From Alphaproteobacteria bacterium (lineage in GTDB: Bacteria > Pseudomonadota > Alphaproteobacteria > UBA828), in contig CAXXVO010000005.1 of assembly GCA_963422645.2 (NCBI GenBank), positions 352,001 to 416,000 of the forward strand: a DNA stretch of 64,000 nt, read 5' to 3'. The notes beneath the pieces were generated by a model, which did no database searches, was not told the origin of the DNA, and saw only the letters and a list, made by a program, of their open reading frames with translations. Made by a program: the position numbers and the translations under genes. Of the stretch, positions 1 to 64,000 are shown piece after piece; positions within the stretch are counted from its first letter, which is position 1; the number at the start of each line of letters is the position of its first letter.

Positions 1-650
1 GCTGTGGTCATCTTGGGGTCGCCGAAGACGGATGGCCATTCGCCGAAGGCGAGGTTTGTGGTGATGACGATCGAGGTGCGCTCGTAGAGCCGGCTCATCA
101 GATGGAAGAGCAGCTGCCCACCGGCCTGGGCGAAGGGCAGGTAGCCGAGCTCGTCGAGGATGACGAAGTCGCGGCGGACGAGCTGGTCTGCAGTGCGGCC
201 CTGGCGTCCGGCGCGAAGCTCGGCCTCGAGGAGGTTGACCAGGTCGACGACGTTGTAGCACCGGCCGCGCGCGCCCTTGCGGATGCAGGACCGCGCGATG
301 GCGACGGCGAGATGGGTCTTGCCGGTACCGGTGCCGCCGACCAGCACGATGTTGCGTTTGCCCTCGAGGAAGCCGCCGCCGGCGAGCTCCTGGATCAGGG
401 GCTCGTTGACCGGCGAGGCGGCGAAGTCGAAGTCGGCCAGCTCCTTGACCGTCGGCAGCTTGGCGGAGGCCATCTGGTACTTGATCGAGCGGGCCCTCTT
501 GTCGGCGATCTCGACCTGCAGCAGCGTACCGATGATCTGTTGCACCGGATGGCGGCGCTTGAGCCCGTCGGCAAGGATGTCGTCGTAAGCGGCGCGCATA
601 CCTGCGAGCTTCAGCTGGGTCATCATCTCCAGCACATCATGACGCTCCAT
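1..650 (-). CDS. istB: IS21 helper ATPase IstB (3' end outside window)
   Basis: Manual translation [24 protein letters not shown]...; Walker A GGTGTGKT and LDELGYLPF motif; overlaps istA stop. Confidence 0.92.
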
Positions 651-2151
651 GACCGGCCTCCCTCAGGCTGTCGTAGCGCTGACAGTCGGCTACCGGCTTG
701 TGGCGAAGCTGCAGGCCCTCGGGCGTCGGGATGATTGCCGGCGGTGCCGGCTGGCGCTGCCGGGCGAGGATGTTGAGCACCACGTCGGCGCTGCAGGCAC
801 CGCAGTCGAGCGTCTCGGCACAGGCCGCCTCAACCGCCTCCAGTCCGTCCTCCAGCACCGCCGCGAGCACCTTGACGAACTGCCGGTCGCCGTCGTCGTG
901 GCCCGCGAGCCGGGTTCGCAGGCGGCCGAGCGCGTTGGGCAACTGCCAGTCCTTGAAGGGCGCGCCATTGCGTAGCGCGCCGGGCTTCCGCGTCAGGATC
1001 GGCACGTAATGCCACGGATCGTAGACGAACCGGCCGCGCCCGAAGCTGCGGGGGTGCTCGGCAACGGTCTCGCCGTCCTGGCGGATGACGATCCGATCGG
1101 CATAGGCCCGCACGTCCACCGGCCGGCCGACGGCGCGGGCCGCGACGCTGTACTGGTTGTTGTCGAAGCGCACCAGACAGGTCTTCGAGACCGACACCTC
1201 GCTGGCATGGAAGCCGTCGAAGGGGCCGCGATACGCCATCAGGAAGGGCTGCTCCTCCTCGAACACCTGCCACACCGTCTTGCCCGGGATTGTCGGATGC
1301 GGATGCTTCTTGGCGTCCTCGATGCACCGATCCATCAGCCACTCGTTGATCTCGGCGTAGGAGCGGCCCCGCGGGATGGGCACGAACAGGCGGCCGCGAA
1401 GGTCACCCACCTGCTTCTCGACCTGCCCCTTCTCCCAGCCAGCCCCTGGCGTGCACGCCACAGGCTCCACCAGATGGTGCGAGCACAGCTCCTGGAAGCG
1501 GCGGTTGTAGTCCCGCTTCTTGCCCACGAAGATCGTGCTCACCGCCGTCTTCATGTTGTCGTAGATGCCCCGCCGGCAGACCCCGCCGAAGAAGCGGAAG
1601 GCACGCTCGTGCGCCTCGAAGACCATCTCCTGGCTCTCGCGGGGAAAGATCTGGACCAGATACATCCGGCTGTGGCACAGCCGCATGTGCGCCGCCTTCA
1701 CCCTGGTCGTCGCGCCCGACAGACGCGCGTACTCGTGGCTCCAGTCGAACTGGTAGGCCTCGCCGGGATCGAAGATCAGCGGCACATAGGCCTGCGCCGG
1801 CGACAACAGCCGCCACCGGCGCCGCCAGGCCCTGGCATAGCGGCGAACCGCGTCATAGCCGCCCTTGTAGCCCAGCGACACAAGGTCTTCATGAATCCGC
1901 AGAAGAGACAGCCGATCCTTGCGTGCCTTCTTCTCGTTGGCCTTCAGCTGGCGCTCAAGCTCCTCCACCCACAGCCCAAGCTTCGGCATCGGCTGGATCT
2001 TGCGCTCGTAGCTGTGCGAGGTCGCATCGCCCCGCACCACCTTGCGTATCGTGTTCTTGGAAACCCTCAAATCCCGGGCGAGCTTCTTGATCGGAACGCC
2101 CTTCACCAGATGATCCCGACGGATCTTCGCGATCGTTTCCACAACCAGCAT
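637..2151 (-). CDS. istA: IS21 transposase IstA
   Basis: N-terminal [29 protein letters not shown] motifs, NNQYSV. Confidence 0.95.
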
Positions 2152-2316
2152 CTCCCCCACCACCCCGTCCGTCCAAACGACGAGGTGTGTTCATGGACAC
2201 AAATCCAAGGGGGTCAATTTTGGACGCCGATCACCCCCAATAGGGGGTCACTTTTCCACGCTTAACAACACATGGGCGCGGGCGAGGACGGGGACGATCC
2301 CGACGACCCTGTGGCG

Positions 2317-2630
2317 CGGCCGGTTGACGAGGTGATCCGATGACGAGAGTGCGCACCCCGCATTATGACATCTACGCGAGCGCGGAGGGCGAGCCGGCGG
2401 AGCGCGTCCGGACCGGCGCCGTGCGACACCACGTGGACCGCTACATCACGCGGGAGGGTGCTCTGGCGAAGGCCCGCACGTTTCTCCGGCAGGGCCGCTC
2501 CGTCTCGATCGTCCCGGTGTCGCCGGACACACCGCATCCGGGAGAGGCGTCCTGACCGCGCCCCTTCACCTCCTGCGCGGCTTCGTCCAGTGGACAGACC
2601 GGCGCACCGGCCGGTTGACGAGGTGATCCG
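2317..2630 (+). repeat. 23-bp perfect direct repeat CGGCCGGTTGACGAGGTGATCCG (2317-2339, 2608-2630)
   Basis: Identical copies, each containing SD GAGGTG and immediately followed by a start codon (ATG 2340, GTG 2631). Confidence 0.9.
2340..2555 (+). CDS. Small phage hypothetical protein
   Basis: Strong SD, ATGA overlap with upstream gene remnant. Confidence 0.55.
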   Translation: MTRVRTPHYDIYASAEGEPAERVRTGAVRHHVDRYITREGALAKARTFLRQGRSVSIVPVSPDTPHPGEAS

Positions 2631-2882
2631 GTGAGCTTTCCGCAGCGCTGCAAGGTATGCGAGAAGCGCGACAAGTTCGACTTCCACGTGGCGGATGAGG
2701 TGTGGGCTCAGGTCGTGCCGGAGCCCTATCGCAACCGCGTCGTGTGCCTGGGCTGTTTCGATGCGTTCGCGAGCCAGAAAGGCGTGCGGTTCGCAGGCGC
2801 CATGCTCAACGGGATGACGTTCGCCGGCGATGCCGCACACCTCGCCTTGCAGATTCGCGGCTTCGTGGAGAGGCCGGGATGA
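2631..2882 (+). CDS. Small phage protein with two CxxC motifs (putative Zn-binding)
   Basis: CKVC...CLGC, SD present. Confidence 0.65.
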   Translation: MSFPQRCKVCEKRDKFDFHVADEVWAQVVPEPYRNRVVCLGCFDAFASQKGVRFAGAMLNGMTFAGDAAHLALQIRGFVERPG

Positions 2883-2884
2883 CG

Positions 2885-3052
2885 TCAGGACGTCGTGTTG
2901 CAGGTGCCGTTGTCGGCCTTCCCCCGGCACTCGTTACAGAGTTCGCCCGAGGTCGGCTTGGTGTACCGCGAGTCGTAGCTCGAGGTCGGCCAGTTGGAGC
3001 AGTTCGTGCACCAGTGCTACGTATCGGAATAGGTCCGCTTTCGATATTCCAT
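2885..3052 (-). pseudogene. Small Cys-rich protein with in-frame TAG (counter-oriented, moron-like)
   Basis: MEYRKRTYSDT*HWCTNCSNWPTSSYDSRYTKPTSGELCNECRGKADNGTCNTTS; GGAG SD; TAG at 3017-3019. Confidence 0.6.
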
Positions 3053-3170
3053 CGGAATTTTCTCCGTCAAGCGATGGTTGATGGGGAAAGTGCGGCGGAG
3101 CGAGTGCCGCTTGCTCCGCCGCACGCCATCTACCACCCGGCGTGCTGCTCGACAACAGCGGAGCCGGGCC

Positions 3171-3845
3171 TTGCCTGAAGCGGCCCCCGCCAGCGACGAG
3201 CGCAAGCGCCTGATCCGGCGGATCCATGCCGAGGCGCGCTCCCGCGGCATGGACACCGACGCACGCCGCGACCTGCAACGCAGCGCGACCGGCAAGGTCA
3301 GCTGCGCCGACATGACCGTCGACGAGCTCCGCAGCGTCATTCGCGCCATGGGCACGCCTCGCGACCGCCTGCCGCAGGGCCCGGGCGCGGGCAAGCTCCG
3401 GGCGCTGTGGATCAGCGCCTGGCATCTCGGCGTGGTGCGCGACCGCACGGACGCGGGCCTGGCGGCCTGGCTGCGGCGTCAGACCGGGCTGGAGACGGCG
3501 GCCTGGACCGACCCTGCGGGCCTCGCCCGGGCGATCGAGGCGCTCAAGCTCTGGCTCGCCCGCGAGGCGGGCGTGGACTGGTCGCCGTCGGCCCGGATCG
3601 ACCGGCACGGACGGACGCACGAGCACGATAATCCCCGCGCCCGTGTGATGGAGGCGCAGTGGCGCATTCTTGCCCGTCTCGGTGCCGTCGAAAGCGACAG
3701 CGGGGCCGCTCTCTCGGCCTGCGCCGCACAGCACGCGGAGCCCGGCCGGGCCGGTTCCCACCTCGCGCTCGACGACCGGCAGGCCGACGCGCTGATCCGC
3801 CACCTCGGCGCGCGCATCAGGGCGGCGAAGGACGGCGATGCGTAG
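3171..3845 (+). CDS. gemA: Mu gp16/GemA-like regulatory protein (DUF1018)
   Basis: LIRRIH...RRDLQRSATGKVSCADMT, KLRALWISAWHLG, AIEALKLW pattern; start uncertain (TTG 3171 with GGAG, or 3078). Confidence 0.8.
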   Translation: MPEAAPASDERKRLIRRIHAEARSRGMDTDARRDLQRSATGKVSCADMTVDELRSVIRAMGTPRDRLPQGPGAGKLRALWISAWHLGVVRDRTDAGLAAWLRRQTGLETAAWTDPAGLARAIEALKLWLAREAGVDWSPSARIDRHGRTHEHDNPRARVMEAQWRILARLGAVESDSGAALSACAAQHAEPGRAGSHLALDDRQADALIRHLGARIRAAKDGDA

Positions 3846-4043
3846 AACGCGATCGTCTCTGGCCAGCGTCATTGCCGGCTGCCGCGTCTGTTACGGGTCG
3901 GACGCCGTCTGGCGGCAGCGAATGCGCTGGCGCTGGCGGCGCGCCATCACGATGCGACAGGGCACGAGACCTGGGCCGAGCAGGTGATCCTGGTCAGATA
4001 TGGCGGCGCGGAAGCGGACGATGCCGATCGGCCGGGAAGCTGA
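3838..4043 (+). pseudogene. Small phage protein, apparently frameshifted near 3915
   Basis: MRRTRSSLASVIAGCRVCYGSDAVW continues plausibly in another frame as ANALALAARHHDATGHETWAEQ. Confidence 0.45.
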
Positions 4044-4476
4044 GCGCCTCTATCCGGGCGGCTCGCTGCGCTCTCCCGAGTGGCTGGCGATCCGGGCCGC
4101 GATCCTGGAGCGGGCGACGATTACCTTCTTCGGCGGGCGCAAGGAGACGCAGTGCGAATGCACGGGCGAGTGCGGCCGCGATCACGGGCGCGAGGCTGCG
4201 GCGTTCGTCCATGTCGGGCCCCGCTGCGGCGCCCTGCACGAGCGTCCCCACCCGATCACCGGATCGCGCGTCGTGCTGACCGTCGCCCACCTCGACCACG
4301 ATCCGGGCCACAACGCCCCTTCCAACCTCCGTGCCATGTGCCAGCGCTGCCACAACCGTTACGACATGCCCCGCAGGCGCGCACACGCCCGGCTGACGCG
4401 GCGCGCGCGCTACGCTACCGGGGACCTGTTCGACGCGCGCCCTGCGCCGCCCCGTGGCGACGGGGGGCGCCTGTGA
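4021..4476 (+). CDS. HNH-like phage protein
   Basis: MPI...YP, CECTGECG, VVLTVAHLDHDPGHN..NLRAMCQRCHNRYD. Confidence 0.8.
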   Translation: MPIGREAERLYPGGSLRSPEWLAIRAAILERATITFFGGRKETQCECTGECGRDHGREAAAFVHVGPRCGALHERPHPITGSRVVLTVAHLDHDPGHNAPSNLRAMCQRCHNRYDMPRRRAHARLTRRARYATGDLFDARPAPPRGDGGRL

Positions 4477-4820
4477 GCGCCGCTGCGCCGCCGCTGCCCG
4501 GCGTGCTGGCGGAGATCGCCGGGGTGGCGGGGCGCGAGGCGGCGCTGGCGATCGCGCTCGCCCACGGGGGCGACGACGGCTGGGACGTGCCGCGCTCGCT
4601 CGACGGCGCCGCCGGGCGCGACCTGGCTGCGCTGATCGGCCCCGAGGCGGCGGAGGCCGTCGTGCGGCGGCTGGGCGGCGGCGCGGTATCGGTTCCGATG
4701 GCGCGGCGCGCCGTCGGCGGATGGCTCTCCGGACGCGGCTTCAGCACACCCGAGATCGCGGCCGCGCTCGGTGTCACCCGCCGCGCGGCGCGGCGATACC
4801 GCCGCGCGGCGAGGCGCTAG
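4473..4820 (+). CDS. Mor/C-like transcription activator
   Basis: LPGVLAEIAGVAGREAALAIA..GG N-terminus, C-terminal HTH (STPEIAAALGVTRR); position before lysis genes. Confidence 0.7.
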   Translation: MSAAAPPLPGVLAEIAGVAGREAALAIALAHGGDDGWDVPRSLDGAAGRDLAALIGPEAAEAVVRRLGGGAVSVPMARRAVGGWLSGRGFSTPEIAAALGVTRRAARRYRRAARR

Positions 4821-4894
4821 CAGCGGACCATTGTCCGCTGCCCCGATCTTCCCCGTTCGGGCATGGTGCGCCCGCCGAAGCCGGGAGGGCCGCG

Positions 4895-5200
4895 ATGTAC
4901 GAGGGAATGCTGGTCACCATCATCACCATCGCGGGCACGTTCGTGCTGGGCGTGGGCGTGGCCGTGATCGTGCTGACCTGGCTCTGGGGCTGGCGGCCGC
5001 TGCAGCGCCGCGCCTTCCCCTTCATCGACGAGATCGCCGCGACCACGTCCCTGTTCTCGGACTCCCTGAAGACGAAGAACCCCGGCATGCCGCTCGCCAT
5101 CCGCCAGGGGCTGTGGGCGATCGCGTACGCCATCGTCACCGGCATGACGATCCAGGCGCTGCTGGGCCTCGCCGGACAGCTGGCCACGCCGGCCGGGTGA
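4895..5200 (+). CDS. Two-TM membrane protein, candidate holin
   Basis: Two hydrophobic segments; directly upstream of endolysin; GGGAGG SD. Confidence 0.5.
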   Translation: MYEGMLVTIITIAGTFVLGVGVAVIVLTWLWGWRPLQRRAFPFIDEIAATTSLFSDSLKTKNPGMPLAIRQGLWAIAYAIVTGMTIQALLGLAGQLATPAG

Positions 5201-5210
5201 GGCGCACTCC

Positions 5211-5789
5211 ATGGACCCCGCCGCCCTCCTGCTGGCACTCCAGCTGGCGCTCGCGCCCTGCGAGCCGGCGGGCGTGGACGATATCTATACGCGCTCGGCG
5301 CACCGTGCGGTCACGCTCTACTGGGCGCCCGCTCGGCGCTGGCTGTGGTGCGCGCTGGTGGCGCAGGCGGGCGCGGAGAGCGACTGGCGCGCCGGCGCGG
5401 TCTCGCCTGCGGGTGCGCAGGGCCCGTGGCAGATCATGCCGGGCACCTGGATCGAGCACACCGCGCGCAGGGGCTGGGAGGCCAGCCCCTTCGATCCGTG
5501 GGTTTCCTCGCAGGTCGCCGCCATCCACATGGAGGGGCTGGCGCGCATCTGGTCGGCGCCGCGCTCGGACTGGCGCCGGATGGAGCTGCAGGTCGCCTCC
5601 TACAACGCCGGCCAGGGCCATGTCATCGCGGCCCAGCGCCTCGCCGGCGGCGCGTGCTGCTGGGAGGAGATCGCGCCGCACCTGCCGGCCGTGACCGGAC
5701 GTCACGCCGCCGAGACGCGGGGCTACGTGGCGCGCTGGAAGCGCATCCTGGCCGGGCTCTGGGGCCGCGCGGAGATCCCGCTCCCATGA
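5211..5789 (+). CDS. Lytic transglycosylase (SLT) endolysin
   Basis: AES..AVSPAGAQGPWQIMPGT, ASYNAG, ETRGYV motifs; hydrophobic N-terminus. Confidence 0.88.
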   Translation: MDPAALLLALQLALAPCEPAGVDDIYTRSAHRAVTLYWAPARRWLWCALVAQAGAESDWRAGAVSPAGAQGPWQIMPGTWIEHTARRGWEASPFDPWVSSQVAAIHMEGLARIWSAPRSDWRRMELQVASYNAGQGHVIAAQRLAGGACCWEEIAPHLPAVTGRHAAETRGYVARWKRILAGLWGRAEIPLP

Positions 5790-6172
5790 TGGCGCTCTTC
5801 GGCATCGGCAGCGCCCTGAAGCTGGCCGCCGGCATCGGCGGCGCGGTGACGCTGATGTCCATGCTGTCGTGCGCGGTGGACCGCATCGGCTCCCGTGCGG
5901 CGGCCGAGGCGGAGCTCGCGATGACCCGTGCGGCCGCGGCCGAGGAGCGGCGCGTCGCCGGGATTGCCGACCGGGCGAGGATCGAGGCCGAAGACGCGCA
6001 CCGGGAGGTTCTCATTCAATGGGAACGCGACCGGCGGGCCGCCGGCGAGGCGCTGGCGCAGGCCCGGGCCGCGGCCGATATGCCGCGCGCGCCCGGCGAG
6101 TGCCCGGCGCGCTGCCGCCTGCCGGCGGCGCTGATCGAGGCCCTGGAGACGCAGGCGGAGACGGATCGATGA
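5786..6172 (+). CDS. Putative i-spanin (Rz-like)
   Basis: N-terminal TM then Ala-rich coiled coil; follows endolysin. Confidence 0.55.
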   Translation: MMALFGIGSALKLAAGIGGAVTLMSMLSCAVDRIGSRAAAEAELAMTRAAAAEERRVAGIADRARIEAEDAHREVLIQWERDRRAAGEALAQARAAADMPRAPGECPARCRLPAALIEALETQAETDR

Positions 6173-6471
6173 CGCGCACCGCCTGGGCCATGCCGATTGC
6201 CTGTATCGCACTCGCCGGCTGCGGCTGGACCGGCGATCCCGGCCCGCCGCCCGCGCCGGTGTCCGTGACGCGCATCGTTCCCTGCCCGGAGCCTGTGCCG
6301 CCGCCGCTCTGCACAGGCCCGCCGGACGCGGCGGCCGGGACGGTGGAGGCCCTGGTCGAGAGCGCCATCGCCACCCGGGCCTGGGGCGCGGGCTGCCGCA
6401 CGGAAGCGCAGGCCTGGCGCGAGAGCGCCGCCGCCTGCCGCCGGGCTCTCGCGGAGGACGCGGAGCGGTGA
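6169..6471 (+). CDS. Putative o-spanin lipoprotein (Rz1-like)
   Basis: Lipobox IALAGC, Pro-rich; ATGA overlap. Confidence 0.6.
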   Translation: MTRTAWAMPIACIALAGCGWTGDPGPPPAPVSVTRIVPCPEPVPPPLCTGPPDAAAGTVEALVESAIATRAWGAGCRTEAQAWRESAAACRRALAEDAER

Positions 6472-6481
6472 GGAGGGGCGC

Positions 6482-6874
6482 ATGACCTGGGAGGCCGTCA
6501 TCGAGGCGGTCGCGCTCGGCGCCGCAGTCCTGGGCTGGATCTATGCCGCCTTCATCGCCCATGGACGGGCGCGGCGCGCCGAGTTCGACGGCCTCGACGA
6601 GCGCGCCGACGGCATGGCCGAGCGCATCGCAGCCCTCGAAGCGGGCGCCGGAGACGGCGTCGCCGCGGCCGGGCGCCTGAGCGCCGCCGAACGCGAGCTC
6701 GCCGCGCTCCGGCTGCACGTGGCCGAGCACTGCGTCGCCCGGGACGACTGGGTGCCGACCATCAGCCGCATGTTCGAGATGCTGGAGGGACACACCGAGA
6801 TGCTCGGACGGCTCGACGAGAGGACCAGGATGCCCGACGGCACGCCGCCGGGAAGGGAGAAGCGGCATGCGTGA
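6482..6874 (+). CDS. Mu gp25-like membrane-anchored coiled-coil protein
   Basis: N-terminal TM plus coiled coil, LHVAEHCVARDD; synteny. Confidence 0.55.
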   Translation: MTWEAVIEAVALGAAVLGWIYAAFIAHGRARRAEFDGLDERADGMAERIAALEAGAGDGVAAAGRLSAAERELAALRLHVAEHCVARDDWVPTISRMFEMLEGHTEMLGRLDERTRMPDGTPPGREKRHA

Positions 6875-7199
6875 CCGACCGCCCACGATCGACGAGGCGA
6901 TGCTGCCCGGCGCGCGCTGGGACATCCTGCGCACGATCCATGTCGGCGGCCACCTCGGAGCCACCGAGCGCATGATCCGCGACGTGCTGGTGGCCGGCTA
7001 CATCGGCGTCACCGAGCGCTGGATCCGCGACCAGATGGCCTATCTCGAAAGCCGGAAGCTGATCGCGGTCGTCCGCTCCGAGATCGATCCCTGGCGCGCC
7101 ACGCTGACACGCCACGGCTACGACGTCGCCGACTACCAGGTGGACTGCGAGCCCGGAATCCGCCGGCCGCCGCACATCTCCAGCCTGAGGACGGGCTGA
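6867..7199 (+). CDS. Mu gp26-like winged-helix protein
   Basis: RWDILR..IRDQMAYLE..ATLTRHGYDVA..PGIRRP pattern. Confidence 0.7.
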   Translation: MRDRPPTIDEAMLPGARWDILRTIHVGGHLGATERMIRDVLVAGYIGVTERWIRDQMAYLESRKLIAVVRSEIDPWRATLTRHGYDVADYQVDCEPGIRRPPHISSLRTG

Positions 7200-7200
7200 C

Positions 7201-7734
7201 GTGCCGCGCCGCAGGAAGACGGCGCTGCTGCCCGCCGACCTGCGGCGCGAACTCGACCGCCGCCTGATCGAGGGCGCGTTCTCCGGCTACGAGGCGCTGG
7301 CGGACTGGCTCGCCGAGCGCGGCCACGCCATCGGCAAGTCGGCGCTGCACGAGTACGGCCGCGACCTCGAGCGCCGCATCGAGCGCATCCGCCACGCCAC
7401 CGAGCAGGCCGAGGCCCTGGTCGCCGCCACGCCGGACGAGACCGCCGCTCTCGCCGACGCCAGCCTCAGGATGGCGCAGGAGCAGATCTACACCCTGCTC
7501 TACGCCGCAGAGGGAGGCAATCTGAAGGAGGCCGCAGCGGCGGCCCGCGCGCTCGCCGAGACCGTGCGCGCCTCGCTGGCGATCCGCCAGGACCGGCGCA
7601 AGATCCTCGCCGACGCCGCCTCGGCCGTGGACAAGCGCCTCGCCGAGGCCGAGGAGCAGGCCGCAGACAGCGCCGACCCCAGGGCCGCGATCCGCCGCGT
7701 CCGCCAGGACGTCTACGGGATCTTCGACCCATGA
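7201..7734 (+). CDS. Mu gp27-like protein (DUF3486), putative small terminase
   Basis: MPRRRK..LP..LRRELD..FSGYEALADWL..IGKSALHEYG. Confidence 0.8.
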   Translation: MPRRRKTALLPADLRRELDRRLIEGAFSGYEALADWLAERGHAIGKSALHEYGRDLERRIERIRHATEQAEALVAATPDETAALADASLRMAQEQIYTLLYAAEGGNLKEAAAAARALAETVRASLAIRQDRRKILADAASAVDKRLAEAEEQAADSADPRAAIRRVRQDVYGIFDP

Positions 7735-9116
7735 GCGGCCCCGGCCGGCGGCCGGCGGCGCCCATGCCGCTCTACCCCTACCAGCACCGCTGGCTCGCCG
7801 ACCGCAGCCGCTTCAAGATCGGCATGTGGTCGCGCCAGATCGGCAAGACCTTCACCGCCACCCTGGAGATCGTCGACAGCGTCATGGAGGCCCGCGCGCG
7901 CGGCCGCGCCTCGCCCTGGCTGATCCTCTCGCGCGGCGACCGCCAGGCGCGAGAGGCCATGCGCGCCGGCATCCATGCCCACGCCCGCGCCTACGGGCTC
8001 GCGCTGGAGGCCCTGGAGTACGACCTGCGCGTCGGCGACCAGGTCTTCCGCGCCCACGAATGGGACGCAGGCTCGGGCAACGTGGTCACCGCGCTCCCCG
8101 CCAACCCGGACACCGCGCGCGGCTACTCCCGCAACGTCTATCTCGACGAGTTCGCCCTGCACCGCGACAGCCGCGCGATCTGGGGCGCGCTCTTCCCCTC
8201 GATCACCCGCGGCTGGAAGATCAGGATCACCTCCACGCCCAGGGGCAAGGCGGGCAAGTTCTACGAACTCATGACAAGCGACGACGGGCGCTGGTCGCGT
8301 CATGCCGTCGATATCCACCGCGCGGTCGCGGACGGCTACCCCGCCGATATCGACGAGCTGCGCGCGGGCCTCGCCGACGAGGACCTGTGGCGCCAGGAAT
8401 ACGAGTGCCAGTGGCTCGACGAGGCCTCGGCCTGGCTCCCCTACGACCTGATCGACGGCGCCGAAGACGAGGCGGCCGGCGAGCCTGCGGGCCACGCCGG
8501 CGGCCCCGTGTTCATCGGCAACGACATCGCGCGGCGCAACGATCTCTGGGTCGCCTGGGTGATCGAGACGGTCGGCGACGTCGCCTGGACCCGCGAGATC
8601 AGAACCCTCAGGGGCAAGACCTTCAGGGAGCAGGACGATACCCTCGATGCCCTGGTGGAGCGCTACAGACCGGTGCGCATCGCCATGGACCAGACCGGCA
8701 TGGGCGAGAAGCCGGTCGAGGACGCCAAACGCCGCTACGGCGCAACCCGTGTCGAGGGGGTGCTGTTCACCGGACCCCGCAAGCTCGACCTCGCCACCGC
8801 GCTGAAGGAGCGCTTCGAAGACCGCACCATCCGCGTGCCCTCCGGCGACCCGGTGCTCCGCGCCGACCTGCACGCCGTGCGCAAGACCGTCGGACCCACC
8901 GGCAGCCCCCGCCTCGCCGCCGACGGCGAGACCGACGGCCATGCCGACCGCTTCTGGGCCGCAGCGCTGGCCTGCGCGGCTGCCGCCGAAAGCCGCCCGC
9001 CCCCGGCCGGCGCCTGGGCGCAGGGCGATCCCCGCGACGCCTTCACACCCTCCCGCCTTGCCGGGCGCCAGCCCCTCACCATGTTCGGGCGGCCCGGTGA
9101 GGGGATGTGGCGGTGA
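7731..9116 (+). CDS. Terminase large subunit (Mu gp28-like)
   Basis: WSRQIGKT, YLDEFA, ITSTPRG, GNDIAR, MDQTGMG, GHADRFWA. Confidence 0.92.
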   Translation: MSGPGRRPAAPMPLYPYQHRWLADRSRFKIGMWSRQIGKTFTATLEIVDSVMEARARGRASPWLILSRGDRQAREAMRAGIHAHARAYGLALEALEYDLRVGDQVFRAHEWDAGSGNVVTALPANPDTARGYSRNVYLDEFALHRDSRAIWGALFPSITRGWKIRITSTPRGKAGKFYELMTSDDGRWSRHAVDIHRAVADGYPADIDELRAGLADEDLWRQEYECQWLDEASAWLPYDLIDGAEDEAAGEPAGHAGGPVFIGNDIARRNDLWVAWVIETVGDVAWTREIRTLRGKTFREQDDTLDALVERYRPVRIAMDQTGMGEKPVEDAKRRYGATRVEGVLFTGPRKLDLATALKERFEDRTIRVPSGDPVLRADLHAVRKTVGPTGSPRLAADGETDGHADRFWAAALACAAAAESRPPPAGAWAQGDPRDAFTPSRLAGRQPLTMFGRPGEGMWR

Positions 9117-10537
9117 TCCGCTCCGCCCTCATCCGCATGCTCGGCGGAACCCCGCCGCCCGCCGCCGCCCTGCGCGAGGCGGCGGGCGGGACCGTCGACA
9201 GGGACGAGGACCAGTGGCGCCCGCTCACCGGAGACGGACGCCGCGACCTCTCGCCGCTGACCCAGAGCAGGATGAGGAAGCTCGCGACGCACCTCTGGGA
9301 AACCAACCTGCTCGCCCGCCAGCTCGTCGAGCTCCCCGTCGCCTTCCTCCTCGCCGACGGCGTGCGCGTGCGCGTCCCCGATCCGGACGCCCAGAAATGG
9401 CTCGACGCATGGTGGCGCGATCCCGTCACCGACATGCCGCTCCGCCTCCCCGAGCTCATGCGCGACCTCGCGCTCGCCGGCGAGACCGCATGGCCCGTCT
9501 TCGCAGACCCCGCCTCCGGCCACGTCCGCATGGCGTGGCTCGACCCCGACGCCGTCGAGACCGTGGTCATGGACCCCGACAACGCGTCCCGCCCCATCGG
9601 CATCGTGACGGTGAAGGACCGCAGGGGCGAAGCCCGGCGCTACCGCACCGCCGTCGGCGGACCCGAAACCGTCCTCGCGCCCGCCGCCCGCGCCATCCGC
9701 GAGACCATGACCTCGGGCGACATCCTCTACTTCCGCGCCAACGCCAGGCCCGGCGCATCCCGCGGACGCTCCGACCTGCTCGCCGCCATCGACTGGCTCG
9801 ACGGATACGAGCGACACCTCTTCGGAGAGATCGACCGCGCCCACTTCCTCCGCGCCTTCGTCTGGGACGTCACCATGACCGGCGCCAGTCAGGAAGAGGT
9901 CGAGAAGCGCGCCGCAAGGGCCACGGCGCCCACGCCCGGAACCGTCCGCGTCCACAACGAGAGCGAGACCTGGCAGCCCCTCGCCCCCGACCTCGGCGGC
10001 CGCGACCTCGACGCAACATCCCGCCTCTTCCGCAACCACCTGCTCGGCGGATCGGGACTGCCCGAGCACTGGTTCGGCGGCGGCGGCGACGTCAACCGCG
10101 CAACCGCCGCAGAGATGGGCGATCCCGCCTTCAAGACCCTCAAGATGCGCCAGAGGCTGTGGACCGAGATCCTGCGCCGTGCCGCAGACTACGCCATCGC
10201 CCGCAGGCTCGACCCCTCCGGCGCATCATGGCCCGATCCCGCAGACCCCGCCCTCGCCGTCTCCGTCGAATGGCCCGAGATGGTGGTCGCCGACGCCTCC
10301 CGACACGCCGCCGCGCTCGCCCAGACCGCAGGCGCCGCGGCGCTGGCCATCGAGCGCGGCCTGCTCTCGGACGCCACCGCGCTCCGCGTCATCGCCGCCG
10401 TCGCCGGGCGCCTCGGCGTCGAGATCGACGCCGACGCCGAACTCGAGGCGGCGCGCGAAGACGCCGCCGGACGGGCCGAAGAAGACGCCTTCCGCGAGCC
10501 CCCGCAGGACGAGGACGCCGACGACGGCGAGGCGTAG
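9107..10537 (+). CDS. Putative portal protein
   Basis: Size and position between terL and gpF; RGRSDL, GLPEHWFG, NRATA motifs. Confidence 0.7.
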   Translation: MAVIRSALIRMLGGTPPPAAALREAAGGTVDRDEDQWRPLTGDGRRDLSPLTQSRMRKLATHLWETNLLARQLVELPVAFLLADGVRVRVPDPDAQKWLDAWWRDPVTDMPLRLPELMRDLALAGETAWPVFADPASGHVRMAWLDPDAVETVVMDPDNASRPIGIVTVKDRRGEARRYRTAVGGPETVLAPAARAIRETMTSGDILYFRANARPGASRGRSDLLAAIDWLDGYERHLFGEIDRAHFLRAFVWDVTMTGASQEEVEKRAARATAPTPGTVRVHNESETWQPLAPDLGGRDLDATSRLFRNHLLGGSGLPEHWFGGGGDVNRATAAEMGDPAFKTLKMRQRLWTEILRRAADYAIARRLDPSGASWPDPADPALAVSVEWPEMVVADASRHAAALAQTAGAAALAIERGLLSDATALRVIAAVAGRLGVEIDADAELEAAREDAAGRAEEDAFREPPQDEDADDGEA

Positions 10538-10540
10538 CAC

Positions 10541-11479
10541 GTGGCTACCGACCGTCAGCGCCAGCGCAGGCTCAAGGGCGAGCGATCCCGCCGCGCCCGC
10601 GCCCTGCCCCGCATCCAGAAGGACACCGCCGCCGAGGTCGGCCGCATCCTCGGGCGCGCCGAGCGCGACATCCGGGCCACCCTCGCCGGCGCGCCCTCCG
10701 ATTACCAGGCATGGGCGCTGCCATCCCTCCAGGCCTCCGTCCGGGACGCCCTCGACAGCCTCGGCGCAGACGCCGGGCAGGCCATGGCCGAGGGCGCAAC
10801 CCGCGCCTGGGACGCCGGCATCGATACCGTGAACGCCCCCGTCGACGCCGCCATGCGCCTCGATGCCCCCGACTTCCGCATCGCCGCCGTCCTGCCCGAG
10901 GTCGACACCCGCCAGCTCCTCGCCATGCGATCCTTCCTCACCGCCAAAATGAAGGGCGTCTCCACCGCCCTCGCAAACCGCGTCAACACAGAACTCGGCC
11001 TGACCATGATCGGAACCCGCAGCGTCGGCGAGACCACCGGCCGCGTCGCCGCCATCCTCAAGAGCGGCGGCAGGTCCCGCGCCCTGACAATCGTGCGGAC
11101 CGAGCTCGGCCGCGCATACTCCATGGCCGGACAGCAGCGCATGGAGCAGGCCGGCGAGGTGCTGCCGGGCCTGAGGAAGCAATGGCGCCGATCCGGCAAG
11201 CTCCGCGCCCGTATCAATCACGACGCCATCGACGGGCAGGTCAGGGAGGTGGACAAGCCCTTCGCCGTCGGCGGCGCTTCGCTCATGTACCCCCGCGATC
11301 CCGCCGGACCCGCCGCCGAGACGATCAACTGCGGATGCCAGTCGCTGCCATGGATGGAAAGCTGGGAGGTCGAGAACCCCGGGCGAAAGCCGTTCTCCGA
11401 CGAGGAGATCGCACGCGACCCGCGGCGCGCCGATCTCGAAGGGAAGGAGGCCGGCGCGGGGACAACGCCGGCATCGTAG
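10541..11479 (+). CDS. Head morphogenesis protein (Mu gpF / SPP1 gp7 family)
   Basis: RALTIVRTE, KQW..R..H..IDGQ, MYPRDP..ETINCGC. Confidence 0.85.
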   Translation: MATDRQRQRRLKGERSRRARALPRIQKDTAAEVGRILGRAERDIRATLAGAPSDYQAWALPSLQASVRDALDSLGADAGQAMAEGATRAWDAGIDTVNAPVDAAMRLDAPDFRIAAVLPEVDTRQLLAMRSFLTAKMKGVSTALANRVNTELGLTMIGTRSVGETTGRVAAILKSGGRSRALTIVRTELGRAYSMAGQQRMEQAGEVLPGLRKQWRRSGKLRARINHDAIDGQVREVDKPFAVGGASLMYPRDPAGPAAETINCGCQSLPWMESWEVENPGRKPFSDEEIARDPRRADLEGKEAGAGTTPAS

Positions 11480-11622
11480 ACCGGGCGAGGCGAAGCCCCG
11501 CGCCGCACCCCGATTTACCGGCGAATCCGCACCCCCGGAACCGCCCCGATTTACAGGCCTTTCAGCACCCCTGAAACGCCCCGAAAATCACCGTTTCCAG
11601 CCAATTCACGGCCCTTTCCGGG

Positions 11623-11749
11623 CCGGATTCGCAAAGACTTTCGTCCGGCCCGCCAGACCCCGGAAACGCCGCCAACCCCTTGACCGTCCGCCATCTTCCG
11701 CCTTCTTCCCGGCATCTTCCGGATTCGCAATGACTTTCGTCCCCCTACA
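11623..11749. repeat. Prophage right end: two 24-bp direct repeats CCGGATTCGCAA(A/T)GACTTTCGTCC (11623-11646, 11719-11742) and terminal CA
   Basis: One mismatch between copies; minus strand starts TGTAGGGGGACGAAAG; host reading frame resumes at 11750. Confidence 0.85.
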
Positions 11750-13084
11750 CTGGAGCATGTCGCGGACCGCTTCGACCTCCGCCGCGACATCCGCTTCGAG
11801 ACGACCGTGACCGAAGCGGCCTTCGACGAGGCGGCAGGATGCTGGCGAATCGCCACCGAGGACGGGACGCAAATCAGCAGCACCTATTGCGTCATGGCCA
11901 CGGGGTGCCTCTCAGCCGTCAATCGCCCCGCCTTCGATGGCCTCGATCGCTTCACCGGAGAGTGGTACCACACCGGTGCCTGGCCCCATGAAAAGGTCTC
12001 CTTCGCCGGCAAGAATGTCGGCATCGTCGGCACCGGCTCCTCCGCCATCCAGTCGATTCCGCTGATCGCGGCGGAGGCAAGCCACCTTACCGTCTTCCAG
12101 CGCCAGCCGAATTACACCATTCCCGCCCGCAACGGGCCGCTGGACGAGGCGGAATACGCCGCCGTCAGGGCCAGCTACGGGGAACTGCGCCGGCGTGCGA
12201 AGCAAACAGTGACGGGCTCCTGGTGGCATCCGAACCCCTTGGCTTCAACCGAGATGTGCGCCGAGGAACGCCAGCGCGAGATGGAGACCCGCTGGCAAAA
12301 GGGTGGCCTCAGCTTCTACGGCGTCTTTGACGACGTGCTGGTCGACGGCGAGGCAAACGGTATCGCGACCGAGTTCATCCGCAGCAAGATTCGCGAGCAG
12401 GTGCGCGATCCGGACCTGGCGGCGCAGCTCTCGCCGCACTCCTACATGGGCTGCAAGAGGATCTGCCTCGATACCGACTACTACGAGACCTTCAACCGGC
12501 CCAATGTGACGCTGGTCGATATCAGCGACGCGCCGATCGAAGAGATCACGCCTGCCGGCCTTCGTACCGGCGGCAAGGAGTACGCGTTCGACGCCATCGT
12601 TTTCGCCATCGGCTTCGACGCGATGACCGGCCCCCTGCTCAGTATCGACATTCGCGGCACCGACGGGCGGACGCTGAGGGAGAAGTGGGCCGACGGGCCC
12701 CGGACATACTTGGGAGTCGCGGTCGCGGGCTTCCCCAACCTGTTTACGGTCACGGGCCCCACCAGCCCGTCGGTGCTCACCAGCATGGTCCCCACCATCG
12801 AGCAGCATGTCGAGTGGATCTCAGACTGCATTGCCCACGCGCGCGCCAGCGGGCGCCCTCACATCGAGGCAACCCGCGAGGCGGAGGACGCATGGATGGT
12901 TCACCACGAAGAGGTGGCAGCCGAAACGCTCTTCCCCTCATGCAACTCGTGGTATGTCGGCGCCAACGTTCCCGGCAAGCCGCGCAAGGTGACGCCCTAC
13001 ACGGGCGGTTTCTCGACCTATATCGAGAAGTGCGACGCCGTCGTCGCCAACGGCTACGAGGGGTTTACGCTGACCACCGCGTAG
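11750..13084 (+). pseudogene. Baeyer-Villiger monooxygenase (cyclohexanone monooxygenase family), 5' part removed by the prophage insertion
   Basis: Begins mid-protein LEHVADRFDLRRDIRFET; FTGEWYHTGAWP fingerprint, GTGSSA; N-terminal FAD-binding motif absent. Confidence 0.88.
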
Positions 13085-13153
13085 GTCGCCCGCGCCTGAA
13101 AGGTCGTGGGCGCGGAATCAAGAGACATCCGCGCCTGAAAGGTCGCGGGCGCG
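13081..13153. repeat. Tandem 25-bp palindromic REP-like repeats between convergent genes
   Basis: CCGCGCCTGAAAGGTCG(T/C)GGGCGCG at 13090-13114 and 13129-13153; GTAG at 13081. Confidence 0.65.
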
Positions 13154-13180
13154 AACGGCAGTCCCGCTGAGGCAGGCGCC

Positions 13181-13621
13181 CTAAGCGTCCCCACTCCATC
13201 CCGGCGGCGGATCGCAGGGCTCGGTGCCCATGTCGGCGGGCACGGAGATTTCGATCAGGTCGAAGGTCTCCGAGGTCGCGATCTCGTTGTGCGGGGTGCC
13301 GCCCGGGATGTAGAGCGAATCCCCTTCCTCGATGCGGATGGTCTCGTGCTCGAAGGTGAGGTCGATCCAGCCGTCCAGCATGTAGACGATCTGCCCCTCG
13401 CAGACATGCGTGTGCCAGCCGGTCGGCCGCGTGAGTCCGACCTTGGCCGTGGTGATCTGTGCGCGGATGCGCCCGCCGCTCGCCGCCGTGACGCCGAGGT
13501 CGCGGTAGGTCATGAAGTCGCGCCGCCCCGGCACGAAGGTGGGGTCGTTCTTTCTGACAAGGGTGAAGGGTGATTCTGGCGTGGCCGGGCTTGCAGCCGC
13601 AGCAATCTGGGCCTTGGTCAT
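13181..13621 (-). CDS. Cupin domain protein
   Basis: GWHTH..QIVYMLDG..GDSLYIPGGTPH cupin motifs. Confidence 0.85.
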   Translation of the reverse strand: MTKAQIAAAASPATPESPFTLVRKNDPTFVPGRRDFMTYRDLGVTAASGGRIRAQITTAKVGLTRPTGWHTHVCEGQIVYMLDGWIDLTFEHETIRIEEGDSLYIPGGTPHNEIATSETFDLIEISVPADMGTEPCDPPPGWSGDA

Positions 13622-13762
13622 GGCGCGGGCTCCTTTCCGCCGGGGATTGCAGGCATGGTAGGAAGCGCCGGCTGGCGTGACAAGGCGATCGCCGTCGTTC
13701 GGCGTGCCGCTATGACCCTGAGGAGCGCTCACCCGGCCGGTCTCGACCGCCGGGGTGCGCGT

Positions 13763-14002
13763 TCAGAGCGTGTTGTGGGTGCCGTCGCAGTGCGGCTTGC
13801 TCCCGGTCCGCTTGCAGCCGCAGAGCCAAGCAGTCTCGCTCTCCTCGGCGGTGAAGACGATCGGGCGGATGTCGGTGACCTTGTGCGAGCCGTCGCAGAA
13901 GGGCTGGGTGGCGCTCAGGCCGCAGGCGCACCAGAAGTATTTCTCCCCGGCGACGAGCTCTGTTTCGTAGGGTTCTGCCTGGGCGACGACGGCTTCGCTC
14001 AT
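13763..14002 (-). CDS. CDGSH iron-sulfur domain protein (two motifs)
   Basis: WCACGLS..PFCDGSH and LCGCK..PHCDGTH. Confidence 0.92.
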   Translation of the reverse strand: MSEAVVAQAEPYETELVAGEKYFWCACGLSATQPFCDGSHKVTDIRPIVFTAEESETAWLCGCKRTGSKPHCDGTHNTL

Positions 14003-14219
14003 GGTGTAGTGCCTCGACAGTCTGCAGGGATCCGATCGACGAACTTCACTCTAGCCCGCATTTCTCACCAATGTCACGGCCTGCGTCTTGCCCAGGCGTT
14101 CCATCCTCCAGGAGCCGGCGAACACGCATATCGGGGACTACGGTTAAGACCCGCATCGTGCGCCCCGCGTGCGTGGACGCACGATCACCTGTCCTTGAGA
14201 GCCGAATTGCGGACCGCAC

Positions 14220-15473
14220 TCAAACCGTGCACCAGGACGAGCCTTCGATCCCGCCGACAGGCCGGCCGGCCTTGATGTGGATGCGGCGGCCGGGGAGGCG
14301 CCGCAGGACGTCGACCAGGTTCGTCGCCTCGAAGACCACCAGGTCGGCCGGCGACCCGGCTGCGACGGCAGGCACGGGCGCGCCGATGATCCTTGCCGCT
14401 CGCGTGGTCACCATCTCAAAGCCTTCCCGGACCTCTTCGTCGAGCCTCATGCCGGCGCTGTGCACGGTCATGTAGGCGAGCTCCACCGGGTCCATCCGAT
14501 TAAAGCGGTACCAGATGTCGTACATGTTGTCGGCGCCTGCGGCGACGTTGATTCCGGCGTCGAGCAACTCCTTCACCCGTGAAGAGCCCCTGTTCTGGGG
14601 CGTCCGGCCCTCACCGCCCAGCATCTGGAGATTGGCGATCGGCAGCACGGCGACCGACATGTCGGCGTCCAGCACCTTGTCGATCACCCGCGCCGCCTCC
14701 TCGTCGGGGTAGACCGCGAGCGCGTTGCAGTGGCTGGCGACGACCTTGCCCTGCATGCCGTGGGCGATCGTGGCTTCGGCCAGCATCTCCAGCGTCTTGA
14801 GCTCGGCCCGGTCCATGTAGTCGGCGTGCATCTCCACGCCCACGTCGAATTCGGCGGCGAGATCCAGCACCGTCTCGACGTGCGTGCGCTGGTCTTCGAC
14901 CGAGGCCTCGACCTCCGGCAGGCCGCCCACCGCCGCAGCGCCCATGTCGAGCGCCTCGCGCAGCAGCGCCGGCGCCTCCGGGTCCGCGACGATCCCTTCC
15001 TGAGGGAAGGCCACGAGGGTAACGTCGACGACGCCGGCGAAGCGGTCGCGCGCCCGCATCACGCCTTCGAACGAGACCAGCCTGGTCGCGAAGTCCACGT
15101 CGATCTGGGCGTGCAGGCGGCCGATACCGTGGGCCGCGGCGAGCCTGAGGGCGGTGCTCGCGCGCTCCTCCACGTCGGCAACGGCAAAATGGACCTTGGC
15201 TTCGCGGGCGCGGTCCAAGGCTTCCTGCGGCCCGCGCGCACCGAGCAGGTCGCGGCTCAGGACCTTGTCGATGTGGAAGTGGGGATCGACGAAGGAGGGC
15301 GTGACCAGCCCGCCGCGTGCATCGATGCGCGCCGCCGCGTGGCCGTCGAGGTCAGGCTCGACCGCCTCGATGCGTCCGTCGCGGATGCCGATGGAGACCG
15401 GCGCTTCATCGTCGAGGCGCACAGCGTCGTGGATAAGAAGGTCCCACTCGGGGCCCGGAGCCGCGTCGGTCAT
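14220..15473 (-). CDS. Cytosine/creatinine deaminase-like amidohydrolase
   Basis: VDPHFHIDK, VAFPQEG, MHADY, ASHC, AGADN. Confidence 0.88.
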   Translation of the reverse strand: MTDAAPGPEWDLLIHDAVRLDDEAPVSIGIRDGRIEAVEPDLDGHAAARIDARGGLVTPSFVDPHFHIDKVLSRDLLGARGPQEALDRAREAKVHFAVADVEERASTALRLAAAHGIGRLHAQIDVDFATRLVSFEGVMRARDRFAGVVDVTLVAFPQEGIVADPEAPALLREALDMGAAAVGGLPEVEASVEDQRTHVETVLDLAAEFDVGVEMHADYMDRAELKTLEMLAEATIAHGMQGKVVASHCNALAVYPDEEAARVIDKVLDADMSVAVLPIANLQMLGGEGRTPQNRGSSRVKELLDAGINVAAGADNMYDIWYRFNRMDPVELAYMTVHSAGMRLDEEVREGFEMVTTRAARIIGAPVPAVAAGSPADLVVFEATNLVDVLRRLPGRRIHIKAGRPVGGIEGSSWCTV

Positions 15474-15512
15474 GTCTCCTCCGTCATCAATATGTTTGTC
15501 GGGTGCGTGTCG

Positions 15513-16718
15513 TCACTCCCAGTAGATCGGCGAAGTGGTAATGACCTCGACGCCGTCCCTGTGGACGATCAGGTTCTGCTCGAAGCCCACCGCGCCGACC
15601 CCCTCCCAGGCGAGGAAGGCCTCGGAACTGCAGACCATGTTCTCCTGAATCAGCTGGTCTTCATCGCAGGTCGAAAGCCCGTACATCGGGTTCTCGAACA
15701 TCATGTCGCAGAGGTGGCCGTAGAGCGGCCATTGCAGGCCGGCCTGATCGACCGTGTCGCCGCCGCCTGCCTCCCTGGTCAGCCGGTCGCCCTCGCGCGC
15801 GAGCTCGTGGGGCGAGACGCCCGGGCGGATCTTCGCCATCACGCCGTCGACGATGCCCATGCAGGCTTCCATCAGCTCGCGCTGGGTGCTGCTCGGCCTG
15901 CGCCCGCACACCGCCGTCCGCCCCGGATCCAGGAAGTACCCGTGGCGCATCGGCCCCATGATCCAGCCCCGCACGAAATCGCCGTCCTTCGGCGCCGAGT
16001 CCGGGTCGGCGCCGCTCAGCGGATAGCGGCTGAAGTTGTTCATCTCGTCGCCGGTGCCGTGGGAGAGGCGGATGATCGCGGGAATGCCGCCCCGGCGCAC
16101 CACCTCGGCCGCGCCGGCGGCGGCGGCCTCAGCTTCGGTCTGACCCGAGACCAGCCCCTCCATGATGAGCGTCAGCGCGCGGCTCGCGATATCGCCCGCC
16201 TCGCGGAAGACATCGAGCTCGCGCGCGCTCTTGACGTGCTGCACCGACTTGACGAGGTCGTCCTCCGGCCGCCAATCGATGCGCGGACACCATTCGCGCA
16301 GCCAGTCCATGTACTTGCAGGGCAGAAAGTCCGTACCGACGATGGCGACCGGGCCGGTGATCCCCTGCTCATTGAGCGCGTCGGCGGTACCCTTGATCGG
16401 GTTCTGGTGCCAGTGCCAGTTGTCGGTCGCGAGCCAATCCGCCGGCTCCAGGAGTTCGTCGTTGTGGAGCTCGGGCTCCCGGCCCGCGCGCATGATCACG
16501 GCGTTGTGGCCGCGCCCCTGCCAGAGGTTGTTGTCCGGCGTCTGACCGGGGTGCCCCGAATAGTGGTTCACCAGCCAGAGCAGGTTGGCGCAGCGGTCGT
16601 AGGAGCTCGCGCCTCGCGACCAGATGACGGCGGTCTCGTAACCGCGCCGCGCCATCTCGCCCTCGACCTTGGCCCAGCGCGCCTCGTATTCCTCTCTGGG
16701 AAAGACTTGGCTCGTCAT
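15513..16718 (-). CDS. M24 (Xaa-Pro peptidase/creatinase fold) protein
   Basis: F..EEY..R, VKS..EL, GY..D..RT, GH, GFEQN; metal ligands partly divergent. Confidence 0.8.
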   Translation of the reverse strand: MTSQVFPREEYEARWAKVEGEMARRGYETAVIWSRGASSYDRCANLLWLVNHYSGHPGQTPDNNLWQGRGHNAVIMRAGREPELHNDELLEPADWLATDNWHWHQNPIKGTADALNEQGITGPVAIVGTDFLPCKYMDWLREWCPRIDWRPEDDLVKSVQHVKSARELDVFREAGDIASRALTLIMEGLVSGQTEAEAAAAGAAEVVRRGGIPAIIRLSHGTGDEMNNFSRYPLSGADPDSAPKDGDFVRGWIMGPMRHGYFLDPGRTAVCGRRPSSTQRELMEACMGIVDGVMAKIRPGVSPHELAREGDRLTREAGGGDTVDQAGLQWPLYGHLCDMMFENPMYGLSTCDEDQLIQENMVCSSEAFLAWEGVGAVGFEQNLIVHRDGVEVITTSPIYWE

Positions 16719-16787
16719 GGCCGCCCCCTTCGACCTGCCGTCGCGGAAGGTTACTTCCATCGGCGGCATTCCACCAACGGGCGGTCG

Positions 16788-17153
16788 CTAGCGCGGCGTC
16801 CTCGACCACAATTGGGCGCGCGAAGTCGGCTTCTCCGACAAGTCGAGCCATTCGGCCTCGACCATGATCGCCAGGGACTCGCGGAGCGAGCGGCCGGATA
16901 CCAGGTACTTGCTGATCTTGCCGGGCGGTAGCGTCAGATCGCGCTCCTTCAGCACGCCCGAGACATACGCACGGATCTCGGCGAAGGAGCGGGGTTCGGC
17001 GAGGATCGGCGCGAGCAGCCCGTCGAACTCACCCGGCGCAAGCGGTGTCTCCCATTCGACCGTGATCTTCTGCTCGAAGCTGTAGCTGCCTTCGAGCAGG
17101 ATCGCATCGGTGCCCGGCCGGCCGGCCCGCCTAGCGCGACGCGCCTGAGCCAT
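16788..17153 (-). CDS. Hypothetical protein
   Basis: Host-like codon usage; overlaps LysR stop; fills gap in operon. Confidence 0.5.
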   Translation of the reverse strand: MAQARRARRAGRPGTDAILLEGSYSFEQKITVEWETPLAPGEFDGLLAPILAEPRSFAEIRAYVSGVLKERDLTLPPGKISKYLVSGRSLRESLAIMVEAEWLDLSEKPTSRAQLWSRTPR

Positions 17154-18076
17154 GGGGCAGCGCCTTGGGTCCGTGCACTTTGGTTCGGGTGAGCCTGCGG
17201 TCGAGCACCTCGACAATGGCGGCCGTCAGCGCGCGAATGGCACCGGTCGCCCCGACGGGGTTCCAGAAGAGGCCGATATCGAAGTCGTCCAGAGCGGGGA
17301 GCTCCGCGCACGGTGGCATCGAGCGCAGCGTGGGCGGCACGGTGCTCTGCGAAATCGCCGTGAGGCCGAGGCCGCTTTCGATCGCCGCCTGGTTGCCGGC
17401 CAGGTTGGAGCTGGAATAGACGATCCTGTAAGGGATGTCCCGCCGCCGCAGCGCGCTGAGCACGCGCAGCCGGTACTGGCAGCCATCCGGGAAGAGAACC
17501 AGCGGGAGCGGGCGCCGCGCGCGCAGATCGTGGGCCTGGCTGCCGACCCAGGTCATCGGCTCGCGCCATTGATCCGTCAGATGGACGGTCGATCTGTCGT
17601 CGTGCACAGCCAGCACGACGTCGAACTCGTTCCGGGCCAACCCCGCCGATCAGGTCGCGGCTCAGCTCGCAGGTCACGTCGAGCGCAACATCCGGGTGGG
17701 TTTCGGAGAACCGGCCGAGCAGCTGGGGCAGGAACGAGAGCGCGAAATCGCTCGGGATGCCGACGCGAATCGTCCCGGTCAGGATGCCGCCGTCCAGGCG
17801 GCCGACACACTCGTCGTTCAACGCGACGATCTGCTTGGCGTACTCGAGGACGATCTCGCCTTGTGGCGTGAGACCGAAGGACTTGCCCGAATTGGCGAGG
17901 ATCGGCGCGCCCACGATCTGCTGCAGGCGCCGCATCTGCAGGCTCACTGCCGACTGCGAGCGTCCGATCTCACCGCCGGTCCGCGAGAAGCTCTGCGTCC
18001 GCGCCAGGACGAGCAGTGTTCTCAACAGGTCGATCGGGAGGATGCGTTCCATTGGTGCATCATGAGCGTCACTCAT
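17131..18076 (-). pseudogene. LysR-family regulator with +1 frameshift at 17641-17644
   Basis: HTH (SFSRTG..GRSQSAVSLQMRRL) in one frame, effector domain in another; removing one G from GGGG restores LIGGLARNEFD. Confidence 0.85.
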
Positions 18077-18195
18077 GGAGCTATATCGACTATTAATAAG
18101 GACAATCAATCGGTCGGTGCTATTGCTGGTCGCCGCCACCTCGTAAAGTGACGGGATCCACTGCCGAGAATAACAACAATAAGGAGGGAGGCGCC

Positions 18196-19434
18196 ATGAC
18201 CGGGACGGAGAGGATCACCACGCAGAAGGTCTGGAGCGTCGGCGAAATGCAGCGCCGCCTGTGCAATCTGCACGCGCTGATGGATGAGCGCTCGCTCGAT
18301 GCCGTGATCCTGACCAGCCTCCACAACGTCCTCTACTACACCGGCTTCTTCTGCCCTCCCTTCGGCCGGCTGCACTCCGCAGTGATCCCGCGGAACGGCG
18401 AGCCCGCGCTCATCGTCTCCCTGATCGAAGATGTCCGGCCACAGCACTGCTGCTACTACGAGGACATCCGCCTGTTCCACGACTGGGAGATGACCCCGCT
18501 GGAGAACAACGTGCGGCTCTTCGGCGAGGTTCTGCGCGACCACGGAATTTCCGGCGGCCGCCTCGGCTACGAGGAAGATTCGGTATCGGTCAGCTTCAAG
18601 GCGATGATCGACAGCGCGCTCGGCGGCTTCGAGTTCGCCGACGTGGCCTACGACACCATGCGCCAGCGGCTGATCAAGTCGGAGGAGGAGGTTTCTCTCA
18701 TCCGGCAAGGCGTCAAGATCTGTGAGGTCGGCGGTTACGCTGCGCTTGAGGCAATGAAGCCAGGCGTGACCGAGGTCGAGATGGCGCGGGCGGCCAATTC
18801 CGCGATCGAGAACGAGCTCCGCCGGCGCTTCCCCGACATCGAGGTCGACAACGTCAACACGTGCTGGATTCAGACCGGCCCCTATCGCAGCCGCGTCGGC
18901 CACATCATGAACGCGCATCGGGTCGTGCAGAAGGGCGAGATGATCAGCGTGAACCCCTACACGATCATCGGCGGCTACTACCACGTCCTGGAGCGAAGCC
19001 TCTATTGGGGGCATATCCCCGACGACGCGCTCGCGGCCTTCAAGACCAACGTCGAGGCGCATCACGCGGGGCTGCGGACGCTCCGCGCCGGCATCAAGTG
19101 CTCGGACGTCGACAAGGTGATCAACCCGATCTACCGCGAGGCGGGCCTGCTGGAGGGGCGTTCCTTCGGCACCGGCCATTCGGTCGGCATCATGTGCATC
19201 TGGTACGGGCGCGAGGAGGGGGGCGAGCTTCGCCAATACAACGACACGGTGCTCGAGGAGAACATGGTCGTGACCATGGAGCCGATGGTGAACGTCGACG
19301 GTCTCGGCGGCTTCCGACATCACGACATTTGCCGGATTACCGCCGACGGCATCGAGAACCTCAACACCTTCCCGCGCGGCGTCCTGCTGGCGCAGGACGA
19401 CGGAAGCCTGGAGGAGCTGTGGCTGCCTTCCTAG
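18196..19434 (+). CDS. Creatinase-like amidinohydrolase (M24 fold)
   Basis: FGR, GYYHVLER, FGTGHSVG..YGREEGGELR..DTVLE..VVTMEPM, GGFRHHDI resemble creatinase motifs; AAGGAGG SD. Confidence 0.8.
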   Translation: MTGTERITTQKVWSVGEMQRRLCNLHALMDERSLDAVILTSLHNVLYYTGFFCPPFGRLHSAVIPRNGEPALIVSLIEDVRPQHCCYYEDIRLFHDWEMTPLENNVRLFGEVLRDHGISGGRLGYEEDSVSVSFKAMIDSALGGFEFADVAYDTMRQRLIKSEEEVSLIRQGVKICEVGGYAALEAMKPGVTEVEMARAANSAIENELRRRFPDIEVDNVNTCWIQTGPYRSRVGHIMNAHRVVQKGEMISVNPYTIIGGYYHVLERSLYWGHIPDDALAAFKTNVEAHHAGLRTLRAGIKCSDVDKVINPIYREAGLLEGRSFGTGHSVGIMCIWYGREEGGELRQYNDTVLEENMVVTMEPMVNVDGLGGFRHHDICRITADGIENLNTFPRGVLLAQDDGSLEELWLPS

Positions 19435-19468
19435 ATCGGCTCACCGGCCTGGCGCGCCGAGCGGTGCG

Positions 19469-21529
19469 ATGACCGCCAGACTTGCCGCGGACATCGGCGG
19501 CACCTTCACCGACCTGGTGCTCCTGGACTCCGGCGGGAGCGTACATGTCGCGAAGACACTTTCGACCCCGGGCGATTTCAAGGAAGGCGTGCTGAGCGGC
19601 GTCGAGAGAATCCTGTCGGATGCCGGGGCGGCGGCGGGGCAGGGCATCGCGCTCGCCGATGTCGACTACTTCGTGCATGGCGCGACTGTCGTGCTCAACG
19701 CCCTGCTCGAGCGGAAGTTGCCGAAGTCCGCGCTGATTACCACCCAGGGGTTTCGCGACGTGCTCGAGATCATGCGCACCAACAACCCCCGCATGTACGA
19801 CCTCAAGTGGGTAAAGCCGAAGCCGATCATCCCGCGCCATCTGCGCTTCGAGGTGGCCGAGCGCGTCCGTCACACCGGCGAAGTGCTGTGCGCTCTGGAC
19901 GAGGATGGGACCCGCGCGGTGGCGCGCCGGATCGAGGCTCTCGGCATTCGCTCCGTCGCGCTCTGCTTCCTCCATGCCTACGCCAACCCGGACCACGAGC
20001 GCCGTGCCCGAGAGATCATCCTGGAGGAGCACCCGGAGGCGCATGTCACCATCTCCTCCGATGTCGCGAGCGAGCTCAGGGAGTTCGAGCGCACGTCTAC
20101 GGTCGCCATCAACGCGAGCACGATACCCATCATCTCGGCCTATCTGGACGGTCTGTCGCAGGCGCTGAGTGACCGGGGCCTGCAGCGGGAGCTCTTCGTG
20201 ATGCAGTCGAACGGCGGCGTCATCACGAGCCGGACCGCCCGGCACCTGCCGGTCCGCACCGTGATGTCGGGTCCGGCCGGAGGTGTCGTCGGCGCTCAGT
20301 TCATCGCGAATCGCATGGGCCTGCGCGACGTGGCGACCATCGACATCGGCGGCTCCAGCAGCGACATGGGCGTCATATCCGACGGCCTGGCGCGAACGGT
20401 CGACCAGAGCGCGGTCGAGGGCTGGCCGATCATGGCACCGACCATCGAGATTCTGGCCATCGGGGCCGGCGGCGGAAGCATCGCCTGGGTCGATGCCGGA
20501 GGAGCGCTTCGCGTCGGCCCGAAGAGCGCGGGCGCCCGCCCGGGTCCCGCCTGCTACGGTCTGGGCGGAGACGAGCCCACCGTTTTCGACGCCTGCGTCA
20601 CGCTCAATCGGCTGAACCCCGATTACTTCCTCGCAGGCGAGATGGTGCTCGACCGCGCTGCTGCCGAGCGTGCCATCCGGGAGCGGATCGCCGAGCCCCT
20701 CGGGATGGACGTCGCCGACGCCGCCGACGGCATCCTCAGGGTCGTCACTGCAAATATGAACAAGGCAATCCGTTCGATCCTGATCGCACGGGGCTTCGAT
20801 ATCCGCCAGTTCACGCTCATGGCGTTCGGCGGCGCTGGCGGCATGGTGGCAGGCGAGCTGCTCCGCATCGGTGACGTGCACCGGCTCGTCGTGCCGAGCA
20901 ATCCAGGCGCAGTTTCGGCCATCGGGATGCTCGCCACCGACCTCCGCCACGACTTTGCGCAGTCTTCGGTCCAGTGGTTCGGCGATGTCGTGTGGGGTGA
21001 AATCCGGCGCACCCTGCAACATCTTCGAACGCTCGGCGCAGAGCGGCTCGAGGCGGACGGCGTGGCTGAAGCGGCAATGCACTTCGACGACGCGCTCGAC
21101 CTGCGCTACGTCGGGCAGGACTATTACCTGCGCGTCTACGTCGATGGCGACGACCTCGACGGCGAGCGCATCCGGGCCGATTTCGACCGGCTGCACGAGC
21201 ACACCTACGGTTTCGCCAATCCGGAGTTCGAGGTCGAGATGGTCAATGCGCGGGTCTTCGCGATCGGTGCGTTCGAGCGGCCGCAGCTTCCCGAATTCGG
21301 CGCACGCGGCTCGTCGGATGGCCCGCTCGCGCCGAAGGCGCGTCGCCCGGTGTTCTTCGACGGTGCGTTCGTCGAGACGGATATCTACGATGTAAGGGCG
21401 CTGCGTGCCGAAGATGCGGTTGCCGGTCCTTGCATCATCGAGGATCCGCGCTCGACGATCATCGTCATGCCGGGCCAGAGCGCGACGGTCGATCGCTTTC
21501 GCAATCTCTCGATCGAGGTCGCGGCTTGA
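19469..21529 (+). CDS. hyuA: Hydantoinase/oxoprolinase subunit A (N-methylhydantoinase A-like)
   Basis: DIGGTFTD, HGAT..NALLE, SGPAGG, GAGGGSIA, SAGA.PGPACY. Confidence 0.92.
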   Translation: MTARLAADIGGTFTDLVLLDSGGSVHVAKTLSTPGDFKEGVLSGVERILSDAGAAAGQGIALADVDYFVHGATVVLNALLERKLPKSALITTQGFRDVLEIMRTNNPRMYDLKWVKPKPIIPRHLRFEVAERVRHTGEVLCALDEDGTRAVARRIEALGIRSVALCFLHAYANPDHERRAREIILEEHPEAHVTISSDVASELREFERTSTVAINASTIPIISAYLDGLSQALSDRGLQRELFVMQSNGGVITSRTARHLPVRTVMSGPAGGVVGAQFIANRMGLRDVATIDIGGSSSDMGVISDGLARTVDQSAVEGWPIMAPTIEILAIGAGGGSIAWVDAGGALRVGPKSAGARPGPACYGLGGDEPTVFDACVTLNRLNPDYFLAGEMVLDRAAAERAIRERIAEPLGMDVADAADGILRVVTANMNKAIRSILIARGFDIRQFTLMAFGGAGGMVAGELLRIGDVHRLVVPSNPGAVSAIGMLATDLRHDFAQSSVQWFGDVVWGEIRRTLQHLRTLGAERLEADGVAEAAMHFDDALDLRYVGQDYYLRVYVDGDDLDGERIRADFDRLHEHTYGFANPEFEVEMVNARVFAIGAFERPQLPEFGARGSSDGPLAPKARRPVFFDGAFVETDIYDVRALRAEDAVAGPCIIEDPRSTIIVMPGQSATVDRFRNLSIEVAA

Positions 21530-21561
21530 GGTCGCGCGGCGGGTCGGGTTGAGGGGGTACC

Positions 21562-23385
21562 ATGGCCAAGGCAATGCATCTCGCTGAAAGGGCGCAGGAA
21601 GCGGCGGTCGATCCGGTCACGCTCGAGGTCGTCCGCGCCGGCCTGCATTCGATCATCAGCGAGATGTCGATCACGCTGAACAGGACCTCCTATTCGACGA
21701 TCCTTCGCGAGATCAACGACTACAGCTGTGTCCTCTTCGATAGCCGAGGCCGGCTTCTGGCTCAGGCCGAGGGCATCCCGGTCTTCAACGGCAGCATGAA
21801 CTTCGTGGTCGATGCGGTGATCGAGAAGTTCCCCCTGGCAGACATGCATCCAGGGGACATTTTTCTCTCCAACGATCCCTATACGGCCGGAGGCACGCAC
21901 AAGAACGACATCAACGTCGTCATGCCGATCTTCTGGCAGGGCGAGCTGGTGATGCTGGCGGCGAACAAGGCGCATCACCTGGACATCGGCGGCAAGGACC
22001 CGGGCAGCTGGTCGGCGGATGCGCGCAACACCTATCAGGAGGGCCTCTGCCTTCCCGTCCTGGGGCTCGCGCGCGGTGGCGTGATGAATGAGGAGATCAT
22101 CGAGGTCCTGATGGCCAACCTGCGCACGCCGACGCTGTCGCGCGGCGACTTCTCGGCCCAGATCGCAGCGCTGAAGACCGCGGAAGTCAGGACTCACGAG
22201 TGGCTGGAGAAGAATGGTGCCGATGTGCTGACCCGGACAGCGGACGCGCTGCTGGACCACGGCGAGCGTGTCGTCCGTGCAGCCATCGAGCGAATTCCCG
22301 ACGGGGTCTACAAGGCATCCGGCTTCGCCGATGGGGACGGCGTCTCTGACGAGCCCATTCCCATCGCGGTCACCGTCACGGTCGACGGCAGCGACATCTA
22401 CATCGACTACAGCGGGAGCGGCGCCCAGAGGGAAGGCTCGGCGGGGAACGCCCATTGGGTCGTGACGGTCTCGATGACACGCCAAGCGATGATGTTCTTC
22501 ACCGACACGGCGCTCGGCGGCAACGAGGGCTCGTACCGGCCGATCCACGTGTCGGCACCGACCGGCTGCGTCTTCAACCCGGAGTACCCGGCGCCGGTGA
22601 CGACCGGCATGGGCAACATGGGCACGCGGCTGATCGAGCTGATCTTTCAGGCGCTGGCCGACGTCATTCCGGATGAGGTCATCGGCGGCACCTTCGGCTG
22701 CTTCAGCTGTATGACCCTCGGCGGCAAGGACCCGCAAACCGACGGCGAGTTCGTGCACTTCGAGTGCTATTCCGGTGGCTGGGGCGGGCGCCATCATGCG
22801 GACGGAAACAGTGCGACCGTCTCGCTCGGCAGCGGAGACGCCTACAACATTCCGGTGGAGGTGATGGAGACCACCACGCCGATCCTGCTTTGCGAGAAGT
22901 TCGCCCTGCAGGAGGGCTCCGCCGGTGCCGGCAGGCATCGCGGCGGCTTCGGTACCGAGATCGACTACCGGATGATGGGCGAGGCCGAGCTTGCCATCGC
23001 TCTGGACCGCGAGACCTTCAGGCCCTATGGGCTGTTCGGCGGCCTGGAAGGGCAGGGCAGCGAGCTCCTGGTCGAGCCCGGCACGCCGTCGGAGGAGCGT
23101 TACGTCCGCGCGAGCGGCGTGAAGGTGGCTGAAGGCGCGCTGGTCCGTCACCGGACGGCAGGCGGGGGCGGCTACGGCCCACCGGCCGAGCGCGATCCGG
23201 CCCTGGTTGCGAATGATTGCTTGAACGGACTGATTTCCATCGAGGACGCGCGCGAGCTCTATGGCGTGGTGATCGATCCCGGCACCTTCGCGCCGGACCT
23301 CGACGCCACGGCCGCTCTCCGGCGGTCGTGTCGAGGCGAAGACGGTGCTTCGCCGCCGCCAGCCGGGACCGAACAGAGTCGGTGA
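21562..23385 (+). CDS. hyuB: Hydantoinase/oxoprolinase subunit B
   Basis: NDPY..GTH..D, AHH.DIGG, YQEG, GAGRHRGG, GGGGYG. Confidence 0.92.
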   Translation: MAKAMHLAERAQEAAVDPVTLEVVRAGLHSIISEMSITLNRTSYSTILREINDYSCVLFDSRGRLLAQAEGIPVFNGSMNFVVDAVIEKFPLADMHPGDIFLSNDPYTAGGTHKNDINVVMPIFWQGELVMLAANKAHHLDIGGKDPGSWSADARNTYQEGLCLPVLGLARGGVMNEEIIEVLMANLRTPTLSRGDFSAQIAALKTAEVRTHEWLEKNGADVLTRTADALLDHGERVVRAAIERIPDGVYKASGFADGDGVSDEPIPIAVTVTVDGSDIYIDYSGSGAQREGSAGNAHWVVTVSMTRQAMMFFTDTALGGNEGSYRPIHVSAPTGCVFNPEYPAPVTTGMGNMGTRLIELIFQALADVIPDEVIGGTFGCFSCMTLGGKDPQTDGEFVHFECYSGGWGGRHHADGNSATVSLGSGDAYNIPVEVMETTTPILLCEKFALQEGSAGAGRHRGGFGTEIDYRMMGEAELAIALDRETFRPYGLFGGLEGQGSELLVEPGTPSEERYVRASGVKVAEGALVRHRTAGGGGYGPPAERDPALVANDCLNGLISIEDARELYGVVIDPGTFAPDLDATAALRRSCRGEDGASPPPAGTEQSR

Positions 23386-23423
23386 TGTTCAAACACGGGA
23401 AAACCGAAGGGGAGGGCTTGATC

Positions 23424-24521
23424 ATGTGGAAGTGGATTACCGGGGCCGTTGCAGCGGTCGCGATAAGCGCGTTTGCCGTCTCGGCGTCGGAGGCGGCATT
23501 TAAGCTGGAGGGCGAGCCCAGGGTCGCGATGCTCCAGCTCGCCACCGTAAACGACGGCGGCTGGTCTGAGGCGCTCGAGTACGCGCGGGTCAAGACCGAA
23601 GAGGCGCTGGGCATCGAGATCGCCTATACGGAGAACGTGGCCGAGGACAACTCCGAGATCCTGCGCACCATCGATCTCTACGTGAACCGGGGCCACAACA
23701 TCATCATCGGCACCTCGTGGGGCTATGGCGACGCCTTCCTCGAAGCCGCCGCCAAGTACCCCAACGTGGCCTTCGTGAACTGCGCCGGCGAGACCAACAA
23801 CTCGGTGAACCTGGAGAGCTTCTACGCCCGCAGCTATCAGGGCTGGTATCTCGCCGGGATCGTCGCCAGCCATCTGACGCAATCCAAGAAGGTGGGCGCC
23901 ATCGGCGGCTATCCGCTGGGCGTGGTGAACTGGGACCTCAACGGCTTCCTGCGCGGGGCGCAGTCGGTGGATCCTGAAATCGAAATGGTCGGCGTCTTCG
24001 TCAACACCTGGTACGACCCGGTGAAGGAGACGCAGGCGGCAGAGGCCTTGCTGGAGCAGGGCGTCGACGTGCTGGGCTCCAACATGAGCACGCCAGGCCC
24101 GCATCTCACGTTCCAGGAGCAGGGCAAGTGGTCGGTCGGCTTCCAGGTCGACGTGTCCGACCAGGCACCGGATGCGGTGGCGACCTCGATGGTCTACAAG
24201 TGGGAGGCCTATTTCATCCCAACGATCTCTGCGATCATCGAAGGGACCTGGGAGCCTGGCGAGTGGGGCTGGTGGGAAGGAATCGATACCGGTCTCTTCG
24301 ACGTCGATCCCATCGCGGACTGGGTGCCGGCAGCGGCGGTGGCGGATATCGATGCGGCGCGCGCGGCGATGGCCGCGGGCACGCTCGATCCGTTTCAGGG
24401 GCCGCTCCACCGCCAGGACGGCTCGCTGGCAGTGCCCGAGGGCGAGGTTCTCTCCGACGACAACCTGTGGGGAATGAACTACTTCGTCCAGGGCGCCATC
24501 GGCACCATGCCGGCGGAGTAA
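23424..24521 (+). CDS. BMP-family ABC transporter substrate-binding protein
   Basis: Signal peptide, DGGW, IIGTSWGY, TWYDP..E. Confidence 0.88.
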   Translation: MWKWITGAVAAVAISAFAVSASEAAFKLEGEPRVAMLQLATVNDGGWSEALEYARVKTEEALGIEIAYTENVAEDNSEILRTIDLYVNRGHNIIIGTSWGYGDAFLEAAAKYPNVAFVNCAGETNNSVNLESFYARSYQGWYLAGIVASHLTQSKKVGAIGGYPLGVVNWDLNGFLRGAQSVDPEIEMVGVFVNTWYDPVKETQAAEALLEQGVDVLGSNMSTPGPHLTFQEQGKWSVGFQVDVSDQAPDAVATSMVYKWEAYFIPTISAIIEGTWEPGEWGWWEGIDTGLFDVDPIADWVPAAAVADIDAARAAMAAGTLDPFQGPLHRQDGSLAVPEGEVLSDDNLWGMNYFVQGAIGTMPAE

Positions 24522-24567
24522 ACCTGCCGGGCCGTTTGCGGCCCGCAAGTCGTGCCGGCGCGACAGG

Positions 24568-26067
24568 GTGAGTCATGCCCTGGAAATCGCCGGTGCGAGT
24601 AAGGCGTTCGACGGCCGCCCGGCGCTCAGGCGGGCGTCGTTCGCCTGCGACTGGGGCGAGGTCCACGCCCTGCTCGGAGAGAACGGGGCCGGCAAGTCGA
24701 CGCTGATGAACGTCGCCTGCGGGCTCTATGCTCCGGACGAAGGCACCATCGCGGTCGACGCCCGGCCCGCCACGATCACCGCGCCGGCCGACGCCGCCAA
24801 GCTCGGCATCGGCATGGTCCACCAGCACTACAAGCTGGTGAAACGCTTTACGGTTGCCGAGAACATCGTGCTTGCCTGCCACAGCGCACTCGGCGTTCGG
24901 CGCCCGCGGGACGCGGCCGTGGCGGTGGCGGCGAAGGCGGCGGAAGTGGGCTTCGACATCGACCCCGATGCTGTCGTCGGCGACCTCTCCATCGCCGAGC
25001 AGCAGCGCGTCGAAATCCTCAAGGTGCTGCTCCTCGGCGCCCGGATTCTCATCCTCGACGAGCCCACTTCGGTGCTGACCGATCAGGAATCGGTCTCGGC
25101 GCTCAGCTTCATGCGCCGCCTGGCCGAGGATGGCCACGCGGTCGTCCTGATTACGCACAAGCTGCGGGAGGTGATCGGCTATTCGTCGCGGGTGACCGTG
25201 ATGCGCGGCGGCGAAACGGTGCTCGCCGGCGCCGAGACGGCGGGGATGGACGCCGAGACGCTGGCCCGGACCATGGTGGGCGAGGAAGGCGAGACGACCG
25301 AGCGCCACGCCCGGACGCTCGGCGAGGTGCGGCTCCGGGTCGAGGAGCTGAGCGTTCGCGGCGCCGGGGCCGTCGGCGTCGAAAGTGTCGGCTTTGCCGT
25401 GCGCGGCGGAGAGATATACGGGATCGCGGGCGTCGGCGGCAACGGGCAGCAGGAACTCGCCGACGCGCTTACCGGGCTGCGCCCGCCCGCCCGTGGCCGA
25501 ATCGCGATCGATGACGACGAGATCGCGGGCCGGGATGTCCCCGCCTTTCGCCGTCGCGGGATGCGCGCCGTGCCCGCCGACCGGTTCCGCACCGGCCTCC
25601 TGGCGGAGCTCGCGGTCTACGAGAACCACGGGGTGACCGGCGTGCCGGCCGGCGAATACGGCAACCCGGCACTGGTTCGCCTTGGCGCCATGAAAGCGGC
25701 GGCGGCGGGTGCCATCGACGCCTACAACATCCAGGGTGCGGCGCCCGCCACGCTTTCCAGGCTACTTTCCGGCGGCAACGCCCAAAAGCTCCTGCTCGCG
25801 CGCGAGCTTCGGGGGAAGGCCAGCGTGCTGGTCGCCCACTCTCCCACCCGCGGACTCGACGTGAGCGCCTGCCGCACCGTCCACGACCTGCTGCAGGGCG
25901 CGGCGGACGCGGGCACCGCCTGTGTGCTGATCAGCGAGGACCTGGAGGAGGTGCTCGCGCTCTCCACCACCATCGCCGTGATCAGCCGGGGCAGGCTGGT
26001 GGGTGAATTCGCCGCAGGCGAGGTGAGTCGCGCCGAAATCGGCCGTCTGATGCTGGGCCATGCTTAG
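24568..26067 (+). CDS. ABC transporter ATPase (two domains, nucleoside/sugar type)
   Basis: GENGAGKS, LDEPT, LSGGNAQK. Confidence 0.92.
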   Translation: MSHALEIAGASKAFDGRPALRRASFACDWGEVHALLGENGAGKSTLMNVACGLYAPDEGTIAVDARPATITAPADAAKLGIGMVHQHYKLVKRFTVAENIVLACHSALGVRRPRDAAVAVAAKAAEVGFDIDPDAVVGDLSIAEQQRVEILKVLLLGARILILDEPTSVLTDQESVSALSFMRRLAEDGHAVVLITHKLREVIGYSSRVTVMRGGETVLAGAETAGMDAETLARTMVGEEGETTERHARTLGEVRLRVEELSVRGAGAVGVESVGFAVRGGEIYGIAGVGGNGQQELADALTGLRPPARGRIAIDDDEIAGRDVPAFRRRGMRAVPADRFRTGLLAELAVYENHGVTGVPAGEYGNPALVRLGAMKAAAAGAIDAYNIQGAAPATLSRLLSGGNAQKLLLARELRGKASVLVAHSPTRGLDVSACRTVHDLLQGAADAGTACVLISEDLEEVLALSTTIAVISRGRLVGEFAAGEVSRAEIGRLMLGHA

Positions 26068-27130
26068 CCCGATCTACCTCGTGCCGCGCCAGCAGGCGCC
26101 GCTCTGGATGCGGGCAGCGACGTTCGTGGGCGGCATCGCGCTCGGCCTGCTCATCGCCTTCGGCATCCTCATCGCCTATGGCGTCTCCGCCGGGCAGATC
26201 GTCAACGAGTTCATCGTCTACGTGTTTCTCGATTTGAACGGCCTTGCCCAGGTCGTGACCGCCTCGACGCCTCTGGTGTTCGTCGGCCTCGCGGCGGCGG
26301 CGGCGCTCAAGCTCAAGTTCTGGAACATCGGTGTCGAGGGCCAGATGTGGCTGGGCTGCATCGCCGCGACCGGCGTCGCCCTCTTCGACATCGGCCCCGA
26401 CTTCTTCCGCCTGCCGCTGATGTTCATCGCTGCCGCCGTGGCCGGTGCCTGCTGGATCGGCATTCCCGCCTTTCTCAAGCTCCGCTTCCGGGTCAACGAG
26501 ATCATCACCTCGCTGCTGCTGACCTATGTCGCCTATCAGCTGGTCCAGCATCTGTTGTTCGGCCCGTGGCATGATCCCGGCAGCGCCTTTCCCAACTCGC
26601 GGCACTATGACGAGGGGATCGAGCGTCTGGCGCGGCTCGGCTGGGGTTCCTCGCACACCGGCATCTGGATCGCCCTTGGGGCCGGGGCCCTGCTCTGGTT
26701 CACCATGGCCCGCTCGCGGCTCGGCTTTTACATGGATGCGATCGGCGCCAATGTGGAAGCGGCGCGGGCGGCGGGCATCCCGGTCGTGCTGACCACCGCA
26801 TTCGCCGCAGCCATGTCGGGCGGGCTCGCGGGCGTCGCCGGCGCGGGGCTCGCCGCCGGTCAGGAATACCGCATGACGCTCTTCATCGCGGGCGGCTACA
26901 CCTTCAGCGGCATCGTCATCGCCTTCATCGGGCGCTTTCGGCCGGTCCCCGTCATCGTCACGGCGTTCGTGGTGGGCGGCGTCTACACGGCCGGCGACAC
27001 GCTCAAGGTGTTCTATCAACTGCCTGCGGCAATCACGACGCTGATCGAGGCGGTCATCCTTCTCACCTTCGTCGTCGTCGAGTTCTTCAGCCGCTACCGC
27101 CTCAGCTGGGGCGTGCGGGAGCACGCCTGA
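26060..27130 (+). CDS. ABC transporter permease
   Basis: WNIGVEGQ, NEIITSLLL, multiple TMs. Confidence 0.9.
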   Translation: MLSPIYLVPRQQAPLWMRAATFVGGIALGLLIAFGILIAYGVSAGQIVNEFIVYVFLDLNGLAQVVTASTPLVFVGLAAAAALKLKFWNIGVEGQMWLGCIAATGVALFDIGPDFFRLPLMFIAAAVAGACWIGIPAFLKLRFRVNEIITSLLLTYVAYQLVQHLLFGPWHDPGSAFPNSRHYDEGIERLARLGWGSSHTGIWIALGAGALLWFTMARSRLGFYMDAIGANVEAARAAGIPVVLTTAFAAAMSGGLAGVAGAGLAAGQEYRMTLFIAGGYTFSGIVIAFIGRFRPVPVIVTAFVVGGVYTAGDTLKVFYQLPAAITTLIEAVILLTFVVVEFFSRYRLSWGVREHA

Positions 27131-28059
27131 TGGCGGCCGATTTCGTCCAGAACTGGCTCGCCACCACGCCGGGCTTCGCCACGCCCTACCTGCTCGCGGC
27201 ACTCGGCCTGATAATCAATGAGCGCGCCGGCGTCCTCAATCTCGGCTGCGAAGGCATGATGCTGGTGGGCGCGATGACCGGTGCGGTCGTGAGCTTCCAC
27301 ACCGGACTCGCCGGCGCCGGCGTTCCCGTTGCCATGCTGGCGGGTGCCCTGGTCGGCCTCGTGTTCGGGATCGCCGTCGTCGTCTTCCGCACCGATCAGG
27401 TGCTGACCGGGCTCATCATCGTCGCTCTCGGCGACGGGCTGACCGGGGTCGTCGGCCGGCCCTACATGTTCGAGAAAGTCGCCGGCTTTCGCGACCTCGA
27501 TCTCGGCGTGCTGAGCGATATCCCGTGGATCGGCCCGATCGTCTTCCGGCAGGATATCCTGGTCTACGCCGCTGCAGCGCTTGCCATCGGGGTGTGGTGG
27601 GGTCTCGAACGCTCCAACGCGGGCCTCAGGCTCCGCGCCGTTGGCGAGGATCCGGCGACGGCGGATATTGCCGGTGTCAACGTCCAGCTCTTTCGCATCG
27701 CCGCCGTGATGCTGGGGGGCGCGCTATGCGGAATCGCCGGGGCCTACCTCTCGCTCGCCTCCAGCTTCGTCTGGACCGAACACATGGTCGCCGGCCGAGG
27801 CTGGATCGTCATCGCGCTCGTCATCTTCTCCGGTTGGCGGCCGGGGCGCGCGGTGATCGGCGCGCTCATCTTCGGCGGTGCGGAGGCTCTGATTCCGCGC
27901 GTTCAGGCCATCGGCCTCGACGTGCCGATCTATATCGTCGGCATGCTCCCCTACGTGCTGACGCTCGCGGTGCTGATCGTCCCCACAATTTTGCGCGGCG
28001 AGCGCTCGCCCGCGCCGAGCGGGCTACTGCTCAACTATCTCCGGCAGGATCGGCGTTAG
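27130..28059 (+). CDS. ABC transporter permease
   Basis: ERAGVLNLG.EG, GLRLRAVGE, GRGWI..ALV. Confidence 0.9.
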   Translation: MAADFVQNWLATTPGFATPYLLAALGLIINERAGVLNLGCEGMMLVGAMTGAVVSFHTGLAGAGVPVAMLAGALVGLVFGIAVVVFRTDQVLTGLIIVALGDGLTGVVGRPYMFEKVAGFRDLDLGVLSDIPWIGPIVFRQDILVYAAAALAIGVWWGLERSNAGLRLRAVGEDPATADIAGVNVQLFRIAAVMLGGALCGIAGAYLSLASSFVWTEHMVAGRGWIVIALVIFSGWRPGRAVIGALIFGGAEALIPRVQAIGLDVPIYIVGMLPYVLTLAVLIVPTILRGERSPAPSGLLLNYLRQDRR

Positions 28060-28116
28060 ACTGTCGTCAGGAAGATAGGGCGATCATCGTCATCGACACG
28101 GAATGGGAGGCTAGAC

Positions 28117-28728
28117 ATGTCCGGCTTGGCAACGGTGCGCGAAACCCACGAAGTAGCCGCGCGCAGCGGCAAAGCGTTCGAGGTGGCAACCGGAGACCTG
28201 ATTCGGATCACGGATCTGGAGGGATCGCAGCCGGTGGATTTCTGGGCCTTCAGCAAGGCGGACCACCTGGAGTATCTCTCCTGCGAGCACACCAAGCCCT
28301 CGATCGAGAAGCTGTTTCCCCACGTCGGCGATTCGGCATACACCAACCGGCGGCAGAAGATCGTCACGGTGGTGGACGACACCTCTCCCGGCCAGCACGA
28401 CATGCAGTACGCCGCCTGCGATCCCACGCGCTACGCTGAGTTGGGAGTCGAGGGCTATCACGAGAGCTGCCAAGAGAACCTGCACCTGGCGCTCGACGAC
28501 TTCGGCATCGTGCTCGAATTCACGCCGCAGCCCTGGAACCTGTTCACCAACTTCTTCATCAACCCGGACGGCACCATCACCATCAAGGCGCCTGAGTCGA
28601 AGCCGGGCGATCACATCGTGCTGCGGGCCGAGATGGACGCCATCGTTGTCGTCTCCGCCTGCCCCCAGGATCAAAACCCGACCTGCGGCGGGCAGCCCAG
28701 CGATGTCCGCGTCGAGGTCGGGGGCTGA
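28117..28728 (+). CDS. DUF1989 / urea-carboxylase-associated family protein
   Basis: G.Q..D.WAF, HD...AAC, SC.ENL, NLFTN, SACPQD. Confidence 0.88.
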   Translation: MSGLATVRETHEVAARSGKAFEVATGDLIRITDLEGSQPVDFWAFSKADHLEYLSCEHTKPSIEKLFPHVGDSAYTNRRQKIVTVVDDTSPGQHDMQYAACDPTRYAELGVEGYHESCQENLHLALDDFGIVLEFTPQPWNLFTNFFINPDGTITIKAPESKPGDHIVLRAEMDAIVVVSACPQDQNPTCGGQPSDVRVEVGG

Positions 28729-28836
28729 ACGCAGGCGCGCCGCCGACTTCCCACAGGCTGGATATTCGCCGGGGCAGCGACTATGTAGTGTGCTGCAGTG
28801 CAGCATTCGCTTGCCGGACACGGGAGAACACAGAAC

Positions 28837-30024
28837 ATGATGGATGATCCGATCGTCATCGTCGGGATGGCGCGCACCCCCATGGGCGGGTTTCAGGGCG
28901 CATTGAAGGACGCAAGGGCGCCTGAACTGGGCTCCGCCGCAATCGAGGCCGCGCTGAGCCGCGCCGGCGTCGCCGCCGACGAGGTCGACGAGGTCATCAT
29001 GGGCAACATCCTCTCGGCCGGCCAGGGGCAGGCGCCGGCGCGCCAAGCTTCCATCGGCGCCGGAATCCCCGAGAAAGTCGGCTGCACCACGATCAACAAG
29101 ATGTGCGGCTCGGGCATGAAGGCGACCATGTTCGCCCACGACCTGATCGCGGCGGGTTCCGGCGATATCGTTGTCGCCGGCGGCATGGAGAGCATGACCA
29201 ACGCGCCCTACCTGCTGGATCGCGCGCGGGGCGGCTACCGCATGGGCCACGGCAAGGTGCAGGATCACATGTTCCTCGACGGGCTGGAGGATGCCTACGA
29301 CAAGGGCAAGCTCATGGGCCACTTCGCCGAGGAGACGGCGCGCACCTATCAGTTCACCCGCGAGCAGCAGGACGAATTCGCCATCACCTCGCTCAACCGT
29401 GCGAAGACGGCGATCGAGGACGGCTCCTTCGACGGCGAGGTTGCGCCGGTTACGGTCAAGCACCGCAAGGGCGAGACCGTCGTCACCCGGGACGAGCAGC
29501 CGCTGACCGCCGATCTTGACAAGATCCCGACGCTGCGCCCGGCCTTCGCCAAGGACGGCTCGGTGACCGCCGCGAATTCCAGCTCGATCTCCGACGGCGG
29601 CGCCGCGCTGGTGCTGATGCGGCGCTCCGAGGCCGAGCGGCGCGGGCTCACGCCGGTCGCGGTCATCCACGGCCACGCGACGCACGCGCAGGCGCCCGCC
29701 TGGTTCACCACCGCGCCGGGGCCGGCGCTCCGCAAGCTCTACGAGAAGACGGGCTGGGACGCGGACGACGTCGACCTCTACGAGATCAACGAAGCCTTCG
29801 CGGTCGTCGCCATGGCGGCGATGCGCGACCTGGACCTCGACCACGAGAAGGTGAACGTGCACGGCGGCGCCTGTGCGCTCGGCCATCCGGTCGGCGCCTC
29901 GGGCGCACGCATCGTCATCACCCTGTTGGCGGCGCTGGAGAAATACGGGCTCGACAAGGGCGCAGCGGCGCTCTGCATCGGCGGCGGCGAGGCCACGGCC
30001 TTGGCCGTCGAGCGGCTGCACTAG
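28837..30024 (+). CDS. Acetyl-CoA C-acyltransferase (thiolase)
   Basis: [25 protein letters not shown]. Confidence 0.93.
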
Positions 30025-30034
30025 GGCCGCCGCC

Positions 30035-30634
30035 ATGACCGGCGAGCGCGAGACCATTCCGGCCCGGCGCGGCCGGGCGGCCAAGCTCGGCGCGGGCCAG
30101 AAGCTCCGCCTCATCAACACCCACGGCACCCAGGTGGTGGATACCTGGGCCTTCAACGCCGACGACATGGCCGAGTGCATGTCGATGGAGCACTCGCGCG
30201 TCGCCATCGGCGGCGTCTTCCCCCGGCCCGGCGATACCATGGTCACCAACAAGCGCCGCCCCATCCTCACCCTGGTGGAGGACACCTCGCCCGGCATTCA
30301 CGACACGCTGATCGCCGCCTGCGACCGCTGGCGCTACATGCTGCTTGGCGCAGGCGACGATCACGACAACTGCGAGGACAACCTGCACGACGGCTTGGCG
30401 GCGCTGGGTCTCAAGGCGCCGAAGACGCCGTCTCCCTGGAACATGTGGATGAACATCCCGGTGGGCGAGGGCGGCTCGGTCTCCTTCGAGCCGGGCGTGG
30501 CGAGCCCCGGCGACTACGTGGTGCTGCGGGCGGAGATGGACCTCGTGCTCGCGTTCTCCTGCTGCCCGCAGGACATTCTCCCGATCAACGGCGTCGCGTG
30601 CACGCCGGTGGACGCCTCCTTCGAGCGGCTCTGA
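30035..30634 (+). CDS. DUF1989 / urea-carboxylase-associated family protein (second paralogue)
   Basis: GTQVVDTWAF, HDTLIAAC, NC.DNL, SCCPQD. Confidence 0.88.
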   Translation: MTGERETIPARRGRAAKLGAGQKLRLINTHGTQVVDTWAFNADDMAECMSMEHSRVAIGGVFPRPGDTMVTNKRRPILTLVEDTSPGIHDTLIAACDRWRYMLLGAGDDHDNCEDNLHDGLAALGLKAPKTPSPWNMWMNIPVGEGGSVSFEPGVASPGDYVVLRAEMDLVLAFSCCPQDILPINGVACTPVDASFERL

Positions 30635-30645
30635 GGGCCAAGGCC

Positions 30646-31797
30646 ATGGCAGCGAAGGGCATCTTCCTCACCGACGAGCAGCGGATGATCCGCGACATGG
30701 CGCGCGATTTCGCCGAGGGCGAGCTCGCCCCCCATGCCGGCGAGTGGGATCTGAAGGGCGGCTACCCCGACGACATCCTCCCCCGCATGGGCCAGCTCGG
30801 GCTCATGGGCATGCTGGTGCCGCCGGAATGGGACGGTGCCGGTGCCGACCACGTGGCCTACGCGCTCGCCATGGAGGAGATATCGGCCGGCGATGTCGGC
30901 ACGTCGACGGCGATGAGCGTCAACAACTCGCTGGTCTGTGCCGGCATTCTCAAGGGCGGCTCCGAGGAGCAGAAGGAGTGCTTCCTGCGCCCGCTTGCGC
31001 GCGGCGACATGCTCGGCTGCTTCTGCCTGACCGAGCCGCAGGCGGGCTCGGATGCCTCCAACCTGCGCACCCGCGCGGTGCCGGACGGCAACGGCTACCG
31101 GCTGAGCGGCACCAAGCAGTTCGTCTCCAGCGGCTCCAGGGCGGACGTCGCGATGGTCTTCGCCGTGACCGACCCCGACGCCGGCAAGAAGGGGATCAGC
31201 TGCTTCCTCGTGCCGACCGGGTCGGAGGGCTACACGGTCGCGAGCCACGAGACCAAGATGGGCCAGCGTGCCCACGACACCTGCCAGATCGTCTTCGAGG
31301 ACGTGCGGCTGACCCCCGACCTCATGCTGGGCGAGCCGGGGCAGGGCTATGCTATCGCGCTCGGCAACCTCGAAGGCGGCCGCATCGGCGTCGCCGCCCA
31401 GGCGACCGGCGCCATGCGCGCGGCTTACGAGGCCGCACTGGCTTACGCCAAGGAACGCACGAGCTTCGGCAAGCCACTGATCGAGCATCAGGCGGTGGGC
31501 TTCCGCCTGGCCGACATGGCGACCGAGATCGAGGCGTCGCGGCTGCTCACGCTGCAGGCTGCGCGGCTGCGCGATGCCGGCGAGCCCTGCCTGAAGGAAG
31601 CCTCGATGGCCAAGCTCTTCGCCTCGGAGACCGCCGAGCGGGTTTGCTCCAAGGCGATCCAGACGCTGGGCGGCTACGGCTACCTGAGCGACTTCCCGGT
31701 GGAGCGCATCTATCGGGACCAGCGCGTCTGCACCATCTACGAGGGCACGAGCGACGTCCAGCGGCTGGTGATCAGCCGGGCGCTCGCGCGGGAGTAA
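30646..31797 (+). CDS. Acyl-CoA dehydrogenase
   Basis: FCLTEPQAGSD, GRIGVAAQA, GGYGY, IYEGT. Confidence 0.93.
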   Translation: MAAKGIFLTDEQRMIRDMARDFAEGELAPHAGEWDLKGGYPDDILPRMGQLGLMGMLVPPEWDGAGADHVAYALAMEEISAGDVGTSTAMSVNNSLVCAGILKGGSEEQKECFLRPLARGDMLGCFCLTEPQAGSDASNLRTRAVPDGNGYRLSGTKQFVSSGSRADVAMVFAVTDPDAGKKGISCFLVPTGSEGYTVASHETKMGQRAHDTCQIVFEDVRLTPDLMLGEPGQGYAIALGNLEGGRIGVAAQATGAMRAAYEAALAYAKERTSFGKPLIEHQAVGFRLADMATEIEASRLLTLQAARLRDAGEPCLKEASMAKLFASETAERVCSKAIQTLGGYGYLSDFPVERIYRDQRVCTIYEGTSDVQRLVISRALARE

Positions 31798-31801
31798 GGC
31801 G

Positions 31802-32404
31802 ATGAGCGACAGTCTCGACTTCTACTTCGACTTCTCCTCGCCTTACGGCTACCTCGCGGCCGAGCGCATCGACGGGATCGCGGCAAAGCACGGGCGCAGC
31901 GTGACGTGGCGGCCGATGCTGCTCGGCGCCGTGTTCCAGAAGATCGGCGGGAGCCCCCTGGTCGACCAGCCGATGAAGGGGCCCTACTCGCGCCTCGACA
32001 TGCTGCGCTCGGCGCGCTTGCACGGCATCGTCTTCAACGTCCCCGACAACTTCCCGGTCAACAGCATCGCCGCCTGCCGCGCTTACTACTGGCTGGCGGG
32101 GAGCGACCCCGGCACCGCGCACGATCTCGCCCAGGCGCTCTATCGCGGCTACTTCGTCGAGAACCGCGACCTGAGCCGGCCGGAGACGGTGGTCGGGGCG
32201 GCGCAGGCGCTGGGCGTGGACGGCGATGCGCTGGTGGCGGCAGTGCAGGATCAGGCCATCAAGGACCGCTTGCGCGCCGAGAACGACGCCGCAATCGAGC
32301 GCGGCGTCTTCGGCTCGCCCACGGTCTTTGTCGGCGACGAGATGTTCTGGGGCCACGACCGGCTGGAGGTGATCGACCGCTGGCTCGAAACCGGCGGTTG
32401 GTAG
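31802..32404 (+). CDS. 2-hydroxychromene-2-carboxylate isomerase / kappa-GST (DsbA-like) family
   Basis: FYFDFSSPYGY, GVFGSP, FWGHDRL. Confidence 0.88.
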   Translation: MSDSLDFYFDFSSPYGYLAAERIDGIAAKHGRSVTWRPMLLGAVFQKIGGSPLVDQPMKGPYSRLDMLRSARLHGIVFNVPDNFPVNSIAACRAYYWLAGSDPGTAHDLAQALYRGYFVENRDLSRPETVVGAAQALGVDGDALVAAVQDQAIKDRLRAENDAAIERGVFGSPTVFVGDEMFWGHDRLEVIDRWLETGGW

Positions 32405-32875
32405 CCTTCGGAGAGCGCGCTCGCCCCTGGATCAGCCGCGCGCGTCGGCTCCGAGCTTTACTTCGTCGTCGTAGACCCCTTCCGGCAGCGGCAGGCCGTC
32501 GAGCTCGGCCTCGCCAAGGGGATCGTCCGGCGAAATGCCGCGCTGCTCCAAGAGCGCCATGAGCTGGCGGGCGTGCTGGGCCGCGTGCCACGCCGTCCGC
32601 TCCAGCACTCGCTCGGTCGGGTGGATGCCGTAATAGGTGTCGAGCGTGCCGAGGCGAGCCGCATTGGCGCTGCGCCACCAGGATGCAAGCGCATCGCGCA
32701 CGGTCTGGCCGTAGGCCGAGACTTGCGCCGCGCTCCGCATCTCAGGGCCCGGAGTGCGCTCGAAATAGTCGAAGGTGAGCCGGGCGCCCTGGGCCGCATC
32801 GAGGAAGGCCGCCGGGATCACGAAGATGTGGTAACCGAGGTCGAGGACGGTACGCTCGCGGCCCGGCAGTCCTTC

Positions 32876-34763
32876 GTAACTGCCCAGGTTCTTGCTGTGA
32901 AAATTCTCTGGGATTCGGCACAACGCTACCCACGCGACGCCCGTGTGCTCCTCTGTGGTCGCCGGGTTTCACAGCTCACGATGCCCCTCTTGCGGACTGC
33001 GACCGGTAAGCTACCCCGATGTGGCCCGAAGTCCGCCCGCGCGACGGGCACCGATTTTCATTCTATGGGGTGGTCCAGCACGGCGTCGACCATGATCGTT
33101 TATGAGAATGGCTCCGCTGTTGGAGAACCCGTGCCAGGTGAGCTTACGCGCACTTGACGGTGGCGATGAGCCGATCCGATGGGCTGGTCAGGGCTTCGAT
33201 GATATTCCAGCCCTGCTTTCTGGCGGTGGTGATGACGCTGCGCAGGATGGCGAAGTTCTCGGCCCCCTGCGCGGACCGGAAGCCCCCGGAGATCTTCTGG
33301 CGCAGCTTCATCATCCGAAGGTCGCGCTCGGCCTCGTTGTTCGTGAACCCGACCTCGAGGTCGATCAGGAACCGGAGCACCGCGCATTTGTGGTCGCGCA
33401 GCCTCAAGGCCAGATTGTGACCGATCCTTCGCTTCCGGCGCTTCTTCCTCTTGCCAGGCGAGAACGGTGGTTGGCTCTCGTGAAAGGCCAGCGCATCGGC
33501 GATGATCTCGTCGTATCGGCGCTCGATCAGCGCCACAAGCCTCGCCGGAACGGCGATATCCTTGTCCAGCGCGATGCGGGCGGCGCGATTGGCTCGGCGC
33601 AGGAGCTGCTGCATCCGCCGGGCCCAAGCCTCCCCTTCGATGTCCACCAGCGCCTGCAACTCCCGCAGGTGATGGGCGTTGCACAGGCCGTGCTCCACCC
33701 CTTCCATCGCGAAGTACGGCTTCCAGTGATCGTGCACGACGATGCCGGAGACACCCGAGAGCAGGGCGCCGCGCTTGCCGCTGACCCGGTACGCCGCCAG
33801 CAGCGGCGTGCAGATCACATGAAGCCACTGCGTCTGACCGCCGATCCGCAAGCCGGTCTCGTCCATGTGTTTCACCCGCGCCGTGCCCGCCGCCAGGTCC
33901 TGTATGTGCAAGGCCGCGTCCCGCAGCCGCTCGGCCGCCCTCTCGCTCATCGTCGCCAACGTCGCAGCCGTCACCGGCGCGCCGAAGAGCTCGGCCATCA
34001 CCTGCGACAGCCGATCCTCCGGCAGGAAGTGAGCGTGCTGAAGGTAGACCGCCACCCCGGCAATGCGCGGGCCGTACTGCACCGGCGCCGACACCCCGTC
34101 GGGGAACGCCGCCCGGGTCACCGTCCCGCAATGCCCGCAGCACTTGGCATGCGCCCGGTGCTCGGTCACCTCCAGGGGGCTCGGCTCGGGCAGATCGAAC
34201 ACCTGGCGGGCGACGGGCGTTCCCGCCCTGGCCGCGTCCGAAAGCGGCGAACCGCATCCCTTGCAGGAAGCCGGGACGTGATCCTTCACCCGATCCGGGT
34301 GATCGGCGCGGCGCAGCGTCTTGCCCTTGTGGCCGGGCTGGCCACCGGGCTTGCGGCCCGATTTGCCGCGCAGGCTTCGGGTTCGCCGCTTCGAATTCGG
34401 CTTCCTCAGCCCATCGCTCGAAGGCGGCTTGCCGCTGTTGCCGCTGTTGAGGCCGAGACGGCGCTCCAACTCCTCGATGCGCTCGACGAGACGCGCGACT
34501 TGCTCTTCCAGCCGCGCGTTCTGCTGCCGAAGCCAGGCATTTTCCTCCCGAAGCCGGGCGTTCTCCTCCTCCAGGCGGGCGATCTTCTGCGCGGGCGTTT
34601 CGGGCGCTGCTCCCGTCGAAGGGCCGCGCGGCGACTCGGGATTGCTCATGTCGTTGTTGAGTCATTTCCCGAAATTCCCGTCAAGCCCTTTCCACCAACT
34701 CCGAACGAGAAACGCCTCAATCCACTGGCCCAAAATGACAAATCAGACGACCTGGGCAGTTAC
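32876..34763 (-). mobile_element. IS66-family element, single-ORF (ISBst12-like)
   Basis: 14-bp IR GTAACTGCCCAGGT; 8-bp TSD AGTCCTTC at 32868-32875 and 34764-34771. Confidence 0.95.
33144..34649 (-). CDS. IS66 transposase
   Basis: Coiled coil, NS.NS.KPPSSD, Zn-finger, DETG, VHD, CNAHHLREL, TNNEAERDLR. Confidence 0.95.
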   Translation of the reverse strand: MSNPESPRGPSTGAAPETPAQKIARLEEENARLREENAWLRQQNARLEEQVARLVERIEELERRLGLNSGNSGKPPSSDGLRKPNSKRRTRSLRGKSGRKPGGQPGHKGKTLRRADHPDRVKDHVPASCKGCGSPLSDAARAGTPVARQVFDLPEPSPLEVTEHRAHAKCCGHCGTVTRAAFPDGVSAPVQYGPRIAGVAVYLQHAHFLPEDRLSQVMAELFGAPVTAATLATMSERAAERLRDAALHIQDLAAGTARVKHMDETGLRIGGQTQWLHVICTPLLAAYRVSGKRGALLSGVSGIVVHDHWKPYFAMEGVEHGLCNAHHLRELQALVDIEGEAWARRMQQLLRRANRAARIALDKDIAVPARLVALIERRYDEIIADALAFHESQPPFSPGKRKKRRKRRIGHNLALRLRDHKCAVLRFLIDLEVGFTNNEAERDLRMMKLRQKISGGFRSAQGAENFAILRSVITTARKQGWNIIEALTSPSDRLIATVKCA

Positions 34764-35139
34764 AGTCCTTCTTCGAGGGCGGCGGCCGGGAACTGGCCGA
34801 GATAGCGCTGGGTCGCGGCGAGAATCAGGTCGATCCTCTGCACCAGCTCCGGCGGGGGCAGCTGCTCCCGGTCGAACTCGACGCCGATGAAGCGCGCGAG
34901 ATCGCCCAGGTCCTGGGCAAAGACGAAGCGCTTCCCCTGCACGACAACCGGCACCGACTGGGCGCCGAGGCTGGCGAGCTCCTCCACCGCCTCCGGCCTG
35001 GCACGGACGTTGATCGATTCGTAGGCGATCCCGCGCGTGGCCAGGAACTCCTTGGCCCGGAGACAACTGGAGCACCCGGGCTGCCAGTACACCTTGAAGT
35101 CGTCTGCCATGTTCGATCTCCTGGGCGGGCGGCGCGTGC

Positions 35140-35913
35140 CTATTCCGCCGTGTAGCCGCCGTCGATCACCAGCTCGGTGCCGGTGACGAACTTGGACTCG
35201 TCCGAAGCCAGATAGACCACGCCGTTGGCGATGTCGTTGGGCTCGCCAACGTGGCCCACCGGGTGCAGCTTGCCGAACTCCTCCGGTCCCGCAGCCGCGT
35301 CGCCGAACATGCGGGTCGCGGTCTCGTCCATCATCGGCGTGTGGATGAAGGCGGGGTGGATCGAGTTGACGCGAACGCCGCTGCCGTCGCGCGCGCATTC
35401 CAGCGCCACGCACTTGGTGAAGTAGCGGACCGCGCCCTTCGACGCCGTGTAGGCGGCGAGATGCGCCGTGCCGACAATGCCGAGCACCGACGACATGTTG
35501 ATGATGGAGCCGCCGCCCGAGTCGCGCATCGCGGGGATCGCGCTCCGGGTGCCGAGGAAGACGCCATCGGCGTTGACCGCCATGATGCGACGCCAGGTCT
35601 CCAGCGAGACATCGGCGATGGGTTCGGCGCGGGTGATGCCGGCGTTGTTGACGAGAATGTCGAGCCGGCCATGCTCCGACACCACGCTCTCGACGGTCGC
35701 CTGCCAGGCGGCTTCTTCGGTCACGTCGAGGGTCTGGAACCGGGCCCTTCCTCCCACCGTAGTGATCGATTCGGCGACCGCCTGGCCGCGACCCTCGTCG
35801 CGCCCCGTCACCAGCACCGCCGCGCCTTCCTCGGCCATGCGCAGCGCCGACGCAGCGCCGAGCCCGCTGGTCGCCCCGGTCACGATCGCCACCTTGCCCG
35901 CCAGTCTTGCCAT
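35140..35913 (-). CDS. SDR-family oxidoreductase
   Basis: TGATSGLG, NNAG, YTASK, IDGG. Confidence 0.92.
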   Translation of the reverse strand: MARLAGKVAIVTGATSGLGAASALRMAEEGAAVLVTGRDEGRGQAVAESITTVGGRARFQTLDVTEEAAWQATVESVVSEHGRLDILVNNAGITRAEPIADVSLETWRRIMAVNADGVFLGTRSAIPAMRDSGGGSIINMSSVLGIVGTAHLAAYTASKGAVRYFTKCVALECARDGSGVRVNSIHPAFIHTPMMDETATRMFGDAAAGPEEFGKLHPVGHVGEPNDIANGVVYLASDESKFVTGTELVIDGGYTAE

Positions 35914-36031
35914 CACCCGCCTCATACCCCGCAAGGGCATTGCATATGCTGCGCCGCGCCTATCGAATTGAGAGTAACATTGCAGACTATACCCCGCAGG
36001 CGGCGCCTGCGGTTCAAAAGGTCGCGCACCC

Positions 36032-37729
36032 ATGGCGGACGGGAACGGCGGGCTCGGCGGCAACGCTTACCGGGCGGACCGGAATCTTCAGGCCCTCCTG
36101 CGCCGCAGCGCGCCCTGGCTCACCGAAGGCGACGCCGAGCGGCTGAGCAGCTTCGGCGGCTGGGTGGCGACCACAGTCGACGAGCAGGCGGATTACACCA
36201 ATCGCTTCGCGCCGCCGGTTCTCGAGACCCTGGACGAGGACGGCCGGCCCCGCTCGGTGGTCCGCCACAATCCGCTCTATGCGGCGGTACACCGCGAGGT
36301 CTACGAGCGGGGCATCGTCGGGCTCAACTACGGCGCGTCGCATCGCCCCTACACGCTGACCTTCGCGATGGGCTATCTGCTCGCGCAATCCGACATCTCG
36401 ATTCACTGCCCGGTGACCCTGACCGGGGCGGTCGCCAACGTGCTCGACCGGTTCGCGCCGAAGGCGGTGCGGAATGCCTACCTGCCCCGACTTGTGCGTA
36501 CGGACGGCAAGGCGGCGACGGGCGGCACGTGGGTCACGGAGAAGCAGGGCGGCAGCGACGTCGGCGCCACCCAGACCACGGCGCGGCGCACCAATGACGG
36601 CATCCGGCTCAGCGGGCTCAAGTGGTTCGCCAGCAATGTCGACGGCGGAATCGCGCTCACCCTCGCGCGGCCGGAGGGCGCGGCCGACGGTAGCGCCGGG
36701 CTCGGACTCTATCTGGTGCCGGCCCGTGGCCCCGACGGCACGCCCAACCGCTACCGGATCAGGCGGCTCAAGGACAAGCTCGGCACCCGCGGCCTCGCCA
36801 CCGGCGAGATCGAGCTGGAGGATGCCCACGCGGTGGAGGTGGCGCCGCCGCCGGACGGGCTCAAGACGATGATGGCAGCCCTCGGCTACAGCCGCATCCA
36901 CAACGCGATGGCCTCGGCCGGCATCCAGCGGCGCGCGTTCGCCGAAGCCCTCGCCCATGCCGAAACCCGCGAAGCCTTCGGCCACCGCCTCGCCGCCTAC
37001 CCGATGGTGCAGGACCAACTGGTCGAAATGCAGGCGCGCCTGGAAGCGAGCGTGACGCTGGCCTTCGCCGCGGCGTGGGCGTTCGACGAGGCGCAGCGGA
37101 CACCGGCCGAGCAACCCTGGATGCGGCTCGTCACTGCGCTCGCCAAGTATCTCACGGCCGCTTGGGCGATCACCGCGACCAGCCGTGCCATCGAGGTCTT
37201 GGGCGGCAACGGCTACACCGAGGAATATCCCGCGGCCAGACTCTACCGCGACGCCCAGGTGCTCACCGTGTGGGAGGGGCCGCCCAACATCCAGGCGCTC
37301 GAGGTGCTGCGCCTGGCGGGCGCGGACTCGCCGGGGCTCGCCGCCTTCCACGCACGCCTCGACGCCATTCTCAACAAGCCCTTCGTCGCCAACCACTCGG
37401 CCTTCGTGCGGCCGCGCGCGCTGATCTTCCAGGCCCGGCGGGAGGTGGCCGCGCTGACCGTGCTGATCCGGGACGACGAGGCAGAGGCCCCGCGCCAGGC
37501 GCACCGACTGATGGACCGCATGGCCAAGGGCCTGGCGGCCGCCCTCCTGGTCGAGGAAGCGGCCACCGACTGGGGCCAGGGCGATGCGCGAAAGGCGGTG
37601 GTCGCGCGCCTCTTCGCCGCACAGGAGCTGGCGGCGCCGGAGCCGCCGAGGCCGGGTGAGAGCGAAGGCCAGAAGTTCTTCCGCCCCCTCGCCGCGTACG
37701 AGCGGATCGAGACCGTGCAGTTGGACTGA
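36032..37729 (+). CDS. Acyl-CoA dehydrogenase family protein (AidB-like)
   Basis: TEKQGGSDVG, KWFAS, RLKDKLG, GGNGY, WEG..N. Confidence 0.85.
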   Translation: MADGNGGLGGNAYRADRNLQALLRRSAPWLTEGDAERLSSFGGWVATTVDEQADYTNRFAPPVLETLDEDGRPRSVVRHNPLYAAVHREVYERGIVGLNYGASHRPYTLTFAMGYLLAQSDISIHCPVTLTGAVANVLDRFAPKAVRNAYLPRLVRTDGKAATGGTWVTEKQGGSDVGATQTTARRTNDGIRLSGLKWFASNVDGGIALTLARPEGAADGSAGLGLYLVPARGPDGTPNRYRIRRLKDKLGTRGLATGEIELEDAHAVEVAPPPDGLKTMMAALGYSRIHNAMASAGIQRRAFAEALAHAETREAFGHRLAAYPMVQDQLVEMQARLEASVTLAFAAAWAFDEAQRTPAEQPWMRLVTALAKYLTAAWAITATSRAIEVLGGNGYTEEYPAARLYRDAQVLTVWEGPPNIQALEVLRLAGADSPGLAAFHARLDAILNKPFVANHSAFVRPRALIFQARREVAALTVLIRDDEAEAPRQAHRLMDRMAKGLAAALLVEEAATDWGQGDARKAVVARLFAAQELAAPEPPRPGESEGQKFFRPLAAYERIETVQLD

Positions 37730-37835
37730 CTGTATCGACAGGCCGGCGGCGGAATACGCCTATCCGGCCGCCGCCGCCGCGTGGTATGTGCTGATCCCGC
37801 TGGCGAAGCGGGTGCACGTGACCGGAGCGAGGGCG

Positions 37836-38609
37836 ATGGAGATCAACGGCAAGGAAATCGCGGTCGAGCAAGAGGGCGACGGCGACGCTGTGATCATGGT
37901 CCACGGCCTCGGCGGCACCAGCAACACGTGGCACCCGCAGGTCGGCCCGCTCGCCCGGTTCTTCCGCGTGGTGCGGCTCGACCTCGAAGGCTCCGGCCGC
38001 TCGCCCGCCACGGGCGCGCTCTCGATTGCCTCCTTCGCCGCCGACGTGATCGCGGTGATGGATGAGCTGGATATCTCGACCGCGCATCTCTGCGGCCACT
38101 CCATGGGCACGATCGTCTGCCAGCACATCGCCGCTGAGTGGCCTGAGCGGGTGAAGAGCCTCGCGCTCCTGGGCCCACTGGCCGAGCCGCCCGAGCCGGC
38201 CCGCCAAGCGATCCGCGACCGCGCGGGTGTGGCGCGGAAGAGCGGCATGGTGCCGATCGCGGACACCTTGGTGGAGGTCGCGATCTCGGCCGAGACCAGG
38301 GCGCATCATCCGGCGTCGGCCGCCTTCGTCCGCGAGATCCTCATGCGCCAGGATGCCGGGGGCTACGCGCGTACCTGCGAGGCGCTCGCCGCCGCCGAGA
38401 GTGCGGACCTCGCCAACATCGGTTGCAAGACCCTGCTGATCACCGGCGACGAGGACGGCGTCTCGCCACCGCCGGCGGTGAAGGCACTGGGCAACCGGAT
38501 CAAGGGCTCCCGCGTTGCCGTGCTCCCCGGCTGCGGCCACTGGACCCCCATAGAGAAGCCGACGCAGGTCAACGGCCTGCTCCTCAACTTCTATTACAGC
38601 TTCACTTAG
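37836..38609 (+). CDS. Alpha/beta hydrolase (enol-lactonase-like)
   Basis: HGLGG, GHSMG, G.ED, GHW. Confidence 0.88.
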   Translation: MEINGKEIAVEQEGDGDAVIMVHGLGGTSNTWHPQVGPLARFFRVVRLDLEGSGRSPATGALSIASFAADVIAVMDELDISTAHLCGHSMGTIVCQHIAAEWPERVKSLALLGPLAEPPEPARQAIRDRAGVARKSGMVPIADTLVEVAISAETRAHHPASAAFVREILMRQDAGGYARTCEALAAAESADLANIGCKTLLITGDEDGVSPPPAVKALGNRIKGSRVAVLPGCGHWTPIEKPTQVNGLLLNFYYSFT

Positions 38610-38617
38610 GCTGGGCC

Positions 38618-39103
38618 ATGGTGACACGGAAGCCATCGAAGCAAGGGGCCTCGCGCTCGGGCGCGGGCAGGGCCCGGGCTAACTCCGCCAAGCGCACCGC
38701 GCGCGGCTCACAGACCGCGAGGCCGTCCGGCAACGCCCCGGCGACCTTCTACATTTGCCGCTCCTGCGTCTGGTCGGAATCGGCGCGGGAGCGCGACGGC
38801 AAGCGTCAGGGCACGTTTCTGCTGGAGGCGGTGCATGACCTGGTCGAGGCCGAGCCCCTGCCGGAGGCGCTCAACCTGCGCGCGGTCTACTGCCTGAACG
38901 GCTGCACGAGTCCCTGCAACGTCGGCTTTCGCGCGGCCGGCAAGCACCACGTGCGCTTCAGCCATTTGACGCCGGAGAACGCGGCGGACGTTATCGCTTA
39001 TGCCCGCGCCTACCAGGCGAGCAAGACCGGCGAAGTTTCCGAGGACGAGACGCCGGCGGCAATGCGCGGCAAGATGACGGTGCACACCCCGCCGATTGGA
39101 TAG
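38618..39103 (+). CDS. DUF1636 family metal-binding protein
   Basis: ICRSC and CLNGCTSPC motifs. Confidence 0.75.
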   Translation: MVTRKPSKQGASRSGAGRARANSAKRTARGSQTARPSGNAPATFYICRSCVWSESARERDGKRQGTFLLEAVHDLVEAEPLPEALNLRAVYCLNGCTSPCNVGFRAAGKHHVRFSHLTPENAADVIAYARAYQASKTGEVSEDETPAAMRGKMTVHTPPIG

Positions 39104-39111
39104 TCTCTGCC

Positions 39112-39690
39112 TCAGCTCCGCCAGGTGGCCGCTTCGCCGGCATCGATCTCCTGCTCCTCCAGCTGAGCACCGGCGTAGCGTCGGTTGGCCTCGCCCAAGG
39201 CATCGCGCAGGGCCTTCACCAAACTTGCACGCTCCTCCGGCGCGAGGAATGGGCCGATGATGAGCGAGCGGCCGTGCGAGGTGAGGATGATCTGGCTGTG
39301 GTGCTCCACCGGCTCGTCAAGGGCAACGCGGAGCCAGTAGGGGTTGAAGCGCCATTCCGTCGTGCGGCCGTTGGGCGCGATGCGCCGGACCACGACTTCG
39401 TCTGGGGTTACGCGGATGGTCTCCCGCAGGCGACCGGAGCGATAGCTCAGCCGGAATGCGAGATAGAGCAGCACGATGTCGAGGCCGAAGAAGCCGAATA
39501 CCGGCCACGCACCTTGCAGCAGAAAATAGGTGCCAAGGCCGACGCTGACCACGACCACGCAGGTCATGACCGTGAGGAAGCCCGCGCGCCCCAGCGAGCG
39601 GTTGGGCGCGAGCACCGCATCGAAGAGCGCCGGCGCATCGGGCTTCTCGTGCTGGGCTGGTGTGTCCGGCCCGCACGGGGAGGAGGTCAT
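39112..39690 (-). CDS. DUF2244 membrane protein
   Basis: L.PNRSL...GF, GAWPVFGFFGLD, IG.FL...ER. Confidence 0.85.
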   Translation of the reverse strand: MTSSPCGPDTPAQHEKPDAPALFDAVLAPNRSLGRAGFLTVMTCVVVVSVGLGTYFLLQGAWPVFGFFGLDIVLLYLAFRLSYRSGRLRETIRVTPDEVVVRRIAPNGRTTEWRFNPYWLRVALDEPVEHHSQIILTSHGRSLIIGPFLAPEERASLVKALRDALGEANRRYAGAQLEEQEIDAGEAATWRS

Positions 39691-39901
39691 GACTATAGAG
39701 TAATGCCCAAAAAGCGCGGCGGTAAAGCACGACCGGAGAATTCGGCGTATGAGAAGCAAGTAACTGGCCGCAACCCCCTTATTTTGGAGAGTCGTAACTA
39801 CCCAGGTACCCAATCCTGAGTTGAGGACGGTGATTATGGCGGCGGCCGCGGCCTGGTTCTGCCACCGCGATTGGTTCTTGACCTCATAGAGTTGCGGGAC
39901 T

Positions 39902-39936
39902 ATGGACTGCTCTCTCGCGTGACGGGAGCGGTCCAT
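39902..39936 (+). promoter_or_regulatory. Hairpin sequestering SD and start codon of the IS-borne MTase
   Basis: ATGGACTGCTC pairs with GAGCGGTCCAT (one G-U pair); TTGACC at 39878-39883 upstream. Confidence 0.55.
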
Positions 39937-40600
39937 GGGGTATTTCGGCTCGAAGGCGACAGCAGGTCTGTGCCAAGCGCTGATTGCGCTGATGCCGCCG
40001 CACTCCGTCTACATCGAAAGCCACCTTGGGGGCGGGGCGCTGATGAAGCGCAAGCCGCCGGCCGTGCGTTCGATCGGCATCGACCGCGATGCGCAGGCGC
40101 TCGAGGCCTTCGTCTGCGACTACCCGGTCGATCTGGTTCACGGCTGTGCCCATGACTTCCTGGCCTCGTTCCCGTTCCTGGGCCCGGAGCTGGTTTACAG
40201 CGATCCGCCCTATCTGCACGCGACCCGCCGCTCGGCGCAGCGCTACCGCTTCGAGTACGAGGAGGCCGGCCACGTCGCGCTTCTCGCGCTGCTCAAGGCT
40301 CTGCCCTGCCAGGTCATGATCTCGGGCCATCCGTCGGCGCTCTATGACGAGGTGCTGGCGGGATGGCGCCGGCTGGCGCTGCAGGTCACGACCCAGGGTC
40401 TGGTGCGAACCGAGGTCGTCTGGTTCAACTACGCCCCCGACCGGATGCATTGGGCCAGCCACGCAGGCCGGAACTTCACCGACCGCCAGCGCATCAAGCG
40501 CAAGGCAGCCAACTGGGGCCGGCGCTACCAGGCCTTGCCGCCGGGCGAACGCCTCGCCGTGCTCGCCGCCATGATGGCCGTCGAGGCCGAAGACACGTGA
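39935..40600 (+). CDS. Short Dam/D12-like N6-adenine DNA methyltransferase
   Basis: YFGSK start, YIESHLGGG (motif I), IGID, YSDPPY (motif IV), VMISG, TEVVWFNY. Confidence 0.85.
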   Translation: MGYFGSKATAGLCQALIALMPPHSVYIESHLGGGALMKRKPPAVRSIGIDRDAQALEAFVCDYPVDLVHGCAHDFLASFPFLGPELVYSDPPYLHATRRSAQRYRFEYEEAGHVALLALLKALPCQVMISGHPSALYDEVLAGWRRLALQVTTQGLVRTEVVWFNYAPDRMHWASHAGRNFTDRQRIKRKAANWGRRYQALPPGERLAVLAAMMAVEAEDT

Positions 40601-42135
40601 CGGTGTCGCACTGGCACGAAGACCTCGCCGCCCGTAACGAGGCCTTCTGCTGCCTGAAGGAGCTTCTCGAGCCATCATCCCTCGCAACCACTGTCGTCGT
40701 TGCCGTCCGGGAATGGGGGCAGGGGCTGCTGCGATCAGCCACCGCGCTCGCCCGGGAAAATGCCGCACTCGAGCAGGAGAACGCGGCCCTGCGCGAGCGC
40801 ATCGCCGAACTCGAGCGCAGCGCGGCCCTCAACAGCACCACAAGCAGCAAGCCCCCCGCCAGCGACGGGCTCAAGAAGAAAAGCGGAGCCCAGAGGCGCA
40901 CCCAAAGCCAGCGCGGAAAGTCCGGCGGGCCCAGTGGCGGCCAGCCCGGCCACAAGGGAACCACCCTCGCGCGGAGCGACAGCCCGGACCGTGTCGTCGA
41001 TCACCACCCCTCCACCTGTTCCGGCTGTGGCGTCGAGCTCTCGGACGCCGACCGGCAAGGCGCGCCCGCCTGTCGGCAGGTCTTCGACGTACCCGAGCCG
41101 CAGCCTCTCGAGGTCACCGAACACCGCGCCCATCGCTGCCTCTGCGGCGCATGCGGCACGCTGACACGAGCCGCCTTCCCGCCGGGCGTCACCGCCCCGG
41201 TCCAGTACGGCCCTCGCATCACCGCTTGGGTGAGTTACCTGCTGTACGCCCAGTTCGTGCCCGAGAAGCGTCTGGCCGAACTCATGAGCGACATCTTCGC
41301 GGTGTCCATCTCCACTGCCACGATCGCCGCCATGGGCCGGCGCACAGCGCAGCGCTTCGAGGGCTTCCTCGACCATGTCGCCGATCTGATCCGCACGCAG
41401 GCGCCGGTCAAGCACCTCGACGAGACCGGCCTGCGTATCGCCGCCCGTACCCGCTGGCTCCATGTGCTGTGCACCCCGTTGCTCACCGTCCTGCGCATCG
41501 GCGAGGGACGCGGCGATGTCGAAAAGAACCTGAAAGGCATCCTCGTCCACGACGACTTCGCCCCCTACTTCACCATCAAGGGCGTCCGCCACGGCGCCTG
41601 CAACGCACATCACCTGCGCGAACTCCAGGCCCTGATCGACATCGAGAAGGAGGAATGGGCGGCGAGCATGCACCGCCTGCTTCAGCGCGCGCGCAGGGCC
41701 GCCCGCTTCGCCCGTGAGAAAGACCGTCAAGTCCCCGCCTCCCTGGTGGCCCGCATCTCAAGGGCATGGGACCGTATCCTCGAAGAAGCCATCGCCTTCC
41801 ATGAGGCCCAACCGCCGCTCCAGATCGCAAAGCGAGGGCGAAAGAAACGCCGCATCGGCCACAACCTCGCGCGCCGCCTTCAAAAGCATAAGGAGGGCTG
41901 CCTGCGCTTCCTCACCGACCTGCGCACGCCGTTCACGAATAACGAGGCGGAGCGTGACATCCGTATGAACAAAGTGCATGAGAAGATCTCAGGCGGCTTC
42001 CGCTCCCTGCAAGGCGCCTGCAACTTCGCCGGAATGCGCAGCGTCATCGTCACCGCTCGAAAGCAAGGCTGGAACATCCTGCAAATCCTGGCGCACCCGG
42101 AACCGATGCAGCTGATCCCTATACTGCGCTCCTGA
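40597..42135 (+). CDS. IS66 transposase
   Basis: GTGA overlap with MTase stop; SKPPASD, DETG, VHD, CNAHHLREL, TNNEAERD. Confidence 0.93.
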   Translation: MTVSHWHEDLAARNEAFCCLKELLEPSSLATTVVVAVREWGQGLLRSATALARENAALEQENAALRERIAELERSAALNSTTSSKPPASDGLKKKSGAQRRTQSQRGKSGGPSGGQPGHKGTTLARSDSPDRVVDHHPSTCSGCGVELSDADRQGAPACRQVFDVPEPQPLEVTEHRAHRCLCGACGTLTRAAFPPGVTAPVQYGPRITAWVSYLLYAQFVPEKRLAELMSDIFAVSISTATIAAMGRRTAQRFEGFLDHVADLIRTQAPVKHLDETGLRIAARTRWLHVLCTPLLTVLRIGEGRGDVEKNLKGILVHDDFAPYFTIKGVRHGACNAHHLRELQALIDIEKEEWAASMHRLLQRARRAARFAREKDRQVPASLVARISRAWDRILEEAIAFHEAQPPLQIAKRGRKKRRIGHNLARRLQKHKEGCLRFLTDLRTPFTNNEAERDIRMNKVHEKISGGFRSLQGACNFAGMRSVIVTARKQGWNILQILAHPEPMQLIPILRS

Positions 42136-42368
42136 ACTTCTCCGGCTCATCCTGAGTATCGCTGTCCTCTCATCTTGTTCGCGACGCGGCGTTCATCATC
42201 CTCTCGCGCTCAAGAGAGTAGGCACCCCCGCGGCGTGGGGGCGTTGACGCAAAAGGAACTGGCTTGTTCCATAAGAGAGAGGGGGTACCTGGGCAGTTAC
42301 GAATACATATCCGTGACGACCTGGTTTTCCGCGGTGCTGAACCAATGAGTAGCACCGCCAGTAGCTAA

Positions 42369-43985
42369 CCTGACCTATTCATCCTGCGTTGCCTTTGGAG
42401 GTCACGATGGCACGGCGTGAGCTTTCCCCCTGACGCCATAGGCATCCGGTTTCGAGCTTTGTTGTGACAGGCGTTGGGGGTTGAGGGGGAGTTCGGGTTT
42501 ACGGGGCACGGCGCCCCGGCGGTCAGGGGCCTGCTGCTGCGAGGCGCCCTGCGAGCAGGCGGAAGAGGGCGGCGTCCGGGCAGGCAGAGGAGAAGTGGAT
42601 ACGGATGCGGGCGGCCTTTTCGATGACGCGGGCACCGATCTTGAGCAGGCGCAGCCTGAGAGTGGCGAACTCGGCGCGGGCGAGCGGCGCAGCACGGGGA
42701 ATGGCGTCGCGCAGGGCGAGCATGAGCCAGTAGGCGCCGGTGTGCAGGACCAGCCTGAGCTGGTTGGCGAGCGGGCTTTGGCAAGAGGTCCGGTCCGAGG
42801 CGAGCTGGCCCTTGTGCAGCTTGATCAGGTTCTCGGCCTGGCCGCGGGCGCAGTAGAGGACTTCGTAGAGATGGCGGGGCTCGCCGCTGAGCGAGGTGAC
42901 GATATAGCGGGCGTCGAAGCCGCGCGTGCTCGCCTCTAGCCTGGCGACGACCCGGCGTTCGCGGCCCCAGGAGCGGGCGGCGTAGGCGAAGGCGGCGAAG
43001 CTGCGCATCCTGTCTGCGCCGGCCTCGGCGCGGCGCACCTTGAGGTCGTCGGCCACCTCGTAGGCGAGGGCATGCAGCGCGCGATTGCCCGCGAGGCCGA
43101 AGATGTAGTCGACGCCGTTCTCCTCGCACCAGGCCATGGCCTGCGGGCGGCCGTAGTGGGAATCTCCGCGGAAGGTGAGCCGGGTGCGGGGCCAGTGGCG
43201 GCGTATACGGCGGACCAGATGCTTCAGCAGGGTGCGGACCTCAGGCCCGGACGGCGTCTTTCCCGGGCGCAGGAGGACCGCCACCGGCTTGCCGCTCTCC
43301 ACATGGTAGACGTGGACGGGGAGAAAGCAGCGCGTGTCGTAATGGGCGTGGAAGAGCGAGAGCTGCTGGTGGCCGTGCACGGCATCGCAGGTGTCGTCGA
43401 TATCCAGGGTGATGGCGGCGGGAGGGGCGGGAAAGGAGCGGCAGAAGAGATCGACCAGCGCCGCCGTCATGCGCGCCACCTCGATGCGGGACGGTGCGTT
43501 CTCCAGGCGGCTCATGGTCGGCTGCGAGCAGAGCGCGCCCCCGCTCTCCGGCGCCTGGCCCGCGGCGAGCTTGAACAGGGGGTCCGTGCGGAGCGCGTCG
43601 CAGTCGTCGGCATCCTCGTAACCGCAGGCGATCGCCAGCATGCGAAAGCGCAGCATGGCCGAGAGCGAGTGGACCACCTGCGCCTGATTGCGCCGGTCGC
43701 GGATGCAGCCTGCCAGGGTCTCGGCGAGGCGCAAGCGGCGCTCCGCCCCGCGCAACAGGACGAGGCCGCCGTCAGACGAGATCAGGCCACCATCGAAGGC
43801 GGCACTCACCTTCTTGCGTTGGACGCTTGGCAGATCGAAGGGGAGAAGGCTATCGTCGGTCATGGCGGGCGTGGCGTTTTCGTTGTTCGGAGAGGAAGAC
43901 GCTCGGACAACGAATTCCTACCCGATGGCAACGGCTTACGCTACGTCCGCCACCCCAAAATCAGACACGCCGTGAATAATTGGGG
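42369..43985 (-). mobile_element. IS1380-family insertion sequence
   Basis: Imperfect IRs CCTGACCTATTCAT / CCCCAATTATTCAC; 4-bp TSD CTAA at 42365-42368 and 43986-43989. Confidence 0.9.
42523..43863 (-). CDS. IS1380 transposase (DDE_Tnp_1_4)
   Basis: FDGG.ISSDGG, SQPTMSRLEN, LDIDDT, RGDSHY, Y..RG..EN.IK. Confidence 0.93.
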   Translation of the reverse strand: MTDDSLLPFDLPSVQRKKVSAAFDGGLISSDGGLVLLRGAERRLRLAETLAGCIRDRRNQAQVVHSLSAMLRFRMLAIACGYEDADDCDALRTDPLFKLAAGQAPESGGALCSQPTMSRLENAPSRIEVARMTAALVDLFCRSFPAPPAAITLDIDDTCDAVHGHQQLSLFHAHYDTRCFLPVHVYHVESGKPVAVLLRPGKTPSGPEVRTLLKHLVRRIRRHWPRTRLTFRGDSHYGRPQAMAWCEENGVDYIFGLAGNRALHALAYEVADDLKVRRAEAGADRMRSFAAFAYAARSWGRERRVVARLEASTRGFDARYIVTSLSGEPRHLYEVLYCARGQAENLIKLHKGQLASDRTSCQSPLANQLRLVLHTGAYWLMLALRDAIPRAAPLARAEFATLRLRLLKIGARVIEKAARIRIHFSSACPDAALFRLLAGRLAAAGP

Positions 43986-44249
43986 CTAATTTGCTCGCCA
44001 AGTCCTGATATCTGTTCTCAATACTTTGCATGAAAACTGATTCTGCACGTTGATCCCATACTCTACGTGCACAAAAATTGGGTGCTCCGGCTTCAATAAT
44101 ACGGATTTATGTTCCCTGATCAGGTGAACACGAACCACTACATTTTCATCGCAAAATCGCTCAATCGATTTCTTGGGAAAACAGTGTTGATGGATTGTGA
44201 GCTGATGTGGATTACCCTTTTGTGTTTTTTCGTACTTCAAGGCCGTTAC

Positions 44250-46484
44250 CTAGAGAAATCGATTCGCAGCGGGGAAGCCGCGCGGCGCGGCACGCCCGGC
44301 CTGGCCGCGCTTGCCGTGCCACTGGTCGAGCGCCGTCTCAGTGCGCACACCGGTGCCCGAGCGCCAGCGCAGCCCCGCCGCGCCGTCGAACACCTGCGCG
44401 TCCGAAAGCGCGGCGTCGCGGTAGCGCTGCAAGATGACGCCCCGGCCCCGCGTCATGGTGGGCACCTCGCCGGCGGGGAACACCAGCAGGCGCCGGTTGG
44501 TGCCGACGACCGCGACCGTATCGCCGGCCGCCTCGACACAGGCCGCAGCCTCCGCCCCTTGCGCCGGGTTAAGCACCTGCCGCCCGGTGCGAGTCTGCGC
44601 AACGACCTCGTCCTCGGGCACAAAGAAGCCGCGCCCGTCGCTCGCCGCCACCAATAGCCGCCGGTCGGGCCGGTGAGCGAAGAGAGCGACCGGCTCATGA
44701 TCGTTGCCGAGGTCGACCATGAGGCGCACGGGTTCTCCGAAACCGCGGCCGCCTGGGAGCCGATCCGCCGCGAGCGTGTAGAAACGCCCGTTGGTGGCGA
44801 AGAGCAGCAACTTGTCCGTGGTCTCGGCGTGGAAGCGGAAGCGTTCGCGGTCGCCATCCTTGTAGCGTACCGCCGTCTCAGCCTCGGCATGGCCCTTGAT
44901 CGCGCGGATCCACCCCTTCGCCGAGCAGATCACCGTGATGGGCTCGCGCTCCACCAGCGCCTCCGCCGGCACATCCTTTGGCAGGGGCGCCGCGCCGATG
45001 GCGGTGCGGCGCGCGCCGAGCTCGGTCTCCTGCCCGAAGCGCGTCTTGATCTCCGCGATCTCGGCTATGAGCGCGGTCTTCTGCCGGCGCGTGCTGTTCG
45101 CGAGCTTCTCGAGCTGGCCGCGCTCCGTCTCCAGCGCCTCGTGCTCGCGCCGAATCGCCTCCTCCTCCAAGCGCCGCAGCGCACGCAGGCGCATGTTTAG
45201 GATCGCGTCGGCCTGCAGCTCGTTGATCCCGAACGCGGCCACGAGCGCGGGCTTCGGCTCGTCCTCCTCGCGCACGATTCGGATCACTTCGTCGAGATTG
45301 AGGTAGGCGATGAGATAGCCGCCGAGCACATCGAGCCGGTGCGCGATCGCCGCCAGCCGGTGGGCGGTACGGCGCAGCAGGATCTCGCGTCTGTGATCGA
45401 GAAAGGCCTGGAGCACCTGCCTGAGAGTCATCACGCGGGGCACGCCCGCCGCATCCAATACGTTCATGTTGAGCCCGATGCGGGTCTCCAGCTCGGTCTG
45501 GCGGAAGAGCATCTCCATCAGAAGCTCGGCTTCGACGGTGCGGCTCTTGGGCTCCAGCACGATGCGCACGTCCTCGGCCGATTCGTCGCGCACGTCGGCC
45601 AAGAGGGCGAGCTTGCGGGCCTGGAGCAGCTCGGCGATGCGCTCGATCAGGCGCGCCTTCTGCACCTGATAGGGAATCTCGGTGACCACGATCTGGTACT
45701 GGCCGCGACCGATGTTCTCCTTCTCCCAGCGCGCGCGGACGCGGAAGCCGCCCCGCCCCGTCGCATAGGCCTCCACAATCTGGTCGCGGTCCTCCACCAG
45801 AACGCCTCCGGTGGGGAAGTCCGGCCCCGGCACCAGACCCACCAGGGCGTCGTCCGAAAGCTTGGGATCCTTTAGGAGCGCGGTGAGCGCGTCGCAAAGC
45901 TCGCCGGCATTGTGGGGCGGAATGCTGGTGGCTAAGCCGACCGCGATTCCCGTCGCCCCGTTGGCGAGCAGGTTGGGAAAGGCCGCCGGCAGCACAACGG
46001 GCTCGCTTTCGCTGCCGTCGTAGGTCTCGCGGAAGTCGACAGCGTCCTCGTCGAGGCCATCCAGCAGGGCTTGTGCGACCTCCGTGAGCCGCGCCTCGGT
46101 GTAGCGCATCGCCGCGGCGTTATCGCCGTCGACGTTGCCGAAGTTGCCCTGCCCCTCGACCAGCGCATAGCGCGCGGCGAAGGTCTGGGCGAGCCGCACC
46201 AGGGCGTCGTACACCGAAGAATCGCCGTGGGGGTGGTACTTGCCGATCACGTCGCCCACGACCCGCGCGCACTTCTTGAAGCCCACATTGGGATCCAGTT
46301 TCAGGACCCGCATCGCATAGAGGATCCTGCGCTGGACCGGCTTGAGCCCGTCGCGCACGTCGGGCAACGAGCGCGCGGTGATGGTGGAGAGCGCATAGGC
46401 GAGATAGCGCTCGCTCAGCGCATCACCGAGCGGCACGGGGAGGACCGTGCCTTCCGTCGCGACGTCGTCTGCGATTCGCGCCAT
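44250..46484 (-). CDS. parC: DNA topoisomerase IV subunit A
   Basis: [22 protein letters not shown]; short C-terminal domain without GyrA box. Confidence 0.93.
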
Positions 46485-46515
46485 GACAGCCGCTATAGCA
46501 CAGGCGGCGTAAGGG

Positions 46516-47286
46516 TTAAGGATCTTGCGCCGGCGACACGGCGTATGGCGGCGCAGCACCCGCCTGCAAGCGATCGATGAAGCGCCCCCTGGCGGGCGGC
46601 ATGCGGCCGCCCTGCCCCGCGAACACGTGCTTTTCGAAGAACCAGCCTGTCAGCCGCAAGCCAGCGACGATATCGGCGGCAGGGGCGGCAGCGGTATCCT
46701 CCTCCGACCGCATGAGGAAGGACGGCAGCGAGAGCAGCTTCTCCGCATAGGGCGCGGCGGCCTCTTGCGACACCGCCCGCCCGCTACGCGGCGACACATA
46801 GGCCAGACCCTCGACCGCACCGGTCACCGCACAAGCCGAAAGGTCGAGGCCGAAGCCGAGCTCGGCGAGCAGCGCAAGCTCCCAATGGACCACCGCTTCG
46901 GCCCAGCGCTCGCTCGCTTCGAGCGTGTCGAGCAGGCGTCCGGTGGCGCCGTAGACCTGCAAATAGGGAAGCCGCTCCGGCAGCGTCGCCTCCACCAGCG
47001 CGCAGACGGCAGCGAGCGCCGCGAGACGGGGCGGGTCATCCAACACGAGGCTCGCCCGCGCGCGCACCAGCTCGCAGGTATAGCGGCCGAGATGCTCGGC
47101 AAGGCGAGCCTGCCAGCGGGCCGTGAGCGCATTGCCCGGTTGATAGAGCCCGCGCGCGCGGCGGCCGCGCGCACCGTGCACCAAGCCGGCGTGGCGGCCG
47201 TGATGCTCGGTGAGCAGCGAGACGACGGCGGCATTCTCGCCGTGGCGGCGGGCAGAGAGGACGATCCCCGTATCGCTCCATTCCAT
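46516..47286 (-). CDS. recO: DNA repair protein RecO
   Basis: [35 protein letters not shown]. Confidence 0.93.
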
Positions 47287-47384
47287 CGCCTGCCCCCGAA
47301 TCAGCGTCGGCGCGACGCTGACCGAAACAGTGCCGCGCCCGCGGCGCCCTTGCAACGCGGCGGCCGCTTCGCCACAATCGGAAC

Positions 47385-47476
47385 TGCTCTGGGGGAGCCG
47401 TACGCGGCTGAGAGGTCGGAACAACTCCGACGACCCCTTGAACCTGATCCGGTTAGGACCGGCGTAGGAAACGAGA
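47385..47476 (+). ncRNA. TPP riboswitch (THI element)
   Basis: GGGG..GCTGAGAG..ACCC.TTGAACCTGATCCGG..ACCGGCGTAGG consensus upstream of thiamine-precursor ABC genes. Confidence 0.93.
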
Positions 47477-47477
47477 C

Positions 47478-48245
47478 GTGACCCCGCCAGAAAACATGCA
47501 AACCGAGTCGGACCACGCTGTCCGCGTCGAGAGCGCTCGCTTTGGCTTCGAAGGCGCGCTGCTCTTCGACGGCCTGGAGCTCACCCTGGAGCGGGGCCGC
47601 TGGACCTGCCTGCTGGGGCCGAGCGGCGTCGGCAAGTCTAGTCTGCTGCGGGTGATCGCCGGCCTCGAGCGGCTCGAGTCCGGCAACCTGAACGTCCTGG
47701 GCGGCGCGTCGGTCGCCTACATGGCGCAGCAGGACCTGCTCATGCCCTGGCTCAGTGCCCTCGACAACGTCTCTCTCGGCGCACGCCTCAGGGGCGAGAA
47801 GCCCGACCGCGAGCGCGCGCTGGCACTGCTGAAGCGGGTGGGCTTGGGCGGAGAGGCCGATGCCCTCCCCCGCACCCTCTCCGGCGGCATGCGCCAGCGC
47901 GTCGCGCTCGCCCGTACGTTGATGGAAGACCGGCCCATCGTGCTCATGGACGAGCCCTTTTCCGCGCTCGACGCCATCACGCGGATGCGGCTGCAGGAGC
48001 TCGCCTCGGGCCTCCTTGCCGGGCGCACGGTCCTGCTGGTCACCCACGATCCGCTGGAGGCGCTCCGGCTCGGGGAGCGCATCTACGTCATGGCCGGGCG
48101 CCCCGCCTCGCTGCAGCTGGCCGCCGCGCCCGACGGCCCACCGCCCCGCAAGCCCGGCGACCGCTCCCTCCAAGCCCTGCACGCCGAGCTCCTGGAACAG
48201 CTCACGGCGGCCGACGATGCCGGCGCCCACATGCGCCCCCATTGA
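47478..48245 (+). CDS. thiZ: Thiamine-precursor (HMP) ABC transporter ATPase
   Basis: GPSGVGKS, LSGGMRQR, MDEPF; start may be ATG 47496. Confidence 0.85.
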   Translation: MTPPENMQTESDHAVRVESARFGFEGALLFDGLELTLERGRWTCLLGPSGVGKSSLLRVIAGLERLESGNLNVLGGASVAYMAQQDLLMPWLSALDNVSLGARLRGEKPDRERALALLKRVGLGGEADALPRTLSGGMRQRVALARTLMEDRPIVLMDEPFSALDAITRMRLQELASGLLAGRTVLLVTHDPLEALRLGERIYVMAGRPASLQLAAAPDGPPPRKPGDRSLQALHAELLEQLTAADDAGAHMRPH

Positions 48246-48260
48246 TGGCCCGGAACCGGA

Positions 48261-49001
48261 ATGCGCGCCTTCAGGCTGACCACGATCTGCGGCCTCCTGG
48301 TCCTGGTCTGGCAGGCGGTGGTCTGGCTGGCCGACACGCCCCACTTCATCCTGCCCGGGCCGGCGCGGGTCGGCGCAACCTGGTGGGAGCACGCCGGGCT
48401 GATCCTGGGCCACGCCCAGACCACCCTGCTGGAGATCGCCCTCGGCCTCGTGCTCGGCACCCTGCTGGGCGTTGTCAGCGCCCTGGTGCTCACCTACGTG
48501 CAGCCGGCGCGTCTCTGGCTGCTGCCGGTGCTGGTGGCCTCCCAGGCTGTGCCGGTCTTCGCACTCGCTCCGATCCTCGTGCTCTGGCTCGGCTACGGCA
48601 TCGCGTCCAAGGTCGCGATGGCGACGCTCATCATCTACTTCCCCGTGGCCGCGAACTTCTTCGACGGCCTCAGGCGGACCGAGCCGGGCTGGCTCGACCT
48701 CGCCCGCGCCATGGGCGCAAGCCCGTGGCGGACCATGTGGCGCATCCGTGTGCCGTCGGCACTGCCCGCATTGGCCTCGGGCGTTCGCGTGGCGGCGGCG
48801 GTGGCACCCATCGGCGCCGTGGTGGGCGAGTGGGTGGGCTCGAGCGCGGGTCTCGGCTTCCTCATGCTGCACGCCAACGCGCGGATGCAGATCGACCTGA
48901 TGTTCGCTGCGCTGCTCACCCTCGCGGTCTTCGCGGTGGCGATTTACTTCATCATCGACCACGTGCTGCGCCGGGCCCTTCATTGGCAGCCGGACACGTG
49001 A
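48261..49001 (+). CDS. thiX: Thiamine-precursor ABC transporter permease
   Basis: SQAVPVFALAP, GAVVGEW; TMs. Confidence 0.85.
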   Translation: MRAFRLTTICGLLVLVWQAVVWLADTPHFILPGPARVGATWWEHAGLILGHAQTTLLEIALGLVLGTLLGVVSALVLTYVQPARLWLLPVLVASQAVPVFALAPILVLWLGYGIASKVAMATLIIYFPVAANFFDGLRRTEPGWLDLARAMGASPWRTMWRIRVPSALPALASGVRVAAAVAPIGAVVGEWVGSSAGLGFLMLHANARMQIDLMFAALLTLAVFAVAIYFIIDHVLRRALHWQPDT

Positions 49002-49024
49002 TTCAGCGACAGGGAGGACGATAA

Positions 49025-49984
49025 ATGCGGACCATGACGAAAACACTTCTGGCGGCAGTCGCCTTATGCCTGGCGGCGGCCCTGATCGCACCCAAACCCG
49101 TTGGCGCAACCGAGAAGCTGACCCTGATGCTCGACTGGTTCGTCAACCCCGACCACGCGCCCCTCTTCGTCGCTCTGGAAAAGGGTTATTTCGCGGAGGC
49201 CGGCCTGGAGGTCGAGCTGATCGCGCCAGCCGATCCCAACGACCCGCCCAAGCTGGTCGCCGCCGAAAAGGCGGACCTCGCAGTCTCCTACCAGCCCCAG
49301 CTTCACCTCCAGGTGGCTGAGGGGCTGCCACTCGTCAGGATCGCGACGCTGGTCGCAACCCCGCTCAATACGCTGCTGGTGCTCGCAGACGGCCCGATTC
49401 AGTCGATCGCGGACCTCAAGGGCCGCACCGTCGGCTACTCGGTGGGCGGCTTCGAGGACGCGCTGCTCGGCGCCATGCTCGAACGCCACGGCCTCAGCAT
49501 CGATGACGTGACACTGGTCAACGTCAACTTCTCGCTGTCGCCATCGATCCTCTCGGGTCAGGTCGACGCCGTCATCGGCGCCTACCGCAACTTCGAGCTC
49601 AACCAGATGGACATCGAAGGGTACCCGGGCCGCGCCTTCTATATCGAGGAGGAAGGCGTGCCGCCCTACGACGAGCTCATCGTCGTCGCCCACACCGACC
49701 GGCAGGGCGACCCGACGCTCCGGGGCTTCGTCGACGCGCTGGAACGCGGCGTGCAGTTCCTCATCAACCATCCGGACGAGTCGTGGCAGTTGTTCCTGCG
49801 TGGCCGGGAGGAGCTCGACGACGAGCTCAACAAGCGCGCCTGGCGCGACACGCTGCCGCGCTTCGCGCTCAGGCCGGCAGCGCTCGATACCGCGCGCTAC
49901 GAGCGCTTCGCCGCCTTCCTCCAGGCCCAGGGACTAATTCCGGAGGCGCTCCCTGCTTCGGCCTACGCGGTGGAGCTCGATTAG
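49025..49984 (+). CDS. thiY: Thiamine-precursor ABC substrate-binding protein (NMT1/THI5-like)
   Basis: LDWFVNPDH, SYQPQL, YRNFE. Confidence 0.88.
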   Translation: MRTMTKTLLAAVALCLAAALIAPKPVGATEKLTLMLDWFVNPDHAPLFVALEKGYFAEAGLEVELIAPADPNDPPKLVAAEKADLAVSYQPQLHLQVAEGLPLVRIATLVATPLNTLLVLADGPIQSIADLKGRTVGYSVGGFEDALLGAMLERHGLSIDDVTLVNVNFSLSPSILSGQVDAVIGAYRNFELNQMDIEGYPGRAFYIEEEGVPPYDELIVVAHTDRQGDPTLRGFVDALERGVQFLINHPDESWQLFLRGREELDDELNKRAWRDTLPRFALRPAALDTARYERFAAFLQAQGLIPEALPASAYAVELD

Positions 49985-50952
49985 CCCGCCGCATTGAGCC
50001 GATCGGCGAACGCGAGTACCGCACGGGCGAGGGACTGCTTCTCCTCTCGCGCGGTCATCATCGTGGCCGTGACCTCGACCGCGACGCCGGCGGCGGCAAT
50101 TCCGGCCGCCTCGGCCCGGTCGGCCGCGTCGAGCACGAAGCCATCGATCAGCCCGGCGTAGTGTTCGGCGATGGCGGCCGCGCTCGGCGCGATGCCGCGT
50201 TCCGACATCATCTTCGCGGTCGGCCCCTTGACCGCCTGCCCCCCGATGATCGGGGAGATCGCGACCACCGGTGCCTTGCAAGCCGTGAGGGCCGCACGCA
50301 CGCCTGGAAGCGCCAGGATCGGATCGATGCTGATGTAGGGGTTCGACGGGCAGATGATGACGGCGCCGAGATCGGGTGACGTGAGCGCGTCGAAAAAGCC
50401 GGCCGAGGGCCGCGCCTGCTCCGCCCCTTCGTGGCGAAACTCGAGCACGCGGGGACGGCAGCGCTCGCGCACGAAGTAGTGCTGGAAGGCGAGCGGCCCT
50501 TCTTCCGTCTCGACGATGGTGGGAACCGGGTCGTCGCTCATGGGCAGGATGCGCGCCTGGATTCCGAGCTTCGCGCTGAGCGAGGACGTGACGGCGCTCA
50601 GACTCTCGCCCGCCCGCAGCCGCCGGGTGCGCTCTACATGGATCGCGAGGTCCTTGTCGCCGAGGAAGAACCAGGTCTCTCCGCCGAGCGCGCCGAGCGC
50701 CTCAATGAAGGCGCCGCTCTCCCCCGCCCGCCCCCAGCCGGTCTCCGGGTTCGCGAGCCCGGCGAGGGTGTAGGTGAGCGTGTCGAGGTCGGGGCAGACC
50801 TTGAGCCCGAGATGCTCGAAGTCGTCGCCGGTGTTGGCGACGACCGTAAGCCGGCCGGGGTCCTCCAGCACGTCGCAGAGCCCGAGCGCGAGCTTGGCGC
50901 CGCCAACGCCCCCTGAGAGCGCCACGTAGCTGACGTCAGCGGAAGAGGTCAT
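49981..50952 (-). CDS. cofD: 2-phospho-L-lactate transferase (F420 biosynthesis)
   Basis: LSGGVGGAKL, NTGDD, PDLDT, LGDKD, PSNP..SI.PIL, KGP. Confidence 0.92.
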   Translation of the reverse strand: MTSSADVSYVALSGGVGGAKLALGLCDVLEDPGRLTVVANTGDDFEHLGLKVCPDLDTLTYTLAGLANPETGWGRAGESGAFIEALGALGGETWFFLGDKDLAIHVERTRRLRAGESLSAVTSSLSAKLGIQARILPMSDDPVPTIVETEEGPLAFQHYFVRERCRPRVLEFRHEGAEQARPSAGFFDALTSPDLGAVIICPSNPYISIDPILALPGVRAALTACKAPVVAISPIIGGQAVKGPTAKMMSERGIAPSAAAIAEHYAGLIDGFVLDAADRAEAAGIAAAGVAVEVTATMMTAREEKQSLARAVLAFADRLNAAG

Positions 50953-51721
50953 CGGCCTCGGCACGGATGAGCGCGGCGCCGTCGTTGCCCGGACCGGCGG
51001 CAGCGAGGCCGCGCACCACGACCACGGGCATGCCCTCGTCGGCCTCGCCCTGTAGCAGAGAGGCGGCGGCGGCAAGCTCGTCCGCCAGCGCCACCTGCGT
51101 CACCTCGAGCGGGCGGCCGAAGAGATCGTCGCGCCCCCGTAGGTCAAGCAGGGACGGCAACCCTGCGGCACCGAGCGCGAGGCCCACGGTGCCCACCCGC
51201 CAGGCGCGGCCAACGCTGTCGTTCACGATGACGGCGCAATCGACCCCGAGCCTTTGGCGCAGTCCCTCGCGCAGGCGCAGGGCGCTACCGTCCGGGTCGC
51301 GGGGCAGAAGCAACACCCGCTCGTCCCCATCCGCCGGCTCCACGTTGGAATTGTCGATGCCGGCGTTCGCCATGACGAACCCCAGCCGGTGCTCGACGAT
51401 GATCACCCCCGGCCGATGCCGCACCACCCGCCGCGCCTCGCTCAAGATGAGCTCGACCATGCGCGGATCCTTGTCGGTGCGCGCGGCAAGCTCTCGTGCT
51501 TCGGCGCCGGGCTCCACCCCCGCCAGATTGGCGTAGCGACCCTCGCTCTTGGACACGATCTTCTGGGCGATCACGAGGACATCGCCGGCGGCAGCGGCCT
51601 CGTCGACGCGCGCGAAACCGTCCGCGATCAAGACCGCGAGATCGTCGCCGGGCTGGACCATGGGAATGCCCGGCAGCGCGAAGAGGGAGAGCGCGCGGGG
51701 ACGCGGCGGTCGTGGGTTCAT
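50936..51721 (-). CDS. cofE: Coenzyme F420:L-glutamate ligase
   Basis: PGDDLA, QKIVSKSEG, ANAGID.SN, DS.GR.WR.G, ADELAAAA. Confidence 0.92.
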   Translation of the reverse strand: MNPRPPRPRALSLFALPGIPMVQPGDDLAVLIADGFARVDEAAAAGDVLVIAQKIVSKSEGRYANLAGVEPGAEARELAARTDKDPRMVELILSEARRVVRHRPGVIIVEHRLGFVMANAGIDNSNVEPADGDERVLLLPRDPDGSALRLREGLRQRLGVDCAVIVNDSVGRAWRVGTVGLALGAAGLPSLLDLRGRDDLFGRPLEVTQVALADELAAAASLLQGEADEGMPVVVVRGLAAAGPGNDGAALIRAEADDLFR

Positions 51722-52203
51722 TGCGGCGCGCCGCTGCCGCCAGTCGCGTCGCGCGCGCCACCGCCGCCGGCCGCGCTCCAACTGGTCACCCGCTCGATCC
51801 TGATCGCGATCACGGGGAGCGGCGCCAGGTCCATCGCGCGGTACTGCGGATACTTGGCGCAGAGAAGCCGCTGCGCGTCGTCGTGCTCGAAGCCGCTATC
51901 CAGAATCTCCGCGCGGCCGCGCACCATGACCCAGTGGAGCCTCGACCAGTCGTCATCGTCATAGTGATCGGCGGTCAGCGCGACGTGAGGGTTCTCGACC
52001 ATGTTGCGGAGGCGCTTGAGCGGCTTCCCGCTCTTCGGTTTGCGATCGATCGTCATGTAAAGGGAATCGCCCGCAAGGGCGAAGCAGACCGGCCCGACAT
52101 TTGGGATGCCCGCCCCGTCCGCCGTTGCAAGGTGCGCCACCCGCCGCTCCTCCAGGAAGGCGCGCTCGCCCTCCCCGAGGACGGCCGCCTTGCCCTCGCC
52201 CAT
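51718..52203 (-). CDS. PPOX-class (split barrel) putative F420-dependent oxidoreductase
   Basis: VAHLATAD..G.P, D.KPK, RLRN...NP, DHY.DDW..L.WV. Confidence 0.85.
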   Translation of the reverse strand: MGEGKAAVLGEGERAFLEERRVAHLATADGAGIPNVGPVCFALAGDSLYMTIDRKPKSGKPLKRLRNMVENPHVALTADHYDDDDWSRLHWVMVRGRAEILDSGFEHDDAQRLLCAKYPQYRAMDLAPLPVIAIRIERVTSWSAAGGGGARDATGGSGAPQ

Positions 52204-52224
52204 GCCGCGACAGCGCCGCCCGGC

Positions 52225-53091
52225 TCAAATGTCCGCGAGTGCCGTCTTGATCCGCTCGATGGCCTCGATATGGGCACCCGGTGAGGCAAGACCCGAGTTC
52301 ATCGTGTTGACCGAATAGTGTGTGGCGCCGAGTTTCTTCCAGCCCGCTGCGTGCGCCCGCCACTGCTCGGGCGTCTTGTCCAGCACATCGAGCCAGGTTT
52401 CGATCCCGACCTCGCCGGGGTCCCGCCCGGCCTCTCGGATATAGCCCTGGAACTTCTCGACCTCGGCCGCACCCGCCTCGTCCGGCGCGAAGAGCGGGAA
52501 CCAGCCGTCGCCGATCCGGGCGGTGCGCCTGAGCACGGCATCGGCGTGGCCGCCGAACCAGATAGGGATGGGACGCTGAACCGGGAGCGGGTTCAGCCCG
52601 GCATCGGTGATGCGATGATCCTGCCCCTCGAAGGTGATCAGTTCGTTGGTCCAGAGCAGGCGCATGACCTCGATCTGTTCCTCGATGCGCCGCGCGCGGT
52701 CCCCGAAATCCATGCCGAGGGCTTCGTATTCCACGTGGTTCCAGCCGATCGCTACGCCGAGCCTGAGTCTCCCTTCGCAGAGCACGTCGAGCGCCGCCGC
52801 CTGCTTGGCGACCAGCGCGGTCTGACGCTGGGGCAGGATGATGATGCCGGTGACGAACTCGAGCCGCTGGGTGACAGCGGCGAGGAACCCGAACAGCACG
52901 AAGGGCTCATGAAACGCGTCGGTGTGCTCGTAGGGGCCCTTGAGCTCGTGCGTGGCCGCGTTGCCGCCGAGCACGTGGTCGAAGGCGAGGACGTGTTCGT
53001 ACCCCAGCGCCTCGGCCGCCTGCCCGTAGTCGCGAACGACTGCGGGATCGTTGCCGATCTCGGTCTGTGGAAAAACGACGCCAAGCTGCAT
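52225..53091 (-). CDS. LLM-class putative F420-dependent oxidoreductase
   Basis: GVVFPQ.EIG.D, DHVLG, FHEPFVL, LPQRQ..LVAKQAA, GWN..EY. Confidence 0.88.
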   Translation of the reverse strand: MQLGVVFPQTEIGNDPAVVRDYGQAAEALGYEHVLAFDHVLGGNAATHELKGPYEHTDAFHEPFVLFGFLAAVTQRLEFVTGIIILPQRQTALVAKQAAALDVLCEGRLRLGVAIGWNHVEYEALGMDFGDRARRIEEQIEVMRLLWTNELITFEGQDHRITDAGLNPLPVQRPIPIWFGGHADAVLRRTARIGDGWFPLFAPDEAGAAEVEKFQGYIREAGRDPGEVGIETWLDVLDKTPEQWRAHAAGWKKLGATHYSVNTMNSGLASPGAHIEAIERIKTALADI

Positions 53092-53225
53092 TCGGGCCTC
53101 CCTCGCTCTCTGTTGCGCGCGCGGCCGGCGCGGCCGCGGCATACCATGCTATCATGCCCCGTCAGCGCGGCATCGTCGGACATTGGCGGAGCGGCCGCGC
53201 CCCGGCCGGGCAAAGGAGAGATGGG

Positions 53226-53708
53226 ATGGCGGATAGCGACGCGTGGCGCGGCAAAGTCGGCGGTATGACCGACGAAGAGGTCAACGAATTCCTCAAGGAG
53301 CCGCACCTCTGCCGGCTGGCCTGCCTCGACGAGGAAGGTTGGCCCTACATCGTGCCGCTCTGGTATCAGTACCGCGACGGCGGCTTTTACGTCGTCCCGC
53401 GTGCGCGCTCCGTCTGGGCCAAGCACATCCAGCGGGATCCGCGGGTCCACCTCTGCGTCGACATCTGGGAGACGATGCAGAAGGTGATGGCCAAGGGGAA
53501 AGCCGAGATCGTCGAGGAGCCCAACACCGGCGGCAAGTGGGTCGAGGTCGCGACCGAGATGTCGCTGCGTTATCTCGGCGAGAACGGACCGAAATATCTT
53601 GAGCCGACGCTGGTCGAGCCGCGCTGGCTGATCTTCTTGAAGCCCGATTCGCAGATGACCTGGCAGGGCGTGGACTGGGCCAACCGCTACAAGCACGAGA
53701 AGTGGTAG
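53226..53708 (+). CDS. Pyridoxamine 5'-phosphate oxidase-like split-barrel protein
   Basis: RLAC...G.P..VPLWY, RDPRV.LC.D. Confidence 0.8.
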   Translation: MADSDAWRGKVGGMTDEEVNEFLKEPHLCRLACLDEEGWPYIVPLWYQYRDGGFYVVPRARSVWAKHIQRDPRVHLCVDIWETMQKVMAKGKAEIVEEPNTGGKWVEVATEMSLRYLGENGPKYLEPTLVEPRWLIFLKPDSQMTWQGVDWANRYKHEKW

Positions 53709-53794
53709 CAACCGTCGCCGACTGCACGCACCGGCCCGGGCCGGCGGTTGGACCGTAGCACGCCCTAGGGCGCCGGTACCCCAGTACCCGGTAC

Positions 53795-54733
53795 ATGACC
53801 GACGCGGGCGAAGCGCGGGCGAGCGCCGCGGGGGGCACGCCCAGGGTGGGCGTGCTCGCGGTCGCCTATCTCCTGTTCGCAGGCTCGCTCTACGGCCTGC
53901 TCTTCTCGATCAACAAACTCGCGACCACCAACGGGGTGCCGGGTCTCGCCTACGTCTTCTGGCACACGATTGGCGCGGCGCTGATCCTTTGGCTCGGCTG
54001 TCTCGCGACCCGCACGCCGGTCGGTTTCGACCGGGCGCATCTGCGCCTCTATCTCGTCGCCGGCGCGGTCGGGATCGCGATTCCGGTGGCGCTGCTCGCC
54101 CATGTGGCGCCCAAGCTGCCGGCGAGCCTCGTGGTCATGGTCACATGCCTCTCGCCTGCCTGCACCTACCTGATGGCGATGACGCTCCGAATGGAGCGCT
54201 TCCGGCTGCTCAGCTCCGGCGGCGTGGCGCTCGGACTTGCCGGAGTTCTGATCCTGGTGGTGCCAGGCATCACGCTGCCGACCTTCGCGGAGGTAAGCTG
54301 GCTGCTGTTGGCGCTGCTGGCGCCGGTCTGCTTCGCGGCCTTCAACATCGCGGGCGCCCTGCTCTGGCCGCCCAAGGGGCACTCGCTGGGGCTGGCCTGC
54401 GGCATCCAGCTCGGCGGCGCTGTCGTGCTGATCCCGGTGATGCTCGGTACGGGCGAGACCTACCTCTTCCCCGGCCCGCTGCTCGTCGGCGACCTCGCGA
54501 TCCTGGGCGCGACAGGCGTTACCGCGCTGGTTTGGTACTTGATCCTCGAGATCCTCAGGCTGGGCGGCCCGCTCTTCCTCTCGCAATTCGGCTATATCGT
54601 GGTGCTGGCGGGCTTGGGTTGGGGGGCGTTGATCTTCAGCGAACGCTTGAACAGCTCGGCGTGGATCGCGGCGGCCCTGCTGCTGGCGGGCCTCGCGGTG
54701 CTCACGTATTCGAAGCGCCGCAGGCGCGTCTAG
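53795..54733 (+). CDS. DMT/EamA transporter
   Basis: About 10 TM segments in two repeats. Confidence 0.82.
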   Translation: MTDAGEARASAAGGTPRVGVLAVAYLLFAGSLYGLLFSINKLATTNGVPGLAYVFWHTIGAALILWLGCLATRTPVGFDRAHLRLYLVAGAVGIAIPVALLAHVAPKLPASLVVMVTCLSPACTYLMAMTLRMERFRLLSSGGVALGLAGVLILVVPGITLPTFAEVSWLLLALLAPVCFAAFNIAGALLWPPKGHSLGLACGIQLGGAVVLIPVMLGTGETYLFPGPLLVGDLAILGATGVTALVWYLILEILRLGGPLFLSQFGYIVVLAGLGWGALIFSERLNSSAWIAAALLLAGLAVLTYSKRRRRV

Positions 54734-54753
54734 CTCGCGTGGAAGGGGAACGC

Positions 54754-55545
54754 ATGACGATCAGACTGCTTCAGGTCGACACCTTCACCGACCGGGTGCT
54801 GGGCGGCAATCCGGCGGCGGTCTGCCCCCTCGACGCCTGGCTGGACGAGGCGACGATGCAGGCCATCGCGGCCGAGAACAATCTGTCGGAGACCGCGTTC
54901 CTGGTTGCAGAGGGCGAGGGCTATCGCCTGCGCTGGTTCACGCCCAACGTCGAGGTCGATCTCTGCGGCCACGCCACCCTCGCCGCCGCCTTCGTCGTGT
55001 TCGAAGAGCTGAGGCCGGGCGCGGAACGGGTTTCGTTCGAGACGCTCAGTGGCAGGCTCACGGTCGCGCGCAAGGGCGCGGAGCTGGTCATGGACTTCCC
55101 GGCCCAGCCCGCAAGCCCGGCGACGCCACCTGCGGTGCTGGCGCAGGCACTCGGCGCGGTGCCTGCCGAGGCGCTCGCCGGCGCGGACTGGATCGCAGTG
55201 TTCGAGAACGCGTCCCAGGTCGCGGCGCTTCGCCCCGATCAGGCGCTGCTGACCGCGCTTGACCGTCGCGGGGTCGTGGCGACCGCGCCCGGAGACGAGG
55301 GCGACGCGGACTACGTGCTGCGCTTCTTCGCGCCCAAGAACGCCGTGCCCGAGGACCCGGTCACCGGCAACGTGCAGACAGCGCTCGCGCCCTATTGGTC
55401 GGGCCGGCTCGGCAAGCGGCGGCTCACCGTTCGTCAGCTTTCCGCCCGCGGCGGTCGCATGGTCTGCGAGGACCGGGGCGAACGCGTCTCGATCGCCGGC
55501 CGCGCGGTCCTCTACATGAATGCGACCATCTCGCTCGGCCGCTGA
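54754..55545 (+). CDS. PhzF-family isomerase
   Basis: VD.F..GNPAAV, NLSETAF, EVDLCGHATLA, EDPVTG. Confidence 0.9.
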   Translation: MTIRLLQVDTFTDRVLGGNPAAVCPLDAWLDEATMQAIAAENNLSETAFLVAEGEGYRLRWFTPNVEVDLCGHATLAAAFVVFEELRPGAERVSFETLSGRLTVARKGAELVMDFPAQPASPATPPAVLAQALGAVPAEALAGADWIAVFENASQVAALRPDQALLTALDRRGVVATAPGDEGDADYVLRFFAPKNAVPEDPVTGNVQTALAPYWSGRLGKRRLTVRQLSARGGRMVCEDRGERVSIAGRAVLYMNATISLGR

Positions 55546-55566
55546 GAACCGACCGGGCCGGAAGCT

Positions 55567-55911
55567 TCAACCGGCGCAGTCGACGCAGCGGGCGATGGTC
55601 GGGTCGATGGCGAGTCGCTTGGCGGGAATTCGCTCTCCGCAGTCGGTGCAATAGCCGTAGTCGCCGGTATCGAGCCGGCGCAGCGCCGCCTCGATGAGCG
55701 GCAACTTTGCACGGCGGCGCGCTTCCACCGACTGCGCCATCGCCTGCACCTGTATGGCGTCCATACGCGAGACACGGCCGACGCTCTGCTGATCGAGCGT
55801 GACCGGGCGCCGCTCGTCCGCCGCAGCCTCGCTCAGCGCAAGCAGTTCGACGCGCTCCTTTTCGAGGATTTGCCGAATTTTTTTGGGATCGCGGGTGGGG
55901 CGGGCGGTCAT
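55567..55911 (-). CDS. TraR/DksA C4-type zinc finger protein
   Basis: GRVSRMDA, YGYCTDCGE.I..RL..P..RCVDC. Confidence 0.88.
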   Translation of the reverse strand: MTARPTRDPKKIRQILEKERVELLALSEAAADERRPVTLDQQSVGRVSRMDAIQVQAMAQSVEARRRAKLPLIEAALRRLDTGDYGYCTDCGERIPAKRLAIDPTIARCVDCAG

Positions 55912-56070
55912 GGGAGACGTAGGCGCATTACGGTGTCGATTGTAAACGATCACGCGGGGCAAGCGAGGGCGACGTGTCCAAGCGCGTAAATTTTCGCCAT
56001 AGGTGCGGCGCTTGACGCGCTCGCCCGCTCCGCCGCACCCTGCAATGCGCGGCGAAGCGAGGAGAAACCC

Positions 56071-56995
56071 ATGGCGTCGGGAGCATTCGTGGTAACCGGA
56101 TCGGCGGGTCTGATCGGATTCGGTGTTGCGGCCCGGCTCGCGCGGGAGGGGCGCACCGTCATCGGCACCGACCGCATCCAGCCACGAGAGGACGGCGGGT
56201 TTCCCTCGACCGATGCAGAGCTCACCGACGTTCACAAGCTGCACGCCATCTGCGACGCCGATATCGCGGCGATCGTCCATTGCGGCGCGATCTCGGGCCC
56301 CATGCTGGGCCGCGACAACCCGCGCGCGGTGATCGAGACCAACGTCGCGGGCACCGCCAACCTGCTGGAGATCGCGCGTCAACGGGGCGTGCGCCTAGTG
56401 TTCTGCTCGTCCACGTCGGCCTACGGCAACACCGCCACGGGCCTCGATCCCGTGCCCGAGGACGCGCCGCTCGCGGCCGACGACGTCTACGGCGCCACCA
56501 AGGCATCCGGCCGGCGACATCTTGACGCGCGCCTACGTGGCTCAGACCGGACTCGACGCCGCCGTCCTGCGCTTCTCGTGGGTCTATGGGCCGCGCCGGC
56601 GCACTACCTGCGTGGTGCGCGAGATGATCCAGGACGCGCTGGTCGGGCGCGCCACCACGCTTCCCTACGGACGCGGCTTCACACGGCAATACGTGTATAT
56701 CGACGACGTTGTGAGCGCCGTGATCGCGGCGCTCGATGCCGGGGAGATCGGGCCGCAGCGTGCCTTCAACATCACGGGCGGTCAGCGCCTTGAGTTCGGC
56801 GAAATCGTCGACACCGTGCGGCTCGCGGTACCCGAGGCGAACATCACGCTCGGCGAGGGCGTCGATCCTGAGGACCAGAGCCACGGGCGCTTCGACATCT
56901 CCGCGGCTGCGCGCGCCCTCGGTTGGCAACCGCAGATCGCATTTGCCGACGGCGCGCGGAAATACGCCGGCTGGCTGGCAGAGAACTCCGTGTAG
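56071..56995 (+). pseudogene. NAD-dependent epimerase/dehydratase frameshifted by a 4-bp duplication
   Basis: TGSAGLIG, YGATK; CGGC repeated at 56508-56515; removal restores KASGDILTRAY. Confidence 0.82.
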
Positions 56996-57041
56996 AGCCG
57001 GCACCTGTACGAGAGCGATAAGGATCAGAGGGAGGATTGCC

Positions 57042-57836
57042 ATGCTACGCGCCGCAGTAATTGTACCCTTTCCCTATGATGAGGAGGGCCTCGACTACAG
57101 GCGTGCCGAGATGGAGCAGGTCGAGCTCTCCGGCAACGTCACCTTCGACTACAAGCCGCTCAAGGCGGGTCCGATGCACTTCCTCGGCCGCCACGACGAG
57201 ATGCTGGTCGAGTTCGCCATCTTCGAGGCGGGTATCGCGCTGGCCGAGGAGGGCTATGACGCCATCACGGTCAACACCCTGAGCGATTCGGGCGTCGCCG
57301 AGCTTCGCGCGGTGCTGGACATTCCCGTGGTCTCGAACGGCAAGTCGTCGCTGCTCTACGCCCTCACCCTCGGCACGCGCTTCTCGGTGATCGCTCAGAC
57401 CGACCCATCCTATCCGCAGTACACCGACGCCTGGCTCGCCTTTTACAAGAACCTGATGAAGAAGTTCGAAATCTCCCAGTTCTGCACCTCGGTCGAGCTC
57501 TTCGAGGCGAAATCGGACATGAGGGCGCTGTTCTCGGGCCGCGAGGCGGAGGTCTTCCCCAAGATGAAGGAGGCCTGCGAGAGGGGCCTTGCCAAGGGCG
57601 CCGACGTGATCGTCCTCGGCTCCACCACGCTCTCTCAAGCCGGGCCCTATCTCTCGGAGAACCTGCCCGTCCCGGTGGTCAATCCCGGGCCGCTCTCGCT
57701 CAAGATGGTGGAGACGGTGCTGGGCCTCGGCCACAGCCACAGCCCGGTGGCGCACCCGAAGCCGGCCGTGCCACGCCCGAAGATGATCCACGCCATGATG
57801 GACGCCGCGCGCGACCATCAGACAGCGGACGACTAG
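57042..57836 (+). CDS. Asp/Glu/hydantoin racemase family protein
   Basis: EEGYDAI, D.GV..LR..L.IPVV, GADVIVLG, PVVNP. Confidence 0.8.
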   Translation: MLRAAVIVPFPYDEEGLDYRRAEMEQVELSGNVTFDYKPLKAGPMHFLGRHDEMLVEFAIFEAGIALAEEGYDAITVNTLSDSGVAELRAVLDIPVVSNGKSSLLYALTLGTRFSVIAQTDPSYPQYTDAWLAFYKNLMKKFEISQFCTSVELFEAKSDMRALFSGREAEVFPKMKEACERGLAKGADVIVLGSTTLSQAGPYLSENLPVPVVNPGPLSLKMVETVLGLGHSHSPVAHPKPAVPRPKMIHAMMDAARDHQTADD

Positions 57837-57860
57837 GCCGAGCCGGGGCGGCACGAGCGA

Positions 57861-58676
57861 ATGAGCCAGCCATCGACCAAGGGCGATCCCACAGGGGCAG
57901 TCGATCCGGCGACCTGGGACGCCGGACTCTACGACCGCTCCTTCGGCTTCGTCTCCGCATTCGCCACCGACATGATCGATCTGCTCGCGCCCCAGCCAGG
58001 CGAGCGGATCGTCGATCTCGGCTGCGGCACGGGCAAGCTGACGGCGGATATCGCCGCACGCAGTGCCGAGGTCATCGGCATCGACGGCGATCCGGCGATG
58101 GTGGAGCGTGCCCGCGCGCTTCACCCGGACCTCACCTTCGAGCATGCCGATGGGCGAGGTTTCGCCATCGAGGGCCATGCCGACGCGGTCTTCTCCAACG
58201 CCGCCCTGCACTGGATGAAGGAGGATCCCCCGGCGGTGATCGCCTGCGTCGCCCGCGCGCTCAGACCCGGCGGCCGCTTCGTTGCCGAGATGGGCGCGCA
58301 CCGCAACGTGCGAATCATCACCGATGCGCTCTACCAGGCGCTGGCCGAGGAAGGGGTCCCGGCTGAGGAGGTCGACTTCCCCTGGTACTTCCCGCGCAAC
58401 AGCCGCTATGTCGGTTTGCTGGAAGATGGCGGCTTCGACGTAACCCGGCTCCGCTACTTCGCCCGCCCGACCCCGCTCGACGACTGCCCCAACGGCCTCG
58501 CCGACTGGATCGCCATGTTCGGCCGCAACTTCACCGACGCGGCGCCGCCGGGACGCGCTCAGGCAGTCGTTGAGCGAACCGTAGCGCTCACCCGCGACCG
58601 CCTCTGCCCCGACGGCCGCTGGGTCACCGACTACACGCGCCTTCGCTTCATCGCGGTGAAGGTCGCCGACGGATAG
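57861..58676 (+). CDS. Class I SAM-dependent methyltransferase
   Basis: VDLGCGTG, DAVFSNAALHW, LRPGGRF. Confidence 0.9.
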   Translation: MSQPSTKGDPTGAVDPATWDAGLYDRSFGFVSAFATDMIDLLAPQPGERIVDLGCGTGKLTADIAARSAEVIGIDGDPAMVERARALHPDLTFEHADGRGFAIEGHADAVFSNAALHWMKEDPPAVIACVARALRPGGRFVAEMGAHRNVRIITDALYQALAEEGVPAEEVDFPWYFPRNSRYVGLLEDGGFDVTRLRYFARPTPLDDCPNGLADWIAMFGRNFTDAAPPGRAQAVVERTVALTRDRLCPDGRWVTDYTRLRFIAVKVADG

Positions 58677-58715
58677 CAGAGTCGCGAAAACACGCAGCTG
58701 CCTCACAATTCACAG

Positions 58716-58750
58716 TTGATGTTTGATGCGTGATGAGTCAGCATCATACT
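58716..58750 (+). promoter_or_regulatory. Putative vapBC promoter/operator
   Basis: TGATG at 58717, 58724, 58731 and inverted CATCA at 58742; TTGATG..16 bp..CATACT. Confidence 0.55.
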
Positions 58751-58769
58751 GTTTCGATGGGGACCTGCG

Positions 58770-59015
58770 ATGCGAACGACCCTGAACATCGACGACGATG
58801 TGCTCATCGCCTTGAAGGAACTCGCCAGACGTGACTCCAAGTCATTGGGTGACGTGATCTCGAGCCTGTTGCGCCAATCCCTGACGCATGGGCACGCGGA
58901 CGGAAGGGCAAAATCTGGCCAAGAGTCCGAATTCGGCTTTCGTCCCTTCCCCAAGCGCGGCGGGATCATTACCAACGAGTTAATCGACCGTTTGCGCGAG
59001 GAAGCCGGCGACTGA
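58770..59015 (+). CDS. vapB: VapB-type antitoxin (RHH/CopG-like)
   Basis: MRTTLNIDDDVL..KELA..SLG.VIS.L; coupled to PIN gene. Confidence 0.85.
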   Translation: MRTTLNIDDDVLIALKELARRDSKSLGDVISSLLRQSLTHGHADGRAKSGQESEFGFRPFPKRGGIITNELIDRLREEAGD

Positions 59016-59443
59016 TGCGGGCGCTGCTGGACGTGAACGTCCTGATCGCGCTGCTGGATGCCGACCACCTTCACCACGAGGCCGCAAGGCGTTGGTTGCG
59101 GGACAATATCAGGGAGGGGTGGGCCACTTGCCCGCTGACCGAGAACGGGTGCGTGAGAATCATGGCCCAATCCACCTACCCCAACCGCCTGCCCGCACCC
59201 CTCGTTGCCGAGCGCCTCCGGCAGGCCACCACAAGCGCCCACCACGAATTCTGGCCCGATTCGGTAAGCCTGCTGAGCCCGGGCGCAGCGGATTGGAGTC
59301 GGTTGATAGGCCCGCGACAGATCACCGATATCTATCTGCTGGCACTCGCCGTTGCGCGCCGCGGACGGTTCGTCACATTCGACGCCCGAATCGACTCAAG
59401 AGCCGTTCCTGGCGCCGAGAATCAAAGCTACTGCCTGATTTGA
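59015..59443 (+). CDS. vapC: VapC PIN-domain toxin
   Basis: LLDVNVLIAL, TE.G.VR, QITDIYLLALA, TFD. Confidence 0.9.
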   Translation: MRALLDVNVLIALLDADHLHHEAARRWLRDNIREGWATCPLTENGCVRIMAQSTYPNRLPAPLVAERLRQATTSAHHEFWPDSVSLLSPGAADWSRLIGPRQITDIYLLALAVARRGRFVTFDARIDSRAVPGAENQSYCLI

Positions 59444-59708
59444 GCAGCCAAGGGCAGGGTGCCGCCGCAGAGTATGCCCATATCTGGCTAACTTCGGACG
59501 GCGGAGAGCCTCTGAGTCCCGCCCCTCACCAATCGCCTCCCTTGTTTGAATAACGTGGGTTTCGGGGTGACTACCCCTACAATATGTAGTACCAACCCCT
59601 ATAGAGGCTGCCCCAATCTGGCCACAATGAGCATTTAGGCAGGGTAATGAGAGACGCCGCCAACTCGCGTCACCGACCCGTGTCTCCCTACGCGATTGAG
59701 TAGAGCCC

Positions 59709-60461
59709 ATGGCCGGCCACTCCAAATGGGCCAACATCATGTACCGCAAGGGCGCGCAAGACGCCCGGCGGGCCAAGCGCTTCACCAAGCTGATCCGCGA
59801 GGTCTATGTCGCGGCCAGGGAGGGCACGCCCGACCCCGACCATAATCCCAGGCTGCGCACGGCCATCGCGGCGGCCAAGTCGCAGAGCGTGCCCAAGGAC
59901 AACATCGAGCGCGCCATCAAGAAGGCAGCGGGCGGGGACGGCGGGCAAGAGCGTTTCGACACGCTGAGCTACGAGGGCTTCGGACCCGGCGGCGTTGCCG
60001 TAATCGTCGACGCAATCACCGACAACCGCAACCGGACTGCAGCCACGATCCGCTCGATCTTCAGCCGCCACGGCGGCACGTTGGGCGAGACAGGCTCTGT
60101 CAACTATCTGTTTCAACGTGTTGGAATCATTCGCTTCCCCGCAGACGCAGCCAGCGGCGACAACATGTTCGAGGCGGCTCTCGAGGTCGGCGCCGACGAG
60201 TGCGAAAGCGAGGCGGACGGCCACGAGGTGATTTGCGCACCAGAATCCCTGAGCGAGGCGAGCGAGGCGCTGACCGCGCGCTTCGGCGCGCCGGAGCGGG
60301 TCGAGATCTCCTGGCGCCCGCAGACGACGGTGCCCATCGACGAGAATAGGGCGGAGGCTGTCTTCAAGCTGCTGGAAGCGCTCGACGACAGCGACGACGT
60401 GCAGCAGGTCTCGGCGAACTACGACGTCACCGACGATGTCCTGCGCAAGCTCTCGGCCTGA
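59709..60461 (+). CDS. yebC: YebC/PmpR family protein
   Basis: MAGHSKWANI, NPRLR, YEG.GPGG, TDNRNRT. Confidence 0.96.
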   Translation: MAGHSKWANIMYRKGAQDARRAKRFTKLIREVYVAAREGTPDPDHNPRLRTAIAAAKSQSVPKDNIERAIKKAAGGDGGQERFDTLSYEGFGPGGVAVIVDAITDNRNRTAATIRSIFSRHGGTLGETGSVNYLFQRVGIIRFPADAASGDNMFEAALEVGADECESEADGHEVICAPESLSEASEALTARFGAPERVEISWRPQTTVPIDENRAEAVFKLLEALDDSDDVQQVSANYDVTDDVLRKLSA

Positions 60462-60476
60462 GCGGGGGCGAGCGGC

Positions 60477-61001
60477 GTGGCGCGTGTTCTCGGCCTCGAT
60501 CCCGGACTTAGGCGCACTGGCTGGGGCGTGATCGAGGCCGCGGGCAACCGGCTGCGCCATGTCGGCCACGGCGTGGTCGCCACCGACTCTGGAGCGAGCG
60601 TGCCGGAGCGACTCTGCTCCCTGTACGAAGGCCTCGTAGAGATCGTCGCGCGCTACGAGCCCGACGAGGCCTCGGTCGAGGAGACCTTCGTCAATCGCAA
60701 TCCCGCATCGACTCTCAAGCTCGGCCTTGCGCGGGGTGTGGTCTTGCTCGCGCCGGCGCTCGCCGGTCTCCCCGTCCATGAGTATGCCGCGAACCGGATC
60801 AAGAAGGCGCTGGTCGGCGCCGGGCACGCCAACAAGGAACAGGTCGCACTGATGGTCCGCCACCTGCTGACCGGTGTCGGCGACGCGACGGCAGACGCCA
60901 CGGACGCGCTTGCCGCAGCGATTTGCCATGCCCACGCGGCAGGCACCCACGCCCGCTGGCAGCCGGCCCCGGAGCCGGCTGCGTCGAAGGCAGCACGATG
61001 A
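60477..61001 (+). CDS. ruvC: Holliday junction resolvase
   Basis: LGLDPG..TGWG, EE.FVN.N, G.ARG, DA.DALA.AICH. Confidence 0.95.
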
Positions 61002-61591
61002 TCGCGAAGCTGCGCGGAGTCCTCGACAGCCTGGGCGATGGCTGGGCGGTCGTCGACGTCGGTGGCGTGGGCTACTTGACCTATTGCTCCACCGGCACCC
61101 TCGCTTCGCTGCCGCCACGAGGGCAGGAGGTGAACCTCACCATCGAAACCGTGGTGCGTGAAGACCACATCCATCTCTACGGCTTCTCCAGCGAGCAGGA
61201 GCGCGACTGGTTTCGCCTGCTGCAGACCGTGCAAAGCGTCGGCGCCCGCCTCGCGCTCGCAATTCTGGGCGCGCTGCCGGCACCGGAGCTTGCCGTCTGC
61301 ATCGCCGCTCAGGACAGGGCGAGCCTGACCCGTGCACCTGGGGTGGGACCCAAGCTCGCAGCGCGCATCCTGAGCGAGCTGAGAGACAAGGCCGAGACCC
61401 TGCCGGGCGCTGCACCGGCACCCGCAGTCGCCGGCGGTGCGGCCAACGCCGATGCCATCGCGGCCCTCGTCAATCTCGGCTACCGCCCGACCGAGGCCCA
61501 CGGCGCGGTGTCGGGTGCGGCCCGGTCGCTCGGCACAGAGGCCCCTGTCGAGGAGTTGATCCGCGCCGGCCTTAAGGAGCTCGCACAGTGA
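60998..61591 (+). CDS. ruvA: Holliday junction branch migration protein
   Basis: MIAKLRG, DVGGVGY, VRED..LYGF, ALVNLGY. Confidence 0.95.
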
Positions 61592-62634
61592 GCGAGGCAC
61601 GCGTCGTCGCTGGCGCGGCGGAGCCCGAAGACCGGCTCGATAGCGGGCTCAGGCCGCGCAAGCTCGACGACTTCGTCGGCCAACGCGCGGTGCGCGAGAA
61701 CCTGCGAATCTTCATCGCAGCCGCGTCTGCGCGCGGCGAGGCCCTCGATCACGTGCTGTTCTACGGGCCGCCGGGCCTCGGCAAGACCACGCTGGCGCAG
61801 ATCGTCGCCCGCGAGCTCGGCGTCGGTATTCGCACGACCTCAGGCCCGGTGATTGCGCGCGCAGGCGACCTCGCCGCCATCCTGACAAACCTCAACGAGC
61901 GCGACGTGCTCTTCATCGATGAGATCCACCGGCTCAATCCGGCGGTGGAGGAGATTCTCTATCCGGCCATGGAGGATTCTCAGCTCGACCTGATCATCGG
62001 CGAGGGGCCGGGCGCGCGCTCGGTGCGGATCGATCTGCCGCCCTTCACCCTGGTGGGCGCGACGACGCGCACCGGCCTCATCACCACGCCGCTGCGCGAG
62101 CGCTTCGGCATCCCGCTCAGGCTCGACTTCTACGAGGTCGACGAGCTGGTCGAGATCGTGACCCGCAATGCGGGGCTTCTCGACGTCGCGTTGAGTGCCG
62201 ATGGGGCCGCCGAGGTCTCCGCCCGCTCCCGCGGCACGCCGCGCATCGCCGGCCGCCTGCTGCGCCGCGTGCGCGACTTCGCGGCAGTGGCGGGTGAGGC
62301 GACCATCGACGCCGCCATCGCCGACCGCGCGCTCAACCGGCTCGAGGTCGACCAGCGCGGTCTCGATTCGATGGACCGTCGCTATCTCTCCTGCATTGCG
62401 GAGAACTACGGCGGCGGTCCGGTAGGAATCGAAACCATTGCCGCGGCGCTCTCCGAACAGCGTGACGCGCTGGAGGAGGTGATCGAGCCCTTCCTGATCC
62501 AGCAGGGCTTCGTGCAACGAACGCCACGCGGCCGCATGCTCACCCGGCACGGTTTCGGTCATCTGGGTATGGCGCAGCCGGAGGAAGCGCCGCGCCAGCT
62601 CGCCCTATTGGACGAAGGCCATGGCAGCCGTTGA
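61588..62634 (+). CDS. ruvB: Holliday junction branch migration helicase
   Basis: [24 protein letters not shown]. Confidence 0.97.
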
Positions 62635-63091
62635 AGCGGACAAAGCGATGGCCCCGCTGGGCGGCCGCTTCGAAGGCGGCGAGCACGTCTATCCGCTCCG
62701 CGTCTACCACGAGGACACGGACGCAGGCGGCATCGTCTACTACGCCAACTACCTCAAGTTCGCCGAGCGGGCGCGGACCGAGATGATGCGAGGCGCCGGA
62801 ATCACCCACGTAACGCTGATTGGGGACCACGACGCAGCCTTCGTTGTGAGGCGCTGCGTCGTGGACTACAGACAGCCGGCGCGGCTCGACGACGAGATCG
62901 AGGTGCGCACCAGCATCGGCGCGGTGGCTGGCGCCCATATCGACGCAGAACAGCGCGTCATGCGCGAGGACGCGCTGCTGGCCAGCATCGACCTCAAGCT
63001 CGGCTGCGTCGGGCGCGACGGCCGCGCAGTGCGGCTGCCGACGCCTTTGCGTCAAGCGCTCTCAAGACTGGTACCGGCGGACGGGCAGTAG
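62621..63091 (+). CDS. ybgC: Tol-pal-associated acyl-CoA thioesterase
   Basis: [26 protein letters not shown]. Confidence 0.93.
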
Positions 63092-63101
63092 CGGGGGAGA
63101 C

Positions 63102-63836
63102 ATGGAATCCGACCTTGTTCGCGCCGTTGAGATCGGCGCCAGCGCGGTGGCCGAGGACTTCTCCCTCTGGGGCCTGTTTCTGCAGGCCGACGTCATCGTC
63201 AAGGCCGTGATCGTGGTGCTCCTGATTGCGTCGCTCTGGAGCTGGGCGATCATCTTCGACAAGAGCCTCCGCTATGCCCGCGCCCGCCGGCTTGCTGTCG
63301 AGTTCGAGCAGGCCTTCTGGTCCGGCGGCTCCCTCGATCAGCTCTACGACAACCTCTCCAATCAGCGCAGCCACCCCATGACCGTGCTCTTCGCATCGGC
63401 GATGGACGAGTGGCGCCGCTTCGCGAGCCGAGGATCCCATCTTTCGGCAGACCGGCTGGAAGGCCTCCAACGCCGGATTGCCTACGCCATGGATGCCGCG
63501 CTCAACCGGGAGCTCAATCAGCTCGAGCGCTATCTCGGTTTTCTCGCCACGGTGGGCTCGACGGCACCCTTCGTCGGCCTCTTCGGCACCGTCTGGGGCA
63601 TCATGAACAGTTTCCAGTCGATCGCGGCGAGCAAGGACACCTCGCTCGCCGTGGTGGCACCCGGCATCGCCGAGGCGCTCTTCGCGACCGCGCTCGGTCT
63701 CGTGGCCGCCATCCCTGCGGTGGTGGCCTACAACAAGCTTAGCAGCGACCTTGACCGCTATGCCGGCCGGCTGGAGGCCTTCGGCACCGAGTTCCGCGCC
63801 CTACTTGGCCGCCAGCTTGAGGAGCGCGCGGGCTGA
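63102..63836 (+). CDS. tolQ: Tol-Pal system protein TolQ
   Basis: [29 protein letters not shown]. Confidence 0.95.
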
Positions 63837-64000
63837 TGGCGACCGAATGGGATCAGCCATTGAACGGTCGGAGCCGGGGCGGGCGGCGCCGGCGCGCGCC
63901 CATGAGCCAGATCAACGTGACGCCTTTCGTCGACGTCATGCTCGTGCTGCTGGTGATCTTCATGATCACGGCACCGCTGCTGACGGTGGGCGTGGAGGTC
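63836..64000 (+). CDS. tolR: TolR (partial, runs off window)
   Basis: [23 protein letters not shown] after tolQ. Confidence 0.9.

Follow-up and report, generated by a model that had tools for sequence, protein, structure and literature searches.

A Dam-fold gene with a conserved operator-like promoter as the first gene of insertion sequences from several transposase families

Introduction

Insertion sequences are usually viewed as a transposase and two ends, with control exerted by the host or by tricks inside the transposase gene. In the IS66 family, the terminal inverted repeats begin with GTAA and the target duplications are 8 bp. In classical IS66 elements the transposase is preceded by two accessory genes, tnpA and tnpB; the ISBst12 group does without them and has a single gene. 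The stretch of alphaproteobacterial DNA analysed here (contig CAXXVO010000005.1, positions 352,001 to 416,000; 64,000 nt, referred to as the window) contains an IS66 element in which the first gene encodes a protein with the DPPY motif of DNA adenine methyltransferases. The question is what such a gene does inside an insertion sequence: whether it is cargo, whether it modifies the ends of the element, or whether it controls the transposase behind it. A preliminary description of the window had proposed that it methylates the ends or the promoter of the element, or protects it from restriction.

Results

The region from 39794 to 42300 of the window is a complete IS66-family element, with its features listed in Table 1. 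The inverted repeats, the DPPY gene placed first between them, and the overlap of its stop codon with the transposase start are all found as the preliminary description gave them. IRL and IRR of this copy match at 17 of 18 positions; the consensus repeat, which reads GTAACT[A/G]CCCAGGTACCC(C), is 19 nt long with 18 of 19 matching, the extra C of IRL being present in 35 of 36 copies. The computed repeat arms are 2 nt longer, and the true ends at 39794 and 42300 are set by the target duplications of other copies. No target duplication surrounds the window copy; it is flanked by GGAGAGTC and GAATACAT, the mirror of the flanks of the copy at C9:531722-534228, which indicates a reciprocal exchange between the two.

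Table 1. Features of the element and of a gene-less neighbor (window coordinates).
Feature	Position	Strand	Remarks
Left inverted repeat (IRL)	39794..39811	+	GTAACTACCCAGGTACCC; one C missing relative to 35/36 copies
Promoter-like element with putative operator	39878..39906	+	Assigned by conservation and homology to upf31p
Putative -35, TTGACC	39878-39883	+	17-nt spacer, then putative -10 TATGGA at 39901-39906
Inverted repeat ATAG/CTAT	39886-39889/39900-39903	+	Overlaps the spacer and the -10
Predicted 5' leader stem-loop	39907..39933	+	GGGAG Shine-Dalgarno-like run within the 3' arm
Upf31-family, Dam-fold (D12-class-like) protein gene	39935..40600	+	221 aa; HLGGGA, DPPY, two C-terminal helices
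IS66-family transposase	40597..42135	+	512 aa; DUF6444 + zf-IS66 + DDE_Tnp_IS66; GTG start overlaps the upstream TGA
Right inverted repeat (IRR)	42283..42300	-	Reverse complement GTAACTGCCCAGGTACCC
Comparison IS66 without the extra gene	32876..34763	-	8-bp duplication AGTCCTTC; single 499-aa transposase

Full-length copies number 36 in this genome, all at ≥99.7% identity, and 22 of them lie between perfect 8-bp target duplications; the arrangement of repeats and genes is far beyond chance. The Dam-like gene lies inside the inverted repeats and is copied along with the element; it is intact in all 36 full copies, at 221 aa and with its TGA overlapping the transposase GTG, and the transposase is 512 or 513 aa long in 34 of the 36. 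When a second subfamily is included, the 5.9-Mb genome has 73 uninterrupted full-length copies of the gene, 50 at ≥99% identity to the window protein and 23 at 80-99%. The dN/dS of the gene is 0.18-0.43, which is purifying selection.

The transposase matches NF033517 with 289.7 bits (cut-off 180, 3.6e-86) and PF03050 with 141.6 bits (cut-off 23.1, 4.4e-41). It and the Dam-like gene are the only long open reading frames on the sense strand of the element, and there is no tnpA or tnpB, which places the element with the ISBst12-like single-transposase group plus one gene. As in ISBst12-type elements, a DDE_Tnp_IS66 domain is combined with DUF6444 and a zinc finger, GTAA-type ends and 8-bp duplications; the element departs from them in its additional 5' gene, which brings a promoter, and in a 50-residue N-terminal extension of the transposase. 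The related ISBst12-type element at 32876-34763 encodes a transposase 60% identical to that of the element but without this extension, and, as had been noticed, it has no methyltransferase gene and no space for a further one. The idea that the extra gene sits in the accessory-gene slot comes down to positional analogy, there being no tnpA or tnpB in this nearest gene-less element to replace.

The neighborhoods of relatives tell whether the pairing of gene and transposase is a single capture. Our survey covers the best 80 of 354 confirmed relatives in species-representative genomes (66-95% identity, 39 assemblies), which are not 80 independent loci, since many are copies inside one genome. In 73 of the 80 the gene is directly upstream of a DDE transposase, so that it is integral to such elements and not a one-off capture. 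The adjacency to IS66 that the preliminary description would have examined is seen in 65 loci, within their own inverted repeats, the transposases belonging to two IS66 lineages only ~30% identical to each other. PF03050 is found in the next open reading frame in 62 of the 80 loci, 27 of the window's lineage and 35 of the other, and degraded IS66 remains lie next to the gene in 3 further loci. In 7 loci the transposase is of the IS701 family (NF049999, 301-313 bits), and in 1 it is another DDE transposase, with an inverted repeat and a 9-bp duplication. All of the transposase-paired relatives are enclosed by their own inverted repeats and target duplications, and the ends of the elements in other genomes are fixed by multiple copies together with these duplications. 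Nucleotide homology between the IS families is limited to a segment from at most about 57 nt upstream of the start codon through the stop codon. The cassette bounded in this way is found in Alpha-, Beta-, and Gammaproteobacteria; some assemblies that contain it carry the labels of five other phyla.

Two candidates for further pairings were rejected. ISSp1, of the IS1380 family, is beside a 51%-identical gene on a Sphingobium plasmid, but in megablast ISSp1 (query 1069-2724) and the gene (query 1-1071) are separate in most plasmids, which makes the adjacency a secondary insertion. The open reading frame following a 67%-identical gene in the relative G014 (locus L022) was considered as the N-terminus of a classical IS66 TnpC; Pfam finds in it only a weak distal IstB match, and it was kept out of the pairing counts.

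The protein encoded first in the element scores below the cut-offs of the usual families, with 12.1 bits against PF02086 (cut-off 22) and 22.1 bits against TIGR00571 (cut-off 114.85); among 22 relatives, 21 give a PF02086 match at E<=1, the best at E = 1.3e-6. Its best profile match is DpnM at 1.6e-10. The predicted structure (pLDDT 92.1) has a Rossmann fold with top matches to EcoDam, DpnM, T4 Dam, and Mcbe1, and Foldseek aligns the model to EcoDam with probability 1.00 and TMq 0.55. The SAM motif HLGGGA is at residues 30-35, DPPY at 90-93, and the C-terminal helices at 181-220; G32, D90, P91, and P92 are invariant across 58 diverse family members. In the profile alignment, residues 2-66 correspond to DpnM 16-78 and residues 82-159 to DpnM 184-266, with no counterpart of the ~100-residue Dam recognition insert (DpnM 79-183), in agreement with an earlier suspicion that the target-recognition region is minimal. 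Compared with Dam, DpnM, and T4 Dam, which are D12-class, alpha-group N6-adenine methyltransferases, the IS protein thus shares the Rossmann core, the motif order, and DPPY, and differs in lacking the insert, in having two added C-terminal helices, and in falling below the Pfam and TIGRFAM cut-offs. A homodimer prediction scored 0.19, against a mark of 0.42, and is weighed neither for nor against.

BLASTP joins the protein to Upf31 (upf31.0), a protein of IncP-1 beta plasmids, pBP136 and R751 among them, with 45% identity and E = 8e-68, IS protein residues 1-218 aligning with Upf31 1-222, C-terminal domain included. Both have HLGGG and DPPY motifs, basic C-terminal helices, and a predicted Dam-like fold, and in both there are ~62 nt from TTGAC to the start codon. 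Upf31 differs in its setting, being a single plasmid backbone gene between trb and tra, not IS-borne and with no transposase downstream, and its proposed partner KorB, as named in the available text of the preprint (bioRxiv 10.1101/2024.02.05.579024), is not carried by these insertion sequences. The IS proteins group as a clade, separated with SH-aLRT 100 from six of the nine more distant representatives of the family; the remaining three, whose context is unknown, are placed within it. On conjugative plasmids, relatives at 46-56% identity have transfer genes around them; of 196 plasmid records, 134 are conjugative.

What Upf31 does is described in the same preprint, from the available text of which the following is taken (bioRxiv 10.1101/2024.02.05.579024). 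The 68-bp region upstream of upf31 is a promoter, and Upf31 represses this promoter, its own, with the sequence TTGACAGCATCG. Full-length protein, in the assay a hybrid of R751 and pBP136 Upf31, lowers XylE from 4.76 to 0.09 units, about 50-fold, and repression needs the C-terminal domain, residues 173-225. pBP136 Upf31 expressed in ER2796, an E. coli devoid of methylation, gave no detectable modification by SMRT sequencing and no GATC methylation. The terms "transpos" and "insertion sequence" have 0 occurrences in that text. Our literature search, the scope of which left ISfinder, REBASE, and the Siguier reviews outside, found no paper placing the gene inside IS66, IS701, or any insertion sequence.

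Upstream of the gene there is a conserved stretch TTGAC-N3-(C)ATAG-N10-CTATGG, present in 73 of the 80 related loci and with all transposase families; the strict motif is missing in the remaining 7. The pattern TTGAC..TAG-N9-11-CTA lies 55-72 nt upstream of the gene, and TTGAC, TAG, and CTA are invariant in all 32 distinct sequences. The -35 and inverted-repeat operator TTGACAGCATCG of pBP136 upf31 is in register with TTGACAGCATAG of IS copies (L066, L087, L092), and in the same register the window copy has TTGACCTCATAG. The motif is also found upstream of three non-IS plasmid homologues (L111, L116, and L113). ATAG-N10-CTAT occurs once in the whole window, and the exact site CATAG-N10-CTATG occurs 59 times in the 5.9-Mb genome, always with the 20-nt sequence of the element's promoter. 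One compensatory operator variant, CGTAG/CTACG, is seen; the covariation comes from one clade and amounts to 3 cells, with 15 of 500 shuffles equally high. Conservation of the right half-site could in part be attributable to the -10 hexamer.

No promoter-like site was called by a sigma-70 scan of 39700-42400, which gave a single weak terminator-like site on the minus strand. The scan missed the stretch at 39878-39906 because the second hexamer of the window copy ends in A, and the promoter assignment consequently depends on conservation and on homology to upf31p. The -10 of the window's lineage (TATGGA/TATGGG) is poorer than that of the other lineages.

Between the promoter and the gene, leader stem-loops are predicted in most lineages at the same place with different sequences. 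The individual folds are suggestive only: folding statistics are weak (median z -1.3, with z < -2 in 15 of 39), and the covariation term from RNAalifold, run on 8 sequences, was slightly positive and unfavorable at +0.74, which is no support.

At the other end of the gene, GTGA at 40597-40600 links its stop to the transposase start, an overlap conserved in relatives L031-L041 and L043-L053. Where the downstream transposase frame is uninterrupted, the spacing is -7 to +41 nt; in L058-L061 there are 68 nt to the first start codon as chosen by the script. The transposase frame is open upstream to 40363, and a programmed frameshift fusing both genes was considered; it is disfavored by the GTGA and ATGA junctions and by the separate starts in other lineages, and simple coupling of the two genes appears to be the better reading.

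Discussion

The element can be read as an active, ISBst12-like IS66 insertion sequence that has gained an extra cassette at its 5' end, the cassette being a portable unit of three parts (operator promoter, short leader, and Upf31-family gene) that acts as an autorepressor, both driving and limiting transposase expression. We regard these two statements, taken together, as moderately probable. The cassette promoter would transcribe the Dam-like gene and the transposase together, and transposase translation would occur solely through coupling to the first gene's end, hence in lower amounts. The first protein would bind the predicted operator (C)ATAG-N10-CTAT(G) over the -10 and repress the whole operon, such that transposase output would drop as the protein accumulates, including protein made from other copies in the cell, and a burst of transposase would follow once a copy enters a cell that has none. 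The anatomy, the copy number, the conservation, the cassette boundaries, and the operator are observed in the sequences; we infer that the IS protein represses as Upf31 does and that the transposase depends on the cassette promoter. Control of this kind would need nothing of the particular transposase, which would account for the same cassette being combined with two lineages of IS66, with IS701, and with another DDE transposase. Any such brake must be leaky, given that the genome holds >70 copies.

The proposed logic has parallels in IS1 InsA and Tn5 Inh, which are repressors or inhibitors of transposition encoded by their own elements: an element protein in excess of transposase lowers its expression or activity, also in trans. 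The fold is unrelated to theirs, and here the regulator is a separate gene of methyltransferase fold that can be exchanged between IS families.

The main alternative is that the gene is active cargo, an orphan N6-adenine methyltransferase that would methylate the DNA of the cell and so shield the element's vehicles and host against restriction, or against losing a restriction-modification system, and that would have no role in transposition control. The Dam/DpnM-like fold and the invariance of DPPY and of the glycine-rich SAM motif agree with this, as do the relatives among conjugative transfer genes, and a transposase-independent benefit would likewise account for its uptake by several IS families. 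Insertion sequences with passenger genes, called transporter IS, do include methyltransferase passengers, for example IS220 of the IS1380 family, in the portion of the review available (PMC11891212), and they have in common with our element a non-transposase gene inside the inverted repeats. In our case, in contrast, a single orthologous cassette is found repeatedly in the same 5' place, with at least three transposase families, and brings its own operator, which points to a part in controlling the element itself and not to mere cargo. First place in the operon, coupling to the transposase, and a travelling operator promoter are all unneeded for cargo, there is no Dam recognition insert, incoming DNA would be methylated in a new host too late to be protected, and the sole tested homologue, Upf31, showed no methylation by SMRT or at GATC in the available text (10.1101/2024.02.05.579024). 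We consider the cargo reading unlikely.

Somewhat less likely again is a self-contained switch in the style of IS10 and Dam, in which the protein would methylate adenines of the ATAG and CTAT half-sites, full methylation being the off state and the hemimethylated state after replication being on. It would be a special case of promoter control, one that requires catalysis. The invariant SAM-binding and DPPY residues would be unexpected in a pure repressor, and they suggest a part for catalysis or base flipping; adenines are present on both strands in the invariant TAG and CTA cores, which overlap the -10. Dam control of IS10, IS50, and IS903 is a precedent, as given in the part of the source available (PMC9296519). 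Also, motif calling from SMRT data would miss a long site that is very rare, and the expression vector for Upf31 may have lacked the operator; on the other side, Upf31 autorepression is, in the available text of the preprint, explained by binding alone (10.1101/2024.02.05.579024). The centre-to-centre distance of the half-sites is 15 bp, and methylation at them is hypothetical. Some role of methylation or adenine flipping at the operator may belong to the autorepressor model.

The proposal that GGTACC in the two terminal inverted repeats is methylated by the enzyme, and that recognition of the ends is controlled in this way, is very improbable and already contradicted by comparison, since the site, present in both repeats of the window copy (39805-39810 and 42284-42289) and in IRL of L012-L029 and L045, is missing from the IRR GTAACTACCCAGGTCTG of L045/L047, where the gene is 89% identical, and from the unrelated ends of IS66-B (GTAACTACTCACCCCC), the IS701-type elements (CTCGACTTTGTACATTT), and L075 (CAGCAATTCTCATT), where the proteins are 66-85% identical, and half of it is ordinary repeat sequence, CCCAGGT being found also in the repeat of the gene-less IS66 at 32876-34763. 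Of what the preliminary description had proposed, action on the element's own promoter is the part that fits the conserved operator promoter, and methylated GGTACC ends are the part that does not stand.

The cassette is probably a portable brake on transposase production. A bolder version of the autorepressor model, which we advance tentatively and hold to be possible rather than probable, is that the Dam-fold protein and its operator promoter are a mobile cassette that has moved, promoter to stop codon, among IS66 elements twice, IS701, and another DDE element, forming a circuit that senses copy number and fires in a naive cell, with adenine flipping or methylation as a possible epigenetic memory. 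If that is true, it would be the first known case of an accessory module that several IS families have in common, and it would give a wider meaning to plasmid Upf31 and to its unexplained IncP-1 repeats.

For annotation, the finding means that 73 intact "DNA adenine methylase" genes in one 5.9-Mb genome are parts of insertion sequences, and not host epigenetic machinery or remnants of restriction-modification systems. For the picture of insertion sequences, it means that a distinct, probably regulatory gene descended from methyltransferases accompanies the transposase, and that at least three transposase families have adopted the cassette. If it is an autorepressor, it would offer a test system for the self-limitation of mobile elements, and for how a methyltransferase fold becomes, or doubles as, a sequence-specific repressor.

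Structure of the element and its copies in the genome

The preliminary description had assigned the element inverted repeats, a 221-aa first ORF, a GTGA overlap and an IS66 transposase, and the sequence of 39600-42500, together with the ORF list, bears this anatomy out. The 512-aa ORF matches NF033517 (3.6e-86), PF03050 (4.4e-41) and DUF6444, with a zf-IS66 match below threshold. A Pfam search of the first ORF at 0.01 gives no match, and TIGR00571 'dam' matches it weakly (1e-4, 22 bits; cut-off 115). The transposase has a 50-residue N-terminal extension that is absent from the 60%-identical IS66 without a Dam-like gene in the same window, and is conserved among relatives, whose alignments at 76-92% identity begin at residue 1. 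On one side the element is bordered by a gene for a DUF2244 membrane protein, and on the other by a gene for an IS1380-family transposase. The longest ORF of the DUF2244 gene extends into the IS, so the true start of that gene probably lies further in.

Features of the element and its surroundings (window positions)
Feature	Position	Strand	Remarks
DUF2244 membrane-protein gene	39112-39700	-	
Left inverted repeat (IRL)	39794-39811		17/18 positions identical to IRR
Putative promoter/operator site	39878-39906		
Predicted leader stem-loop	39907-39933		
First gene	39935-40600		221-aa ORF, HLGGGA and DPPY
Transposase gene	40597-42135		512-aa ORF, starts at GTG of GTGA 40597-40600
N-terminal extension of transposase	40597-40746		50 residues
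Right inverted repeat (IRR)	42283-42300		
IS1380-family transposase gene	42523-43863	-	NF033539, 4.2e-121

The 5.9-Mb source genome holds 36 full-length copies with at least 99.7% identity, plus many fragments, and the element is a live, expanded IS. Its ends are set at 39794 and 42300 because 22 of the 36 copies have identical 8-bp flanks. Among the 36, the first gene has 3 variable sites, no indel and only 2 protein alleles, and 34 of them encode a transposase of 512 or 513 aa. Counting those of a second subfamily (below), uninterrupted full-length copies of the first gene number 73 genome-wide; 50 of these are at least 99% identical to the window protein and 23 are 80-99% identical. The window copy is missing one C that the other 35 have in IRL. 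It has no target duplication, and its flanks (39786-39793 and 42301-42308, GGAGAGTC/GAATACAT) are the exact swap of those of the copy at C9:531722-534228, which indicates reciprocal homologous exchange, as inversion or translocation, between the two. Another flank, GGCGTTTC, is common to two further copies and a third.

The second subfamily of such elements in this genome has a 222-aa gene about 87% identical to that of the window, with IRL GTAACTACCCAGGTACCCCGCCGCC and promoter variant TTGACTGTATAGGTTCTCTCGCCTATG; the variant occurs at 18 sites (20 counting two single-base variants), for example from C3:145112 onward, and in the single copy examined the transposase is broken into ORFs of 179 and 417 aa. 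No fewer than 20 fragments start or stop at element positions 2070-2075 (window 41863-41868), next to identical foreign sequence (…TCAGGAAGTCTG / CAGACTTCCTGA…). It seems either that another IS, with those ends, has repeatedly targeted one site in the transposase gene, or that the fragments stem from a chimeric element that has spread.

Association with transposases of more than one IS family

Three others among 61 related genomes carry the first gene at 85% identity or more: G011, which belongs to the same genus, has 23 matches, G047, from a different family, 4 copies, and G004 a single copy; each time the same transposase follows and the IRL is the same. A wider protein-alignment scan, with one genome per species, confirmed 354 relatives, and the best 80 (66-95% identity, 39 assemblies) were retrieved with flanks. 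The counts below are of loci in this best-scoring, nonrandom subset, and many are copies in the same genome.

Pfam was run on downstream ORFs at 77 loci, excluding one at a contig edge (L076) and two broken ones (L078, L106). PF03050 was found in 27 loci of the window's lineage, A (9 assemblies; DUF6444 in 25), and in 35 loci of a lineage B whose transposase is only 30-34% identical to that of the window. Seven loci have PF13546 DDE_5, and all seven proteins are IS701 transposases (NF049999 301-313 bits, cut-off 170). One (L075) has a weak DDE_Tnp_1-associated match, one (L099) an alpha/beta hydrolase, and 6 have no match. By tblastn or Pfam, L078, L109 and L110 are degraded IS66 remnants, and adding them brings IS66 to 65 of the best 80 of 354. 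The pairing with IS66 that had been noted is thus not a one-off, and IS701 is found besides. Left out of the IS66 count are L062, L066 and L085, where the initial residues of the ORF after the gene resemble the lineage-B transposase start (junctions compared by eye), and L106, which matches its own genome's lineage-B unit only up to locus position 4984.

The gene-bearing loci are whole elements and not mere gene neighbours: copies within a genome share units of 2.2-2.8 kb that start 85-555 nt 5' of the gene and end shortly past the transposase. Lineage B has GTAACTACTCACCCCC as its ends and duplicates 8 bp, for example CTCCTGGG and GAACGAGG; the IS701 type has CTCGACTTTGTACATTT, with 5-bp duplications (CTAAG, CTTAG, CTCAG, CTGAG, TTCAG); L075 has CAGCAATTCTCATT, with the 9-bp duplication CATTCGATC. 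The proposal that the enzyme methylates a GGTACC lying in both inverted repeats is contradicted by these sequences, since GGTACC is absent from all three kinds of ends, and is in IRL only in L045 and L047, whose gene is 89% identical to that of the window.

Elements of different IS families resemble one another at nucleotide level (72-83%) only over the gene and at most 57 nt upstream, and the similarity ends at the stop codon; element positions 85-808, for example, match L058. Where the downstream transposase frame is uninterrupted, the gene stop and transposase start are separated by anything from a 7-nt overlap to a 41-nt gap (in L058-L061 the first start codon taken lies 68 nt downstream of the gene stop). 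As in the window, the junction reads GTGA in L031-L041 and L043-L053; in L071, L072 and L098 it reads ATGA. In a quick maximum-likelihood gene tree, with root and weaker branches uncertain, all IS-borne genes group together (SH-aLRT 100) to the exclusion of 6 of 9 family representatives that are more distant; the remaining three (P0124, P0126, P0144), which may or may not be IS-borne, fall inside this clade. Lineage-B genes are basal and paraphyletic, with the L075 gene nested among them, and a clade at support 95 joins 11 rows of lineage A with 6 of IS701 and 2 of lineage B. This topology suggests a few transfers of the cassette between IS families. Between lineages, dN/dS of the gene is 0.18-0.43. 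Two relatives 67-68% identical, at L099:766-2722 and on the short contig L094, keep the promoter motif with no transposase seen downstream (a hydrolase gene follows in L099), and may be solo cassettes or remnants.

Putative promoter and operator

The motif TTGAC-N2-4-NNTAG-N9-11-CTANN stands 55-72 nt before the start codon in 73 of the best 80 of 354 loci; the other 7 mostly have near variants, and the distance is 42 nt in L076, whose start codon assignment is uncertain. TTGAC, TAG and CTA are invariant in all 32 distinct sequences, in a gap-free block. By its layout, the motif reads as a putative promoter with -35 TTGACA, a 17-nt spacer and -10 TATGGT/TATGCT, and the inverted repeat (C)ATAG/CTAT(G) spans the spacer and the putative -10. 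At the flanking pair, 24 sequences have A-T and 3 have G-C, a compensatory change confined to a single clade; the symmetry test is weak, with 15 of 500 shuffles equally high. ATAG-N10-CTAT occurs in the 64 kb only at this site (0.06 expected), and all 59 exact CATAG-N10-CTATG sites of the genome carry the 20-nt sequence of the element's promoter site. A sigma-70 scan makes no call there because A is the last base of the second hexamer in the window, TATGGA. In the leader follows the predicted stem-loop, whose 3' arm contains the ribosome-binding run GGGAG; its statistical support is weak. Other lineages have stem-loops of differing sequence at the corresponding place, and the structure may affect translation or transcript stability.

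Protein family and likeness to Upf31

The family has 5,660 representatives at E<=1e-3. A 58-member profile matches DpnM (1.6e-10), EcoDam and T4 Dam in two pieces, between which about 100 DpnM residues corresponding to the recognition insert are skipped, in agreement with the minimal target-recognition region suggested earlier. The AlphaFold model (pLDDT 92.1) has a Rossmann core and two C-terminal helices (181-220), with EcoDam, DpnM, T4 Dam and Mcbe1 as top fold matches (TMq ~0.55). H23, G32, D90, P91, P92 and H113 are invariant, and Y93 nearly so.

Relatives are present in 196 plasmid records, all below 60% identity and including IncP-1 'upf31.0'; 134 of these records are conjugative. None of 7 inspected lies within an IS; one beside ISSp1 was rejected as IS-borne, the adjacency being a secondary insertion. 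Some of these non-IS homologues also carry the inverted repeat upstream, L113 in one copy, L111 and L116 in two each; it was not seen with this pattern in L112, L114, L115 and L117. The tandem ATAG-N10-CTATG pairs (L111:3418-3500; L116, upstream of 1501) recall the clustered inverted repeats of IncP-1 beta plasmids described in the Upf31 preprint (bioRxiv 10.1101/2024.02.05.579024).

The window protein is 45% identical over its full length to Upf31 of pBP136. The preprint reports that a 68-bp fragment upstream of upf31 is promoter-active, that its activity falls from 4.76 to 0.09 XylE units with a full-length protein, and that repression depends on the C-terminal domain (bioRxiv 10.1101/2024.02.05.579024). 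It also gives an operator-like inverted repeat, CAGCATCG, and makes no mention of transposons (bioRxiv 10.1101/2024.02.05.579024). In pBP136, CAGCATCG comes directly after TTGA, and is in register with TTGACAGCATAG (L066, L087, L092) and TTGACCTCATAG (window).

Proposed function

On the best-supported reading, the first gene together with its promoter makes up a portable autorepressor cassette, from which the transposase is now driven. This reading leaves the invariant SAM and DPPY residues unexplained, and adenine flipping or operator-specific methylation is a live possibility. The preprint describes Upf31 as giving neither GATC methylation nor, when methylation-free E. coli was examined by SMRT sequencing, any signal of modification (bioRxiv 10.1101/2024.02.05.579024); operator sites, we infer, may have been missing from that test. 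A weaker explanation is that the gene is cargo for anti-restriction methylation; IS with methyltransferase passengers are a known category (PMC11891212).

IS66 elements, such passengers and Upf31 autoregulation are already known separately. Our search of the literature turned up no published account in which this gene is part of an IS, and none of an accessory cassette common to several IS families. Under the autorepressor reading, the regulator would be translated first and the transposase only through coupling, and repression of the operon would cap transposase output. Repression would act in trans between copies of the element, with a transposase burst expected in a naive cell. An autorepressor cassette would thus explain why the same unit sits in the same position on unrelated transposases.
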